NCBI GenBank assembly: GCA_963692525.1
Contig: OY829953.1
Location: 3,475,108-3,539,107, forward strand
Direction: 5' to 3'
DNA: 64,000 bases
DNA from: Opitutales bacterium
GTDB lineage: Bacteria > Verrucomicrobiota > Verrucomicrobiia > Opitutales > PNEW01
Under the pieces are notes generated by a model. That model had not been told where the DNA came from. It saw only the letters and a program-made list of their open reading frames with translations, and made no database searches. The position numbers and the translations under genes are program-made. Every line of letters begins with the position of its first letter. The stretch's first letter is position 1. Positions 1 to 64,000 of the stretch are shown here, piece after piece.

Positions 1-1015
1 CCTCACAAGTCAGGTCCCGCGCCAACCGGTTGATCTCTTCCCAGAATGCATCAGTAATTTGAAAATCATTTCCCTGGTGACCCGCAAAATCACAGAGAGC
101 CATGTCCCTGGCGTAGTGAAAATACTGTTCTGCGGTATTTGTCCCCACGGTTTCCCCACTCTGACCATGGAGATCACCCCAGAATCTGTGCAGTTTACAA
201 GCGCGGTTAATGACCAATGATCCAAATTCAGCGCTTCCTAAGAGCGGATGCTCTGCGTAAATCCGCAATACTCCATCACTCTGGCAACTTACATTTGGAA
301 AAAGATGAGATCCCTCATTGAGCTCAATCTTTTCGGGCAAGGTATTTTCAGGGCCGCTGGTTTTTAACGAGACAGTCCCAGCAATAGATTCCTTAATCGC
401 ATTACCCCAAATATCCTCACCGCGCACCAGGAGTCTTGCCGGATGGATTGTAGAACCATCACCTGTAGCCAACGCCACCAGGTGATGCGGTTCGTTGGAA
501 ACAATTTTTAAGTGGGGATTTTCAGTAAGACTATCATATACCCCTGTCCCCAGGCTATCCACTACAATTTGAAAATCGAATTTATCCTGAACGAAGGTCT
601 GAGCGCGCGTCCCGCGGCCCCCATGGGAACAGTCGCCGTAGACAATTGTTATTTCATCACCTGATTCGAGAGGTGCATCGAGGACTTCAATAAAAAGATG
701 GGGCTGGTATGGCCGGATGTGGGCCCGCGCTCTCCAGCTGGATACCAACTGCGTTTCACTACGGGAACACGAGACAGTTAAATAATGATCTCCACTCGGA
801 TCATTCATCTGAGGAATCGCCCAATCGCTGGCAAATCGAAAAGCGACGCGGATTGATCCCCCATCGTCGATCCCTCCTGAGGGCACAAGGTATTTTATAG
901 TCCAAGTGCCCCAACAACCCGCCCGCACCGGATCACTCGGCGAGATCGTCGCCGATCCCGCCTCCGATTTCGGATTTCGGATTGCGGATTGCGGATTGGG
1001 CCTACCGGGTTTCAA
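1..1015 (-). CDS. DUF3604-like (PHP-type metallohydrolase) protein, 5' part; runs off the left edge
   Basis: Not in the ORF track (no stop inside the window). Manual translation gives an open frame from TTG at 1015, with GGAGG ~7 nt upstream, containing WGDLHGQSGETVGTNTAEQYFHYARD...DFAGHQGNDFQITD, typical of DUF3604 proteins. Confidence 0.75.
   Translation of the reverse strand, partial: MKPGRPNPQSAIRNPKSEAGSATISPSDPVRAGCWGTWTIKYLVPSGGIDDGGSIRVAFRFASDWAIPQMNDPSGDHYLTVSCSRSETQLVSSWRARAHIRPYQPHLFIEVLDAPLESGDEITIVYGDCSHGGRGTRAQTFVQDKFDFQIVVDSLGTGVYDSLTENPHLKIVSNEPHHLVALATGDGSTIHPARLLVRGEDIWGNAIKESIAGTVSLKTSGPENTLPEKIELNEGSHLFPNVSCQSDGVLRIYAEHPLLGSAEFGSLVINRACKLHRFWGDLHGQSGETVGTNTAEQYFHYARDMALCDFAGHQGNDFQITDAFWEEINRLARDLTCE
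966..1000 (+). repeat. Heptamer tandem array (GATTTCG/GATTGCG x5)
   Basis: gatttcg gatttcg gattgcg gattgcg gattggg read directly; lies inside the N-terminus of the DUF3604-like CDS. Confidence 0.9.
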
Positions 1016-1125
1016 AAATTATCCTCCATTTCATTATCTTTGGTTTGTCATAGCGCCTGTCGGCCATAGTCCCGCCACTGCGATGACAAAAGGAATCAAT
1101 CGACTATCGTCAGACGTCAATCTTC

Positions 1126-1207
1126 TTCAATCGGCAATCGACAATCAATCAGAAATCCGCATTCCGTACCGAGGGCGAAGGCCGACATCCCTCAAATCCG
1201 CCATTGC
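1126..1207 (+). repeat. Degenerate heptamer array in the inverted orientation (CGCAATC-type)
   Basis: ttcaatc ggcaatc gacaatc ... agaaatc cgcattc ... tcaaatc cgccatt. Confidence 0.7.
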
Positions 1208-1239
1208 ATATTAGCAAAATGCGTATTTCAATTTTCACT

Positions 1240-2133
1240 ATGACTAATCTACCAACAAACACTCTTGGGCGGACGGGGTTAGAAATCACACAGCTGGGCT
1301 ATGGCGGAGCAGCGATTCGAGGGAAGGTGCATGGAGGCTCTGAGATCAGCGATAAAGAAGCTGAACAAATCCTTCATAGTGTCCTCGATAGTGGCATCAA
1401 TTTCATCGATACCGCCCCCGATTACGGAGTGAGTGAAGATCTTATCGGTAAATTCATCAGCCATCGCCGCGACGATTTTTACCTCGCGACAAAATGCGGG
1501 TGTCACAACGATTCGGTGGGAACACCCCTGGATCCCGGTCATCAATGGACGGCGGAACAGTTTCACCATAACATTAATGAAAGCCTTAGACGTTTAAAAA
1601 CGGATTATGTCGACCTCATACAAATGCACAATCCAACGGTCGAGGAGGTTGAACAGAATAATTTAATTGAAGTCCTCCAGGAGATAAAGGATTCGGGCAA
1701 AACGCGATTCATCGGTGTCTCCTCGACCGCGCCGGACCTCATCCCCTTTGTAGAGATGGGCGTCTTTGATACTTTTCAGATTCCCTATACGCTCCTTGAT
1801 CGTGTGCACGAAGAGATGATCAGCGAAGCTGCAAAGTCTGGAGCTGGAATCATCATTCGCGGAGGTATCCCCGGGGCCCATACTGAAAGGGCCAAACAAT
1901 GGTGGCCATCGTGGGAACGCGCCCAACTCAATGAATTGTTAGGTGATATGAGTCCTTACCAGTTTGTTTTACGATTTACCCTCACCCATCCTGATTGTCA
2001 CACTAAAATTATGGGCTCGAAAGATTTATCCCATCAGCAATTAAATATCACCGCCGCTCGGGAAGGCCCGTTACCGAAAGCTCTATATGAGGAGGTATTA
2101 AAACGACTGGCGGAAATCAGTGACTCTCAGTGA
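1240..2133 (+). CDS. Aldo/keto reductase
   Basis: LGRTGLEITQLGYG, GINFIDTAPDYG, LATKCG, SLRRLKTDYVDLIQMH contain the D/Y/K/H tetrad; ATG at 1240 preferred as start. Confidence 0.92.
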   Translation: MTNLPTNTLGRTGLEITQLGYGGAAIRGKVHGGSEISDKEAEQILHSVLDSGINFIDTAPDYGVSEDLIGKFISHRRDDFYLATKCGCHNDSVGTPLDPGHQWTAEQFHHNINESLRRLKTDYVDLIQMHNPTVEEVEQNNLIEVLQEIKDSGKTRFIGVSSTAPDLIPFVEMGVFDTFQIPYTLLDRVHEEMISEAAKSGAGIIIRGGIPGAHTERAKQWWPSWERAQLNELLGDMSPYQFVLRFTLTHPDCHTKIMGSKDLSHQQLNITAAREGPLPKALYEEVLKRLAEISDSQ

Positions 2134-3343
2134 CGACTGAGCGCTCCACTGCTCTCTCGTCAATGGGAAGATGAACGACAGAAGCGGCCAGACCGAGCAC
2201 AACTCCTGCCCACCACATAGGTTCGTAAGACCCGGTGGTATCAAAGATGCGTCCACCCAGCCATATGCCTATGAAACTGCCCACCTGGTGACTGAGGAAA
2301 ACGATGCCAAAAAGGGTTGCCAGATAGCGGATGCCGAATATCTGCGCGACTATTCCAGTTGTCAGCGGTACTGTTGACAGCCAGAGAATCCCCATTGTTG
2401 CAGCAAAGAGGTAAACCGCGAATTCACTGGCCGGCGCGAAAATAAATGCGGTTATCACAACCGCCCGAAGAAAATAGATAACACTCAGGCCGTATTTCAT
2501 ACTCCAGCGCTGTCCCACCACCCCGGAGAGAAGGCATCCGACAATATTAAAAAGACCAATTAATGCTATAGCATAGCCCGCCACGCTTGGATCCAGTCCG
2601 ATATCCTTAATGTAAGCGGGAAAGTGAACGGTAATGAACGCGACGTGAAAACCGCAGACAAAAAACCCCATCGTCAAGAGCACATAACCGCGATGGCCCG
2701 ACGCCTCCCGCAGCGCTTCACTGAGGCTCTGTTCATCTGTCTCTATCTTGGTTCCAGCGGCACCCCCCGGTAGAACAAGAGCGAGCGGAATGAGAAGCAG
2801 GGAAGATGCAGCCAGGAGCATAAGAGAAAAATGCCAACCGTAAGCCGTAATGAAGCCCTGACTGATTGGTGAAAACAAAACCTGCCCCATGGAGCCTGCA
2901 GCGGTACCTAATCCGAAAACCAGTGAACGCTTTTCAGGACCAACCACCCGAGCCATCACGGCGAGTGCAAGCGAAAAACCGGTAAATGCGACCCCGAGTC
3001 CGGTCAGCAAACCGCCAAAAATGTGTAGCGCCAACGGAGCGGTTGACTCAGCCATGCCCCATATACCCGCTGCATAGATCAGGGCCCCAGCGGCAATTAC
3101 GCGCATCGGCCCATGGCGATCCGCGATCGCTCCCGCCAACGGCATGCATAAACCCCACATGAGATTTTGAATAGCCAATGCGAGGGCGAAAGTCTCCCGA
3201 TCCCATCCCCGCGCAACCGTCATCGGTTCGAGAAAAAGGCCCAAGACCGACCGCGCGCCAAAACCGATCACCGCGATCAGACAACCTGCAATAATAATGA
3301 CAATCGGCTTGCGCCAGGTGATAGGGTTACTATTGCCGATCAT
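2117..3343 (-). CDS. MFS transporter
   Basis: 408 aa, about 12 hydrophobic segments, motif A-like GAIADRHGP, GFFVCGFHVAFI. Confidence 0.92.
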   Translation of the reverse strand: MIGNSNPITWRKPIVIIIAGCLIAVIGFGARSVLGLFLEPMTVARGWDRETFALALAIQNLMWGLCMPLAGAIADRHGPMRVIAAGALIYAAGIWGMAESTAPLALHIFGGLLTGLGVAFTGFSLALAVMARVVGPEKRSLVFGLGTAAGSMGQVLFSPISQGFITAYGWHFSLMLLAASSLLLIPLALVLPGGAAGTKIETDEQSLSEALREASGHRGYVLLTMGFFVCGFHVAFITVHFPAYIKDIGLDPSVAGYAIALIGLFNIVGCLLSGVVGQRWSMKYGLSVIYFLRAVVITAFIFAPASEFAVYLFAATMGILWLSTVPLTTGIVAQIFGIRYLATLFGIVFLSHQVGSFIGIWLGGRIFDTTGSYEPMWWAGVVLGLAASVVHLPIDERAVERSVVTESH

Positions 3344-3346
3344 TGT

Positions 3347-3381
3347 GATTGCGGATGTCAGATTGCGGATTGCAGATTTGG
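3347..3381 (+). repeat. Heptamer tandem array, left flank of four-helix-bundle gene
   Basis: gattgcg gatgtca gattgcg gattgca gatttgg. Confidence 0.9.
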
Positions 3382-3433
3382 GAAATCGTTTTGTGCTTAA
3401 TATTTTAAGTGATTTATCCGATTCCTACTATAT

Positions 3434-3775
3434 ATGAGCCCTGATGTCATGAAGAAACTGACTAAAGCTTTCGCGATGCGAATATTATAGATGGCGGAAG
3501 CTTTACCAAAGAATTCAACGTCAAAGATTATTAGCCATCAAATCGTTCGATGTGGAACCTCAGTTGCGTCAAATTTCCGTGCTGCGTGCCGAGCAAGAAG
3601 CAAAGCGGAGTTCATTGCAAAACTAGGTATTGTGGAAGAAGAAGCAGATGAAACATTATTTTGGTTAGAACTGATTGAAGAATCAGGTATACTTACTTCG
3701 AACCTTATTCAAGAAATCAAACGGGAAGCGAACGAAATTACTGCTATTATCGTCGTCTCACTCAAATCTGCTTAG
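3434..3775 (+). pseudogene. Four helix bundle protein (23S rRNA IVS protein / bAvd-like family) with in-frame TAG at codon 19
   Basis: ATG 3434 gives MSPDVMKKLTKAFAMRIL*MAEALP...QIVRCGTSVASNFRAACRARSKAEFIAKLGIVEEEADETLFWLELI; TAG at 3488-3490. Could still be expressed truncated from ATG 3491. Confidence 0.8.
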
Positions 3776-3818
3776 TCCAACAAAAGACATAATTAAATTT
3801 TCAATTGCTTCAACCTTT

Positions 3819-3839
3819 AGCAATCTGCAATCCGCAATT
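3819..3839 (+). repeat. Heptamer array, right flank (inverted relative to 3347-3381)
   Basis: agcaatc tgcaatc cgcaatt is the reverse complement of GATTGCN units. Confidence 0.85.
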
Positions 3840-3850
3840 GATATGAATTT

Positions 3851-4315
3851 CTACTCTTCGATGACGAGAGAAAACCGATCCGCGTTTATTTTTCGGAACA
3901 TTCCTGTGGCAAGATCACCATCATCAAGTTGACTATCCAGTTGTGTCATCTGCTGGCTGGTGACATTGCCGTTGCGAATACTAATGGCCGCGGTTACGCC
4001 CCAGTCGTTATTGTCCCAAATCCATTGACCCCCCACTGGTGAGTCTAACCATGTTGCGGGCAAATATTCATTCATACCGACAGGCATGGAACCAAATCCT
4101 CCATCGGGGGGATATGCACCTGTTTCTAATGCGAAGCGCTTGAATGCTTCGGCATGGATTCGGTAATCGTTCATAAGACGTGAATTTATTGACTTTGTAT
4201 TGGCCTGTCTAAATGCGGGTATCGCAAATGAAGCCAATAGGCCAACAATGACGACAACAATCATCATTTCTACAAGGGTAAACCCATGCGACTTCATAAT
4301 TTGCGATTTTTTCAT
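3851..4315 (-). CDS. Prepilin-type N-terminal cleavage/methylation protein (type IV pilin / GspG-like pseudopilin)
   Basis: G|FTLVEMMIVVVIVGLLASFAIP class III signal peptide with Glu at +5. Confidence 0.9.
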   Translation of the reverse strand: MKKSQIMKSHGFTLVEMMIVVVIVGLLASFAIPAFRQANTKSINSRLMNDYRIHAEAFKRFALETGAYPPDGGFGSMPVGMNEYLPATWLDSPVGGQWIWDNNDWGVTAAISIRNGNVTSQQMTQLDSQLDDGDLATGMFRKINADRFSLVIEE

Positions 4316-4484
4316 TTTCAACTAATAATTATACACGAATTTCAGGTAAGCTTTTTGATCATTATTCGCTATACAGAACCCGGATTAATCTTTGTCAAGT
4401 TTTTGTAATTGTCTCATTGTGAATATACTATTTCGCCTCTAATCCCTTTCGATGAAATTACTTTTTCGCGGCGCTCTATCCGCG

Positions 4485-4509
4485 TTATCCACAGGATAAT
4501 TTATCCAAC
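4485..4509 (+). promoter_or_regulatory. Perfect DnaA box TTATCCACA with adjacent degenerate boxes
   Basis: TTATCCACA at 4485-4493 and TTATCCAAC at 4501-4509 in a ~700-bp intergenic region; function not shown. Confidence 0.3.
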
Positions 4510-5021
4510 TTTCACCTCTCGGTGTGTCTTAAAAAAACGAGTCGTAATATTGCATTTGTAAACGCATCAAATCAGAACCCTCCATTTTAAGATGTGAGAA
4601 TTATTCGCTTCGATACCCAAAAGGCTAAACAACTGAGCTTGTATTTCGTTTTTCATCGCTTGCTCCTTTCATGTCACTGATTGATAAACGCGTAATCCCC
4701 AGGCCAAGCATAAGCTTTTATTATAAAGTATTAAAATCATTTATACTATGATTGCACCCTATTAGCAACTTTTAAAGACCCTATTTTTACAGTTTAACAT
4801 TTTATTGACCAATAAGTTACAAATTTTTAACAGGTGGTTTTTTAAGCGGATTTTCATTCCCAGGGAGACAATTTAAGCCAGATATTCTAGAATGTGGATT
4901 TCCAAAAACACACGGTCGAAAAATTGCTCAACACCCGCCACAGTAGATTAGCGTATCTTCACAATTGTAATCGTACTATAATTGAATACAGTTGAATAAT
5001 ACAGAATCATCCGGCAAAGAA

Positions 5022-6230
5022 ATGCTTCATAAGCGCATAACCATAGCTGCAATTTCTAGCCTCACTTTAATCATCATAACTGGGGTCTGGATTGTATTCA
5101 GTCACCGCGGTAATGATCGTCCACAAACGCGTAGTGTTTCTGAAATACAAGCTGTGCAAGAAAGTAATATTCATCCAGACAAGGTAGATACGGTTACGAA
5201 ACTTGAAGGAGTCCCCGATATTACTGAAGGTGAAATTAACAATACGCTGCAAGTACGATTTAACCTGATCAATGAGACATATGAAAATATTATCGCTAAT
5301 CCAAATCCGAAAACGAGAAATAACCTTATCATTAGTTTAAGAAAAAAATTAATTTCTGATCCGTCGAACGAAAACACCCAAGCCATTCTTCAATTCCTCG
5401 AGTTGGGCCTGGATGTGGAAACGGGCTCCGGTTTTCACGTTGATAAAAGAGGTTTTCTCTCTGCATCCCCTACTTTTCGCGTCACTCTAATCGATGTACT
5501 GGGAATTATTAATCCCACGATGGCGGCGGACTACGCGGATCAGGTTTTTGCGACAAAAAAATCTGCTGACGAGTGGGCCATTTCGCTACGCAATGTCGCG
5601 TGGAATAATCCTGAATCCCGCGGTGTTCCACTGCTAAAGGAAAAATTATTTGCAGCATTAACCCATAAACCCTGGCTGGAAAATCCAAGTGCGGGATTCC
5701 TTCATAGTTTTGACGTCGCTGTTTACACTCAATCGTCATCGCTCATTTCTGAATTTACGGCCATGTTGGATCGAGAGAATTCGGACATACTTTCACACGC
5801 CGCGATTATGGCGATGGATAAAATGATTCTCGACAACCCCGCACCGGCATTGAACTTTTTTTTAGAGAACCCCGGTCTCTTAGCTGACCGCCCCCATACA
5901 CGCGCGGGGTTTTTTTCCCGCGCGGACGTCTCAGATTCAAGCCAGGGGAAATTAGTAGAAAGCTATTTAGCGCAACCCAACCTCTCATCTGAAGAAGCTG
6001 AGACCTTCGCCAAATTGTTTCCCAACTTCAATTTGATAATGTCCAACAACTTGCTGACTGAGAATAACACCTATACATTAAGTGAAATGGCTCAGATTGA
6101 TCGAGCCAGCCTGGGTCAAGCTGAAGACTGGCTGACCGATAGCCGCTACCGACATTTGATACCGCAACTTGAAATCCTGATTACACGCTTACATGACACT
6201 ATTTCATCCGCGGAAAGAGGCGGTTATTAA
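5022..6230 (+). CDS. Hypothetical protein, N-terminal membrane anchor, helical periplasmic domain
   Basis: Long ORF with one hydrophobic segment (ITIAAISSLTLIIITGVWIVF); start either 4992 (TTG) or 5022 (ATG). Confidence 0.8.
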   Translation: MLHKRITIAAISSLTLIIITGVWIVFSHRGNDRPQTRSVSEIQAVQESNIHPDKVDTVTKLEGVPDITEGEINNTLQVRFNLINETYENIIANPNPKTRNNLIISLRKKLISDPSNENTQAILQFLELGLDVETGSGFHVDKRGFLSASPTFRVTLIDVLGIINPTMAADYADQVFATKKSADEWAISLRNVAWNNPESRGVPLLKEKLFAALTHKPWLENPSAGFLHSFDVAVYTQSSSLISEFTAMLDRENSDILSHAAIMAMDKMILDNPAPALNFFLENPGLLADRPHTRAGFFSRADVSDSSQGKLVESYLAQPNLSSEEAETFAKLFPNFNLIMSNNLLTENNTYTLSEMAQIDRASLGQAEDWLTDSRYRHLIPQLEILITRLHDTISSAERGGY

Positions 6231-6291
6231 TAGGGTACTTAATGCTTAATTTAATGTCTCTAGAGGAATAAAACCAAAAGAACAATCGGAC

Positions 6292-8856
6292 GTGCCTAAC
6301 GATCAGACAAAATCACCCTTATTTTCGTGTCATCGATACTTGTTGACGGTTATTGTTTACTTTATCCTTAACTGTTTTCTCCCTTTGCATGCGCAAAAGG
6401 TTCCTCTTCCGCTACCCGACGATCAAATTTTTGAATACCCCTTTAACATGGGAGGGAAGGTTTCTTCGTCCTTAGGCGAAGGCTCGGGCACCGCGATAGC
6501 GGATAAAGTAGTCCTTTCCGTCTCCCATGTCTTTTTTGATAACGAGACGGTGGACTGGCGATCGGGCCCTTTTAATTGGAATCCGCAGCATTCACCGACA
6601 AATCGAAATTTTAAGCTGACTGCTCGCTCCTACCGTTCATTTTCTGATTATGCAAAAGCGACGCGCCTTTTTGATCCGGGTAAAGGGAATACTTCGTTTG
6701 AGCAAATAAATCTGGATGTTATCAGTCTCCTGTTTTTCGAAGATGTAGCTAATGGTGGTCACGCGGGATGGGGCAGCAACTTGATCGAGAGGAGTATTTT
6801 AAAAATGATTGTTGGTTATCCCGATCTCGGCTACGGATTTTTTGATCCCAGACTCGATACGATGCATTCGACCAGTTTACTGGGCAGTGCGGCTGATTTT
6901 AATCTCGTTAACTATAATGACCGGTTAAATAACACACGGCGTTTTTATAAAACAAGTGACCTTTCAACCGGCCCCGGTAATAGCGGCGGACCTGTCTATG
7001 GACTTATTACCCTACCCGACGGAACGACCGACTGGGCGGTAATAGGCCTCGTGGTCGGTGAAATCCCCAACGAACAATTATTTGCCTTAGGCATCGATCA
7101 GGAGGTTTCTGAATTAATAAAATCTGCTGAATCTGATACTCAATCCTCACCCACAGACGATCACGGAGATTCCCGCGACACCGCTACTACCGTGCTTCAA
7201 AACAGTACGATAGTCGGAGATATCGAAACGACTTCTGACTTGGATTACTTTCGCATCGAAGTAAATAAACCTGGCACCCTCTCAGCCTTCACTACTGGAA
7301 ATACAGACACTATTGGAATATTACAAAATGGTTTTGGAAACATAATCGCAATTGATGATGAAAGTGGCGCGGGAAGAAATCGTGGGAACGCAAAACCTAG
7401 ATTTACGACGGGAAATACAAATACATTTGAGAATACGGACTCCGATGAAGTCCGCCAAAAAACCCTGGGGAACTTTAGCTCCCTTGCTGCTGACCCCGTT
7501 TCGGGCAGTAATTTTCTCCTCTCGAATCAAGTTGATCCCGGGACTTATTATATTCTGGTCAGTCACTACAGTGACGATGGTGTCGGGTCTTATGAATTCC
7601 ATCTCGATTTTAAAGAGACGACTCTACTACCAGACCTCGTTGTGAATTCACTTAACGTGGTGAGCAACTCGGTGCTGGCGGGCGAAAAATTGTTAGTTGA
7701 TTTCTCCCGGAGCAATAAGGGTGGAGAAATTACCGGTGAATTTATTCACGGCCTCTACTTTTCTGAAGATAATAATATCACGACCAAAGATATGAATTTA
7801 ATAAACTTCACGGGGGTGAATATATCAACGGGTAGCCCCGAGGGAAACTATTACGAAGTCATTATTCCAGAAGTTACCGAACCGGGGACTTATTACCTGG
7901 GTTATATTATCGATCCATTTGAGCAAATAAATGAAGGGGATGAAAATAACAACACCGGTTATGTTGAAATTAATGTTACCGATATAGAAACCATCGATAG
8001 TAGCCAGGGGCAGGAAGATGATATTATAATTAAAGGATGGGGTAATGTTGTCGGTGAGAACATTATCCACCACAATGGGAATGTATACAACCAGGTGCTG
8101 CTTACGGGTCCCTTTGCCATGCTGCGTGCCAGGACAGACGAAATCACACGCGTCGCTTTTCTCGATGAAAACGATGATATTGTGCAAGTGGAATTTTCCG
8201 GTAACGCAGTGGTCACGATTGCGCTCGACTCAAATCAATTACCTTTAGTTACCCTGCCCGAAAAATATAATCAGAACGTGATGTACGCAAAAGGGCGGGC
8301 ACGCGTATCAGTTGAGAGTGCGGACGAAAATACTTTTTTAAGCATATACACAGTAGGATCAATTAACGCCGATAACAAAGCGCTGTTTCCCGAAGGGGAA
8401 ATCTACGACGCTATGGCGGATGTCTCCCTCTTAGAAATTAGAAATTCCATTGGGTTCGGCGCTATTCATTGCGCGAATACACGTTTTACCGGATCTTCGG
8501 GGAAAGTCGGGATTGATGCACTCGGTGTGCCGGTTGCCATCCGTGTCCTTATCGGAGATATTGACGCGTCCGAGGACGCCGTGCCGTACCTGCGCTTTGG
8601 TGAAGAATCATTTACCGTGGATGCCCCTAACGCCGGCTTGCGGATCACGGGAGGTGACCTGGTTCAAAGCAATGGTGCTTCTATCATTGTCGCCGCGAGC
8701 GGCTCAGAAACCCCGGGGTTTAATACTTTGATTACACAAAGCAACTTTAAGTCTGATGGGACGCTGTTGCCCTCGCAGAACATTGGCATTGATGTCTCTT
8801 TTTCCAATATTAACGGATGGAAAATCAATGTCATTTCAGAGATTGAGGGGCCGTAA
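6292..8856 (+). CDS. Secreted trypsin-like serine protease with PPC-like, CARDB-like and shared ~275-aa C-terminal domain
   Basis: Signal peptide ending PLHA; triad candidates VSH, NLD, GNSGGP; DDHGD...DLDYFRI...PGTYYI (PPC-like); PDLVV...GTYYLGYIIDP...INEGDENNN (CARDB-like). Confidence 0.85.
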   Translation: MPNDQTKSPLFSCHRYLLTVIVYFILNCFLPLHAQKVPLPLPDDQIFEYPFNMGGKVSSSLGEGSGTAIADKVVLSVSHVFFDNETVDWRSGPFNWNPQHSPTNRNFKLTARSYRSFSDYAKATRLFDPGKGNTSFEQINLDVISLLFFEDVANGGHAGWGSNLIERSILKMIVGYPDLGYGFFDPRLDTMHSTSLLGSAADFNLVNYNDRLNNTRRFYKTSDLSTGPGNSGGPVYGLITLPDGTTDWAVIGLVVGEIPNEQLFALGIDQEVSELIKSAESDTQSSPTDDHGDSRDTATTVLQNSTIVGDIETTSDLDYFRIEVNKPGTLSAFTTGNTDTIGILQNGFGNIIAIDDESGAGRNRGNAKPRFTTGNTNTFENTDSDEVRQKTLGNFSSLAADPVSGSNFLLSNQVDPGTYYILVSHYSDDGVGSYEFHLDFKETTLLPDLVVNSLNVVSNSVLAGEKLLVDFSRSNKGGEITGEFIHGLYFSEDNNITTKDMNLINFTGVNISTGSPEGNYYEVIIPEVTEPGTYYLGYIIDPFEQINEGDENNNTGYVEINVTDIETIDSSQGQEDDIIIKGWGNVVGENIIHHNGNVYNQVLLTGPFAMLRARTDEITRVAFLDENDDIVQVEFSGNAVVTIALDSNQLPLVTLPEKYNQNVMYAKGRARVSVESADENTFLSIYTVGSINADNKALFPEGEIYDAMADVSLLEIRNSIGFGAIHCANTRFTGSSGKVGIDALGVPVAIRVLIGDIDASEDAVPYLRFGEESFTVDAPNAGLRITGGDLVQSNGASIIVAASGSETPGFNTLITQSNFKSDGTLLPSQNIGIDVSFSNINGWKINVISEIEGP

Positions 8857-9031
8857 TCAGTGCAATGGCTGTGTTAAGTTTTAGCTTTTAGGTGTCAGGT
8901 TAGAGAAAAGCCATCCCTTGAATGTGAAGAAAATCAGCTAATTTTCGATACTTTCGCCAATTCTGGTTTTTTTTCATTGATCATCTCACTTGTAAACAAA
9001 ATAATAATCTTTATATATCAGACTTTTTTAA

Positions 9032-9059
9032 CTGACCTGTCGTGCTATTGGCAGGTCAG
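9032..9059 (+). promoter_or_regulatory. 10-bp stem-loop in korA leader
   Basis: CTGACCTGTC-N8-GGCAGGTCAG (one G:U pair), ending 24 nt before the korA ATG. Confidence 0.4.
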
Positions 9060-9083
9060 GGGGGAAAATAAAGATAAAACATT

Positions 9084-10889
9084 ATGGCAAAAATAGATTT
9101 TTCAATAGGAATTGGCGGAGCAGCCGGTCAGGGCATCGCCACTCCAGGAAACATCCTCGCGCGCATATTTGCACGACGAGGTCTTAATTTAAACGCTTAC
9201 AATTCCTATCAATCCATCATTCGAGGTGGGCATACTTTTCTTACTATTCGCGCCAGCGATAAACCGGTACGCAATATGGGCGATAAGTGGGATGTAATGA
9301 TTCCCTTAAACCAGGATACGATGGACAGGCACCTCAAGCATCTCAATGCGGGTGCCTGTGTGCTTTTTGACGTTGATAAAATCAAACCCGGCACTCCTGC
9401 TGAAGGCGTACAGATCTGCCCCTTACCCCTGAAGGAACTAATCCAAGGGAACCGCCTCGCGGGAAATACCGTAGCTATCGCAGCTACTTTGCAGATGCTG
9501 GGAATTGAATTCCAGGCTCTCGAAGATGCCTTAGAGAAAATTTTTAAAAGAAAAGGGGACGAGGTAGTAGCCTCGAATGTAGGAATCGCCAAGGGGGCTT
9601 ACGATTATGCGGCTGAAAATTTTACGGCCTTTCCTTTTAAAGTGCCGGTCGTAGGCAAGGGTCAAGCGGTCCTGACCGGTAATGATGCAACCGCCCTCGG
9701 CGGGATCGCGGCCGGTGTTAAGTTTTATGCCGCCTACCCGATGAGCCCGTCAACGGGTGTTCTCATGTATATGGCTAGTCACGCCCGTGAATTGGGTATT
9801 ATGGTGCGCCAGGTAGAGGATGAAATTGGTGTCATGAATATGGTCATAGGAGCGGCCCATACCGGTTGTCGGGCGATGTGTGCCACTTCCGGCGGTGGCT
9901 TTGCCCTCATGTCAGAAGCTGTCGGTATGTCCGGGATGATTGAAACCCCTATTGTCTGTGTTGATGTTCAGCGTGCGGGTCCAGCCACGGGGGTCCCCAC
10001 GAAGACAGAACAAGGTGACCTCTGGCAGTTTCTCGGCGCCGGTCAGGGTGATTATCCTAAACTTATTGTCGCGCCGACCAGTCAGCTTGACTTATTTAAA
10101 ACCATCCCCGAACTCTTTAATTTAACGGACAAGTACCAGTGCCCCGGTCTTGTCCTCGCGGACTTATTAATCTCGGAAGGCACGGCCAGTGTCGACCCCG
10201 ATGAACTCGATTTCAATGTTGAGATCGATCGCGGAGAGATGATCTTCCCCAATGGTAATGGCAGTACAGATAATCCTTTTGGTGGTTATAACGACGATAG
10301 TTACCTTCGCTTTAAAAACACGGAGAGTGGAATTTCCCCGCGTGCGATCCCCGGTGTTCCCGGCCACATTTTTGTCGCGGCCACTGACGAACACGATGAA
10401 GATGGCGTAGTCATCAGTGATGAATTTACCAACCCGCACAAACGCCAGATGATGGTCGAGAAGCGGGCACGTAAAATGGAAACAGTTCTCGCCCAGATAG
10501 AGCCACCCAAACTGATAGGTCCCGAAACGGCGGAAGTCACGCTCGTGGGCTGGGGGTCGACTGATGGGGTGATTCTTGAGGCGATTGAGAAATTAGCGGG
10601 AGAGGAAGGCATTGTCGCCAGTCAATTACAGATTAGATGGATAATCCCTTTCCATGCAGAAGAAATCACGGCTATACTTTCAAAGAGTAAAAAAGTGATC
10701 ATCATAGAAAATAATTATAGCGGCCAATTCGCACGTTATCTCCGCTCCGAAACAGGGTTTGACGCCGATGGTCATATCCGAAAATATGATGGAGAACCTT
10801 TCATGCCACACCACATCGTGAACGCGGTTAAAGACCAACTGGAAGGAAAAACCAACCACTCCGTTCCTGTCCACGAATTAATCTTATAA
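9084..10889 (+). CDS. korA: 2-oxoacid:ferredoxin oxidoreductase alpha subunit
   Basis: GGAAGQG, IRGGH, YPMSPST, QVEDEIG, TSGGGFALMSE, QRAGPATGVPTKTEQGD, ENNYSGQF motifs. Confidence 0.93.
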   Translation: MAKIDFSIGIGGAAGQGIATPGNILARIFARRGLNLNAYNSYQSIIRGGHTFLTIRASDKPVRNMGDKWDVMIPLNQDTMDRHLKHLNAGACVLFDVDKIKPGTPAEGVQICPLPLKELIQGNRLAGNTVAIAATLQMLGIEFQALEDALEKIFKRKGDEVVASNVGIAKGAYDYAAENFTAFPFKVPVVGKGQAVLTGNDATALGGIAAGVKFYAAYPMSPSTGVLMYMASHARELGIMVRQVEDEIGVMNMVIGAAHTGCRAMCATSGGGFALMSEAVGMSGMIETPIVCVDVQRAGPATGVPTKTEQGDLWQFLGAGQGDYPKLIVAPTSQLDLFKTIPELFNLTDKYQCPGLVLADLLISEGTASVDPDELDFNVEIDRGEMIFPNGNGSTDNPFGGYNDDSYLRFKNTESGISPRAIPGVPGHIFVAATDEHDEDGVVISDEFTNPHKRQMMVEKRARKMETVLAQIEPPKLIGPETAEVTLVGWGSTDGVILEAIEKLAGEEGIVASQLQIRWIIPFHAEEITAILSKSKKVIIIENNYSGQFARYLRSETGFDADGHIRKYDGEPFMPHHIVNAVKDQLEGKTNHSVPVHELIL

Positions 10890-10907
10890 CACCTTAATAA
10901 TAATAGA

Positions 10908-11822
10908 ATGAGCACAGTAGTTAATAACACGACAACAGTAACTGAGGGAAAACTAGAGAAGGACAGCTACGAGGGAAAAATCCACCCGGATTGGTGTCCG
11001 GGCTGTGGTGATTTTTCCGTTCTCAACGCAATGAAAAGAGCGCTTTTTGAACTTGGCCTTAATCCCCATGAGGTACTTGTAGTAAGCGGTATCGGCTGTT
11101 CCTCCAACCTTCCAGGTTTTATCAATTCTTACGGCATGCATACTTTACACGGACGGGGCCTGGCGGTCGCAACAGGGGCTAAACTGGGTAATCATCATTT
11201 AAAAGTGATCGCCACCGGTGGGGACGGTGATGGCTTTGGCATTGGCGGTAACCATTTTGTTCATACTATGCGTCGCAATGTAGATCTGACTTATATCGTT
11301 ATGGACAACCAGATCTACGGTCTCACTACAGGCCAGGTATCACCTACGAGCAGCAAGGGAATGAAAACCAAGTCGACCCCGCATGGCAGCGTCGAGAATC
11401 CAATTAACCCCATACCGATGGCAATCGTGGGCGGGGCCACCTACGTGGCACGCGCCTTCAGTGGCAAACAGAAACACCTCGTCGATATACTTAAAGGGGC
11501 AATTGAACACAGGGGATTTTCTTTCGTCGATGTTTTCAGTCCTTGCGTGACTTACAATAAAGATAACACATACAAATGGTTCAATCCACGCGTCAAAATC
11601 CTGGAAGAAGAGGAAGGTTACGATCCCACTGATTTACACGCCAGTATAGATAAGGGTTACATGTGGGGTGAGGAAATCCCCATTGGTCTCATCTGGAAGC
11701 GCAATGATCTACCTTCCCTTGAGGAACTGGAACCCGTACTTGATGAAGGCGGACCACTCGCCCACCGCAAGCTCGGGATATCCAAAGAACAGGCAGATAA
11801 TCTGATTAAGGAAATGCTGTAA
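10908..11822 (+). CDS. korB: 2-oxoacid:ferredoxin oxidoreductase beta subunit
   Basis: WCPGCGD, SGIGCSS, TPP motif GGDGDG...DNQIYGLTTGQ, SPCVTYN. Confidence 0.93.
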   Translation: MSTVVNNTTTVTEGKLEKDSYEGKIHPDWCPGCGDFSVLNAMKRALFELGLNPHEVLVVSGIGCSSNLPGFINSYGMHTLHGRGLAVATGAKLGNHHLKVIATGGDGDGFGIGGNHFVHTMRRNVDLTYIVMDNQIYGLTTGQVSPTSSKGMKTKSTPHGSVENPINPIPMAIVGGATYVARAFSGKQKHLVDILKGAIEHRGFSFVDVFSPCVTYNKDNTYKWFNPRVKILEEEEGYDPTDLHASIDKGYMWGEEIPIGLIWKRNDLPSLEELEPVLDEGGPLAHRKLGISKEQADNLIKEML

Positions 11823-11823
11823 C

Positions 11824-12103
11824 AATTGCAGATCGCGGATTGAACCTTACGGTATTCGAAGATAATCCTTATTTTTATACTCATCCTCTTGTCATTGCTG
11901 TGGTCGGTTAACACCTCCCTCAAAATGACAAGATGGTGCGGACAGGGTTACGATGAGCTCAACCAAATCGCAGCGCGTTCCACTTTGATATTGTAGTAAA
12001 TAACAGGAGGGACGAAGACGAAGCTTCACTGATCACTACTTCCGCATACACGCTTATCGCATTAGCTCAATCCGCATTCCGCATTCCGACATCCGCAATC
12101 GAA
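11824..12103. repeat. Pair of inverted heptamer arrays enclosing REP-like and GAAGAC repeat fragments
   Basis: aattgca gatcgcg gattgaa at ~11824-11844; tcaatcc gcattcc gcattcc gacatcc gcaatcg at ~12067-12101; cagcgcgttccac at ~11971-11983; gacgaagacgaag at 12011-12023. Confidence 0.7.
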
Positions 12104-12586
12104 TTGGTCTTATTAAATTTCTTAAACAGCAATACTATCCATATCACCATTAGTAGTGAATATAAAACGATCCCCAATAAAAATTGGGATTCATTCAATA
12201 TAACCGGATTTGAAATATTTGCTTCATAAACGAGGTGCACGACAAATATTATGAAGACATTTGTTAAAAGACCAAAAAAGCTCAACCAGCTTTCCATAAT
12301 AAGAAGACTTTCATTCCTTCTTTCATCCGCCAGCCAGTATTCCTTTTTCGGGAAGCTAATGTATTTTAGCGGGATTTTATTCATTATCAGAGGAACCGAC
12401 AGGAACATTAAGGAATTGATAAGGTATATTGTAATCGTAATCCCCATATTCCATTCTTTGGACGTCCAGCTATTGGGTTGCCCCCCCCGATCCAAAATTA
12501 ATGGCTACCTTGTCCGAGAGAGCGGTAAAATAATACACCTGTAAAATAATCCCGACAATTAAGCTGATTATAAGTAGTAAGCGCAT
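12067..12586 (-). pseudogene. DUF1648-like membrane protein, frameshifted in a G8 tract
   Basis: ATG 12586 reads MRLLLIISLIVGIILQVYYFTALSDKVAINFGSGG then stops; removing one base of the C8 run (12481-12488) joins it to QPNSWTSKE...PKKEYWLADERR. Confidence 0.75.
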
Positions 12587-12685
12587 AGGCCTTATAACAT
12601 TTGAGGAATTCGGATTGTGCCTAAAGTTTATCCGCTATAATCTCTATTTTCGCAATGTTCCTTTTATATATATATTTTAAAATCG

Positions 12686-15562
12686 ATGGGTAGATTTCGG
12701 ACAACATTTAAGTATCTATTAATCTTATCCTTTCTCGGTCTCTTTACTACCGATCCTATAGACGCGGCCGTGGGGGATTGGAATCTTTCCTGGGCGCATG
12801 AGCGAAGCCGCTTACCTCCTGACAAGCGTGTGCTCTGGGGAATGATGCCAAACGGATTACGATACGCTATCCTCGAACACCCCGGGGTTCCAGACCGTGT
12901 TGCCATGAAGCTCCTCTTACTTACCGGATCAATCGAAGAGACGGATGAAGAACTGGGAATCGCCCATTTCATTGAGCATATGGCGTTTAATGGTACTGAA
13001 CATTTTAAAGCGGGTGAACTCGCCTCTTTTTTTCAGTTACTTGGGATGGAACTCGGTCACGATGTTAACGCTTTCACTACTTTTGATCATACAATTTACG
13101 GCCTTGAATTCTGGGAGAGCAACGAAGCACTTCTGAGGAAAGGTCTTTTATTTTTACGCGACATCGCGGACGGTATCCTTTTCGAAGCTTCTGAAATCGA
13201 TAAGGAACGCAACGTTATCTTAAGTGAACTTCGCAGTCGTGATGGACTGGCTTACCGCGCTGAAGTAGCTTCATACCAGACTTTTTTCAAGGGACTGACG
13301 CTAACAGACCGAATGCCGATCGGAACACCACAAAGCATAAATAGCTTGAAACGAGATAAGTTTATAAAATTTTACCGTAAATGGTACCGCCCCGATCTCA
13401 TGGTCTTGGTCGCTGTCGGCGATATTGATGCTCTAAAACTGGAGGTTTTATTTGAGGAATACTTCGACACGATAAAAAAGCCGACTACCCCTCTGCCCAA
13501 ACGTAATATCGGCAGATTGAAGAATGCTCGTTCAATTGATGCCGGCGCTTTCAGAATTTCTCATGTCGGTTCTGCCAACATCCGCGCTGCATCGGTTAAT
13601 CCAACACGCAAAAAATTAGAATCTTTCGAGTCCAAGCGACTGGCCTTCAACCAGAAATTTGGCCTTGAACTCTTACAGCAGCGTTTGGGTGAAACTATTC
13701 CATACGGTTCAAAAGGCGGGGCTGGATTCATAAATTATTTCGGACATGACGCCGCGGTTGCTTCGATCGAAGTCAGCGGAAAACGATGGGAGGAAGGTAT
13801 TCGTGCACTGGATAGAGTTATCCGTTATACATATAATGAAGGTTTTGAAGAAAAGGATCTTGAATTTCACCGCTCCCGTAAATTATTCCGGGCGCAAAAG
13901 TTGAGTTCTCTCTATCCCAAAATGGACCCCTCGAGGATCTGTGAATCAATCGTAAAATCCGTTACCGATGATACGGTTTTTTTGGGTTATGATCAGAATC
14001 TATTATGGGAGACCAAATTTCTTGAGGATTTGAATAAAAAGTCCATTCACCGTTCATTTAAGGAAACATGGGATCTTGAGCATATGGCCTTTCATATTGC
14101 GGGTGAAGTCAACATTGAGGAAGGCTCAGATAAGATAAAAAAAACAATCTCTAAAGGTCGAAAAGATCCTGTCAGTCTAAGCAAGTTTCAGTATCAGTCT
14201 GACTTCGAATTTGAACCGGTTATGTGGGGAAAAACGGGTGTCGTAGTCGATACAAAAACTGTCCCTGAAATCGATGCGCATCTGATGCGCTTTGATAACA
14301 ACGTCCGCTTAAACTTTATCGAATCTCATCTTGAACCTGGCGTCGTGCGCGTCAACGTGCGTATAGGCGGCGGTTTTTTCGACCTTGATAAAAACATCCC
14401 CGGACTTCGAGAATTTGCACTCCAGGCATTTCTCTACGGTGGGACGAATCGATATGAACCCTATCAGATCTCATCAATTATCAATTCGGCGATGATGAAC
14501 TTCCGTTTTGATCTAGCGGACCACGATGCATTCAGCTTCAGAGGAACCATGGGGAGCGAGACGCTTGAATATTTCCTCGGTATTATAACGGAGTATCTTC
14601 ACAAACCTACCATCTATCGCTTCAGTTATGAAAACGCGATTATGGGTGCCGTTCGTTATCGCATGTCATCTTCGATTGGCATCCAGGACGGCTATCGCGA
14701 ATTTCAGAGTTACCTCTTTGAAGGCGACGGCCGGTTTGCCTGGGGAACAAGAAATGACTATACCGTCGTCAGCGTCAATGATGTCCGAGATTGGCTCGAA
14801 TATCCTCTCAACCACGGTTATATTGATGTTAGCATCGTCGGTGATATTACTAAAGAACAGGTCATCGACAACATGTCACTAACCCTCGGCGCTTTGAAAG
14901 ACCGGCGTCTTGAAAAGAAAAACACTGCCCCCAACCGCGAAGTTAAAATCATAGCGCCCGCAGGTTATCGACAGCTCGAATTTACAGGTCAGGAGCATCA
15001 GGCAATGGTTGTCGGATACTGGCCGATCAATCGTTATTTAACGCTGCAGGATCGCATCGCATTGCAAGTACTCAGTGGAGTTATCGAAAGACGATTGTGG
15101 GAACGATTACGCGAAGACCTGGGAGTGAGCTACAGCCCTAAGGCCGAGTTTTTATCCTATCGTGAATACCCTGAGTTCGCCGCAATCGAAGCAAAAATTG
15201 ATTCTTCACCAGAACACGCGCCGGATCTCGCTCAGGCGATTTTAGGAATTTCAAAAGAGATTGCTGAAAATGGATTATCCAATGCAGAAGTCGCAGAAGC
15301 GATTGGGCCGGTTAAAATCAAGACACGCCAGGCTTTTCGCTCCAATGAGTTTCTTCTAGATTTTGTCCTTAAACGCGCCCAGGAAAAACCAGAAACAATT
15401 GAAGACGCAATCGCGGTCAAAAACGATATTGTCGCCTCGGTGACGGTGGAAAAAGTAAACGCTTTTGCAAAAGAGCTTTTACACCCTGACAATGCCAGAG
15501 TTGCCGCCATTACGCCCAAACCCTATATTGGACTATTCCAAACGGACACCGATCTACCTTGA
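12686..15562 (+). CDS. M16 family zinc peptidase (PqqL-like), exported
   Basis: Signal peptide; inverzincin motif HFIEHMAFNGT; NAFTTFDHTIY; FYRKWYRPD; LREDLGVSYS. Confidence 0.92.
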   Translation: MGRFRTTFKYLLILSFLGLFTTDPIDAAVGDWNLSWAHERSRLPPDKRVLWGMMPNGLRYAILEHPGVPDRVAMKLLLLTGSIEETDEELGIAHFIEHMAFNGTEHFKAGELASFFQLLGMELGHDVNAFTTFDHTIYGLEFWESNEALLRKGLLFLRDIADGILFEASEIDKERNVILSELRSRDGLAYRAEVASYQTFFKGLTLTDRMPIGTPQSINSLKRDKFIKFYRKWYRPDLMVLVAVGDIDALKLEVLFEEYFDTIKKPTTPLPKRNIGRLKNARSIDAGAFRISHVGSANIRAASVNPTRKKLESFESKRLAFNQKFGLELLQQRLGETIPYGSKGGAGFINYFGHDAAVASIEVSGKRWEEGIRALDRVIRYTYNEGFEEKDLEFHRSRKLFRAQKLSSLYPKMDPSRICESIVKSVTDDTVFLGYDQNLLWETKFLEDLNKKSIHRSFKETWDLEHMAFHIAGEVNIEEGSDKIKKTISKGRKDPVSLSKFQYQSDFEFEPVMWGKTGVVVDTKTVPEIDAHLMRFDNNVRLNFIESHLEPGVVRVNVRIGGGFFDLDKNIPGLREFALQAFLYGGTNRYEPYQISSIINSAMMNFRFDLADHDAFSFRGTMGSETLEYFLGIITEYLHKPTIYRFSYENAIMGAVRYRMSSSIGIQDGYREFQSYLFEGDGRFAWGTRNDYTVVSVNDVRDWLEYPLNHGYIDVSIVGDITKEQVIDNMSLTLGALKDRRLEKKNTAPNREVKIIAPAGYRQLEFTGQEHQAMVVGYWPINRYLTLQDRIALQVLSGVIERRLWERLREDLGVSYSPKAEFLSYREYPEFAAIEAKIDSSPEHAPDLAQAILGISKEIAENGLSNAEVAEAIGPVKIKTRQAFRSNEFLLDFVLKRAQEKPETIEDAIAVKNDIVASVTVEKVNAFAKELLHPDNARVAAITPKPYIGLFQTDTDLP

Positions 15563-15680
15563 CCTCTAAAATACTGCCTGACCATTCTGGATCGTGTCCC
15601 CTCCATCAATTCAACATTCGACAATCGTATTCTAAGATTGCAATATCTCCCAGCTTTATAAACGTAAACGATAAAATATT

Positions 15681-16103
15681 ATGCAAAAAGAAATTGATGT
15701 AACCAGGGGCCAGATCATCCTCAAACAAGGAGAAGTAGGACACGGATTATACATTCTGCAATCTGGCGCGCTTGAAATTTTGAAGGATGATGTCCTGCTC
15801 AGCGTAATCATTCACCCCGGTACCTTCTTTGGCGAAATGGCCGACTTTCTCGGTAAACCGCGATCCTGCTCGGTTAAAGCTAAAAAAGCCAGTAAGATAT
15901 TGTGTATTCAAAACGATGACATGAAAGAGATGATTCGAGCGAATCCGGACGTCGGAATGAGAATCATCAAGACCCTGGCCGGTCGATTGGAACGCACGAC
16001 ACAAAAACTTATCGACACTAAGGGAGGAGAATCGACCTTATTGAAATTACGCAAAAAAAATACACCAATTGGAAAGACTGATCGCTTACGGATGTCAGTA
16101 TGA
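15681..16103 (+). CDS. Stand-alone cyclic nucleotide-binding domain protein
   Basis: ILKQGE...LYILQSG...GTFFGEMA...PRSCSVKA; no obvious HTH domain. Confidence 0.85.
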   Translation: MQKEIDVTRGQIILKQGEVGHGLYILQSGALEILKDDVLLSVIIHPGTFFGEMADFLGKPRSCSVKAKKASKILCIQNDDMKEMIRANPDVGMRIIKTLAGRLERTTQKLIDTKGGESTLLKLRKKNTPIGKTDRLRMSV

Positions 16104-16206
16104 ATTTCTCTATGAAAAATTATGTCCCCTATTTCATTATTCAGGATACAGCTTTACCTCTCATTTCTGTGCATAACTTATTGTATAAAAGGAAGGATGA
16201 TTACCG

Positions 16207-17136
16207 ATGAATATGAATGTCTTTAAGGACATCCGGGATGAAATCCAATCCCCAGTATTAATTGCCGGGTGGCCGGGGATGGGGAGCGTTGGTGCCGGTG
16301 CAATCAGTTATCTACGCAGAAATTTAAATGCCACGCATTTTGCCGATGTCGATATGAGTGAATATTTCACTCCGGATTCGGTCGTCGTCGAAGACGGTTT
16401 AGCCAAACTGCCCGATATCCCTTCCAATGCCTTTTATTACATTCGGGAACTCAACTTGATTATCTTTGAAAGTGAAGCGCAAATCAGTGGAGCGGGAGGT
16501 ATTACACTGATGAAACAGATCCTCGACCTCGCTGAAGACTTGAATGTACGGTCCATTTATACGGGTGCAGCTTTTGTCATGCCGATCAGTCAGAAAGAAC
16601 CGGTTAAAGTTTTCGGGGTCGCGAATAAAGTTTCTTTAAAAAATCTCTTTGTTCCCTACGGAGTTGAAATCCTCGATCAGGGACAAATCTCCGGACTCAA
16701 TGGACTCCTTCTCGGATTCGCCGGGTTGAGAGATATTGAGGCTGCCTGCTTCCTCGCGACGATGCCACAGTACGCGGTTAATATTCCCAACCCTAAAGCA
16801 TCGCGCGAAATCCTGCGCGTATTTGAAAATCTGCTCGAAATAAAAATCGATATGGCAAACCTCGATGAAGCGGTCGCACAAATGAGCCAAACCATGACCG
16901 ACATCGAAGATCGGATTCAGAAAACATTCATGAACAGTGAAATGTTTGAGGAAGATGAAAAAGAAGAAATTGAGGAAGATAAGGTCCCCCAATACGTAAT
17001 GGAAAAAATTGAAAGTCTCTTTAAAGAAGTAAAGATGAAGCGTTCAAAGGAGAAAGCGGCTCAGTTAAAAAAAGAGCTGGACCACTGGAATCTATACAAC
17101 CTCTATGAAGATCGATTTCTCGGCCTCTTCCGGTAG
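16207..17136 (+). CDS. PAC2 (proteasome assembly chaperone) family protein
   Basis: LIAGWPGMGSVG, ISGLNGLLLGFA, PNPKASREIL, acidic helical C-terminus. Confidence 0.8.
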   Translation: MNMNVFKDIRDEIQSPVLIAGWPGMGSVGAGAISYLRRNLNATHFADVDMSEYFTPDSVVVEDGLAKLPDIPSNAFYYIRELNLIIFESEAQISGAGGITLMKQILDLAEDLNVRSIYTGAAFVMPISQKEPVKVFGVANKVSLKNLFVPYGVEILDQGQISGLNGLLLGFAGLRDIEAACFLATMPQYAVNIPNPKASREILRVFENLLEIKIDMANLDEAVAQMSQTMTDIEDRIQKTFMNSEMFEEDEKEEIEEDKVPQYVMEKIESLFKEVKMKRSKEKAAQLKKELDHWNLYNLYEDRFLGLFR

Positions 17137-17242
17137 GAAAAATGGATGAATGTAAGAGTGGATGATTGGGCTACATATTCGGTTATCGATCGAACTCCAT
17201 TCTTTCAACCATCCTATTTTTCACCCTTAATTTTAAAGTGAG

Positions 17243-18790
17243 TTGAGTAAGGTAAACAACAATTATGTCCTTATTATCGGAGCTGGGCATAATGGGCTGG
17301 TAGCAGCAACGTATTTGGCGAGGGCGGGGTTCAAGGTGCAAATGCTTGAACGTCGATCTTTTATTGGTGGCGCGGCAATTACCCAGGAATTATGGCCGGG
17401 TCATAATTTTTCCACTTGCGCTCACTTGATGCATGGTGTGCATCCAAAAATCTTTTCGGATTTTCATCTAAAGGAAGAAGGCCTGGGATGGGCAGAAGTG
17501 GCGCCGACACTCTATCCTCAAAATGATAACAGCTATTTCGGCCTTAATAATCTCGACACGCCTAACAATCGCCTGTCAGCGAAACGTCTCACGATTGATG
17601 AAAGGAATGGAGCAAAATCCTATGAAATGTTTAAAACCAAACTGAGACAGCTTTTTTCTCCCTATCGTTTACACCCACCCCCAACCCTGGAAGAATTTAA
17701 ATTGAATTTAAATGGGAGTGAAGAAGAGGCCATTTTAAAGAGGGCCATGACCAGCAGAATCTGGGACTTACAGAATGAATTTATTCCCTCTCAATATCAA
17801 CAGGACGCTTATGCTTCCGAAGGTGCTGATGTCAGCCGCAATCCCTTAGCTCTGCATATCGCCTATAATTCGATTGATGATCCCGACAAGGAATCCGGCG
17901 ACAGCCCACCCCAGGGCTTCGTTCGTGGAGGAATGGGTGCGCTCAGCCATATTCTTGCTAAACAGGCAAAAGAAGCGGGCGTTGAGATTCAAGAAGACAC
18001 CGAAGTGGACGAGATATTGATAAATAAGCAAGAGGTGGTCGGTGTGAAACTGGCTGATGGAACTGAAATTGAAAGTGCCATTGTTATTTCGAATCTTGAT
18101 CCAAAGAGAACATTTTTGCGCCTCATCTCACCCGAGAATCTCGATCAAAATTTAGGCAGTCGAATTAATAAGCTAATGACCCATGTGAGCTGTATGAAAC
18201 TGCTCGCAGTAATTGATGAATTGCCGCAATGGAAGTGTTGGGATGGGGAAGAGGAGAGACCTCACCAGGGCGCGGTACGTCTTAATGTATCACGCGCATG
18301 CGTTAATGCAGCTTATGATGATCTGGAAAGCGGTCTACCGCCTCGCAGTCCAGTCATAAGTGTCAATCTCCCCTCCTTTAACGACTCGAGCTTAACTCAA
18401 CCGGGATATCAAACCGCATCCATCTGGATATTTCCCGCCCCTGCAAAATTAAAGGATAAGTCGTGGGATGAGGTGCGAGAAGATGTTGCGGAAAATTTAA
18501 TCAATCAGATTACTGAACACGCCCCTAATTTTCGCCGCTCTATTCAGAACTACATTTTGCGAACACCCCTTGATCTAGAACGCGAGAACAACCTGACTGA
18601 TGGTTGTATCTGGCATATTCAACATAATGGAGAACAGTTATTCTGGAATCGTCCCCTACCCGAGCTGTCCCGCTACCGATCCCCAATTAGAGGCCTCTAT
18701 CTGTGTGGAGCGGGTCAACATCCGGGTGGCGAAGTAAGTGGTATTCCCGGCCACAACGCAGCTCACGAAATAATTAAAGATCTGTGCTGA
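17243..18790 (+). CDS. Phytoene-dehydrogenase-like FAD-dependent oxidoreductase
   Basis: IIGAGHNGLVAATYLARAG, VRGGMGAL, TPLDLER, LYLCGAGQHPGGEVSGIPGHNAA. Confidence 0.88.
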   Translation: MSKVNNNYVLIIGAGHNGLVAATYLARAGFKVQMLERRSFIGGAAITQELWPGHNFSTCAHLMHGVHPKIFSDFHLKEEGLGWAEVAPTLYPQNDNSYFGLNNLDTPNNRLSAKRLTIDERNGAKSYEMFKTKLRQLFSPYRLHPPPTLEEFKLNLNGSEEEAILKRAMTSRIWDLQNEFIPSQYQQDAYASEGADVSRNPLALHIAYNSIDDPDKESGDSPPQGFVRGGMGALSHILAKQAKEAGVEIQEDTEVDEILINKQEVVGVKLADGTEIESAIVISNLDPKRTFLRLISPENLDQNLGSRINKLMTHVSCMKLLAVIDELPQWKCWDGEEERPHQGAVRLNVSRACVNAAYDDLESGLPPRSPVISVNLPSFNDSSLTQPGYQTASIWIFPAPAKLKDKSWDEVREDVAENLINQITEHAPNFRRSIQNYILRTPLDLERENNLTDGCIWHIQHNGEQLFWNRPLPELSRYRSPIRGLYLCGAGQHPGGEVSGIPGHNAAHEIIKDLC

Positions 18791-18950
18791 GAACATCCAC
18801 CTTTAATGGATGATCGATGATATTATATCCTTAATTTAAATTAAGTATAAGGCTTTTAATGATGGAACATTATATCAATTTGATTACTCCAATTTTATAC
18901 AATCCCATTGAGTGCGTGATCATTCTTTCAGTATAAAGTAAGTTTCAGTG

Positions 18951-20531
18951 ATGTACTTTCATAAATTCACCTATCATCGCGCCCTACTTTATATTTTATC
19001 TTCAATTTTTATATTGGGATTATCAACGCCCTTAATAGGCGATACCGTTATCCTCGAAACCGCTAAAGATAATACCATCTTCTCAGAGAACAATAACAGC
19101 AATGGTCGGGGATTTCTATTTTCAGGGGACACCCAGGGAAGAACTATTGATGGAACGATGTTCGGTAGTCGGCGCGCGTTGATTCAATTCGATCTCACCG
19201 GGAATGTTCCCAGTGGAGCCGTTATTGAAAATGTATCCCTTTCTGTTTTTTATGATCGGCGCGGTCCGATATCTGAAGGGACGGAAGTAGATACTTTTTT
19301 ACACCGATTACTTCAGGACTGGGGAGAAACCGGTAATTCTGAAGTTGAATTAGGCATGGGAGAATTGCCCCAACCCGGTGACGCCACTTGGCACTTCAGC
19401 TTTTTTGATTCGGAAAATTGGTCCGTCCCCGGAGGTAATTATGAAAATATTCCTTCAGCGACTCAGATCGTAACGGAAGTCGCGCCCGCGTTTTTGACTT
19501 GGAATTCCCCCACCCTGGTCTCGGATGTTCAAGGGTGGGTAGATGACCCCGAACAAAACTTTGGATGGATTTTTATTGTCGATGAATCAGTATTCGGCGG
19601 GGCGATCAGATTTTTAAGTCGAGAGAGCAGCCAGGTCGATAATCGACCGAAACTCACGGTTGAATATTCAACTGACGGCGAACCTCCGCTTGAGCAGGAT
19701 CTTATCCTTGAAGGTTCGGGTACCGTAGTGGGTGAAGCAATTGTGCACCCCAGTGGTAACATTTATAATCAGGTTCTTCTCACCGGCCAGAACATAAAAC
19801 TGCGAGCGAGAGAAAACCAGATCACGCGAGTTTCCTTTCTCGACGAGAACGAGGATATCGTCCAGGTGGAATTTTCTGGTAATGGCGCCTTTACCGTTAA
19901 CTTGGATGCAGCTTCCTTTCAACCTCCGGCATTTCCGACGAAATACAATCAACAGGTAGAGTATGTAACAGGCCGACCCAGCGTGGTTATAGAAGATGCG
20001 GATGCGAACACTTTTTTCAGTATCTTTACTGTTGGTCGTATCAATGCTGTAAATCAGGCATTGTTCCCGGATGGAGTCGTCTATGATGCGCAAGCAGATG
20101 TAACCCTTGTCGAAGTCATCAATTCTACGGGTATAGGAGGTATGCAACTATCGAACACCGTGTTCTCTGCAAGCACGGGGAAGACAGGGGTAAACGCCGA
20201 AGGTGTCACAATCGGTGTGCGCTTAACAGTAGGTGACATTGATGCGAGCGGAGACGCGGTTCCGCACCTGCTCTTTGGAACGGGTTCGTTTACATTGCCC
20301 GCTGTGGGTATGACCGGATTGAGAATTACAGGTGGCGATTTACTGCAAACGAATGGCGCTTCGATTGTTGTCGCCCCGAGTGGATCGACGACCCCGGGCT
20401 TCGAAACCCTGTTCTCACAGAACAATTTTAAGTCTGATAATACACCGCATCCAACGCAGAGCATAAATGCAACTTTCATCAACTCTGATGGAACGCCATT
20501 ATCAATAGCAACTGTGGAAATTACAATTTAG
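18951..20531 (+). CDS. Secreted protein, DNRLRE-like N-terminal domain plus shared C-terminal domain
   Basis: Signal peptide; KDNTIFSE...RRALIQFDL...DVQGWVDDPEQNFGWI...SRE...RPKLTVEY; C-terminal ~275 aa similar to those of 6292-8856 and 20714-22264. Confidence 0.8.
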   Translation: MYFHKFTYHRALLYILSSIFILGLSTPLIGDTVILETAKDNTIFSENNNSNGRGFLFSGDTQGRTIDGTMFGSRRALIQFDLTGNVPSGAVIENVSLSVFYDRRGPISEGTEVDTFLHRLLQDWGETGNSEVELGMGELPQPGDATWHFSFFDSENWSVPGGNYENIPSATQIVTEVAPAFLTWNSPTLVSDVQGWVDDPEQNFGWIFIVDESVFGGAIRFLSRESSQVDNRPKLTVEYSTDGEPPLEQDLILEGSGTVVGEAIVHPSGNIYNQVLLTGQNIKLRARENQITRVSFLDENEDIVQVEFSGNGAFTVNLDAASFQPPAFPTKYNQQVEYVTGRPSVVIEDADANTFFSIFTVGRINAVNQALFPDGVVYDAQADVTLVEVINSTGIGGMQLSNTVFSASTGKTGVNAEGVTIGVRLTVGDIDASGDAVPHLLFGTGSFTLPAVGMTGLRITGGDLLQTNGASIVVAPSGSTTPGFETLFSQNNFKSDNTPHPTQSINATFINSDGTPLSIATVEITI

Positions 20532-20713
20532 AATTAAACTCCAGGTGATAATAAATCTCTTTCATTACAAGGTATCTTCGAATAAGTTATTTTTATAATT
20601 TGTAAATAATCTTCAGTATCCTAACGTCATAATATAATTATGTCATACAGTCGTCCCCCCTGTATTTAATACGCAATATCCCGTTATCCCTACTTCGATC
20701 AAATTAATCTGAA

Positions 20714-22264
20714 ATGTATACTCAAAATAGTTCTCTCGTCAGCCGTGTTCTATTTTTGTTCTTGTTCCCAACATTCGGGTTACTCCTTCCGTCATCGGCG
20801 GATACGATAACCTTGGATGCGAGTAAGGATAATTCTATATATTCAGAAAACAATAACAGCAACGGCGATGGAGATCTCTTTTCGGGGAGAACGCAGGGGA
20901 GACAGGGTGCGGGAACACGCCGGGCTTTAATGCAATTTGATATAACGGGTAGCATCCCCAGTGGTGCTTCTATTGAAAACGTTTCAATAACTTTGAATGT
21001 GAGCAGACGGGGACCCGCATCTGTTGGCAGTTCTGTCGATGTTTTCCTGCATCGCTTAATTCAGGATTGGGGTGAAGGCACCTCGTTGGGAACAGGTCTT
21101 GGTGGATCTCCTTCCACAGGAGACGTCACTTGGAATTTCTCGTTTTTCAATACAGAAAATTGGCAGATTGAAGGGGGTAATTTTGTAAACACACCCTCGG
21201 CAACACAACCGATGTCATCATCGGGTCCGATAACCTGGAGTTCGCCAAACTTAATAGCGGACGTTCAAAGTTGGGTGGATACTCCTGAACAAAACTTTGG
21301 ATGGATTCTTCTCGTCGATGAATCAGCATTCGGGGCAGCGACTATTTTTGGCAGTCGGGAAAATAGCAGCACGGGAAGTCGCCCAAAATTGACCGTTGAT
21401 TTTTCCGCCGGCGCTGAACCTCCCGCTGTATCCGATCTCGTTCTTGAAGGGTTGGGTGATGTTGTCGGTGAAGATATACAACATCCCAGCGGTAACGTCT
21501 TTGATCAGGTTCTGCTCACCGGCCAGAGCGTAAAACTCCGCGCCAAGGAAAATCAGATTACCCGGGTATCATTTATGGACGAAAACGAGGACATCGTGCA
21601 GGTAGAGTTCTCGGGGAATGGTAACTTTACGATCAATCTTGATCCGACAACTTTTCTCCCACCTGCGGTACCCCCGCGCTACAACCAGGCAGTAGAATAC
21701 GTGACGGGCAAACCCAGCGTGCTCATCGATGGAGCAGACGCCAATACTTTCTTCAGTATCTTCACCGTAGGATCAATTAACGCGGTTAACCAGGCCTTGT
21801 TCCCCGAGGGGCAGGTCTATGACGCTCAGGCTGATGTAAGCTTAGTCGAAGTCGTTAATTCCACGGGAATGGGAGGGATGCAGTTATCGAATACGTTTTT
21901 TTCCGGGACTACGGGAAGAACCGGAATAGTAGCTGAAGGTGTACCGATCGCGGTAAGATTGACTCTGGGTGACATTGATGCAAGCGGAGATGCGGTACCC
22001 CACCTGCTCTTTGGAACGGGCTCGTTCACCGTGGCGGCGGGAAATCCCGGATTAAGAATAACCGGCGGCGATCTCCTGCAAACAAATGGTGCCTCGATTG
22101 TCATCGCCCCAAGCGGATCGACGACACCTGGATTTGAAACTTTGATCTCACAAAATAATTTCAAATCTGATTTTACGCCCCAGCCGACGCAGAGCGCGAA
22201 CGCAACATTCATCAACATTGACGGGACTACAATAACAATTAACACTGAAGAAGTTACATTTTAG
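20714..22264 (+). CDS. Tandem paralog: secreted DNRLRE-like protein plus shared C-terminal domain
   Basis: Collinear with 18951-20531 over its whole length. Confidence 0.8.
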   Translation: MYTQNSSLVSRVLFLFLFPTFGLLLPSSADTITLDASKDNSIYSENNNSNGDGDLFSGRTQGRQGAGTRRALMQFDITGSIPSGASIENVSITLNVSRRGPASVGSSVDVFLHRLIQDWGEGTSLGTGLGGSPSTGDVTWNFSFFNTENWQIEGGNFVNTPSATQPMSSSGPITWSSPNLIADVQSWVDTPEQNFGWILLVDESAFGAATIFGSRENSSTGSRPKLTVDFSAGAEPPAVSDLVLEGLGDVVGEDIQHPSGNVFDQVLLTGQSVKLRAKENQITRVSFMDENEDIVQVEFSGNGNFTINLDPTTFLPPAVPPRYNQAVEYVTGKPSVLIDGADANTFFSIFTVGSINAVNQALFPEGQVYDAQADVSLVEVVNSTGMGGMQLSNTFFSGTTGRTGIVAEGVPIAVRLTLGDIDASGDAVPHLLFGTGSFTVAAGNPGLRITGGDLLQTNGASIVIAPSGSTTPGFETLISQNNFKSDFTPQPTQSANATFINIDGTTITINTEEVTF

Positions 22265-22368
22265 TAAAAATCTATCAAGAAATTGTAATTGTTCCGATCT
22301 ACTTGAAATTCAACTCAATTTAAACTATTTTACCTACGTAAGAAAACCGGCTTTCCACGCACAACATT

Positions 22369-23163
22369 ATGAAAAAAATATTAATCGAAATTTTAACCGC
22401 TTGTTTCATTGGAGTGCTTTCTGCCCAAGCGGATGTTCTTGAATTGAAAAACGGTAAAGTGCTCAACGGCAAATACCTGGGAGGAACACAACAATCCATA
22501 CGGTTTCAAATCGGTGATAAAGTGGAAGTCATATCAAAAGATGATGCTCTGGCATTAACATTTTCTGGTTCGGCGAGCGCGGGATCTGAAAGTATCACCA
22601 GTTATTCTCGTCCCTCTTATGATTCAAGTGCGTCCTATTCACCAAGCGTAATAAAAATTAAAAGTGTAACCATACCCGCAGGGACAAGCATTATGGTAAC
22701 CCTCGTTGACAGCATAGACACGAGGACTGACCAAGCCGGACAAAAATTCAGAGCCCGCTTAGCGGCAGATCTATATGTCGGTGATACCCTCGTTGCAAAT
22801 GAAGGTTCACTTGTATACGGCATATTACAACGGTCCAAACAAGCGGGAAGGATAGCAGGTACTTCTTCAGTAGATATTGGACTGTCTGAGATGGAAATTA
22901 ATGAAAAATTATATCCTATCTTTACAACCAATCATATTGAACGCGGTAAAGACGCTACTAAAGGAACCCTGCACGCAGTAGGCGCCGGTGCCCTCCTCGG
23001 TGCACTTATCGATAAGAATAATAGAGGTCGCGGTGCGTTAAAAGGAGCCGCTATTGGAACTGGTGTCGCGCTTATTACTCCGGGTAAACCTGTTCAATTA
23101 CCACCTAATACTTTGCTCGAATTCAGACTTGCACAGCCGGTCAGGATAAACGTCCCCATGTGA
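22369..23163 (+). CDS. Exported hypothetical protein with TrbI/VirB10-like beta domain and glycine zipper
   Basis: Signal peptide ending AQA; VTIPAGTSIMVTL...; GAGALLGALI...GALKGAAIGTGVAL. Confidence 0.65.
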   Translation: MKKILIEILTACFIGVLSAQADVLELKNGKVLNGKYLGGTQQSIRFQIGDKVEVISKDDALALTFSGSASAGSESITSYSRPSYDSSASYSPSVIKIKSVTIPAGTSIMVTLVDSIDTRTDQAGQKFRARLAADLYVGDTLVANEGSLVYGILQRSKQAGRIAGTSSVDIGLSEMEINEKLYPIFTTNHIERGKDATKGTLHAVGAGALLGALIDKNNRGRGALKGAAIGTGVALITPGKPVQLPPNTLLEFRLAQPVRINVPM

Positions 23164-23315
23164 GTGTTTAGCTAGCGAGTCTGAAATTCTCCAGTATGTG
23201 TGAATATAGATCGGGGTGGCAGAGATTTGCTATCGTCCCGCAGGTGTCGTAATCGTATTAAGACCCAGGCGCCATAGTTTGACATCACAACCGACAATTA
23301 TGTATTAGCCCTATT

Positions 23316-24158
23316 ATGAGCTATACTATTCCCGATACCGATTGGGCCAATTTAAATTTAGGGAAAAGAATCAAGCACCTAGAAGTCGAGGGTTATGTTG
23401 TTATGCCGGATATCCTCAGTCCTGAGCTTGTCAAAAAACTGAAAACTGAAACTGCCAAGCTTCAGACGAGGCAAGTCGATTACAGTGAGAAACAGCGCGT
23501 TTTAGATAAAAAAGGCCTGGAATATAAGGGTGGTGTATTTACCGATCTCATTGTTCATCCCCCAACCACTGACTTCTTGAAGGCGCTTTGTGGCGATGAG
23601 ATCATCATGATGCAATACACCTATTCACGGTCCGAGCCGGGACACCCGGGAATTAATTTTCATTGTGATGCAATGAATTATGGGTCGAATGAATTCAGTG
23701 ACGCGCTCAGCTGTCCCAAAATGGTTCGTGTTCTCTACTATCTGGACGATCTTACCCCGGAGATTTCTCCTTTCCGTATTATCCCCCGCACACACCTGAG
23801 CTTTCATAATCAGGCGAACCCCTACCTTCGTTACAAGGATCATCCTGAGCAAGTCATGATTACTTGTAAGGCAGGTTCTGCGGTTATTTTTAATATGTAT
23901 TGTTTTCACGGTAATTTTCCTAACGTCGGGGATAGACCGCGAGAAGTGCTAATAATTAGTTACCGTCCCTCGTGGGCCGGTCCGATAAATGAGATTAAGT
24001 CTAGAGACCCGGAAAAAGTCGCAACACTGCCTCCAGAAGTTCAAACCTACATGGGCGACTTGAATACGCGTATTTGGAAACCGAATGCGGGCAATATCCA
24101 CCCTGACATGCCGAGTGATGCAGAGGGAATCAATCCCAGTCGTTGGGATCACGTTTAA
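23316..24158 (+). CDS. Phytanoyl-CoA dioxygenase family Fe(II)/2OG oxygenase
   Basis: EGYVVMPDIL, HCD (HxD), YYLDD, KAGSAVIFN...FHG, distal Arg. Confidence 0.88.
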   Translation: MSYTIPDTDWANLNLGKRIKHLEVEGYVVMPDILSPELVKKLKTETAKLQTRQVDYSEKQRVLDKKGLEYKGGVFTDLIVHPPTTDFLKALCGDEIIMMQYTYSRSEPGHPGINFHCDAMNYGSNEFSDALSCPKMVRVLYYLDDLTPEISPFRIIPRTHLSFHNQANPYLRYKDHPEQVMITCKAGSAVIFNMYCFHGNFPNVGDRPREVLIISYRPSWAGPINEIKSRDPEKVATLPPEVQTYMGDLNTRIWKPNAGNIHPDMPSDAEGINPSRWDHV

Positions 24159-24171
24159 TCCGCGGAAGATT

Positions 24172-24590
24172 CACCGCAGAGACGCGGCGAACGCAGAGTT
24201 TATGTTTAGAATTTTGGTTTTGGTATTGTTCATAAACTAATTCGCCGTGATCTCAGTTCCTAAGCGGTTACTGGAAGAGTGTTATAGTAATAATCTGAAG
24301 GGACGAAGACGGATCAGCCTCTTCGTCTTCGTCTCAGTTAATTTTAGAAATTAATAAGTCATAAATATTGCAACCCTAGGTGGAGCGGGCAGTCTCAGCA
24401 CGCTTCTTCAATTTCTACTTAAACTAAACGCGCTAGGGACAGCGCGTTCCACCCTATAGACTATTTAATCTTCATCCCTTTTAGTTAAAATTTCTTCTTG
24501 TGAATCTTGTGCCTTTGGAAGATGTCGCTACGCTCGGTAGTGGCCATTCGACAATCGACAATCCGTAATCGATATTCGATAGTGCCAATT
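24172..24590. repeat. Cluster of several REP-like/short repeat families
   Basis: caccgcagagacgcggcgaacgcagag (24172-24198); gacgaagacgg...cttcgtcttcgtc (24302-24333); ggtggagcggg...cagcgcgttccacc palindrome (~24379-24453); heptamer array ccattcg acaatcg acaatcc gtaatcg (~24544-24571). Confidence 0.75.
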
Positions 24591-24591
24591 G

Positions 24592-25557
24592 ATGAGCAAA
24601 CCGAAGGTATTAGTTACTAAAGATGTTCCTCAAGATTATCTGGAGCCGATAATAGATACAGTCGAGTTAATCGTGGGGGGGACAGAAACCAGTCTGATGC
24701 CAAGAGCTGATGTGATAGGTTTGCTTCCCCATTTAGATGCCATCATCAATCAAATTGAATTACAGGTCGATCAAGAGATACTGGACAAAGCGCTCAATCT
24801 AAAGATTGTCGCGAATCCAGCCGCTGGATTCGACAATCTCAATACGGATTTAATGGCAAAAAACGGGGTGTGGGCTACGAATGCCGCCGAACCATTTGCC
24901 CTCGCAACCGCAGAATGCACTTTTGGATTGCTCCTCTGCCTCGCCCGGCGCCTGCCTGAATTTGATCGTTACGTTCGCAGGGGGGGCTGGAAAATGGCGG
25001 TTCCCGGAAATCATAATGGCATTCTTATTTCTGGAAAGACATTGGGAATCATCGGCTACGGTAGAATCGGGAAAGTCGTAGCCCAACAGGCACGCGCATT
25101 TAATATGCGTGTCATCCATCATCGTTTACATAATACAAACGATTCTGATTACCGCTCACTGCCTGACCTTCTCGCTGAGTCTGACTTTGTCTCCCTCCAT
25201 ACACCCCTTACACAAGATACAAAAAAACTGATTAATGAAGAACGCCTCGCTCTAATGAAAAAAAGTTCCTACCTCATTAATACCTCGCGAGGTCCGGTCG
25301 TCGATGAAAGCGCATTGGTAAAAGCTTTACAAAATGGACACTTAGCGGGTGCAGCGATTGATGTATTTGAAGACGAACCCCACGTTCACCCCGGCCTGAT
25401 AAAAATGGAAAACGTAGTATTGACACCTCATCTCGGTGGCGGGGCTAGAGAAACACGCTTGAAAGCACATCACATATGTTGTGAAAATGTTCTCTCAGTA
25501 CTCCGGGGTGAATCACCGCCTAACGCTTTAAATACACCATCGAATCCAAGAAAATAA
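24592..25557 (+). CDS. D-isomer-specific 2-hydroxyacid dehydrogenase (glyoxylate reductase-like)
   Basis: GIIGYGRIG, INTSRGPVVDE, DVFEDEP, LTPHLG; catalytic R/E/H intact. Confidence 0.92.
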   Translation: MSKPKVLVTKDVPQDYLEPIIDTVELIVGGTETSLMPRADVIGLLPHLDAIINQIELQVDQEILDKALNLKIVANPAAGFDNLNTDLMAKNGVWATNAAEPFALATAECTFGLLLCLARRLPEFDRYVRRGGWKMAVPGNHNGILISGKTLGIIGYGRIGKVVAQQARAFNMRVIHHRLHNTNDSDYRSLPDLLAESDFVSLHTPLTQDTKKLINEERLALMKKSSYLINTSRGPVVDESALVKALQNGHLAGAAIDVFEDEPHVHPGLIKMENVVLTPHLGGGARETRLKAHHICCENVLSVLRGESPPNALNTPSNPRK

Positions 25558-26732
25558 TGTCAAAAGCACCGCCTGATCTTTTCGTATTTCCCAATAAAGT
25601 ATTATTCGGGAGAGGATCCATTCATGAACTTGAAAGCCAGTTAAGTAAACTCAATGTAAGTAGACCTCTCTTCGTCACTGATGCCGGGCTAATCAAAAAC
25701 GGCCTGGCCTCCACCATTCATCAGGAATTGAAAAAAGAGGGTATGGATGGACCAATCTTTGATGGCAGTGATGAAAATCCTACCGAAGAGAATGTTCTCG
25801 AAGGGTTAGAAATTTATGAAAAAGAAAAATGTGACGGGATTATAGGATTTGGAGGCGGGAGTTCCATCGACGCTGCAAAAGGAATTCGGGTGAAGTCAAC
25901 TCATCCCCTGCCGCTTGCGGAATATGCTATTGGTGCAGGTGGTTGGGATAAACTCGTCAATCCAATGCCACCGATGGCTGCTGTTCCCACTACCGCCGGT
26001 ACTGGCAGTGAAGTGGGTCGTGGAGCACTGATCATTGTTCGTCCCTCGGGTGCGAAAGTCGCCATTGCAGGAGAGAATCTTTTTCCCACATTTTCCCTGT
26101 GCGATCCCGAGTTGACGGTTAATCTCCCTCCATTCCTCACCGCAGGGACGGGGATGGATGCATTGACCCATTGTATTGAAGAGTACCTATCACCAAAATA
26201 TAACCCCCTCGTGGATGGTATGGTCTTAGAAGGCATTCGACGAGGTAGAGAGGCAATAGTCCGGGCTTATGAAGACGGCAGCGATCTCGAAGCACGTGGA
26301 GAGATGATGATCGCGGCGATGATTGGTGGGATAGGTTTCAGTAAAGGCCTCGGTGTCGTCCATTCACTCTCCCACCCCATTGGTTCGGTCATCGGCGGAC
26401 ATCATGGAACAATCAACGCTATATTATTGCCCGCGGCGCTCGAATTTAACTTCAATCATTCACTCGACCGCTTCCTCACCTTGGCCGATGCTCTCGGAGT
26501 GAAACCCCTTTCACAAAGCGATGAAGCGAGCGGACAAGCTATTATAGCATTCATCCGCGAACTTAATCAAAAGCTAAAGATACCCGAAGACCTTTCCGTA
26601 TACGGAGCTAAGCGCGATCAGATCTCGCCAATGCTTCCGATGTGCATGGCTGATCACTGCCATAAAACTAATCCACGCCCATGCACGGAGGAAGATTTCC
26701 AACAATTACTGGAAGCTCACATTCCGCAATGA
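25557..26732 (+). CDS. Iron-containing alcohol dehydrogenase
   Basis: GFGGGSSIDAAK, PTTAGTGSE, GMDALTHCIE, HSLSH, HHG. Confidence 0.92.
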   Translation: MSKAPPDLFVFPNKVLFGRGSIHELESQLSKLNVSRPLFVTDAGLIKNGLASTIHQELKKEGMDGPIFDGSDENPTEENVLEGLEIYEKEKCDGIIGFGGGSSIDAAKGIRVKSTHPLPLAEYAIGAGGWDKLVNPMPPMAAVPTTAGTGSEVGRGALIIVRPSGAKVAIAGENLFPTFSLCDPELTVNLPPFLTAGTGMDALTHCIEEYLSPKYNPLVDGMVLEGIRRGREAIVRAYEDGSDLEARGEMMIAAMIGGIGFSKGLGVVHSLSHPIGSVIGGHHGTINAILLPAALEFNFNHSLDRFLTLADALGVKPLSQSDEASGQAIIAFIRELNQKLKIPEDLSVYGAKRDQISPMLPMCMADHCHKTNPRPCTEEDFQQLLEAHIPQ

Positions 26733-26745
26733 GCATACACTGAGG

Positions 26746-27927
26746 GTGAAAATTACCGCGGTCAGCGTTTTAGCTAAAAGGATGAGTACGCCTCATCCCA
26801 CCCTTGTCGAGATTGAGACCGATGAAGGGATTACCGGCATCGGTGCGACCGCCGCACCTCCCTATGTCATCGCCCCTCTCATTGAAAAGGGAATACATAG
26901 CATGCGCTCCTATCTTATTGGCGAAGACCCTACCGACATTAACCGCTTGTGGAAAACATTATTTGAAACCTGGCAGGCGCGAAATTTCGGGCGCGGTGGA
27001 GAAGGTGGATTGGCGGTCAACGCAATGAGCGCGATTGATATTGCTCTGTGGGACATTGCAGGAAAAGCGCGACAGGTTCCCCTATATAAACTGCTTGGCG
27101 ACGCGATACAATCCAAGGTCATGGTATACGCCAGCGCTGGTGCTTACTTGGATAAAGAATTCAGTGAAGGAACCTATAAACATAAACCTGGTGATGAATT
27201 AGTGCGGGAAAGTAAGCAGTATGTAGAACAAGGTTTTAAAGCTATAAAATTTGGATGGGGTAATTTTTACCGGGCTGAAGACCTGGAGACTTTGGCCGCC
27301 ATTCGCGAGGCGATCGGGCCCGACATACACTTGATGCTCGACTCCGCATGGATGGGTTACCTGGAAGAGGGTTATACCCTGAAAGACGCTATTAAAATAG
27401 CTAAGACTTTGGAACAGTTTGATATCTACTTTCTAGAAGAAGCATTAAATCCATACGACGTAAATGGGTTTAAAACGCTCACAGAAGAGACCGCTATTAA
27501 AATTGCGACAGGTGAAAGCCTCACAACACGACGTGACTTTTTAACTTTTATCGACAATAGAGCCTGTGACATTATTCAACCCGATGTCCAACAGATCGGG
27601 ATAAGCACTTTTGTTGAAGTAGCCCGACGAGCTGAAGACGCTGGAATTCTCTGTATTCCCCACTGCCCCTGGTCGTCCATCGCGGTTGCCGGCCATTTGC
27701 AAATTCTTTCTACTTTAAGTAACGGGACAATGATTGAGTACCCTGCCTATTCCAGTTTTGTCGATGAAGGTGCGCGATTGCCAATGCTGCAAATCATGCA
27801 CAATAAAATTATTGATTACCCCTTAATCTATGACGATGGTTACTTGATATTATCGGATAAACCCGGCCTGGGACTGGGTAATTTCATACCTGAAGGGATT
27901 GCCGAATTAGAAGCACTTTGCAGCTAA
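26746..27927 (+). CDS. Mandelate racemase/muconate lactonizing enzyme family (probable acid-sugar dehydratase)
   Basis: SAIDIALWDIAGK, metal ligands MLD / LEE / GES, QPD, IPH. Confidence 0.9.
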   Translation: MKITAVSVLAKRMSTPHPTLVEIETDEGITGIGATAAPPYVIAPLIEKGIHSMRSYLIGEDPTDINRLWKTLFETWQARNFGRGGEGGLAVNAMSAIDIALWDIAGKARQVPLYKLLGDAIQSKVMVYASAGAYLDKEFSEGTYKHKPGDELVRESKQYVEQGFKAIKFGWGNFYRAEDLETLAAIREAIGPDIHLMLDSAWMGYLEEGYTLKDAIKIAKTLEQFDIYFLEEALNPYDVNGFKTLTEETAIKIATGESLTTRRDFLTFIDNRACDIIQPDVQQIGISTFVEVARRAEDAGILCIPHCPWSSIAVAGHLQILSTLSNGTMIEYPAYSSFVDEGARLPMLQIMHNKIIDYPLIYDDGYLILSDKPGLGLGNFIPEGIAELEALCS

Positions 27928-27944
27928 CAAAACGTGTCATTAAT

Positions 27945-28961
27945 ATGAATGAAGTTAAAAAAGTAATTGTTACGAGGGACTGGTGCAGGGATAAAATATT
28001 CAAGCAGTCGGTGGAAAGAGAATTTAATGGAATCGAATTTATCGTAAGTGGAAACCGAAGTGAGATTTTAAATGAAGTTGTCGATGCTGATGTCGCGTTT
28101 ATCGGGGAATTTGATGAAGAGATATTAAGCGCGGGAAATGAATTGAAGTGGATACATGCACTCATCGGTGGCGCTGGAAGCTACTTATTTCCAAAAATGG
28201 TCGCCAGCCCTATTCCCTTTACCTGCAGCAAACCCTGTTACGGTATTGCCGGCGCAGAACATGCGATAAGCGCCATGCTCATGTTTTCTCATCGCATGCA
28301 TTATATTATCGGGAGTGAACCTCTCGCTCAAGGTATGGGAGCGGAACCTATCCCCCGAAGAGGAAATGATGGTCGCGACGCCTCGCTTATCCCGAATGAT
28401 TTAAAAGGGAAGACAGTGGGAATTATTGGCATGGGTAATATTGGTCGCGCTCTTGCTGAGCTAGCGAGTTCAATGGGTATGAAAGTTTTGGGAACAGCAC
28501 GCAGAGCGATTGAAAACCATAAGGGGGTGGATAAAATGTATCTCCTTGAGAACATTGATCATCTGTTAGCCAATTCTGATTTTATTGTCATCGCGGTACC
28601 GTTAACAGAAAAGACTCAGGGAATGGTTGATGATTCCATGCTCAAACACATGAAAAATACCGCTTACTTGATTGACTGCACCGGTAGACCCAATGTTTAC
28701 AATTATCACGCGATTGAGCGGGCTATCGAGGAAGAAAGGATAGCTGGAGTTTGTTTTCAACCTGTTCCCCCAACTCCTGAAGTGGCTATGCCTTCGGTAG
28801 ATTCAACGTTCTGGAAAAAATACAACGTGGTCGTAACCCCGTGCCGGGGAAATTCCCTCGAACAGGAACAGCAATGCCTCGATTTATTTTTTGACAACTT
28901 GAAAGCCTTTCAAGCAGGTGATTCGCTCAATGGTTTAGTCGACAAAGAGGCGGGGTACTAA
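27945..28961 (+). CDS. 2-hydroxyacid dehydrogenase-like protein with divergent active site
   Basis: GKTVGIIGMGNIG Rossmann motif and VPLTEKT present, but TPC replaces TPH and the DVFxxEP motif is missing. Confidence 0.8.
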   Translation: MNEVKKVIVTRDWCRDKIFKQSVEREFNGIEFIVSGNRSEILNEVVDADVAFIGEFDEEILSAGNELKWIHALIGGAGSYLFPKMVASPIPFTCSKPCYGIAGAEHAISAMLMFSHRMHYIIGSEPLAQGMGAEPIPRRGNDGRDASLIPNDLKGKTVGIIGMGNIGRALAELASSMGMKVLGTARRAIENHKGVDKMYLLENIDHLLANSDFIVIAVPLTEKTQGMVDDSMLKHMKNTAYLIDCTGRPNVYNYHAIERAIEEERIAGVCFQPVPPTPEVAMPSVDSTFWKKYNVVVTPCRGNSLEQEQQCLDLFFDNLKAFQAGDSLNGLVDKEAGY

Positions 28962-28973
28962 TACAGAAATTTA

Positions 28974-29846
28974 ATGAAAATCCAAATTTTACATGCCCAC
29001 CAAGATGACTATGAATTTACCGCGGCGGGTACATTCGAAATGTGGAAGCGCAAACTGGGCGACGAGCTTAGCGCAAAAGTTGTCATTTGCACGGACGGTC
29101 GGTCGGGACATCATTTTAGAACCCGTGAGGACACGGGTAAGATCCGCATCGAAGAGCAGCGCGCGTCGGCTAAAATTGGCGGTTATGAATATGAACAATT
29201 GAGTGGCCCAAATGGTGAAGTAATCCGAGATGGCTCTTTCATTTTAACTCCGGAATTATTGTCCGGGTTTTGGAAAACAATTCGCGATTTTAAACCGGAT
29301 TATCTTTTTTCTCCACCTGTCGCCACCGACCCCCTTGCCGGTGTTCATAATGACCATACGGGAGTCGCCGAAGCAGTACGCAAGGTTGCCTACCTCATTA
29401 ACGTCCCTCACGCCTTTACTCCTGAATATCCGGCGGATGAAACTTCATCTCTACCATGCAAAGTGCCGGTCATCCTTAACGTCTTTGATCCCTATATGGG
29501 AGGTGCGAACACCTTTGATCTCGTCGTCGACGTAGAAGAGGCTTTCGAACAATTCTGCGAAATGAGTTTTTGTCATCAATCACAGATCAACGAATGGCTC
29601 CCCTGGGTGTCTGGACAACCACTCGAAAAACCCTATAACTTGGCAGAATGGACGGATCTTTCGCGTCAACGTTCAGAAGAATTCAAGACGAAATTTAGCA
29701 TTAAAGCAAAAGGTGCAATTGAAGTATTTACCGTCACTGCCTGGGGTTCGATACCAAATTATGAAAATTTGCTTGATCATTTTCCCAATATAATCACCTC
29801 CGCATCCAATCTTGACGGATTGAAAAAGAAAATTGAGCAGTTTTAA
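28974..29846 (+). CDS. PIG-L/LmbE family de-N-acetylase
   Basis: AHQDD, TDG, RIEEQ, HNDH, HQSQ motifs. Confidence 0.85.
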   Translation: MKIQILHAHQDDYEFTAAGTFEMWKRKLGDELSAKVVICTDGRSGHHFRTREDTGKIRIEEQRASAKIGGYEYEQLSGPNGEVIRDGSFILTPELLSGFWKTIRDFKPDYLFSPPVATDPLAGVHNDHTGVAEAVRKVAYLINVPHAFTPEYPADETSSLPCKVPVILNVFDPYMGGANTFDLVVDVEEAFEQFCEMSFCHQSQINEWLPWVSGQPLEKPYNLAEWTDLSRQRSEEFKTKFSIKAKGAIEVFTVTAWGSIPNYENLLDHFPNIITSASNLDGLKKKIEQF

Positions 29847-29878
29847 TTAGCGCGAATACCCGAGGGGTAAAAACGTAC

Positions 29879-31057
29879 TTAGCTTGAACCGAGTTTCTCA
29901 AATTCGCGCATGCACTTATACAACATTCGCGGATGGTGATAACAGCCTTTCCATTTACCGCCTTTAAGCGGCATATAGACTTCACTTCGGCGATCCAAAT
30001 AACCATACCATTCGCCATATTCCGGATCGCTAAAATGATTCCAGCAATATTCATGTGCTTTTTCATACCAGTCCCAACATGTCTGATTACCGGTAAGACG
30101 ATAAGCCATCGATAGCGCGATAAGTATTTCGTCATGCGGCCACCATAATTTTTGGTTCCATCCAAGGTCGTGATGGGGGTGACCTTCGACATCCATAAAA
30201 TTATAGATACCGCCATATTCTTTATCCCAGGCAAAATCCAGTGTACTCAGGAGTACATCGACACATTTATTAATCGCTTCCGTGTTGTTTCGAAATTCAG
30301 CCACCTCCATGAGAAACCAAACACATTCAATTCCGTGACCGGGATTAATGTGACGACCTTCTAATGAATCCACGAATGATCCGTCAGGTGCAACATTCTC
30401 ACGAAAAATTCCAAGATTCGGATCTGGAAATTTATCAAACACGGCATTGAGACATTCATCGATTGTTTGATTGAGTTCATCCGCATCCATCAACCACTTA
30501 ATTTCATAGGAAACGTGGGCTCTAAACATGGGTTCGCCCAACCCGATCAAGGGGCGCGTTCCCGGGTAAGCCTTAGCAAAACGGGTATAGGGTTTGGGAC
30601 GATCAGAAATAAGGTAATCATAAGTTTCCCTCGCACGGGCAATATCCTCTTCATCCTGGGTTATCGCCGCATACTCGGCATAGGCTATGGTGGAAAATAA
30701 AGCCGTAGAATTGGGATTATAGGGGTGCAGGACGGGCTTTCCCTCGCGCGTAAGTCTGAAAAACCAATCACCGGCTTCATCCCTTCCATACTTAGTGACA
30801 AAATCAATTCCGTGCCTGGCTATCTCCAACCACTCATCGCGTTTTTCATAACGGTTGTAAAGCATCGCAAATGTCCATGCCTGGCGCGGCTGCAGCCACA
30901 TAAATTTATCGGTATCATAGACAGTCCCGTCACGCTCAAGGCAGGTAAAAAAGCCCCCGCATTCACGGTCGATAGAATTTTTTTCCCAAAAAGGGATCGT
31001 GTCGTTGAGAAGTTTATCCCGATAGAATTCAGCCAACTCGGTAAATCGTTCTTTCAT
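29879..31057 (-). CDS. N-acylglucosamine 2-epimerase (AGE family)
   Basis: GGFFTCLERDG, DKFMWLQPRQ, NPGHGIE, KLWWPHDE, KGGKWKGCYHHPR. Confidence 0.92.
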   Translation of the reverse strand: MKERFTELAEFYRDKLLNDTIPFWEKNSIDRECGGFFTCLERDGTVYDTDKFMWLQPRQAWTFAMLYNRYEKRDEWLEIARHGIDFVTKYGRDEAGDWFFRLTREGKPVLHPYNPNSTALFSTIAYAEYAAITQDEEDIARARETYDYLISDRPKPYTRFAKAYPGTRPLIGLGEPMFRAHVSYEIKWLMDADELNQTIDECLNAVFDKFPDPNLGIFRENVAPDGSFVDSLEGRHINPGHGIECVWFLMEVAEFRNNTEAINKCVDVLLSTLDFAWDKEYGGIYNFMDVEGHPHHDLGWNQKLWWPHDEILIALSMAYRLTGNQTCWDWYEKAHEYCWNHFSDPEYGEWYGYLDRRSEVYMPLKGGKWKGCYHHPRMLYKCMREFEKLGSS

Positions 31058-31099
31058 ATTTTTATTCTTGTTGTTACTGGTTTTGCTTTTTCTGAAACA

Positions 31100-32083
31100 T
31101 TAATATTCTAAATATTCGTCTAAGGGTGGAAATAACTGATTTTGAATTTTTTCATTTTGGATATTATTCAGTGTCACGAGAGTGACTCCCGTATCAATCC
31201 GTTTTTCCACAATCGTACCTTGCAGGTGCTCGATCATGATTTTAACACCGAGGTAGCCCATCTTAAAAGGATCCTGAATGATAAGACCTTGAATATCTCC
31301 TTTTTCCAGTCCCTGAACGTTATGCTCTCCCCCATCGAAGCCCACAAATTTAACCTGACCGCCCGCTCGACCGATGGAGCGCAGCGCGAGCAGCATCCCA
31401 TTGGTTGAAGATTCATTGGGTGTATATATACCATCCACGACGTCACCAAATCGGTTGAGTAAGTTCTGTGAAGCGCTTTGCGCGGTATCGCGTGTGGCGC
31501 CCGCGTATTTATTCGTCGATAGTAACTCGATCTCAGGGTGTTTTTTCATCACCTCTAGAAAACCTTCTTCCCGCGCCGTTCCGCTGGCGGAACCGACGAG
31601 CACGCGAAGCATAATAACCCTGCCTTTACCTTTAAGCAGTTCTGCCAGGTATTCACCGGCAATCTGTCCCCCGTTGAAATTATCCGTGGCGACAAAACTT
31701 ACATGTTTATCGTAATTGAGACCGGAATCTATGACCACAACCGGGATCCCTGCCCGGTAGGCTTTATCTACCGGTGCCACAATCGCTGTATCATCAAGGG
31801 GTGCCAGGACGATACCATTTACCTTTTGTCCTATAAAATTCTCAACGACATAAATTTGCGCGGTCCGATTATCTTCCTGCAACGGTCCTTTCCAAATTAT
31901 TTCAACCGGGACGCATGCATGATTAAATTCTCTCTCGGCTTTGACTGCCCCTGCATGAATGGATCTCCAGAATACATGTGTCGATCCTTTAGGTATTACG
32001 GCAAGACGATACCCCGATTCTTCATGCCTTGAGCAAGCGCTGAGAATAACGGCGATGATGAAAAATACGGATAAACGGATCAC
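31100..32083 (-). CDS. Sugar ABC transporter substrate-binding lipoprotein (RbsB-like)
   Basis: Lipobox LSAC; IPKGSTHVFW, VATDNFNGG, VGFD, QDPFKMGY. Confidence 0.9.
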   Translation of the reverse strand: MIRLSVFFIIAVILSACSRHEESGYRLAVIPKGSTHVFWRSIHAGAVKAEREFNHACVPVEIIWKGPLQEDNRTAQIYVVENFIGQKVNGIVLAPLDDTAIVAPVDKAYRAGIPVVVIDSGLNYDKHVSFVATDNFNGGQIAGEYLAELLKGKGRVIMLRVLVGSASGTAREEGFLEVMKKHPEIELLSTNKYAGATRDTAQSASQNLLNRFGDVVDGIYTPNESSTNGMLLALRSIGRAGGQVKFVGFDGGEHNVQGLEKGDIQGLIIQDPFKMGYLGVKIMIEHLQGTIVEKRIDTGVTLVTLNNIQNEKIQNQLFPPLDEYLEY

Positions 32084-32206
32084 GTATCAGGGTGTAGAAG
32101 AGATTAAACCCTTGATATATCTCCTTTATATAATAAACAGGTCAAGCACTTATAAAGCATCTCATTCTCTATTCCACGAGGGAACAGAAAGTGAAAAATT
32201 AATACC

Positions 32207-32983
32207 ATGACCTACTTAAATAAACTCTTCTCTCTGAAAGGCAAAATCGCCATTGTCACGGGCGCTTGTGGCGGCATTGGCGGCGCATTGGCCCATGCAC
32301 TACTCAAAGCGAAAGCTACGGTCGTTCTCGTTGATAGGGATCAACAGCTTCTTTCCGAGAGGAAAGAGAAGCTAAAAAGCGAGGGATTAAATGCGTGCGA
32401 AAAGTACTGCGATCTCACTGACCTGAAACAGATGGACGCGCTCGTAGATTATATAAAATCGGACCATCAGAGAATCGACATATTAGTAAATTGCGCAGGG
32501 GTAAGCTTTCAACGCGACGGTCTGGATTACCCCGACGAATTGTGGAATGAAACAATGAAGGTAAACCTGGAAGCGCCATTTCAGCTGAGTAAGCGCATGG
32601 GCAAATTGATGAAGGAACAGGGGAATGGCTCGATTATAAATATAACAAGCATTAATGCGGAACGCGGGTTTACTGATAACCCTGCATATATCGCTTCCAA
32701 GGGGGGTCTTAAACAGCTAACTAAATCACTCGCCATGGACTTGGGGAAATTCGGCGTTAGAGCCAATGCGATTGGCCCCGGCTATTTCAGAACACAGATC
32801 TCTGAAAAATCCTGGAATGATCCTGAAAAACGCAAAGAGAGAGCCGAAACAACATTTTTAAACCGCTGGGGCCAGCTCGATGATCTATCCGGACTGATCA
32901 TCTTTTTAGCTTCTGATGCTTCCAGTTATATCACCGGTCAGGACATTTACATCGACGGGGGATTTCTTATGAAAGGTATTTAA
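32207..32983 (+). CDS. SDR oxidoreductase (gluconate 5-dehydrogenase/KduD-like)
   Basis: TGACGGIG, NCAG, YIASK, NAIGPGYF, SYITGQDIYIDGG. Confidence 0.9.
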   Translation: MTYLNKLFSLKGKIAIVTGACGGIGGALAHALLKAKATVVLVDRDQQLLSERKEKLKSEGLNACEKYCDLTDLKQMDALVDYIKSDHQRIDILVNCAGVSFQRDGLDYPDELWNETMKVNLEAPFQLSKRMGKLMKEQGNGSIINITSINAERGFTDNPAYIASKGGLKQLTKSLAMDLGKFGVRANAIGPGYFRTQISEKSWNDPEKRKERAETTFLNRWGQLDDLSGLIIFLASDASSYITGQDIYIDGGFLMKGI

Positions 32984-33085
32984 TTTAAAATCAATGTTAG
33001 TAAAATCAGACAATTTAAGTGTATAAAATAAATATCTTTTTTTATTCACATTATTGCTGATGAATGATTAAACATTTTTAAGACC

Positions 33086-34099
33086 ATGCCTGTTCCTGTA
33101 AAAATGCCTAAACTCGGTTTGACGATGACTGAAGGAACACTCGTCTCCTGGCTTGTTAAAGAAGGGGACAAGATTGAAAAAAAACAGGAAATCGCGGAGA
33201 TCGAAACCGATAAAATCGTTAACCAGTTGAGTTCACCGGCAGACGGTACGCTCGTGCGTATTACCGCGCAGGAAGGCGATGAAATAGATGTCGCCGAAAC
33301 AATCGCATGGATCCTCGCGGAGGGTGAATCGGAAAGTGATATTTCCACTGAAGACCCTGATCAATCAGGAACCCCAGTCGCAACGGCTGTATCATCGGAA
33401 GCTGCTCCTGTAGAGCAAGAAGTAACGCAACAGGATGAAGGCAGTTTGGAACCCTGGTCGGATATGCGTAAAGCAATTACACGTACCGTCACCCATTCAG
33501 CAGCTATCCCGCAGATTACTCTTTTCACCCGCGCTTCCGCCTCAAGAATGATGGAGCTTCGCGAAGTGGATAGAACTACTGCCTATGATGATGTTATAAT
33601 TTTCTGTGTCTCCCGTACCTTGAAAGAACATCCCCGTCTTAATTCCTCCTATGAAGATGCCGGGTTGCGCATCCATTCCCAGGCAAATGTCGGCCTCGCT
33701 ATCGCCATGGAAGAGGGGTTGATGATTCCTGTAGTCAAAGGGGCCTGTGGCTTATCACTTCCCGAGATCTGTGAGGAGAGGAAACATCTCGTCGATCTGG
33801 TGCGCTCACGCAGTGCTCTGACCGATGAACTGGAAGGTGGAACCTTTTCCGTCACCAATCTGGGAATGTTTCCCGTCGATCGTTTTACTGCTTTGCTTTA
33901 CCCCTCTCAAACAGGCATTCTTTCCGTTGGACGCATTCAGCAACTTGCCGTTTCTGAAGACAATGGTCAGATAGCTCTTGCGCCATTTATTGAATTGGGT
34001 TTAACATTAGATCACCGCGTGGCCGATGGCGCTGCAGGAGCCGCTTTTTTAAAAGACTTAGTTGATAAAATAGAAAACCTGAGATTGGAGGACAGATAA
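33086..34099 (+). CDS. 2-oxoacid/acetoin dehydrogenase E2 (dihydrolipoamide acyltransferase)
   Basis: Lipoyl domain (MPKLGLTMTEG...ETDK) and catalytic DHRVADG. Confidence 0.9.
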   Translation: MPVPVKMPKLGLTMTEGTLVSWLVKEGDKIEKKQEIAEIETDKIVNQLSSPADGTLVRITAQEGDEIDVAETIAWILAEGESESDISTEDPDQSGTPVATAVSSEAAPVEQEVTQQDEGSLEPWSDMRKAITRTVTHSAAIPQITLFTRASASRMMELREVDRTTAYDDVIIFCVSRTLKEHPRLNSSYEDAGLRIHSQANVGLAIAMEEGLMIPVVKGACGLSLPEICEERKHLVDLVRSRSALTDELEGGTFSVTNLGMFPVDRFTALLYPSQTGILSVGRIQQLAVSEDNGQIALAPFIELGLTLDHRVADGAAGAAFLKDLVDKIENLRLEDR

Positions 34100-34100
34100 A

Positions 34101-35111
34101 ATGGCTGAGGTAACAACCGAAACCCCCAAAGAGACCACATCATTTGCTGATATTGATCATGCAATGGGGTTAAAGATGTATGAAAACATGCGACGCGTTC
34201 GTGACTTTGACGAAGCCGTTCACGAACTTTTTGCGGCGGGAGAGCTCCCCGGTTTCGTCCACTGCTACGTGGGTGAAGAGGCCATAGCCTCCGGTGTAAT
34301 GACCGCAATAAACGATGACGATTATATCACTTCTACCCATCGTGGCCATGGACATTGCGTCGCCAAGGGAGTAGAAATAGATGGCATGATGGCAGAACTC
34401 TATGGTCGTGTTACAGGTATTTGTAAAGGGAAAGGAGGATCGATGCATATCGCCGACTTTTCTAAGGGGATGCTCGGAGCCAACGGTATCGTTGCCGGAA
34501 GCACCCCGATTGCAGTGGGTGCGGCACTCTCCGCCCAATTACGAAATAGTGGTCAGGTAGCAGTGTGCTTTTTCGGGGATGGCGCTACGAACGAAGGTAT
34601 CTTTCATGAATCCCTCAACCTGGCATCGATCTGGGATCTGCCCTGCGTTTTCGTCTGTGAAAACAATGGCTATGCCCAGACGACAGCGACCTCCTATGCC
34701 ATGAATGTTAAGGACCTTGCTGAACGCGCTAAATCCTATAATATTCCGGGTGTTATTGTTGACGGCCAGGATATTATCGCCGTTCACCGGGCGACGAAAG
34801 AAGCTACCGAACGCGCTCGCGCGGGGAAAGGGCCCTCCCTCCTTGAATGCAAAACGACCCGCTTCTATGGACACTTCGAGGGAGATAACTTAAAATATCG
34901 TGATCCAAACGAAGCCATTGAAGCGCGAAAACGCGACCCCCTCGTGTTATTCGCCGATAATGTAGCTCCATCCATTGGTGTCACTGCCGATGAAATGAAA
35001 GCTATCGATGAAAAAGTCGCGGATGTTATTAAAAAAGCAATTGAATTTGGCAGGTCTTCTCCCTTTCCCGAACCCGAAGACTGTCTGAATGATGTATACG
35101 TGAATTATTAA
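34101..35111 (+). CDS. acoA: Acetoin dehydrogenase-type E1 alpha subunit (TPP-dependent)
   Basis: LPGFVHCYVGEEA, STHRGHGH, GKGGSMH, GDGA...ENN, RFYGHFEGD. Confidence 0.82.
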   Translation: MAEVTTETPKETTSFADIDHAMGLKMYENMRRVRDFDEAVHELFAAGELPGFVHCYVGEEAIASGVMTAINDDDYITSTHRGHGHCVAKGVEIDGMMAELYGRVTGICKGKGGSMHIADFSKGMLGANGIVAGSTPIAVGAALSAQLRNSGQVAVCFFGDGATNEGIFHESLNLASIWDLPCVFVCENNGYAQTTATSYAMNVKDLAERAKSYNIPGVIVDGQDIIAVHRATKEATERARAGKGPSLLECKTTRFYGHFEGDNLKYRDPNEAIEARKRDPLVLFADNVAPSIGVTADEMKAIDEKVADVIKKAIEFGRSSPFPEPEDCLNDVYVNY

Positions 35112-35129
35112 ATTTAGGAGTATTGAGTC

Positions 35130-36158
35130 ATGGCCAATAGAAAAAAAGTTACTTACCGACAAGCCCTCAATGAAGCGCTACACGAAGAAATGGAGCGTGA
35201 CGAAAGCGTTTTTATCCTTGGACAGGATATAGCCGGGGGTGCGCAAAATGAAGCCCCAGATGAGTTTGATGCCTGGGGTGGTCCGTTCGGTGTCTCCAAA
35301 GGACTGGTCGGGAAATTCGGGAAATCGCGTGTCCGCGACACCCCAATAACCGAAGGTGCTATCGTCGGTTGCGCAGTGGGTGCTGCCGCCAGCGGGATGC
35401 GACCGATCGTAGAATTAATGTTTATCGATTTTCTTGGATTTTGTCTCGATCAAATTATGAACCAGGCGTCACCCATGCGTTATATGTTCGGGGGCAAAGC
35501 TAAAGTCCCGATGGTCATGCGGACAATGATCGGCGGAGGGTTTAACGCTGCGGCCCAGCATTCACATTCCTGCCACTCCCTTCTCGTACACTTGCCGGGT
35601 TTAAAACTGGTTACCCCATCAAATCCCTATGACGCAAAAGGCCTGTTAAAATCAGCGATTCGTGATGACGACTTTGTAATCTTTGTCGAGCACAAGGGGC
35701 TCTATGATACAAAGGGCCCTGTTCCCGAAGAAGAATACCTTCTTCCCCTGGGGAAAGGAGAGGTCGTTCGCGAAGGCACGGATATAACAATCGTAGCTTT
35801 TTCTAAGATGGTGCTCATCGCCTATGAAGCAGCGGTAAAACTGGAGCAAGATGATATCAGTGTGGAAGTGATTGATCCTCGTTCGATGTCACCTCTCGAC
35901 GAGGAATTGATTCTGAATTCAGTGCGAAAGACAGGGCATCTAATTGTTGTCGATGAAGACAATCCACGGTGCTCCATTGCAACGGATGTTGTCGCGCTCG
36001 CTTCCTCCAAGGCTTTTGACAGTCTAAATGCAGCGCCAAAGATGCTCACCCCTCCACATACGCCCGTGCCATTTTCACCAGAATTGGAAAAATTTTATCT
36101 CCCCAACGCGGATAAGTTAATCGAACTCGTTAAGGAGACTGTCCCCGCTCACGCCTAG
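35130..36158 (+). CDS. acoB: Acetoin dehydrogenase-type E1 beta subunit
   Basis: DAWGGPFGVSKGL, DTPITE, RYMFGGKAKVP, AAAQHS, PPHTPVPFSPELE. Confidence 0.82.
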   Translation: MANRKKVTYRQALNEALHEEMERDESVFILGQDIAGGAQNEAPDEFDAWGGPFGVSKGLVGKFGKSRVRDTPITEGAIVGCAVGAAASGMRPIVELMFIDFLGFCLDQIMNQASPMRYMFGGKAKVPMVMRTMIGGGFNAAAQHSHSCHSLLVHLPGLKLVTPSNPYDAKGLLKSAIRDDDFVIFVEHKGLYDTKGPVPEEEYLLPLGKGEVVREGTDITIVAFSKMVLIAYEAAVKLEQDDISVEVIDPRSMSPLDEELILNSVRKTGHLIVVDEDNPRCSIATDVVALASSKAFDSLNAAPKMLTPPHTPVPFSPELEKFYLPNADKLIELVKETVPAHA

Positions 36159-36177
36159 GTGCGTGGGAGAAGGGTAA

Positions 36178-36461
36178 GTCACGCCCCGAAGGGGTGACAG
36201 AAAATCCTGGCATAGGCTATTTAAATTTTGCTCCTTAGGGAGCATCGGCGAGTAGCCAGAGGTGAAGCATAGCGAAACCTCTGGACAACAAATCATAACA
36301 CCCCGCCCTGAAGGGGCGGAGGTATAACATTTTTTAAAATTCGGAATCTAAATAATCTTTATTATATTACCCCTTTACCTGCGCCCCTTCAGGGCGCTTT
36401 TTTTCAATCCCTTAACCAGGGGCTAATACCCCTGGCTATTTACCTGCACCCCTTCGGGGTT
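36178..36461. repeat. Composite palindromic REP/MITE-like element
   Basis: gccccgaaggggtg ... agccagaggt/acctctgg ... gccctgaaggggcg paired with cgccccttcagggc ... ccagggg/cccctggct ... caccccttcggggt; lies between convergent genes. Confidence 0.75.
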
Positions 36462-36547
36462 TAGACAGGAATCCATCTTCGTCCTACCAGCCATCGCGGG
36501 AGGACTACGCCGTGGCACCGCAAAGAAGAAGCATCGCTGATCTCCAC

Positions 36548-37579
36548 TTACAAACTGTAAGTTTCCGGCCAATTACGTGAAGCGGCCCCACGCGTGACAT
36601 GCAATTTACCCAGGGTTGGCTCTGCGATGACGACGGCTGTCGTAAGCCCGATGTCACCAACGTGTCGTTCAATACTATCGGGAAAGTCGGTGAAATCACA
36701 AAAACTGCAGTAAGCTAACTGCGCAGTCAATCGACCGTTGTTAGGTTCCAGATTTTTACGTAGTGTGCTTTCACGCATAAGCGAATTTTCACGCGTAAAC
36801 TGCCCGAAATTTTCCGTCTTCGCGAAGCGTTTATTTGAGACAACACAATTCGCATGGGTATATATTCCACGTTTGGGTTTAAGAACACCAATTCCATGGG
36901 GTGTGATTTCAATTCCCGCTACCCCACCCTTCTCATCGGCAACAGTACAGTGAGCACATAATTCAACGCGATATTGTTTTGTGAATTCTATAACCTCTTC
37001 CACACACGAGCAGTGCAAGGCAATCAATCCCCAAGCCGAATAAGGCAGGTCACCCTTGGGGTTATCAACGTAGAGTGCATTGCGAAAAATTGAACAACGA
37101 CCTTGAACAAATCCGTGCCCAAAAAGCCACCCCGGGTAAGTAAGCGTTAATGCCGATGGCGCGTTACTCATCTTCAGACGCAGTACTTGAAATTGAAACT
37201 GTCGGAATGCGTCGGTGTCCTTAGATTGTCCCGAAATAGGGATGCCGTCGAGGGACGCGGATGGTTGAATCGCAAATGAAGTGCACCCGTCATCTTCTAC
37301 GTGACCGATAGTTCCTATCTGATTTTCATTTAATCCCGAACCCTTTGCCATTCCAAGAAATACATCGGGGATATGAGGTGTATATTTTTTTATGAGCCGG
37401 TTGAATTTTTTATTCTTCCACCACGGAATTGAATCGGGAACAATCCGGCTTGCCCTAAGCTGTAAAGACTCCTGCCAGGCATAACCGAGCATGACACCGC
37501 ATTCGAACGCCGTCCCCTCGACATCAATTAACGGTACTTTACCTTGTGAATACTCGCGATGATCATTGATTCTGGCCAT
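36548..37579 (-). CDS. C45 family Ntn-hydrolase (acyl-CoA:6-APA acyltransferase-like)
   Basis: Autocleavage site GCTSFA, GQSKD, THAN. Confidence 0.8.
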   Translation of the reverse strand: MARINDHREYSQGKVPLIDVEGTAFECGVMLGYAWQESLQLRASRIVPDSIPWWKNKKFNRLIKKYTPHIPDVFLGMAKGSGLNENQIGTIGHVEDDGCTSFAIQPSASLDGIPISGQSKDTDAFRQFQFQVLRLKMSNAPSALTLTYPGWLFGHGFVQGRCSIFRNALYVDNPKGDLPYSAWGLIALHCSCVEEVIEFTKQYRVELCAHCTVADEKGGVAGIEITPHGIGVLKPKRGIYTHANCVVSNKRFAKTENFGQFTRENSLMRESTLRKNLEPNNGRLTAQLAYCSFCDFTDFPDSIERHVGDIGLTTAVVIAEPTLGKLHVTRGAASRNWPETYSL

Positions 37580-37583
37580 GACA

Positions 37584-38738
37584 CTATTTGAGAACATCCT
37601 CTCCATCCGTCAACGAGGATAGATCCAGGATGGCCAAAGTGATTTTCTCGTAAGGGTGAGTTTCCCCGCGTTCATAAAAACAGGCAATTTCACCCTGAGG
37701 TAAAACCGCAAGATCAGAATAAGCTGAAGGGCCCTCATGGAGTAATTTTGATGCCGCCCAGGTTTTACCCTCGTCGTAACTGAGCCTCACCGTCATTCTC
37801 ACCCGATCTGTTTTACTGGCGGGATTACTAAAAAGGAATCGGTTTTTATCTGCGTTAGCACCATGCGTGTAACGAATAATACTCCCCTGACAAATTGGTT
37901 CAATGAGTGCAGGATCCCGGTTTAGCGGACCCCACGTTATGCCGCCATCATGACTTATAGAAACGGCGCGGGTATGTTTGCTTCGATCGTAATTACGCAT
38001 ATTGAGCATAATACTACCGTCCGCAAGTTCCACCGCCTGGCATTCATTCACCTGGTCAACCGGTGTCCTTCCCCCTAATAACCACGACTCACCATGATCG
38101 TCCGAATAAATTACATGGGAATAGTATTTCTTCGTCCCAGCTTCTATGTGGTCACAGGGTATGATAAGACGTCCTTTATATTTTCCCTCTTGAATCTGAA
38201 TTCCCGTACAGGGTCCAGTTGCATACCATGTCCACCCAGGTTCCTTAACCGATGACGTGATCTCTTTTGGCGTTTCCCAAGTCAAACCATCGTCACGGGA
38301 GGAAGTTACAAAAATTCGCCGCGTGTCAGCGCTTGTTTGGGCGATGATCTCGCTCTCACGATCAGTCCCAAGATTCCAGGTCATTAACAGCCAGATTGTA
38401 CCCGTCTCTTCATCTAAAACCGGACAGGGATTGCCACAGACATTCGCCGCATCGTCCCAGATAACCTCTTGTTTACTCCAGGTTTTGCCGCCGTCTTCCG
38501 AACGTCTGACGAGCATATCAATATCTCCAGTATCGCTTCGACCCGTTTTACGCCCTTCGCAAAACGCCAGCACTGTATCTTTTTTTGATACGAGCAATGC
38601 GGGGATACGGTATGTGTGATAGCCTTCACTGCCACTTACATAGAGATCAGTCTGATTCATTGATTTTTTCTCTTTCATTGGACCACTGGTTATAAATAAA
38701 ACACAGATGACTATTACCGTAAAAAAATGTTTAATCAT
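37584..38738 (-). CDS. Sialidase (GH33), exported
   Basis: YRIP, Asp boxes [47 protein letters not shown]. Confidence 0.92.
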
Positions 38739-38849
38739 TACGAGATGGCCGCATCGATCATCTAAAAAATAATCTTAACAACAATAAAAACAGTACCTCA
38801 CGATGCTATTCTACTAATGGGAATATCTCCTCTATTATGAACGAAGTGA

Positions 38850-39491
38850 TTAAGCGGGAAGAAGCGCAGCGAGATCAGCATGAGGTCGCGCAATTACATG
38901 CGAAGCGATAAGGGTACCTAATCCATTAACCGCTACTTTACCGGCGTCGACTGCCGCGCTGACTGCAGCAACATCACCCTTTACTACCACGGTGACATAA
39001 GCAGCCCCAATTTTTTCTTTTCCCACAAGGGTGACATTTGCGGATTTGAGCATCGCATCCGTTGCTTCTAAAGCCGCGACAAGTCCCTGCGTTTCCAGGA
39101 ATCCTAATGCATGTTGATTATCATTCATATTTTGTTTCTGTGTTATTTTATAATCGCTTGGTAAAAATTGTTCACGTGCCCCATAAATAGGATTAATAGA
39201 ATTGGGGTAATCAACCGCCTTTTCAAATCCACTCTCCGGTGAAGGAATAACACCGGTAATTACTTCAACACCCAGTTCACGGCCAAAATCGATCGCGGTT
39301 TGCAGTGAGGATTTGACATCTGATACATCACCGGCAACGCGGATTAATATATTTTCAAGGGCGGTAGTATCTAACCCCAGCAGCGTCACCCTGGCCTCTT
39401 TAACCATCGTATCTGCCACCACCGCGCCAATACTCCAGAAAGGAACTTCGGCAAAGCCCAAGGCTGTGATCGCTTCAGAGGTTTTTGCCAT
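38850..39491 (-). CDS. Bacterial microcompartment shell protein with two BMC domains
   Basis: Degenerate N-terminal domain (ALGFAE...ADTMVK...GDVSDVK) and canonical C-terminal domain ([26 protein letters not shown]...GDVAAV...HVIARPH). Confidence 0.9.
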
Positions 39492-39514
39492 GTAATAATT
39501 ATTTTAGGCGGGAT

Positions 39515-40567
39515 TTATTTCTTACCAAGACTCCGTAGTACCTCGTCTACTATTTTGTCCACGTCAACGGTCTTTCCTATAGAGGGCTGTTTGTCTGCCA
39601 ATGTTGCGCCTGTATATGGTTGCGCGAGATTTGCCCTTGGCATATGACACTTATTCGCCGCTTCTTCGAAACCACATTCCGTGAGCAGGCAGGCAACTTT
39701 TGAACGGATATTATCCAACTCCACTTTCTCACGCGGCGAAAGCACGTAACGGGAACTGCCCATATTGAATCCTCTTAATTCGTAGCCGATGCGAAATCCA
39801 TGGGGGAAATCGGGAGCATAAAGCATAGTGTTAATGAGATCTAAAAGCTTAAACTGAATCCGCTTTGCTTCGTCCAGATCTCCCGAGAGAAAACAATTAT
39901 AGAGCTTCATTACTGCCTCCGGGACAACTCCAGAGGTTGCTATTGTCCCCCCATCGCCTCCCATCATCAGTGTGGAAAATAGTATTTCCTCACAACCTAC
40001 GAGAACACTGAAATCAGGACGTTGGGGTTTAATTTCATTCAGGGTATTAATAAAACGCGGCATATCGCGGCTGCTGTCTTTAATCCCAACAATATTGGGA
40101 CAATCCAAGGCCAAACGCTTAACCACCGGCACACTGATTTCATTGGAAAACTGGGGGATATTATACATGACGATCCCTATTGGTGATTTAGCAGCAATCT
40201 CTCGAAAAAGTACCTCAATACTTTCCTGGCTTACATTGTAATAATAAGGACCAGTAACAGAAACGGCAGAACAACCATAATCAGCGTAGGTTTCACAGGC
40301 CTCAAGAATCATATCCAGATTTGCTTCAGCACCCCCTGCGAGAATAGGCACTCGCCCCCTCACCTCGCTGCTCATAATTGCGATAATTCGCTTACGCTCT
40401 TCGAAACTGAGCCGAATGAATTCACCCGAACTCCCATTGGGATAAAGACCGGAGACTCCCTTATCAATCAACCAGTTAGTTTGGCGACGCAATTCATCTT
40501 CATTTATTTTTCCCTCTTCATCAAAAGGAACGATATTGGGGACAAATATGCCTTCAAGTTTACTCAC
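39515..40567 (-). CDS. DapA/NanA-family class I aldolase with C-terminal encapsulation-peptide-like extension
   Basis: NGSSGEF, YNIP, Schiff-base lysine GIKDSS; tail ends ...VDVDKIVDEVLRSLGKK. Confidence 0.88.
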   Translation of the reverse strand: MSKLEGIFVPNIVPFDEEGKINEDELRRQTNWLIDKGVSGLYPNGSSGEFIRLSFEERKRIIAIMSSEVRGRVPILAGGAEANLDMILEACETYADYGCSAVSVTGPYYYNVSQESIEVLFREIAAKSPIGIVMYNIPQFSNEISVPVVKRLALDCPNIVGIKDSSRDMPRFINTLNEIKPQRPDFSVLVGCEEILFSTLMMGGDGGTIATSGVVPEAVMKLYNCFLSGDLDEAKRIQFKLLDLINTMLYAPDFPHGFRIGYELRGFNMGSSRYVLSPREKVELDNIRSKVACLLTECGFEEAANKCHMPRANLAQPYTGATLADKQPSIGKTVDVDKIVDEVLRSLGKK

Positions 40568-40724
40568 CTTGCTAAGGGTAAAAACTGTCGAGACCGCAAG
40601 TAAAGCTTTATTGTCGAGAACTGAACTCGTCTCGTTATACCTAATAGTATCTCAATCTTCGTCTTCGTCAGGCCTTCGTCCCGGTATTAGCAAGCCGTGG
40701 AAAAAAGATTACAAAGCAATTGTG

Positions 40725-41657
40725 TCATGAAGCAAGAGCTAATTGTTGTTTTTTAAGAAGGGACTGCAGATGAATAAGAAGTTTTCTCATGGCGGCAACG
40801 AGAGCACATCGGTAAGGCATCCCCCGATCGACTAACCTTTGTACATAAGGCCTGATCACGGGGTTGTGCTGAGCGGCGGTGCGAGCGGCCATATAGAGAC
40901 ATTTTCTGACTTTGGCACGCCCCCCTTTGATCGAACGTTTTGCATGGCTCTTCCCACTGTCGCGGTTATAGGGGGCGAGTCCGGCAAGGGCGACCATCCG
41001 ATTGCGGTTGAGATGAGTCATTTCACTCAAATAGGCGAGGAGGGTCCAGGTCGTCACTTCCCCGACACCTTTGACTGAAGTGAGCAATTGGGCTTGGGCG
41101 CGCAGGAGATCATGCTCGTTGATGAGCTTTCGCAGCTGCTGGTCGATGCCCTCGATTTGTTTTTCAACGAAACGAATCATGCGCTGGATGGAGCGGTGGA
41201 TTATCTTCGAACTGTTCTGCAAGCGGTTCTTCTCGCGGCCAAGTTGTTCGCTCAGGTGATGGCGCCGGTCCAGTAAGGCCGTCATCTGTTGCTGCTGCTT
41301 GGTGGGAGCAACCATGGCCTTCAAGTTCTTTTGCTGCGCAAAGCGCAACAAGACCTTCGCATCAATCTTATCGGTCTTCGCACGGATGCCATCGCTCGTG
41401 GCGAAGGCCCGTACCCGTGCAGGGTTAATCAGGCACACCGCAACCTCTGCTTCATGCAAAGTTGCCAGGAGGGCCCGCTCGTAACCTCCTGTGGCTTCGC
41501 ACACGACAAAGGGTCGATCCAGCTTGCTCAGCTCTTTGAGCAGTTGTTTGTGTCCTGCGTTGTTGTTACTGAGACCGTAACTGTGGCTTTCGCTTTGCAC
41601 CTGCAAGGTCTCTTTGGCTATGTCTATGGCGATGAGGGTGTGTTTTTTTTCATTCAT
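40725..41657 (-). CDS. IS110 family recombinase (DEDD RuvC-like plus Tnp20 domain)
   Basis: IAIDIAK, VCEATGGYE, AKTDKIDA, SVKGVG, AGLAPYNRDSG, GGRAKVRKCLYMAA, ALVAAMRKLL. Confidence 0.96.
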   Translation of the reverse strand: MNEKKHTLIAIDIAKETLQVQSESHSYGLSNNNAGHKQLLKELSKLDRPFVVCEATGGYERALLATLHEAEVAVCLINPARVRAFATSDGIRAKTDKIDAKVLLRFAQQKNLKAMVAPTKQQQQMTALLDRRHHLSEQLGREKNRLQNSSKIIHRSIQRMIRFVEKQIEGIDQQLRKLINEHDLLRAQAQLLTSVKGVGEVTTWTLLAYLSEMTHLNRNRMVALAGLAPYNRDSGKSHAKRSIKGGRAKVRKCLYMAARTAAQHNPVIRPYVQRLVDRGMPYRCALVAAMRKLLIHLQSLLKKQQLALAS

Positions 41658-41975
41658 GGCTATCTCGGTCTTGTCAAGATGAGCTCGCGGTGGTATACTC
41701 CGGGCTCTTTCAATTGTTTGAGATTAGCCAGGTTAGATCGGAGGTTCCCAGGCTTCGTCTTGAACTCGGCTAACGCTGGTTCCAGACGATGAATGAACTC
41801 ATCCGATTTGCTCCCGGTTCCCGGAATTGGGTGCCGGGAGTTCCTGGCACTCTCAAGTTCTTTTGTGCGCAAAGCGCAACAAGACCGTTGAAATCTTTTT
41901 CCAGTCCTTCCTGCGACGAGTTTTATCGACCCATTCTCGGAAGGACTCATAAGCTCCTCTTTCCATTGCACGGTA
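41657..41975 (-). ncRNA. Predicted IS110 bridge RNA (5' hairpins, target-binding loop 41737-41807, donor-binding loop 41657-41730)
   Basis: Stems ATCGGA/TCCGAT and TGGCTAATCTC/GAGATAGCCA enclose internal loops with TCATCGTCT + AGACGAAG (target guides) and ACAATTG + ACAAG (donor guides). RNA ends are approximate. Confidence 0.8.
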
Positions 41976-42095
41976 ACCTACAAGGCGATGAGGCACAGAC
42001 CCGTCTTCGCAGAAGCCTACGACGTCGCAAGCGAAGACGAAGAGGAGGAAATAAGCGGGTCGGTTCTATTCTGAAAACTAACTTTCGCCCCGCTA

Positions 42096-42338
42096 CTAAT
42101 CAACTAATTCGTAACGATAATCCTCGATAATCGGGTTACTTAATAAGTCAAAACAGAGTTTATCAAGCGAAACGCGGAAATCAGGTGTGTCCTCACCCTG
42201 AATTTGAAATTCTATGGTTTTTCCAACATGGACATTTTCTGCCTGATCATAGCCGAGGCTTTTCATTGCCTGCCCGACCGCAGTTCCCTGGGGATCGAGG
42301 ACATTCTTTTTGGGAGTAACGTAAACGATGACTTTCAC
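42096..42338 (-). CDS. purS: Phosphoribosylformylglycinamidine synthase subunit PurS
   Basis: VLDPQG, VGKTIEF, LLSNPIIEDY. Confidence 0.93.
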   Translation of the reverse strand: MKVIVYVTPKKNVLDPQGTAVGQAMKSLGYDQAENVHVGKTIEFQIQGEDTPDFRVSLDKLCFDLLSNPIIEDYRYELVD

Positions 42339-42411
42339 ACCATCAGATTTAGATGCGGAAGTTGAAAGATTTCAATGAAAATGAATGACAAACATTAAGT
42401 ATTTATTTTGA

Positions 42412-43683
42412 TCAGAAATTTATTTTAATTCCACGCCGGAGATAGGTCGGTACGTCAAGATCTTCGCCTTCATAGAAATTACGATCTGTTTTATTAAAAT
42501 ACCCCCTCTGTTCCTCATCGCTCGAGAACATAAATTCCTCCTGACTGTCTTTTCTATTATATTGATCAATAATTTTCGATTCATGAACAGCAGGTAAATA
42601 ATGCTCTTCTTTGTGTTTTGTTGACGCTGGATTCTGGGCTTGTTTCATAGGCTCGAAAGCAGGTTTTACTGAGGGGTAACGTCTTCTTACACCGTCTAGA
42701 TTTGTCGTACCCAACACGGTAATACTCAGCTTCTGTTGCATGCTCTCATCAATGTAAGCTCCCAATACGATATTTTCTTTGCTCCCGAATTGATCCCCGA
42801 CAACCGTCATAATCTCATTGACTTTGTTCATTGTAAGATCAGTCCCACCATAAACGTTTACAATGAGTGAATCTGCGCGTTTTGAAAATTCAGGTGTATG
42901 TAATAAAGGGCAGAGTTTGAGATCATCGAACGCTTTATCGACAAAATTTTCACCTTCACCATATCCCAGACCAAAAAGGGTCTTCCCCCCCCTGTTCTCA
43001 AAAGCGTTCCTCAAGGTCGCAAAATCGACATTGATAAGACCGGTCTTTTTTATCATCGACCAAATGGAATGCACCCCACGATATATCCATTCATCTGCAA
43101 GGGTAAATGCGTCGAGGACGGTGGCGTTTTCGTCAACCTGCTGCAGGAGAATATCGTTAGGTAAGGGAACAACTGCATGGCATAAATCCCTCAGTTGCGC
43201 GAGGCTCTCCTCTGCTTGATTATGCCTGCGAATGCCTTCATTCGTAAATGGCAAGGTAACAAAAGCGATAACCAAAGCTTCCTGATTGGCAGCTATCTCT
43301 GCGAGAACAGGTGCCGCTCCACTCCCCGTTCCTCCCCCCAAACCAGCAATTATAAAAACCAGGTCAATTCCATTAACGAGCTGAAGCAATTGATCGCGAT
43401 CGGATTCTGCCGCACGCTTACCGATATCGGCATCACCGCCAGCACTAAGCCCCCGGGTGATCTCGCGTCCGATCATCACCTTTTCTTCGAGTAGCGAATT
43501 ACTTAAAACTTTGCTGTCAGTATTTACTACCGCGAGATCAACTTCATCGAGGTGATCCAGTTTAATTCGGTCAACTGCGTTATTACCAGCTCCGCCAACA
43601 CCGACGATTTTTATCCGGAACGTTTCATCATTTAACTGACCGCTAAACATTTTATTCGGATTACTAAAATTTTCGCTCTGCAT
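42412..43683 (-). CDS. ftsZ: Cell division protein FtsZ
   Basis: VGVGGAGNNAV, GLGGGTGSG, GLINVDFA, C-terminal DLDVPTYLRR. Confidence 0.96.
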   Translation of the reverse strand: MQSENFSNPNKMFSGQLNDETFRIKIVGVGGAGNNAVDRIKLDHLDEVDLAVVNTDSKVLSNSLLEEKVMIGREITRGLSAGGDADIGKRAAESDRDQLLQLVNGIDLVFIIAGLGGGTGSGAAPVLAEIAANQEALVIAFVTLPFTNEGIRRHNQAEESLAQLRDLCHAVVPLPNDILLQQVDENATVLDAFTLADEWIYRGVHSIWSMIKKTGLINVDFATLRNAFENRGGKTLFGLGYGEGENFVDKAFDDLKLCPLLHTPEFSKRADSLIVNVYGGTDLTMNKVNEIMTVVGDQFGSKENIVLGAYIDESMQQKLSITVLGTTNLDGVRRRYPSVKPAFEPMKQAQNPASTKHKEEHYLPAVHESKIIDQYNRKDSQEEFMFSSDEEQRGYFNKTDRNFYEGEDLDVPTYLRRGIKINF

Positions 43684-43690
43684 AATATAA

Positions 43691-44899
43691 TTATAGGTTA
43701 AACATATTGGCTACTTTACTAAATATACCTGTCTTCTTTATATTCTGCCCTTCTATATTTTGAGCCGTAAGACCATAGTAAAGAAGCCCTAACACGGTAC
43801 TGTATTCCGGTTTACGTAAATCATCTCTCACCCAGGACGGGTTATCACCGATCCGTGTAGACACCCCTAATCGGTGCGATGCAGCATCGGCAATTTTTGG
43901 TAAGCGTGAGACCCCTCCCGTTAAAACCACACCAGCTGCTAATTCCTCGGGGTTAAGAAATTCGACGAGTTCCTTTTTTACTATTCCGAAAAGCTCATCT
44001 ATTCTGGCCTTAAGTATTTGATAAATCGCTAAACGGGGTATGGCGCGATCACCGATCGTCAAATCACCGAAGAGCCAGACCTTCTCATTTTTATCTTCGC
44101 TATCAATAATCGCTTTTCCAAATTCCAGTTTGAGTTTCTCGGCCTGGTGTTTATTGACGCGTAAACCCAGACTTAAATCGTTTGTCAGGTGATCACCCCC
44201 AACACTTATCACTCCCGTTCGCACAATATGTCCGTTGCGATAAAGCAAGTAATCTGTAGTGCTACAACCGATATCCAAAACGAGCACACCATTCTGCTTT
44301 TCCTCCTCACTCGCAACCATACAGCCCGAAGCGATGCTTGAAATTATCATATCTTCGACTTTCAAACCAAAACCATTAATTACATGGATATGATCACTTA
44401 CTTTTCTTTCATCTCCCTCTATGTGCCAGTAAGTAACATCCAATTCGTCACCTTGCATCTGATGAGGGTCTTTGACCGGTCGTCCATCTAACTGAAATCC
44501 GCACTGAACATGGTGTATGTAAACGTGTCTCGGAGGTAACTCTTTGCGCTTGGCATTTTCTATCACGCTTTGAATATCGCTCTGGCGAACGAGACTGTCA
44601 GGGGAGCTGACCATAACTGAGCTTTTATTTGCAAAGCCTTGAAGGTGCCTTCCTGTTTGAGCAAGAAATACTCCCTCAATTGTGGCCCCGGCATTTTTTT
44701 CGGCCGCGATGATCGCAGCATGGGTACAATCGCTCGCAGCACGAAAATCGATAATTTCTCCCTTTCTCACCCCCATCGCTGTAGACTGCCCCATCCCGAT
44801 AATGTTGAGGCTTCTTCCTTCATCGATAATTTCACCCACCATTACGACCACCTTGGAACCCCCTATTTCGACTGCTCCAATGATTCTGTTTTCGTTCAT
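43691..44899 (-). CDS. ftsA: Cell division protein FtsA
   Basis: EIGGSKV, GVRKGEI, LDIGCSTT, GGDHLTNDL, VLTGG. Confidence 0.95.
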   Translation of the reverse strand: MNENRIIGAVEIGGSKVVVMVGEIIDEGRSLNIIGMGQSTAMGVRKGEIIDFRAASDCTHAAIIAAEKNAGATIEGVFLAQTGRHLQGFANKSSVMVSSPDSLVRQSDIQSVIENAKRKELPPRHVYIHHVQCGFQLDGRPVKDPHQMQGDELDVTYWHIEGDERKVSDHIHVINGFGLKVEDMIISSIASGCMVASEEEKQNGVLVLDIGCSTTDYLLYRNGHIVRTGVISVGGDHLTNDLSLGLRVNKHQAEKLKLEFGKAIIDSEDKNEKVWLFGDLTIGDRAIPRLAIYQILKARIDELFGIVKKELVEFLNPEELAAGVVLTGGVSRLPKIADAASHRLGVSTRIGDNPSWVRDDLRKPEYSTVLGLLYYGLTAQNIEGQNIKKTGIFSKVANMFNL

Positions 44900-44928
44900 A
44901 ATTGGATTGTTGGTTTAATTTATTATAT

Positions 44929-45861
44929 TCAATTTCTAAATTTTTTAGGTCCAAGATCTGTATAATATTGTACTGCAACCTGGTCGCTGATCGAGAGGTC
45001 AATGCGTTTAATATTATAAATGTGGTTTCTTTCAGAGTATTTGATAACGCGCGCTAATTGATCCAATTGCCGATTAAAATCAAATGGAGTGAATATTATC
45101 TCACGAACAATACTGCTCCGTATCTTAATAATCTCATCGGAGAATTCATTAAGACCATCAAATTCCTCACAAGAAACTACCTTCCACGACTCAAATATGT
45201 TTGGGTAATTTAAACGGGCAGTATCCAGTAGTTGTGAGATTACATCCATGCCAGGGAGAGCAAGAATGTGATCGTCTTCCTGTTTGAAACGAACTCCACC
45301 TAAATAAGGTAAATGTTTCTTTTTTGTTTTTTCATAGTTCTCATGAAAATATACCGTCCCATCCCGGGCGATATAAACTTCCTCCTTTTTCCCTTTTTCA
45401 CTTTGAACTCGCGCACGTAAAACAGGTTCTCTCTCTATTATTTCTATATTCAATTCATCGGGAAATTTCCGTGAGACAACCGCCGTAGCGATCTGCCCTT
45501 TCTTTTCCAGCATCTGTTTGATCGCAAAAATATCGATCTCCATGATTGTCTTATCCTGTGGCCAGGCGACATTATGTTTGAACCATTGGTAGTCGAGCTC
45601 TCCATTACTTTGAAAGTTAATACGGCGCACGGGATCAGAGGGACCGGCGAGGATTATCTGACTTTCATGAGAACGGAAAAAGTGAACACTATACGCAATG
45701 CCTCCAGCCATTAATAAAATGATAAGAATGACACCGCACATTTTCGCGTGAGCGACAAATTTACGTTTGCGTGCAATTGTGCTAACCGCTTGCCGTCCGG
45801 CTGTTTGCTTGATTCCACGCCAGTTTCTTGTCTCCGTGGAATTGGATGTTTTTTTTGCCAT
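44929..45861 (-). CDS. ftsQ: Cell division protein FtsQ/DivIB
   Basis: Single TM, POTRA-like VSRKFPDELNIEIIEREP; located between ddl and ftsA. Confidence 0.85.
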   Translation of the reverse strand: MAKKTSNSTETRNWRGIKQTAGRQAVSTIARKRKFVAHAKMCGVILIILLMAGGIAYSVHFFRSHESQIILAGPSDPVRRINFQSNGELDYQWFKHNVAWPQDKTIMEIDIFAIKQMLEKKGQIATAVVSRKFPDELNIEIIEREPVLRARVQSEKGKKEEVYIARDGTVYFHENYEKTKKKHLPYLGGVRFKQEDDHILALPGMDVISQLLDTARLNYPNIFESWKVVSCEEFDGLNEFSDEIIKIRSSIVREIIFTPFDFNRQLDQLARVIKYSERNHIYNIKRIDLSISDQVAVQYYTDLGPKKFRN

Positions 45862-45863
45862 GA

Positions 45864-46790
45864 TCAATTGTCTCGCGAAGCATAAAATCTATTAATTGCC
45901 GGTGAAACCAGCTTCTGTGCCAGTTGTGGAAAATCGTAGCCCAGGCAGCTGGCACTTTTACGCAAGAGGCTCGTAGAAGTAAGACCAGGCAGAGTATTAA
46001 TTTCTAGAAAATAGCTCTCCCCACTATCCGAAGTCATAAAATCGACGCGGATAAAATCACGGCAACCGCAAATCTCAAAGGCACACTCCGCGGCTTCACG
46101 AATTTCTTTCTCCAATGAATCTCCAAGTTCGGCAGGGTAACGATATTCTGTCATTCCTTCCGTATACTTGTGCCTGTAATCATAGAACCCATTTTTTGGT
46201 AATATTTCCACCAGGCCCATTCCCTTACCTTCAAGCACTCCGATCGAGATTTCTCTCCCTTCTATCTTTTGTTCAAAGAGCCAATTACCAGATTCAAGCT
46301 GGGCCATTTGTTCACCGAGCACTTCCTCGTTTTCAGCTATTGAAACACCTACACTACTCCCCTCGCATAAAGGCTTAACGACGACACTGCTACCGAGTTT
46401 AGCCACCACTTCGGTCGCTGCCGGTAAACCAGGTGCTACCGCTAAAAAGTCTTCGGCAACACGGATACCAGATTTTACCACGCGCGATTTTGTTTCTTTT
46501 TTGTTAATACAAAGGCGGCTCGCTTCAAAATCACAGCCCGCGTAAGAATAATTTCCCGCTTCAAGCATTTTTTGTATTTCTCCATCCTCACCAAAAGTTC
46601 CATGTAAGGTTAAAAAAACGACCTGCCTTTCAGCATCGAGATTGGGTGGAAGGGCCATTTCATTTAATTCAAAAAGATCAACGGAATAATTCTCTTTTAA
46701 TGCAGCTGTAACTGCTTGCCCCGATTCCAGAGAGACATCGCGCTCTCTTGAAATACCTCCAGACAATACGGCGATGGAAATATCACTCAT
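45864..46790 (-). CDS. ddl: D-alanine--D-alanine ligase
   Basis: GGISRERDVSLESG, LHGTFGEDG, GSSVG, YDYRHKY, EINTLPGLT. Confidence 0.95.
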   Translation of the reverse strand: MSDISIAVLSGGISRERDVSLESGQAVTAALKENYSVDLFELNEMALPPNLDAERQVVFLTLHGTFGEDGEIQKMLEAGNYSYAGCDFEASRLCINKKETKSRVVKSGIRVAEDFLAVAPGLPAATEVVAKLGSSVVVKPLCEGSSVGVSIAENEEVLGEQMAQLESGNWLFEQKIEGREISIGVLEGKGMGLVEILPKNGFYDYRHKYTEGMTEYRYPAELGDSLEKEIREAAECAFEICGCRDFIRVDFMTSDSGESYFLEINTLPGLTSTSLLRKSASCLGYDFPQLAQKLVSPAINRFYASRDN

Positions 46791-47725
46791 AGAACTTCTT
46801 CCCAACTTTTACCCATAAGGAGGACTTCGGGTTCGAGATCAAGTCCCCGATCAGCCTTAACCTCTCGGCGTATATCTTTTATCAATGAAATAACATCTTT
46901 GCTCGTTGCTCCACCCCGGTTAATTATAAAATTACCGTGAAGCTTCGAAACTTGAGCTGCTCCGACCTGCCTCCCTTTGAGTCCCAATTCATCAATGATC
47001 TGTCCTGCGTACGACCCCTCGGGGTTTTTAAATATACACCCTGCGCTCGGCTCGCGAGGCTGACTGTCTTTTCGGATGCTTGAAAATGACTTAACTTTTT
47101 CGCGGATGGTTTTTGCTTCTGCACTTGAAGTTGCGCATAAAATTGCTCCTATCGCTACTGTATCTTTCAGCTCTTCACATGCCCGGTAGCTGATGTGTAC
47201 ATCTTCGCGTTTTATCTTTTTAAATTCCCCCTCCAAGGTAACTAACTGAACTTCATCTACGATATCGAATATCCATCCGCCCATCGCACCAGCATTCATT
47301 CGCAGTGATCCCCCAAGAGTTCCTGGTATCCCCTCGAGAAACTCAAAGCCCGCGAGCCCCAGTTTTATACCTTCAACACAAATTTTATTTAACCGGACAC
47401 CCGCTCCCGCCCAAATGCGCCCCTCACCCAGGGGTCGAATTTGTTTCCAGTATTGATGATTAAGTCGAATGACTAAACCTTGAAACCCTTCATCCGGAAT
47501 GATCAGATTGGAACCGCGTCCGATAAAATATACAGGGGTTTTATTTTTACTCGCCTCGCTTAGGAGGATACGCAGATCTTCCTCCGTTGCCGGTTCTGAA
47601 TAATAGCGTGTGTTCCCTCCTACTTGCAGGGTCGTTTTATCGGCGAGCGATTCAAAATCAGCTATTCTTGTTTGCTTATCGATCTTTTGCGATAGATCGA
47701 TCCACCATTTTTCTTCTTTGGTCAT
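46787..47725 (-). CDS. murB: UDP-N-acetylenolpyruvoylglucosamine reductase
   Basis: GRGSNL, GIPGTLGG, MNAGA, SAGCIFKNP, HGNFIIN, LEPEV. Confidence 0.95.
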   Translation of the reverse strand: MTKEEKWWIDLSQKIDKQTRIADFESLADKTTLQVGGNTRYYSEPATEEDLRILLSEASKNKTPVYFIGRGSNLIIPDEGFQGLVIRLNHQYWKQIRPLGEGRIWAGAGVRLNKICVEGIKLGLAGFEFLEGIPGTLGGSLRMNAGAMGGWIFDIVDEVQLVTLEGEFKKIKREDVHISYRACEELKDTVAIGAILCATSSAEAKTIREKVKSFSSIRKDSQPREPSAGCIFKNPEGSYAGQIIDELGLKGRQVGAAQVSKLHGNFIINRGGATSKDVISLIKDIRREVKADRGLDLEPEVLLMGKSWEEVL

Positions 47726-49107
47726 TGTCTGATTACCATTAATACTTTATGGCGCTTATTTTCTATTCTAGCGACCACAGCTTTGGCCCATTCTGTGATA
47801 TCTCCTGCACCTATAAAAAGCAAAACTGAAGGTGCTTTTAATATTTGTTCAAGACTGTCGCTCAATTCTTCTGTCGAAGTAACAATTCTGTCCTCTGAGA
47901 TGTCTGGTAGAAGTTTGAGCAGATCAGCGCTCGTCCCTCCCTCAAGAGGGCTCTCATTTGCCCCGTAGACATTGAGAAGGTAAAATTCATTTGCTTTTTT
48001 CAGGACTTCCGCAAATGCCTCTTTATAGTGAAGGGTTCGCGAATAGCGATGGGGTTGGAAAACAATGACTATTTGATTATCGGGGTAGTCCTCACGGATA
48101 AAGTTTAAGAGGGCTCCAATCTCTTCAGGATGATGCGCATAATCTTCATAAACAGTTAATTGAGGATCGCTATAGAGAAGTGTCTGCCGACGCCATATAC
48201 CGGGAAAAAGTTCAAGTGTATGCTTATCAAGATGTGCTGTCAGGTACTGCGTTACCGCTAATGCGCCCAAAGCATTGAGCGCGTTAAAACGCCCAGGTAC
48301 CGGCACCGATACTTCACTATCAGCAAAACGTCCACTTAATTTTAATGATAGGTTTTTACGGCTCTTTTCTAAGATTATACCCGCGTAATCACCATCCTCC
48401 CCGAAACTCAACCGATCAGCGGTAATATTATCTTGAGATATTTGCTCTAAATATTTGCAGTCCGCCGGATAAAAAACGGTTTTTTCAGTCCGCTGGAAAA
48501 GTCGCTGAAAAGTATTTTCCAATTCACCTGGATTTGGATATTGATCTGGATGATCCCAATCAAAATTTGTCGTAAGTGTTATTTCCGGAGAAAATTCGTT
48601 TATTGTTCCATCACTTTCATCGATCTCTGCGATCACCCACTCGCTTTCACCATTAAACTTCGCGGGCAAGGTGTAATTATCATTGAATAAGGCCCCTAAA
48701 ATATAACCAAATTTAAATCCCTCTTTTTCCAGCGCAGAGATAAGCATACCTGAGGTTGTCGTTTTACCGTGACTACCTACTACAGCGATGAGCTTTTTAT
48801 CCGCTACCGCGCGGGCTAGCATCACTCCCCGCTTCATTAGAGGTAATTTGAGGACACTCGCGGCACGATAACAGGGATGACTTGCATCAACTGCGCTTGA
48901 ATAAACAACGGCATCAATGTCTTTTGTAATCTCAGGTTTCGACTCTATATTGATATCATTCTTCTCCAGAAGCTTTGATATCGAGCTACTAATATTATCA
49001 TCGTAGCCACTGATTTTATGTCCACCGCTTCTCAAATAGAGCGCCAAGGGGGCCATGCCCATACCCCCGATTCCGATCATAAATAAACTTTTCATCCTCT
49101 CGCTCAT
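47722..49107 (-). CDS. murC: UDP-N-acetylmuramate--L-alanine ligase
   Basis: IGIGGMGM, GSHGKTTTS, EIDESDG, DYAHHPEEI, FQPHRYSRT, GAGDI. Confidence 0.95.
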   Translation of the reverse strand: MSERMKSLFMIGIGGMGMAPLALYLRSGGHKISGYDDNISSSISKLLEKNDINIESKPEITKDIDAVVYSSAVDASHPCYRAASVLKLPLMKRGVMLARAVADKKLIAVVGSHGKTTTSGMLISALEKEGFKFGYILGALFNDNYTLPAKFNGESEWVIAEIDESDGTINEFSPEITLTTNFDWDHPDQYPNPGELENTFQRLFQRTEKTVFYPADCKYLEQISQDNITADRLSFGEDGDYAGIILEKSRKNLSLKLSGRFADSEVSVPVPGRFNALNALGALAVTQYLTAHLDKHTLELFPGIWRRQTLLYSDPQLTVYEDYAHHPEEIGALLNFIREDYPDNQIVIVFQPHRYSRTLHYKEAFAEVLKKANEFYLLNVYGANESPLEGGTSADLLKLLPDISEDRIVTSTEELSDSLEQILKAPSVLLFIGAGDITEWAKAVVARIENKRHKVLMVIRQ

Positions 49108-49118
49108 TCTCTTATAAG

Positions 49119-50237
49119 CTATTGCCCTTTGCCGTTATCCTTCTTGGCAAATTCAGATGAAAGTTTTTCAAGATCGCAGGCGATCAATTCGGCACTATTA
49201 CTTAAATTTAAGCGCTGAAGGTTTTGTCTGAATTTATCTAAAAGCCAATCGTTATAAATAAGTTCAATAACTTCACTATAGAGGCTGCTGATTTGACTTT
49301 GTTCAATCGTCAAACTCCCACCCAGTTGTTCGAGAAACCGCGCGTTCGCGAGTTGGTGGTTATCTGTCGCAAAGGGGTAAGGCACGAGAACAGAGGGCGT
49401 CCGGCATTGCATTAATTCAGCGATTGTTCCCGCGCCCGCTCTTGAGAGGACCAGATCTGCCGCCGACATGAGACCACCCATGTTATCACAAAAAGTGGAA
49501 TAATAAGCTTTTACTACCTCATTGGAGGTCGAGCGATATTCAAAGACCCCGTTATTCCCTTTTCCTAAACCGGTTACACAATAGACGCTGATTCCTTCAG
49601 CGCCTAACTTTTCAAAATTCGCGTTAACCCATTCGTTAAGCGCCTGTGCGCCCTGGCTTCCGCCTATAACCACAAGTAATTTACCAGTAACATCGATGCG
49701 AAGATTGCTACGCGCATTCTCTTTTGGAGTGCGTCGAATTCCCTTACGCAATGGATACCCAAAATGTTTAATCGACTGCAAGGGAACTCCGGCTAATTGT
49801 ACCCCTTCAGGGAGATATAAACGTTTGGCTAATCCCCGCAGGTAACGAGTTGCTTTTCCCGGCTTGCGATTGGCCTCATGAATAGCAACTGGGCAGCCGT
49901 GAATGATTCCCGCGACGGTAATTCCGGCCGTAATAAATCCCCCAAAAGCAACAATCGTATCGGGGCGTTTATTGCGTAATAACTTGAAGGAAAAAATGAG
50001 TAATTGAAATTGCTGAATGAAAAATTTAATGAGTCGCAAGGGACTGAAGGAAAAAGCTGCTCCCGGTGCGCGCACAAAATCAAGCTCTGGATACTTTCGG
50101 GTTAAACGCGAATCGACTTCTTTTTTACTAATAATAAGCCAACAGCGGTGCCCCTGTTCAATGAGCCTTTCTGCGAGAGATATGCCAGGAGCCAGATGCC
50201 CGCCCGTGCCGCCACAGGATATTAGAAAGTTGCTCAT
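49119..50237 (-). CDS. murG: Undecaprenyl-PP-MurNAc-pentapeptide GlcNAc transferase
   Basis: GGTGGHLAP, HEAN, GGSQGA, SRAGAGTIAE, HQLANA; ATG at 50237 overlaps the ftsW stop. Confidence 0.95.
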   Translation of the reverse strand: MSNFLISCGGTGGHLAPGISLAERLIEQGHRCWLIISKKEVDSRLTRKYPELDFVRAPGAAFSFSPLRLIKFFIQQFQLLIFSFKLLRNKRPDTIVAFGGFITAGITVAGIIHGCPVAIHEANRKPGKATRYLRGLAKRLYLPEGVQLAGVPLQSIKHFGYPLRKGIRRTPKENARSNLRIDVTGKLLVVIGGSQGAQALNEWVNANFEKLGAEGISVYCVTGLGKGNNGVFEYRSTSNEVVKAYYSTFCDNMGGLMSAADLVLSRAGAGTIAELMQCRTPSVLVPYPFATDNHQLANARFLEQLGGSLTIEQSQISSLYSEVIELIYNDWLLDKFRQNLQRLNLSNSAELIACDLEKLSSEFAKKDNGKGQ

Positions 50238-51361
50238 AGTTCTCGAGGTTTTCGCAGGGCTGATCGATTCCACTCCTGGAGATAGTTTAAAATAATTCCG
50301 ACAAGGAAAAACATACAGACAAGATTAGACCCTCCATAACTAATAAAAGGCAGCGACATACCTTTGGTTGGAAGGCATCCCGTAACAATGCCGAAGTTAA
50401 GCAGAGCCTGAAGAGTAATAAGCATGAGGGCCCCACTCGCGAAGAGAAATTGAAAAAGGTTTGGCGAACGACGCAGTTGCCATACACCGATTAAAAAAAT
50501 ACCGAGGAAAACAAAGACCACTCCAGTGGTGAAGAAAAATCCTAACTCTTCCCCGATGATGGGAAAAATAAAATCGGTGTGAGCTTCGGGGAGAAATGCC
50601 ATTTGCTGCCGGCCGTTTCCGAGACCTACTCCACTCATCCCACCAGCACCAAAGGCAAGAATGCCCTGCCAAAGCTGATAGGCGCCATCACTCCTGTTTC
50701 CCTCTACATCAAGAAATGCGGTAATACGCTTGAGGCGCACGGGATCGAGAAAAATAGCTATGCAGAAAAGAACTCCACTAATAAATACTGAGGGGATAAG
50801 GTATATAAGTCTCACACCAGCAAGAAAGAGAAGGGTAAATCCAATCACGCCGGTGAGGAAAGCAGTACCAAAATCCGGTTGTAAGAGAATTAATACAACC
50901 ACGGATCCAATGATCAGAGAGGGAATAAAAAACCCTTGTTCAAAGCTTTTTAGAGACCGCTGGTTTTGAGCGAGGTAATGAGAGAGGACAAAGATCAACC
51001 CGATTTTAGCAAAATCGGATACCTGCATATTCATCGGCCCAAGATCCAGCCAACGTCGGGCCCCATTGATTTCGAGACCTATCCCGGGAATGAGGACAAG
51101 CGCCAGCATGATGATTACACTGAGCGCGATAAGCCAGACAAAGGCTCGCATCTTCTCAAGATCAATGAAAAAAGCTGCCGCTGCAGCGACAACCGCAAGA
51201 CAGAGCCATATCACTTGTCGCTGAACGATAAAATACGGATCCGTATATTGAGAATGAGTAACGCTAAAAAGAATTATTAAACCAAGTCCCGTCAAACTTG
51301 CGACTGCAAGAATCAGTGATAAGGCCGGAAGATTTCGTCGAATATTAATCCACCAAGACAT
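50234..51361 (-). CDS. ftsW: SEDS peptidoglycan glycosyltransferase FtsW
   Basis: NGARRW, QPDFGT, LPEAHTDFIF, PTKGMSLPFISYGGS. Confidence 0.95.
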   Translation of the reverse strand: MSWWINIRRNLPALSLILAVASLTGLGLIILFSVTHSQYTDPYFIVQRQVIWLCLAVVAAAAAFFIDLEKMRAFVWLIALSVIIMLALVLIPGIGLEINGARRWLDLGPMNMQVSDFAKIGLIFVLSHYLAQNQRSLKSFEQGFFIPSLIIGSVVVLILLQPDFGTAFLTGVIGFTLLFLAGVRLIYLIPSVFISGVLFCIAIFLDPVRLKRITAFLDVEGNRSDGAYQLWQGILAFGAGGMSGVGLGNGRQQMAFLPEAHTDFIFPIIGEELGFFFTTGVVFVFLGIFLIGVWQLRRSPNLFQFLFASGALMLITLQALLNFGIVTGCLPTKGMSLPFISYGGSNLVCMFFLVGIILNYLQEWNRSALRKPREL

Positions 51362-51383
51362 AGCTCAATTTATTATATTTAGA

Positions 51384-52478
51384 TTAAATGCTACTTTCGG
51401 ATTCGATAGGAATAACGGGGATTTTATCTTCCTCTTCGAGAAGACTACGTTCAAGATCTTCTACGCTTGGGGGTTGACTGTCTTCCCAATCCGGAAACGC
51501 AAAAGGATCCGGTTCCGACTCTTCCCTCTCTGTCTCTATCGAGGGTGTTATACTTCGACTTTCATCTGTGCTTCCGGGTAGCACAATGAGCAATGATTGC
51601 CCAAGCTGTAATTTTCTAGGATCGCTTATCTTATTTATTCGCATTAAGTCCTCAGTCTTTAGCCCATACATGCGGGCAATTAAATTCGGCGTTTCTCCCT
51701 CCTGAACAATATGGATATTCTCATTCCCTAAAGCTGAGGGATCAGTGAGTCTTTCTTCTGAGATATTAATCGACTCAGGAGTATAATTACCCCCACTGGG
51801 AATTTGCAGAATCTGTCCTACCAGGATAACATCACTGCTTAAATTATTTATTCCCTTTATTGCATTAATATTCACATTATAACGCGCTGCGATTCCCGAA
51901 AGTGTATCACCAGGTTCAACCATGTATTCGTTCTCGCTATCCAAAATTGAGAAATCGACAGGGGCATCACCGCTACCTTCAAGTGTTGCATCACCGGGAA
52001 TTACAATCTCCTCACCGACATAGATAGTGCTTTCCTGTGTAAAGCCATTCGCTCTCAGCAAATCGTCAAGGGGGATACCATAGGCATTGGCGATTAACCA
52101 TGGACTATCACCACTTTGAACAGTGTACGTAGTATATGAGGTATCAATCAAATCGCCAAGGGGTTCGAGAATTGAGTCCGTTTCTAATTCTGCCGTCGGT
52201 CGCATAGGCGGATATCTTCCTCCTTTTGCCGTTCGGCGGGAGCTACCGCTAGCCAGCCCCGCATTAAAGGCGGGATCTAAGCGCGTGCTTGGCGGTTGAA
52301 CACGAGGTGGCGATTTCATCGTTTCACCCCCAGGTTTTACGGGTTCTGTCGCTATTGATTCACCTTCTGTTGTCACACAACCAGGCACGATGAGAAGCAT
52401 GCTGAAAACAAGGAGATGTAGGCCTAGAACTATACTGAATATTTTTGATATCTGCATATCGAATTTTTCTTTTTTCAT
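51384..52478 (-). CDS. LysM peptidoglycan-binding protein (3 LysM domains)
   Basis: YTVQSGDS, YMVEPGDTLSGIA, HIVQEGET; N-terminal hydrophobic segment followed by GC (possible lipoprotein). Confidence 0.9.
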   Translation of the reverse strand: MKKEKFDMQISKIFSIVLGLHLLVFSMLLIVPGCVTTEGESIATEPVKPGGETMKSPPRVQPPSTRLDPAFNAGLASGSSRRTAKGGRYPPMRPTAELETDSILEPLGDLIDTSYTTYTVQSGDSPWLIANAYGIPLDDLLRANGFTQESTIYVGEEIVIPGDATLEGSGDAPVDFSILDSENEYMVEPGDTLSGIAARYNVNINAIKGINNLSSDVILVGQILQIPSGGNYTPESINISEERLTDPSALGNENIHIVQEGETPNLIARMYGLKTEDLMRINKISDPRKLQLGQSLLIVLPGSTDESRSITPSIETEREESEPDPFAFPDWEDSQPPSVEDLERSLLEEEDKIPVIPIESESSI

Positions 52479-52484
52479 TATATT

Positions 52485-53774
52485 TTATTTTGTATTAAGT
52501 GGCACTTTTAAACTCATTACCGCGTTCTCGAAACTAGTACCTCGCTGGTCATAATTTTCAAACATGTCCTGACTTGAAAATCCAGGACTAAGCAGGACTA
52601 TATCGTTTGGCTCAGCTTTCTCGAATGCGGAAAATACCGCGTCTTGCATGGTTTCACATCTGTCAGCTGGCGTATTTTTCTCATTAAAACTGCTGGCTAT
52701 TGTCTCTGCCGTTTCGCCGATCAAATAAGCCGATTTAACTTTATCCGCTACTTCCCATGCGAAATTTTTAATGTCTCCGCCTTTAGACAGACCTCCCCCA
52801 ATCCAAATGACTGGCTCATCAAATTCTTTAAGGGCCGCATATGTCGCGGCAAAGTTGGTCGCCTTCGAATCATTCCAAAAGTTGACATCATTAATCACTA
52901 CGACTTTTTCGAGACGATGCCTGCGCGGGGGAAAACGCACCACGGCATCTTTTAAAATAGTTTTCGGATAACCTTCACTTTCCCAGTAGCTCAAGGCCAA
53001 CTGGAGATTATTACGCTGCGGATAGGTGGCAAATACTGATCCATGGGGTATGCTCCATGGTGATTCCTCAGTCTCGGTGACGATTTCAACAAATTCGGGC
53101 ATCTGATAACCAAACTTCTCCGCTGCTTTGGCTACCGATTCACCCGCTATAAAAGATGAGTGACGCAAAGATTTTACCAAATTCCATTTAGCCGAAAAAT
53201 AGTTTTCACAATTCTTATAGCGATCGAGATGGTCTTCAGTGAAATTAGTCCATATTAACGCGTCCGATTTAAAATAATGAATGGATTCAGCTTGAAATGA
53301 ACTCACTTCACAAACAGCCACCTTCCGCTCAGTTGCCTTCAGATCGTGAAGACGTGAAAAAGGGAACCCATTATTGCCGACAGCCAGGGCATCTGTTCCC
53401 TGACGCTTTAAAGCAAAAGATATAAATTCAGTCAAAGTCGTCTTACCGTTTGTTCCGGTAATGGTAATTATTCGACCTTTCCAGAAAAGGGATGCAAAAT
53501 CAATTTCGCCTAAACAAAGACAATCTTCACTGCGCGCGGTTTGTATCCAGGGGTGATTCTGGGGAAATCCTGGACTATAGATAACAAGTGGATGCTCGCG
53601 TGCGTCACTCGAATTAAAAAAATGTCGATCATTCTCTCCGCCGCGTTCATCAAAGCTGAGAAATGAAATATTATGGTGCCTCAGAAGATCCATCACCGCT
53701 CGCCCACTGACCCCGCTGCCAAATAGAGCAACAGGGTAAGCTACCAGACTTTTGATTTCGTTTGGAATACCCAT
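52485..53774 (-). CDS. murD: UDP-MurNAc-L-Ala--D-glutamate ligase
   Basis: SPG, ITGTNGKTT, EVSSFQ, DHLDRY, NDSKATN, LLSPG. Confidence 0.95.
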   Translation of the reverse strand: MGIPNEIKSLVAYPVALFGSGVSGRAVMDLLRHHNISFLSFDERGGENDRHFFNSSDAREHPLVIYSPGFPQNHPWIQTARSEDCLCLGEIDFASLFWKGRIITITGTNGKTTLTEFISFALKRQGTDALAVGNNGFPFSRLHDLKATERKVAVCEVSSFQAESIHYFKSDALIWTNFTEDHLDRYKNCENYFSAKWNLVKSLRHSSFIAGESVAKAAEKFGYQMPEFVEIVTETEESPWSIPHGSVFATYPQRNNLQLALSYWESEGYPKTILKDAVVRFPPRRHRLEKVVVINDVNFWNDSKATNFAATYAALKEFDEPVIWIGGGLSKGGDIKNFAWEVADKVKSAYLIGETAETIASSFNEKNTPADRCETMQDAVFSAFEKAEPNDIVLLSPGFSSQDMFENYDQRGTSFENAVMSLKVPLNTK

Positions 53775-53779
53775 CGCGC

Positions 53780-54880
53780 TTATCTGAGTTTTAACGTGGC
53801 CAAGCCACCAATTGCGAAAATTAATGAGAGAATCCAAAAGCGAATAACGACTTTCGATTCTGCCCATCCCATTAATTCAAAATGATGGTGTATCGGCGCC
53901 ATCTTGAATACACGTTTACCTCGTAATTTAAAGGAAGCCACCTGGGTGATTACAGAGATCGCTTCGATAACGAAAATACCGCCGACGAGGATCAGCGTGA
54001 TCGGTTGATGAACCATGAAAGCAATTGTCCCGAGAAGACCACCGAGTGCGAGAGAACCCGTGTCCCCCATGAAGACCTCAGCGGGATGCGCGTTATACCA
54101 GAGGAATGCCAAGCTGGCTCCTAACATCGCCGCACAAATGACAGCCAACTCACCGGCTCCATTAATAAAACCTATTAACAGGTAATCTGCAATTATGGCG
54201 TGCCCTGTTGAATATGCCATGACTGAATATACCAAAGCTACGGTAACGGTACATCCTATTGCTAATCCATCTATCCCGTCGGTAAGATTTATTGCATTGC
54301 TCGACCCTGAAAGGATAAGGAAAAAGAATATAATTAAAAACCAGTATGGCATTTCATCTATCAGGGGTTGCTTGATAAAAGGAATCCAGAGCTCACGCAT
54401 AAGGGCATGCGTATCTTGATTAAACATCAATAAACCCAAGACAAAGAGAGCGATAATCGCTTGTGACAACAGCTTATAGCGGCTGGCCAATCCTTTGCTA
54501 CTCTTGCGCGATATTTTTAAATAATCATCAAGCAATCCGACTATCGTGAGCCCAACATACACCAGGAGCGCGGTAATGACGTATATGTTTGGCTTGGCCC
54601 AAAGAAGAGAGCTGCTAAGAAGCGCAAAAAAAATAATTAACCCTCCCATTGTAGGTGTATCTTCTTTTTGTGAGTGCAATTCAGCGAGACCACCTACTTC
54701 AGATTCGTCGCGCATCGACTGCGAAAGCTTAAACTTTCGAAGTTTTGCTATAACCCAGGGCGCAATTAAAAAGCCTAAAAAAAGCGCGGTCGCGGCGGCT
54801 AAAACCCCGCGCAGGGTTAAATAGCGGAACAAACGAAAAGGTCCGAAATAATCCTGAAAATCTGCGAGATAACTTAGCAT
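53780..54880 (-). CDS. mraY: Phospho-MurNAc-pentapeptide transferase
   Basis: TPTMGG, DDYLK, NAINLTDGIDGL, FMGDTGS, MAPIHHHFE. Confidence 0.96.
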   Translation of the reverse strand: MLSYLADFQDYFGPFRLFRYLTLRGVLAAATALFLGFLIAPWVIAKLRKFKLSQSMRDESEVGGLAELHSQKEDTPTMGGLIIFFALLSSSLLWAKPNIYVITALLVYVGLTIVGLLDDYLKISRKSSKGLASRYKLLSQAIIALFVLGLLMFNQDTHALMRELWIPFIKQPLIDEMPYWFLIIFFFLILSGSSNAINLTDGIDGLAIGCTVTVALVYSVMAYSTGHAIIADYLLIGFINGAGELAVICAAMLGASLAFLWYNAHPAEVFMGDTGSLALGGLLGTIAFMVHQPITLILVGGIFVIEAISVITQVASFKLRGKRVFKMAPIHHHFELMGWAESKVVIRFWILSLIFAIGGLATLKLR

Positions 54881-56295
54881 GCTTCTCTCTTCTCCAACGA
54901 TTCCTCGGCCATAGGAGGGGGAATTAATTTTTCCAATTTATAGATTCGGCTACCTTTAAGAAATACCGCTCCTTTAAATTCGCTTACACTATCACGAATA
55001 TCATCCAGCGAATTCAATACGCTCACCTCATTATTTTCATTACCTGATAAGCGTATGCCATCACGCATTTCACACGCATAGTCACCTAAGATTAAAACTT
55101 TATCTTCGGGACGTAATTTCAATAGCTGTCCCACTTCATAATGAAGATCAGGTGACTCTTCGCCCAGCTCCGCCATGCATCCAAGAACATAGAGCCGACG
55201 CAGGGTCGGTTCCATTATAGAATTAAAGGCGTTAAAACTATCAGCCATTGAGGCGGGATTTGCATTGTAACAATCGACATAAAAATGTTTCTCTTCGCGG
55301 TGTATAATTTCACCGCGAAGAGAAAGAGGATGCCAGCGAGAAAGTCGCTCCTGAATGTCCGTGTCATTAATGCCCAGTCGCCAGGCTGTTGCGATCGATA
55401 AGCTGGTATTGCCTACCATACCTGGACTGAGCGTAGGAAGATCAAAGTTATGAATAGCATCGGGTAAGACTTTCAGCGTAAGTAACGATTTTCCATCCCG
55501 TGATGTTGATCGCCTTTCCGACCAATAGAGATACTCGTTGTTTTTTTTTATGGGAGTTTCAGTCACGTCTTCGGGTAGAAGGATAACAGAAATGGCAGGG
55601 AAATCCTGAAATGCACGGTATTGGCTACAGTCGTTATTAAAGGCGACCCAGCCGTCTGTGCGCGTGTGACGGCCGAGCATTGCTTTTTCGCGGGCAATAC
55701 TTTCGATCGAGTCAAAAGCCTCAAGGTGCGTGTTTGCCACCATCGTAATTATACTCGCTGTAGGATCGATCATTCGGGAGAGCGGTTCAATTTCACCTGG
55801 TGCATTCATCCCGGCTTCAATAATCGCGAAATCATGATTTTGTGGATCGATCTCAAGAAGCGTTAAAGGCACCCCAAGATGATTATTATAATTCTCGCGA
55901 TTACGATGGACCTGGTTATCCCCTAAAAGCAGCGCGAGGAGTTCTTTAGTCGAAGTCTTGCCACAACTGCCAGTTACACCGATAACAGGCCCGTGGAATT
56001 CCTGTCGGTGATGAGCAGCCATTCTATGTAGCGCGTCCAGTGGATCTTTTACTAGCAGTTGTGGCAGGGGTAAATTAGGGCTGAAACGAGCGACTAAAGC
56101 GCCGCTCGCTCCAGCATTTTTAGCCTTAACCAGAAAATCATGCCCATCTCGATTCTCAGTTTTTATGGCAATAAAAAGTTCACCAGGTTGTAGTGTTCTC
56201 GTATCACACGAAAATCCGGATATCGTTGATGGAACCCCTGATTTCCACTCACCGGAGGTCCATGCCCGCAATTTATCTGGTTTAAAATTTGGCAT
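54874..56295 (-). CDS. murF: UDP-MurNAc-tripeptide--D-Ala-D-Ala ligase
   Basis: DGHDF, VTGSCGKTSTKE, NNHLGVP, DCYNANPASM, KGSR. Confidence 0.95.
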   Translation of the reverse strand: MPNFKPDKLRAWTSGEWKSGVPSTISGFSCDTRTLQPGELFIAIKTENRDGHDFLVKAKNAGASGALVARFSPNLPLPQLLVKDPLDALHRMAAHHRQEFHGPVIGVTGSCGKTSTKELLALLLGDNQVHRNRENYNNHLGVPLTLLEIDPQNHDFAIIEAGMNAPGEIEPLSRMIDPTASIITMVANTHLEAFDSIESIAREKAMLGRHTRTDGWVAFNNDCSQYRAFQDFPAISVILLPEDVTETPIKKNNEYLYWSERRSTSRDGKSLLTLKVLPDAIHNFDLPTLSPGMVGNTSLSIATAWRLGINDTDIQERLSRWHPLSLRGEIIHREEKHFYVDCYNANPASMADSFNAFNSIMEPTLRRLYVLGCMAELGEESPDLHYEVGQLLKLRPEDKVLILGDYACEMRDGIRLSGNENNEVSVLNSLDDIRDSVSEFKGAVFLKGSRIYKLEKLIPPPMAEESLEKREAC

Positions 56296-56300
56296 CCCCA

Positions 56301-57884
56301 CTACTTCTTCTTGATACGTTTAATTCCCAAAAGTTCCCGTGCCACTTGACGGTCATCAAAAGGCACAACTGAATCCTTTATTATTTGAAAAGTTTCATGC
56401 CCTTTGCCTGCGATAAGCACACAGTCACCTGGCTTAGCAGATTCAATCGCTAGATCGATGGCACGTCGTCTATCTTCAATAAATCGAATGCGATCGAAAT
56501 CCTTCAATTCACTCTTCATGTCGGCAAAAATTATGTCCTGTGATTCATTTCTTGGGTTATCAACTGTCGCCCAGGCAAAATCGGCTTGTTCCATAACGGC
56601 ACGCGTCATCATGGGACGTTTTTCTCGATCGCGATTTCCTCCACAGCCAAATACGACAAGTAATCGACCCTTTGTAATCGTGCGCAGCATGGAAAGCGCA
56701 TTTTTCAGTGCGTCATCAGTATGAGCATAGTCGACGAGTAGATTTATTTGTTCATCATTTTCAATGCGTTCCATGCGACCCGGAACACCAGGAAAATCCA
56801 GCAAACGTGCGGCATGGGTTGAAGGATTACGACCCATGGCATAGAGAACGGTAAACGCGGCGAGAACATTGCTCAGATTATAATGCCCCAGTAATCCTGT
56901 TGAGACAGCTTCCGACCCGCCTGGCCAATGCAGGATAAATTGAGAACCTTGGTCATTGAGTTTTACATCCGTCGCGTAAATATCCGCATCGTCACTCACT
57001 CCGAAACTTAGAACACGAAGGTTATTCCCTATTTGTTCTATCAATCGGCGCCCATAAGGATCGTCGCTATTTACAACCGCAACCGACGGTAAACAACCGG
57101 TATCACCATTGAATAATTTACACTTTACTTGAAAATACTCCTCCATCGAATGATGGTAGTCAATATGGTCACGAGTAAGATTTAGAAAGACTGCGATTTT
57201 AAATTTTAATCCGCTCACTCGCTCTTGATCGATGCCATGGGTACTCACCTCCATCACGGCCTCGCGGCATTTAGCGTCACGCATTTGTGACAGCATACCA
57301 TATATATCCGCTGATTCAGGGGTCGTTCTATAAGCTGGTAGCGTGCGCTGTCCGAGATAATATTGAACCGTTCCAATCATCCCAACACTATTACCTGAAT
57401 CTTCCAAGAGATGCTTGAGAAGAAAGGATACCGTCGTCTTGCCGTTGGTCCCGGTGACTCCAATCAGTTCAATATCGCGTTCCGGATTATGATGAAATCG
57501 CCGTGCGACTTCCGCGAGAACACTTCTAATATTATCAACCTGTATACAGTTCACTTTCCTGTGAGTCTTACTTTCTCTCTCAGATATTATGGCGACCGCA
57601 CCGCGATCTATGGCTTCATCAATATGGAGATTACCGTCGGTTTGGAGACCACTGAGCGCAAAAAACAAAGTCCCTGGAGTTGTCCGTCTACTATCTGTAG
57701 AAATCGCCTGGATATTAATATCCGTCTTTCCACTGACATCTTTGAGGGACAGATTTTTTAAAAGGGTCTTTAAGGTGACGTCCATGAATGAAATATATGC
57801 GCTTTTCTTAATAAGCAAAGATAAGCCAACGAGTATTGATAGCTCTCCCCATAAATTGACCCTATTTTCAAGGTAAAGGATCAA
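56301..57884 (-). CDS. murE: UDP-MurNAc-dipeptide--meso-DAP ligase
   Basis: VTGTNGKTT, TTPES, DYAHT, DNPR (DAP-type motif), AGKGHE; start may be 57785. Confidence 0.95.
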   Translation of the reverse strand: MILYLENRVNLWGELSILVGLSLLIKKSAYISFMDVTLKTLLKNLSLKDVSGKTDINIQAISTDSRRTTPGTLFFALSGLQTDGNLHIDEAIDRGAVAIISERESKTHRKVNCIQVDNIRSVLAEVARRFHHNPERDIELIGVTGTNGKTTVSFLLKHLLEDSGNSVGMIGTVQYYLGQRTLPAYRTTPESADIYGMLSQMRDAKCREAVMEVSTHGIDQERVSGLKFKIAVFLNLTRDHIDYHHSMEEYFQVKCKLFNGDTGCLPSVAVVNSDDPYGRRLIEQIGNNLRVLSFGVSDDADIYATDVKLNDQGSQFILHWPGGSEAVSTGLLGHYNLSNVLAAFTVLYAMGRNPSTHAARLLDFPGVPGRMERIENDEQINLLVDYAHTDDALKNALSMLRTITKGRLLVVFGCGGNRDREKRPMMTRAVMEQADFAWATVDNPRNESQDIIFADMKSELKDFDRIRFIEDRRRAIDLAIESAKPGDCVLIAGKGHETFQIIKDSVVPFDDRQVARELLGIKRIKKK

Positions 57885-59664
57885 TTATTTTCCCTCCCAT
57901 TGCATAAAATTCACGGTTTTGTTTTGGCGGTTGTATGTCCATATACTGAATGAGTCTTTGGGCCACTTTTTTGAATACCGGTGCGGCAACATTTCCACCA
58001 TAAGCAGGTAGTGATGATTGTGGATCATCGACAATTACAGAAATCACAAGACGTGGATTCGATGCCGGGAAAAACCCGGCAAATGACGTAACATGGTGTC
58101 GGCTGGAATAACGCCCGTTAATTATTTTTTCCGTCGTTCCCGTTTTACCCGCAATTTCATAATCGGGAATAAATGCAAGCGGAGCAGTGCCGTCAGGGCT
58201 CACAGTGCGTATTAATAATTGAGCAACTTTATTCGCCGTTTCAGCACTCAACGCCCGATGTCGAGTTCGCGGTCGAAAACTGGCAATCGTAACTCCGTTA
58301 TCATCGAACACCCGGCGCACTAATTGAGGACTCATTAATACCCCTTGATTGGCAATTACCGACATTGCATAGTGAATTTGCAATTGTGTTGCGCTCACTG
58401 CGTAACCAATGGGTAAACGGCTGATCGTAAGGCTATCCCATTCTCTAACCGGATGTAAGATTCCTGCAGTCTCTCCCTCTAAAGGATAGCCACTTAAGCT
58501 ACCAAACCCGAATGCGACACTATAGTCATAAAGTCGATTGGGTCCCAACAGCATACCGAGTTGCGCGGCTCCTCGATTACTTGATTTACTGACCACTTCA
58601 CTTACGGAAAGTGAACCATATTCTTTATGATCACGAGGCAAACTGATACGCCTCCCCTTATACTCGACTATCGCCTGGTTGCAGTCGAAAACGGTATCAG
58701 GTAGTACGAGCGAATCATTAAGTGCTCCACTGACGGTCACAATTTTGAAAGTAGAACCCGGTTCTATAATATCTGAGACCGCGCGGTTGCGATGAGTGTC
58801 GAGAGGGTATTTCCAAAATTCATTTAAATCAAAAGTCGGCCAATTGGCTAATGCAATGAGGTACCCCGTAGAGGGATCGCTCACGATGATCGCCGCAGAC
58901 TGAGGCTGATAGGTTAATGCCAATTTATTTAATTCATCTTCGATTATATGCTGCGCCATAAAATCGATCGTCAATTCAATGTTAAGACCGTGCGTCGGAT
59001 CAACTTCTCGTTGACGAAATTGTGCCAGTTCACGACGGTGTCCGTCGCGCTCGATCTCACGCCACCCGTCTTGTCCTCGCAGATAAAAGTCCATGTATCG
59101 CTCAATCCCCATCACCGCGTTACCCTCTTTATTTACAAATCCTAAGAGATGTGCAGCTAATGATTCACCGGGATATAAACGCTCGAACTTACGGTTTCCA
59201 TAGACACCTTTAATCTCCAGTGCACGTACCTTGTTATAGTTTGTCTCACCAATTTTATCTGCCAGTTTGGACCAGTGATTATTCCTGACTTTCTGTCCGA
59301 AATTACCCGACCCTTGTCGGGTCTTTTTTGCTATGCGCGCTTCCAGCTCTTTAAGCGGCAATCCAATGAGATGAGAAAGATCCGGAAGTTTGTTAATATC
59401 TTCCGGCACGACTACATGAGGATCTACACCTAACTCAATTACCGTGTTTGTCGTGGCGAGAAGGTTGCCTCTCGTATCGACAACTTTACCCCGACGGGAA
59501 TGAATTATTTCAATCTTGTTTCGATTCGTTTTAACAATCTTTGCCAGGTTTTCCTGGTCCCAGACATGCAAATAATACAATCGCGCTAGAATTCCACTGA
59601 AGCCTAAAGTAATACCAATGGCCAATAAAAATAACCGCCAGGTGGAGATGTAAGCATTACTCAT
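57868..59664 (-). CDS. ftsI: Penicillin-binding protein FtsI/PBP3
   Basis: EPGSTFK (SxxK), SSN, KTGT. Confidence 0.93.
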   Translation of the reverse strand: MSNAYISTWRLFLLAIGITLGFSGILARLYYLHVWDQENLAKIVKTNRNKIEIIHSRRGKVVDTRGNLLATTNTVIELGVDPHVVVPEDINKLPDLSHLIGLPLKELEARIAKKTRQGSGNFGQKVRNNHWSKLADKIGETNYNKVRALEIKGVYGNRKFERLYPGESLAAHLLGFVNKEGNAVMGIERYMDFYLRGQDGWREIERDGHRRELAQFRQREVDPTHGLNIELTIDFMAQHIIEDELNKLALTYQPQSAAIIVSDPSTGYLIALANWPTFDLNEFWKYPLDTHRNRAVSDIIEPGSTFKIVTVSGALNDSLVLPDTVFDCNQAIVEYKGRRISLPRDHKEYGSLSVSEVVSKSSNRGAAQLGMLLGPNRLYDYSVAFGFGSLSGYPLEGETAGILHPVREWDSLTISRLPIGYAVSATQLQIHYAMSVIANQGVLMSPQLVRRVFDDNGVTIASFRPRTRHRALSAETANKVAQLLIRTVSPDGTAPLAFIPDYEIAGKTGTTEKIINGRYSSRHHVTSFAGFFPASNPRLVISVIVDDPQSSLPAYGGNVAAPVFKKVAQRLIQYMDIQPPKQNREFYAMGGKIIDPLP

Positions 59665-59681
59665 TAGCTAGCTGTAAGTAT

Positions 59682-60065
59682 TCAGGGGGTTAGAGAAGCG
59701 AGATTACCGGGAACTTGCAGTTTCTCGGAATCTGAGATTGAAGAAATGATATCACGCTCGTCCCGGGTGAACCGAACAATCTGATCTTCGCGCGGAAGCG
59801 AGATGTTTAGACCCAATTCAGTTGAGCGACGCAGAAGATTATTGGGATTATGCAATTTACCAATCCTTGCGTCGAGGTTTCGAATATTTCGATCAAGAAT
59901 TCTGAGCTCCTGTTCTAACGCCTTTGAACGTGTGGCCGTTATTGAAATCTGCTGGCGAAGCCAAACGAGACTAAGTCCGCCGCTAGCCGATACGACAAGG
60001 ATTAGCATGATTAAAAATACAACTTTATGCAGGGAGTTGGTATTTGAATCCATTCGCGTTTTCAT
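59682..60065 (-). CDS. ftsL: FtsL-like cell division protein
   Basis: TM followed by coiled coil, positioned between rsmH and ftsI. Confidence 0.7.
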   Translation of the reverse strand: MKTRMDSNTNSLHKVVFLIMLILVVSASGGLSLVWLRQQISITATRSKALEQELRILDRNIRNLDARIGKLHNPNNLLRRSTELGLNISLPREDQIVRFTRDERDIISSISDSEKLQVPGNLASLTP

Positions 60066-60066
60066 T

Positions 60067-61008
60067 TCATTTAGGAGTTGGGGTATTATTTTTTCGCAGA
60101 GCGCGAAGTCGTGCGGAGCGACTGCGAATATTGCTGTCTCTCTCTTTCAGTGATGGTCGCAGGGGTCGTCTGGTCAATAAAGTCGCCTGGACTGTTCGTG
60201 ACTGTTGAGGAAGTGAGTCCCCTCGATGTTCGGGGCGACCCGCCATGCGATTGAAATAGCGTTTTACGATACGGTCTTCAAGTGAATGAAAGCCGATCAC
60301 GATGAGAATACCACGGGGATTTAATTTTTCAAATGCTTGAGGTAGAGCCTCTTCCAGTCTTTCCAGCTCTTTGTTTAGTGCGATACGGAGACCTTGAAAT
60401 GTTTTAGTCGCAGGATGAATTTGCGATTTCCTTCCTCGGCGTGCGCCTGGAGTTACGGTTTTGGATACAATCTCTGCCAGGCGGGTCGTTACTTGTAGCG
60501 CGTCACTTCCCCGAGCCTCAAGAATAGCATCTACAACTTTACGCCATTGCTTTTCTTCACCAAAATCACGTACCGCCTCAATGAGTTCTTCACGCGTAGA
60601 CCTTTCAAGAAATTCTGACGCTGCGACACCCTCACGTGGATCCATACGCATATCCAAAGGTGCCGCACGATGAAAAGAAAATCCGCGCGCTACCGTTTCA
60701 AGCTGATAAGAGGACACCCCGAGATCGAATATAATTCCGTCAAATTCTCTTTCGGGAATTTTTTCTAAGCGATCGAAACTCAAGTTGTAACATTTTAAAC
60801 GATCCCCGTATTCTTTGCTCATCTCTACGGCGCGTGAATATGCCTCCGGATCACAGTCCAGGACCGTTACTTTGATCGATGGGTCCGCTTCCAGGAGCGC
60901 ACGCGAGTGCCCCCCTCCCCCGAAAGTAGCATCCAGGTAATGATAGCCTTCACGTGGTGAAAATATCTCAATCACCTCACGCAGAAGAACTGGCAGGTGT
61001 TGAACCAT
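60067..61008 (-). CDS. rsmH: 16S rRNA m4C1402 methyltransferase
   Basis: HLPVLL, DATFGGGGHS, DLGVSSYQL, PLDMRM, FHSLEDRIVK, RSRSARLR. Confidence 0.96.
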   Translation of the reverse strand: MVQHLPVLLREVIEIFSPREGYHYLDATFGGGGHSRALLEADPSIKVTVLDCDPEAYSRAVEMSKEYGDRLKCYNLSFDRLEKIPEREFDGIIFDLGVSSYQLETVARGFSFHRAAPLDMRMDPREGVAASEFLERSTREELIEAVRDFGEEKQWRKVVDAILEARGSDALQVTTRLAEIVSKTVTPGARRGRKSQIHPATKTFQGLRIALNKELERLEEALPQAFEKLNPRGILIVIGFHSLEDRIVKRYFNRMAGRPEHRGDSLPQQSRTVQATLLTRRPLRPSLKERDSNIRSRSARLRALRKNNTPTPK

Positions 61009-61027
61009 TCTTTGGCGACGCGATAGA

Positions 61028-61234
61028 TTAGCGGTTAAAAATATCATGGAGCAACGCTTTTAACCCGCGTGGTTTCAGCATTACGCGTTTACGGCGACCT
61101 ACTAAGGCTGTCAGGACGTTAGAATTCGCCAGGTTGACTACATGATTGAGACCTCGGAATTTCCAGCCACTAAAATGACGGATCTCTTCATTGCCGAGAA
61201 TATCACTTGTAAATCTGTTCTTACGTAGTTGCAT
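61028..61234 (-). CDS. Small basic hypothetical protein (68 aa) between mraZ and rsmH
   Basis: ATG-started ORF filling the gap in the operon, ~18-19 nt from each neighbour, same strand. Confidence 0.65.
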   Translation of the reverse strand: MQLRKNRFTSDILGNEEIRHFSGWKFRGLNHVVNLANSNVLTALVGRRKRVMLKPRGLKALLHDIFNR

Positions 61235-61252
61235 AGTTTGTTTGATTTCAGG

Positions 61253-61702
61253 TTAAATGCCTAAATCCTTCATCGCTGTTTGCAGATCAAATTCCTCTCC
61301 ATCCTGTTGGTCGAATTGCTCAGCACCCCAAATCGTGAATTTCTCTACCAGACCAACGAGCACCACTTCTTTCTCAATCTTCGCGGATTGGACCAGTTTA
61401 TCATGGAGCTTGATTCGTCCCTGTGAGTCGCATCCAAAATTATGGGCTTTTCCAAAGAGCTTTTGTAAAGTGCGCTGCCCGCGGGGATCACTCTCTGGGA
61501 TTTGTAGCAACTTCTCCCGAAATTCTTCAATTTTCCTCGGAGGATAGACGACAATGTAACCATTGGGATGCGGCCACGCGACATAGACATCTATGTCATC
61601 CCCTCGAAACCGCCATTTAGACGGTACCGTTACCCGGTTTTTCACGTCGAGATTGTGACGAAACTCCCCCACGTATAATGATTCTGACTCTAATGCTACC
61701 AT
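61253..61702 (-). CDS. mraZ: Transcriptional regulator MraZ
   Basis: GEFRHNLDVKNRVTVPSKWR, DSQGRIKL, VVLVG...FTIW; first gene of the dcw cluster. Confidence 0.92.
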   Translation of the reverse strand: MVALESESLYVGEFRHNLDVKNRVTVPSKWRFRGDDIDVYVAWPHPNGYIVVYPPRKIEEFREKLLQIPESDPRGQRTLQKLFGKAHNFGCDSQGRIKLHDKLVQSAKIEKEVVLVGLVEKFTIWGAEQFDQQDGEEFDLQTAMKDLGI

Positions 61703-61704
61703 AA

Positions 61705-61763
61705 TGAACCCACTTAATTCACCATAATTTGACATTTCATGACATTACACCCCACTTTGTCAA
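61705..61763 (-). promoter_or_regulatory. Probable dcw promoter with ~10-nt-spaced MraZ-type repeats
   Basis: Minus strand TTGACA-AAGTGGGGTG-TAATGTCATG-AAATGTCAAA-ATTATGGTGA-ATTAAGTGGG; MraZ is known to bind periodic GTGG-type repeats. Confidence 0.5.
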
Positions 61764-61967
61764 CCTCTTTTTTATCATTCATTTAAAAATCTCCCCCTTA
61801 AATTTTTGCCGAGAATCTCCACATAATGTGAAGTGTCTGCAGTGACTGATCAGCTATAAGCAGACCCTCTTGCTCATAATGTCACAATTGTCCCGAATAA
61901 GAAGTCGCCAGCAGCTTGAAAGCCGGCTAAAGGCATGGGCGTTAAAATATAGAAGCAAGCCTCGGAA

Positions 61968-62738
61968 ATGGATCGACCCCTCCCTGTATACTATTACCGG
62001 AAATCAGAACGTGACAGCAACGAATGTCGCGATTTTCTTCTGCGTTATGACAAACAGGTAAAGCAACATCTACCTGATAATTTTCCCTTTCCAGCCCGGC
62101 AGCGGGATTGGGAACTATTCAAGGTGCTTCAAAAAATACCGACTGATAATGCTAAAATAAAAATATTAGATACCGGTTCATTCAATACTTTCACTGGATT
62201 CTGGTTAGCCGCTTTCACCGAAAGTCCCGTCGTCTCTGACCTTTTGTCGCAACGTTTTTTTAAATCCGCACTTCGATACTTGGGATTTTTGCCGAGAAAG
62301 AAGAACGAATTATTCTACCCGAAATGGAGATCAATATTAACGAGAGGAGCGCCTAATCTTTCTATTAAAAACATCGATTTACTTAATATTCCCTACCCCG
62401 GCTCCAGCTTCGATTATATAACCAGTATTTCGGTAATCGAACATATTGAAAAAACCGAATTAGCCTTAGAACAAATGTATCGATGCCTGAAACCGGGAGG
62501 AAAATTACTGATTACAACAGATTGTCATCAAACTGGCTTGCCTTACTCAAAGGGTGTCAGGTTTCGTTCAGTCGAAGAATTAGAGCAGCTTTTTAAAGAT
62601 TATCCAGTAACCTCGTCTTACGCCGCCCCTAGTTTTGACAAAGAGAATTGGTGTTATAACAAAAACGGGGTTATTTTGGCTTTTATTGAAATTTCCAAAC
62701 CGAACATCACAGATTCCCCCAGCGAGAAAATAGACTGA
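61968..62738 (+). CDS. Class I SAM-dependent methyltransferase
   Basis: ILDTGS, IPYPGSSFDYITSISVIEHI, RCLKPGGKLLIT. Confidence 0.85.
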   Translation: MDRPLPVYYYRKSERDSNECRDFLLRYDKQVKQHLPDNFPFPARQRDWELFKVLQKIPTDNAKIKILDTGSFNTFTGFWLAAFTESPVVSDLLSQRFFKSALRYLGFLPRKKNELFYPKWRSILTRGAPNLSIKNIDLLNIPYPGSSFDYITSISVIEHIEKTELALEQMYRCLKPGGKLLITTDCHQTGLPYSKGVRFRSVEELEQLFKDYPVTSSYAAPSFDKENWCYNKNGVILAFIEISKPNITDSPSEKID

Positions 62739-62742
62739 TACT

Positions 62743-63297
62743 ATGCGTCAAGAAGAGAATATTTCCGCCCTTCTTCTGTCGGCCACTCATTTTGCTGCGA
62801 AGAAGCATCGTAACCAGAGGCGTAAGAATGTAGAAGCTGAGCCTTATTTTAATCATCCCGTTGAAGTGGCAGATTTACTGGCGCGTGTGGGCGGTGTGAC
62901 CGATACCGTTACTCTTATTGCCGCGATACTCCACGATACGATCGAAGACACGGATACTGAACCTGATGAAATAAACGAGCACTTTGGCCCGGAGGTTCTA
63001 TCTGTTGTCATGGAAGTCACCGATAATAAGCGATTGCTTAAATCTGAAAGAAAACGACTTCAAATTGAAAATGCGCCTCGTCTCAGTTTGCGAGGAAAGC
63101 AGGTTAAACTCGCAGATAAAATTTCAAATATCTCGACCATGGCTACATCGCCACCGAAGGGGTGGCCAAAAGATAGACAAATTGAATATTTATACTGGGC
63201 GGAAAACGTGGTTACTGAGATGGGTGACTGCAATCCGAAATTGGAAAAACTTTTTTTTAAAACACTAGCCAAAGGTAAAAAGCAATTAGAAGATTAA
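62743..63297 (+). CDS. HD-domain small alarmone hydrolase (Mesh1-like)
   Basis: AAKKHRNQRRK, PYFNHPVEVA, AAILHDTIEDT, VKLADKISN. Confidence 0.85.
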   Translation: MRQEENISALLLSATHFAAKKHRNQRRKNVEAEPYFNHPVEVADLLARVGGVTDTVTLIAAILHDTIEDTDTEPDEINEHFGPEVLSVVMEVTDNKRLLKSERKRLQIENAPRLSLRGKQVKLADKISNISTMATSPPKGWPKDRQIEYLYWAENVVTEMGDCNPKLEKLFFKTLAKGKKQLED

Positions 63298-63344
63298 TCG
63301 GTATCCAATTTTCTTTTAATTTTTTCAGCACACTTCGCTTTAAA

Positions 63345-64000
63345 ATGGAGACGCGAAATTCAACCAAAGTTAGACTAGATGAACTGCTCTTAGAACGCGG
63401 CCTTTCTAGCTCGCGAACGCAAGCGAGAAATATGATCCTTGAAGGTAAAGTTAAATGTGGATCAAGTGTTCTCAATAGGCCAGGTAAGTCTTTTCCTCGT
63501 GATATTGACCTCCTTGTCATCGATCCGCCACGCTATGTCAGTCGCGGTGGTGATAAACTTGCGGGTTTTCTGGATAAATACCCCGTGAATGTAAAAGGCC
63601 AAATCGTTCTCGATGTCGGTGCTTCGGTTGGAGGATTTACCGATTACTTACTTCAACAGAAGGCAAAAGCCGTAACATGCATCGATGTGGGGCACAACCA
63701 GCTTCATCCAAAACTGCGCCAGAACCCTCAGGTTACCAATCTCGAAAAAGTGAATGTTCGAGATTTGTCTCCGGACATATTGCCCTATCCACTCTATGAC
63801 CTGATCGTGGCTGATCTCTCCTTTATCTCACTGCGCAAGGTATTGCCCGCCATTTGGCCCTTAGTAAAATTAAATGGTATTTTAATTATCTTAATAAAAC
63901 CGCAATTCGAAGCGGGGACAAAATTGGTTAGCCAGGCAAAGGGTATCATTAAAAACCCAATTATTCATGAACAGGTTGTCGCAGAGATTAGAGAATTCTG
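63345..64000 (+). CDS. tlyA: TlyA family rRNA methyltransferase, runs off the right edge
   Basis: Not in the ORF track. Manual translation: METRNSTKVRLDELLLERGL...YVSRGGDKL...LDVGASVGGFTD...DVGHNQL...DLSFISL...LIKPQFEAG. Confidence 0.9.
   Translation, partial: METRNSTKVRLDELLLERGLSSSRTQARNMILEGKVKCGSSVLNRPGKSFPRDIDLLVIDPPRYVSRGGDKLAGFLDKYPVNVKGQIVLDVGASVGGFTDYLLQQKAKAVTCIDVGHNQLHPKLRQNPQVTNLEKVNVRDLSPDILPYPLYDLIVADLSFISLRKVLPAIWPLVKLNGILIILIKPQFEAGTKLVSQAKGIIKNPIIHEQVVAEIREF

Follow-up and report, generated by a model that had tools for sequence, protein, structure and literature searches.

The window, a stretch of 64,000 nucleotides of an Opitutales genome, carries on its minus strand an insertion sequence (IS) of the IS110 group that encodes a recombinase (Table 1). 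A domain search recognised PF01548 (the RuvC-like DEDD domain) and PF02371 (the domain with the catalytic serine) in the 310-aa protein, which also passes NCBIfam NF033542 (201.5 bits, cut-off 140) and aligns with the recombinases of IS621 (E = 3.8e-39) and ISCro4 (E = 6e-39). Its D12, E54, D96, D99 and S234 align opposite D11, E60, D102, D105 and S241 of IS621, residues whose roles are described in PMC11208158. The intact DEDD/serine recombinase proposed in a first-pass annotation, whose quoted sequence words were all located where it had placed them, is thus borne out; the catalytic residues are intact, and activity is predicted. The closest named relatives of the protein are 83–91% identical and labelled Opitutales, and a metagenome scan returned relatives of just 34–44% identity.

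Ten copies of the element are present in the host genome (4.49 Mb, one contig), seven with an open frame and three frameshifted near codon 252, and in the contigs of four sequencing runs its depth is 10–18 times that of the flanks. All ten begin with CT-TGTAGG and finish with ACAATTG-CT. The CT core at both ends and the donor ACAATTG-CT-TGTA, both first read from the window copy, therefore hold throughout the genome, and the empty alleles described below place the ends identically. The left end is long (typically 306 nt) and the right end short (8 nt after the stop codon), and no long inverted repeat was seen by eye in the aligned element ends. Membership of the IS1111 group, whose bridge RNA lies in a long right end and whose ends bear 7–17-bp sub-terminal inverted repeats according to PMC11208160, was rejected because of the 8-nt right end.

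Table 1. Features of the element and its surroundings in the window (predicted features are marked as such).
Feature	Position	Strand	Detail
IS110-group element including both CT cores	40715..41984	minus	10 genome copies, empty alleles
Recombinase ORF, 310 aa, DEDD/serine	40725..41657	minus	D12, E54, D96, D99, S234
Left CT core	41983..41984	minus	genome copies and empty alleles
Right CT core	40715..40716	minus	genome copies, run contigs, empty alleles
Left target TCATCGC	41985..41991	minus	position 7 is T in both empty alleles
Right target TTGTA	40710..40714	minus	the other 9 copies have TCGTC; contigs of 4 runs bear out this junction
Right donor TGTAG	41978..41982	minus	ends of all copies
Left donor ACAATTG	40717..40723	minus	right end 8 nt past the stop
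Host intergenic repeat with TCTTCG-type hexamers, holding the target	41992..42043	minus	inverted copy at 40667-40656
Non-coding left end, predicted bridge RNA plus 5' extension	41658..41982	minus	325 nt here, 306 nt in 8/10 copies
Predicted -10 box TAGGTT of a circle-only promoter	41975..41980	minus	17 nt from the -35 box after end joining
Predicted -35 box TTGCTT, in the last ORF codons	40730..40735	minus	TTG, by eye, in 20/20 elements with a right end
Hairpin A, its stem covarying and its apex, CGAGAATGG..CTCGTCG[G/C]AG, near-invariant	41903..41948	minus	common to IS3, IS21, IS256 and other IS110
Private 27-nt patch replacing 8 nt	41857..41883	minus	copy of ORF 41355-41321 minus one base
GCCAGG, 5' arm pairing with CCTGGC (41732-41727), enclosing the variable stem-loop and target loop	41843..41848	minus	100% paired, 2 double-change pairs
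Variable stem-loop	41811..41840	minus	13/13 pairs with double changes
Target-binding loop	41737..41807	minus	left guide TCATCGTCT 41792-41784, right guide 41760-41753, handshake C 41752
Donor-binding loop	41658..41730	minus	left guide ACAATTG 41717-41711, right guide ACAAG 41674-41670, handshake A 41669

Left flanks read TCATCG(C/T) in nine copies and TCTTCGT in one, and right flanks read TCGTC in nine of ten, the window copy alone having TTGTA. The typical target in this genome is TCATCG(T/C)-CT-TCGTC, within an intergenic repeat, which makes the TTGT flank of the window an outlier. Loose contig ends in two of four further runs pass from the right flank through one CT to the left flank: TCATCGT-CT-TTGT in run X9 (14 letters) and TAATCGT-CT-TTGT in run X13 (13 letters), the latter with zero cover across the element body. 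These empty alleles with one CT indicate that the target is not duplicated. Of the empty target first reconstructed, TCATCGC-CT-TTGT, the single CT and the TTGT half recur in the empty alleles, whereas position 7 is T there and TTGT is atypical; likewise, the distinct specificity claimed for the element is real but is directed at the typical target rather than at the flank seen in the window. On sequence grounds, the element is confirmed as an IS621-type member of the IS110 family with a DEDD and serine site, CT cores and no target duplication.

Between its genes the host carries a repeat of TCTTCG hexamers, of which the target is a rare variant; TCTTCGTCTTCGTC is found at 43 genome positions, 39 of them outside long ORFs, against 0.03 expected. 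Occupancy differs sharply within this repeat family: 8 of 9 TCATCG(T/C)-CT-TCGT sites are filled, compared to 1 of 48 TCTTCGT-CT-TCGT sites, which carry one mismatch at position 3. In three of three relatives purS and the DHDPS-family gene are adjacent without the element, and one of them (G001) retains a perfect free target between the two genes; for these empty regions (G001–G003) the gene order was confirmed, the DNA being too diverged for base-by-base alignment.

Several further observations concern the sites. The right flank of the window copy, TTGTAAT (40714-40708), equals in 7 of 7 letters the right target predicted from the guide of two relatives (G136 and G097), by chance or because it is a shared repeat variant. 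Five left-end scars of 9–58 bp lie in the same repeat family, at genome positions 66496, 624878, 2771475, 3935183 and 4198408; the scar at 624878 bears TCTGCCT as its left target, the one that the guide of sister lineages uses, and is likely a fossil of the earlier guide. Run X9 also contains a relative of the element with a TCTGCCT guide and ORF deletions of 119 and 12 nt (window 41375-41495 and 41185), as does run X12.

To characterise the left end, we collected recombinase relatives with E ≤ 1e-70, found in 23 of 401 genomes of the order including the window's own (G000); a full left end of 291–321 nt was available in 20 relatives, two others lacking upstream DNA and one being interrupted. 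In the consensus structure of these 20 elements, which was mostly derived from the consensus fold of the same alignment, 92% of cells are paired and 44 of 66 pairs are doubly changed; none of 500 shuffles scored as high, and slid controls were also far below. From 5' to 3', the order is hairpin A, a weak small hairpin, the GCCAGG/CCTGGC helix enclosing the variable stem-loop and target loop, and the donor loop. The variable stem-loop is likely the counterpart of the IS621 5' stem-loop. Folding together with homologous alignment thus supports the two stem-enclosed loops first described, with compensatory changes in their helices, except for the outer TGGC/GCCA part of the donor stem. This outer stem is the weakest element of the structure (probability 0.07 in the naked consensus RNA, double changes in 1 of 5 pairs), and its TGGC more likely pairs with the upstream GCCAGG.

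CCTGGC (41732-41727) can pair either with this upstream GCCAGG or with the GCCA over the start codon (41661-41655), both options being kept in two relatives (G161 and G168); the alternative pairing may constitute a translation switch. At another relative's locus (L195, G097), DNA resembling an inserted IS interrupts the left end and separates hairpin A from the target loop. Neither the left end nor hairpin A matched Rfam at gathering score.

Joining of the ends would rebuild a TTGCTT-17-TAGGTT promoter on the circle. By eye, TTGnnn and TAnnnn with a 16–18-nt spacing are present in 20 of 20 elements, a weak consensus whose -35 box overlaps a Leu codon. An internal promoter just upstream of GTGCCAGG was discarded as a candidate, being present in the closest copies and not conserved among the 20 aligned elements.

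Guides were extracted by a fixed rule blind to the target from 18 elements, G001 and G209 having been dropped as near-duplicates. Exact matches to the left flank of the same element number 86 of 126 letters for the left guides, where 20,000 permutations averaged 37.7 and peaked at 70. For the right guides, in the 16 elements whose right flank was usable, 57 of 64 letters match (permutations: mean 20.4, at most 40). Since the rule slips by one letter in several elements, the match count is conservative. In 13 of 18 elements (7.3 expected, P = 0.0016), target position 7 is the complement of the letter that follows the right donor guide; P values here overstate the support, related elements not being independent. 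The handshake C of the target loop and donor G7 are invariant among the relatives; an invariant C facing G7 would be as predicted by the IS621 handshake model. By eye, the flank matches are poor in two elements (3/7 in G397, about 4/7 in G168). Sites recur with the guides in other lineages: CGCAT(G/A)T-CT-CACTA in 5 of 5 copies in G040, and TCTGCCT-CT-TCGTC at four of four loci (L001–L003 and L005).

The donor behaves in the same way. ACAATTG appears in two separate branches and ACAGTTG elsewhere (on a quick-method tree, two long-branch outgroup rows being ignored), and the left donor guide tracks this difference in 18 of the 20 elements with a right end, the remaining two (G194 and G209) differing at position 7. 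The right donor guide ACAAG is invariant. The left donor guide comprises 7 nt; the core C comes directly after it in 2 of 21 elements. In 5000 dinucleotide shuffles, the left end never contained more than two of the four guide words. The first-pass annotation had assigned target and donor guides to the two loops and had made covariation of the loops with insertion sites a test of this; the comparison with relatives comes out in favour and extends to the donor and to the handshake letters, which that annotation had not noted. Of the 10 filled sites, 5 have C at target position 7, as do 3 of 5 in G209, though the guide, the handshake letter and both empty alleles favour T.

Because the left-end loops match target and donor and change with them across relatives, it is very likely that the element moves by RNA-guided bridge recombination. 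Were sites instead chosen by protein–DNA recognition, with the loop matches being remnants or chance, guides and sites would not be expected to change together across recombinases of 46–100% identity, nor would three guide letters differ between G000 and G003 (83% identical) together with the same three target letters; we regard this reading as barely tenable. An additional requirement for a DNA structure in the host repeat, as for ISPpu10, is improbable but less remote: the targets are situated within a family of intergenic repeats that has inverted copies close by, and a second gate has been reported for ISPpu10 (bioRxiv 10.64898/2026.03.19.712850). Against such a gate, copies c6, c7 and, in part, c9 have little repeat context left of the target, and the occupancy contrast of 8/9 with 1/48 is explained by one guide mismatch within the same repeat family.

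The window copy itself differs from its sisters by a private patch in the left end. The length of ~325 nt first given for the non-coding left end is correct for the window but not typical, the surplus over 306 nt stemming from this replacement of 8 nt by 27. In the fold model the patch pairs with the right donor guide (0.99); with that guide masked as predicted, the window copy may not make a working RNA. The patch starts exactly at a CT-TGTTG site in the ORF (41355-41343) that is complementary to the right donor guide, and half-match recombination could thus have created it. In the left flank, contigs of three of four runs are shorter by 2 nt at window position 41994, where the assembly may contain a small error.

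Whether the window copy is damaged or mis-assembled, and mobile only if sister copies provide the RNA, is in our judgement evenly balanced. The patch is missing from the collapsed element contigs of six runs, the 2-nt difference at 41994 points the same way, three of ten copies are frameshifted, and one more copy in the genome has its own, different patch at the same spot. Contigs, however, lose rare variants, so that absence of the patch from the reads is not established, and the run X8 and window ORF alleles show 0 differences over 40714-41638. For engineering, the 306-nt majority left end should be chosen rather than the patched window copy.

Hairpin A, at the 5' side of the left end, has a nearly invariant apex in 20 of 20 elements that were found by protein alone, and 9 of its 14 stem pairs are doubly changed. 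An exact-pattern search of the phylum found it in 25 of 401 genomes, with one match for the reversed control, and further matches occurred in 3 of 151 genomes of the phylum of G722 (G722 included), 1 of 121 of that of G723 and 0 of 121 of that of G724. G721 and G722 contain 7 and 26 copies, respectively. Flanks outside the search pattern are 77% Watson-Crick in 49 genome stems compared to 24% in 14 viral ones; the viral matches (23 loci, none with IS110 downstream) were therefore treated as mostly chance, and a plasmid BLAST with two hairpins gave chance-level matches only. G-T pairs exceed A-C pairs (29 vs 12 in the 49 stems), so that one strand folds; an earlier count of 32:2 was discarded as biased, the stems having been selected with G-T counted as paired.

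We classified 30 loci from the phylum search by the neighbouring IS. Eight have an IS110 gene 203–358 nt downstream, a further eight have an IS110 left-end word upstream, and three have a stem as in IS110 carriers and are cut off by contig ends. Three loci lie inside IS3 elements, one beside an IS256 fragment and one in an IS256-like end (by eye), and four have repeated ends of unassigned family, one of them preceding a weak match to a REP-tyrosine transposase. At one locus no IS was seen, and one resembles a chance match. In G722, hairpin A is located 116 nt inside an IS21 end (istB checked at one locus; the loop variant is common to 20 of 26 copies), 100 nt inside IS256, and on either strand in IS110 elements. 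Overall, it sits within IS3, IS21, IS256 and other IS110 elements at 40–120 nt from an end, and wherever the end can be placed its strand reads inward from that end. No transposase was found near three G895 matches and the G767 matches.

A repeated element beginning TGATATGGGTGACA bears hairpin A in G722 (L323:123-1900) and G721 (L288–L294), and at L323 a 410-aa ORF without a match to a known family lies beside it. G394 has nine copies of a 1,762-bp IS3-family element (L274–L277) in which no terminal inverted repeat was found; the similar flanks of two compared copies suggest a site preference.

Hairpin A is likely a separate host-recognised signal. What it does is far less certain. Our tentative proposal is that a host factor binds it on single-stranded DNA and that it primes second-strand synthesis. 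IS3, IS21, IS256 and IS110 are listed as circle-forming in bioRxiv 10.1101/2023.06.07.543989, their circles presumably arising by copy-out-paste-in, and IS621 is described in bioRxiv 10.64898/2026.08.31.748434 as excising mainly a single-stranded circle. The broader version, in which IS110, IS3, IS21 and IS256 each acquired such a signal just inside one end, where it would prime second-strand synthesis on a single-stranded copy-out intermediate in Verrucomicrobiota and some deltaproteobacteria, is possible but less likely than not. Counting against priming, DnaA boxes are not enriched (6 of 50 hairpin instances vs 6.2 expected; L247 alone has a paired box-like stem), and two IS110 loci (L296 and L316) have the hairpin and the transposase on opposite strands.

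Hairpin A might instead work as RNA, as a 5' module, bound by protein or processed by nuclease, in the bridge RNA and in transcripts entering IS ends; all RNA roles taken together are a real possibility that falls short of even chances. The hairpin lies ~30 nt past the predicted junction start site, its strand always runs inward from an element end, and it contains tandem G-A pairs; the IS621 bridge RNA is supplied by read-through transcription (PMC13626964). The preference for G-T over A-C pairs would also fit an RNA but is equally compatible with single-stranded DNA. Against an RNA role, the hairpin is antisense behind the transposase in IS21, IS256, one IS3 and two IS110 loci, it has no Rfam match above chance, and a terminator at this place would truncate the bridge RNA. 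We know of no promoter behind the transposase in the antisense carriers, and with several such carriers a DNA-level priming signal is narrowly favoured over an RNA module. Among specific candidates, a DnaA-box hairpin (the A site of the ABC primosome) was rejected for want of box enrichment, and a terminator because no U-run follows the stem and none was called on the minus strand; hammerhead, hairpin and HDV-like ribozymes and the standard kink-turn did not fit by eye when their consensus features were compared.

Taken as a whole, we are highly confident in the reading of the locus as an IS621-type element that very likely recombines DNA through a bridge RNA, with hairpin A likely a separate host signal and a priming site the best guess for the latter. 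Excision would join ACAATTG-CT-TGTAG, and the junction would form the predicted promoter. From it, an RNA of roughly 295 nt would fold into hairpin A, variable stem-loop, target loop and donor loop, as suggested by the compensatory changes in the helices. The guides would read TCATCG(T/C)-CT-TCGT, binding being predicted from sequence covariation, and by analogy with IS621 the D12/E54/D96/D99 and S234 site would swap strands at CT without duplication. Handshake pairs between the target-loop C and donor G7, and between the donor-loop A and target T7, would assist the exchange. In the least certain and still doubtful step, a host factor would bind single-stranded hairpin A, which would then prime copying of the excised single-stranded circle.

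As a bridge system, the element is one further natural ortholog of an established kind. A 2026 preprint (10.64898/2026.10.21.760802) predicts the guides of 32,190 bridge RNAs, and such catalogues may therefore already include this clade. A literature search covering papers and the readable parts of the PMC11208160 supplements, with 2 of 10 Verrucomicrobia rows, returned nothing on the clade or on hairpin A; those supplements contained no Opitut or apex string. The well-resolved clade nevertheless offers 20 elements whose four guides and handshake letter can all be compared with real sites, and the 8/9 against 1/48 filled sites give a natural measure of specificity. What appears to be new is hairpin A, seemingly undescribed and recurring in unrelated IS families, and it matters more than the bridge system alone. 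To our knowledge, host replication of IS circles is poorly defined, and a compact motif in four transposase families makes it testable by point mutations.

Known systems resemble the element in part. ISPpu9 and ISPpu10 of Pseudomonas putida are likewise IS110 elements inserting into repeated intergenic sequences; unlike them, the present element has no second downstream small-RNA gene, given its 8-nt right end. The A site of the ABC primosome (PMC6127211) is, like hairpin A, a strand-specific hairpin on an element needing second-strand synthesis, but hairpin A lacks DnaA-box enrichment, its conserved part is the purine-rich apex, and its priming role is predicted. In run X6, the left end continues behind 41984, in a single contig, into chromosomal GACACAATTG-CT (position 3684735, L194), a site that matches the left donor and not the target. 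This junction, seen in that one contig of one run, is possibly a natural case of the donor-only half-match insertion reported for IS621 in bioRxiv 10.64898/2026.08.31.748434.

The closest comparison is with IS621 and ISCro4/IS622 (PMC11208160, PMC11208158; PDB 8WT6, 9T56). Shared features are the DEDD and serine recombinase, the CT core, a long left end in which the target loop precedes the donor loop, the right donor TGTA, the handshake pattern, a predicted junction promoter and insertion in intergenic repeats (REPs for IS621). The likeness to the IS621 donor that the first-pass annotation had pointed out holds for the right half (4 of 5 letters), positions 6–14 being those compared, from PMC11208158. 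The left end is longer here (291–321 nt vs 191 bp in IS621), the right end reaches just 8 nt past the stop, and target and donor letters are different. The left donor guide has 7 nt without the core C, compared to 8 nt with it in IS621 (A123–C130), a difference that supports a variant, the core C being a detail of the IS621 RNA and not family-wide. Hairpin A and the enclosing GCCAGG/CCTGGC helix are present here and not in IS621 or ISCro4.
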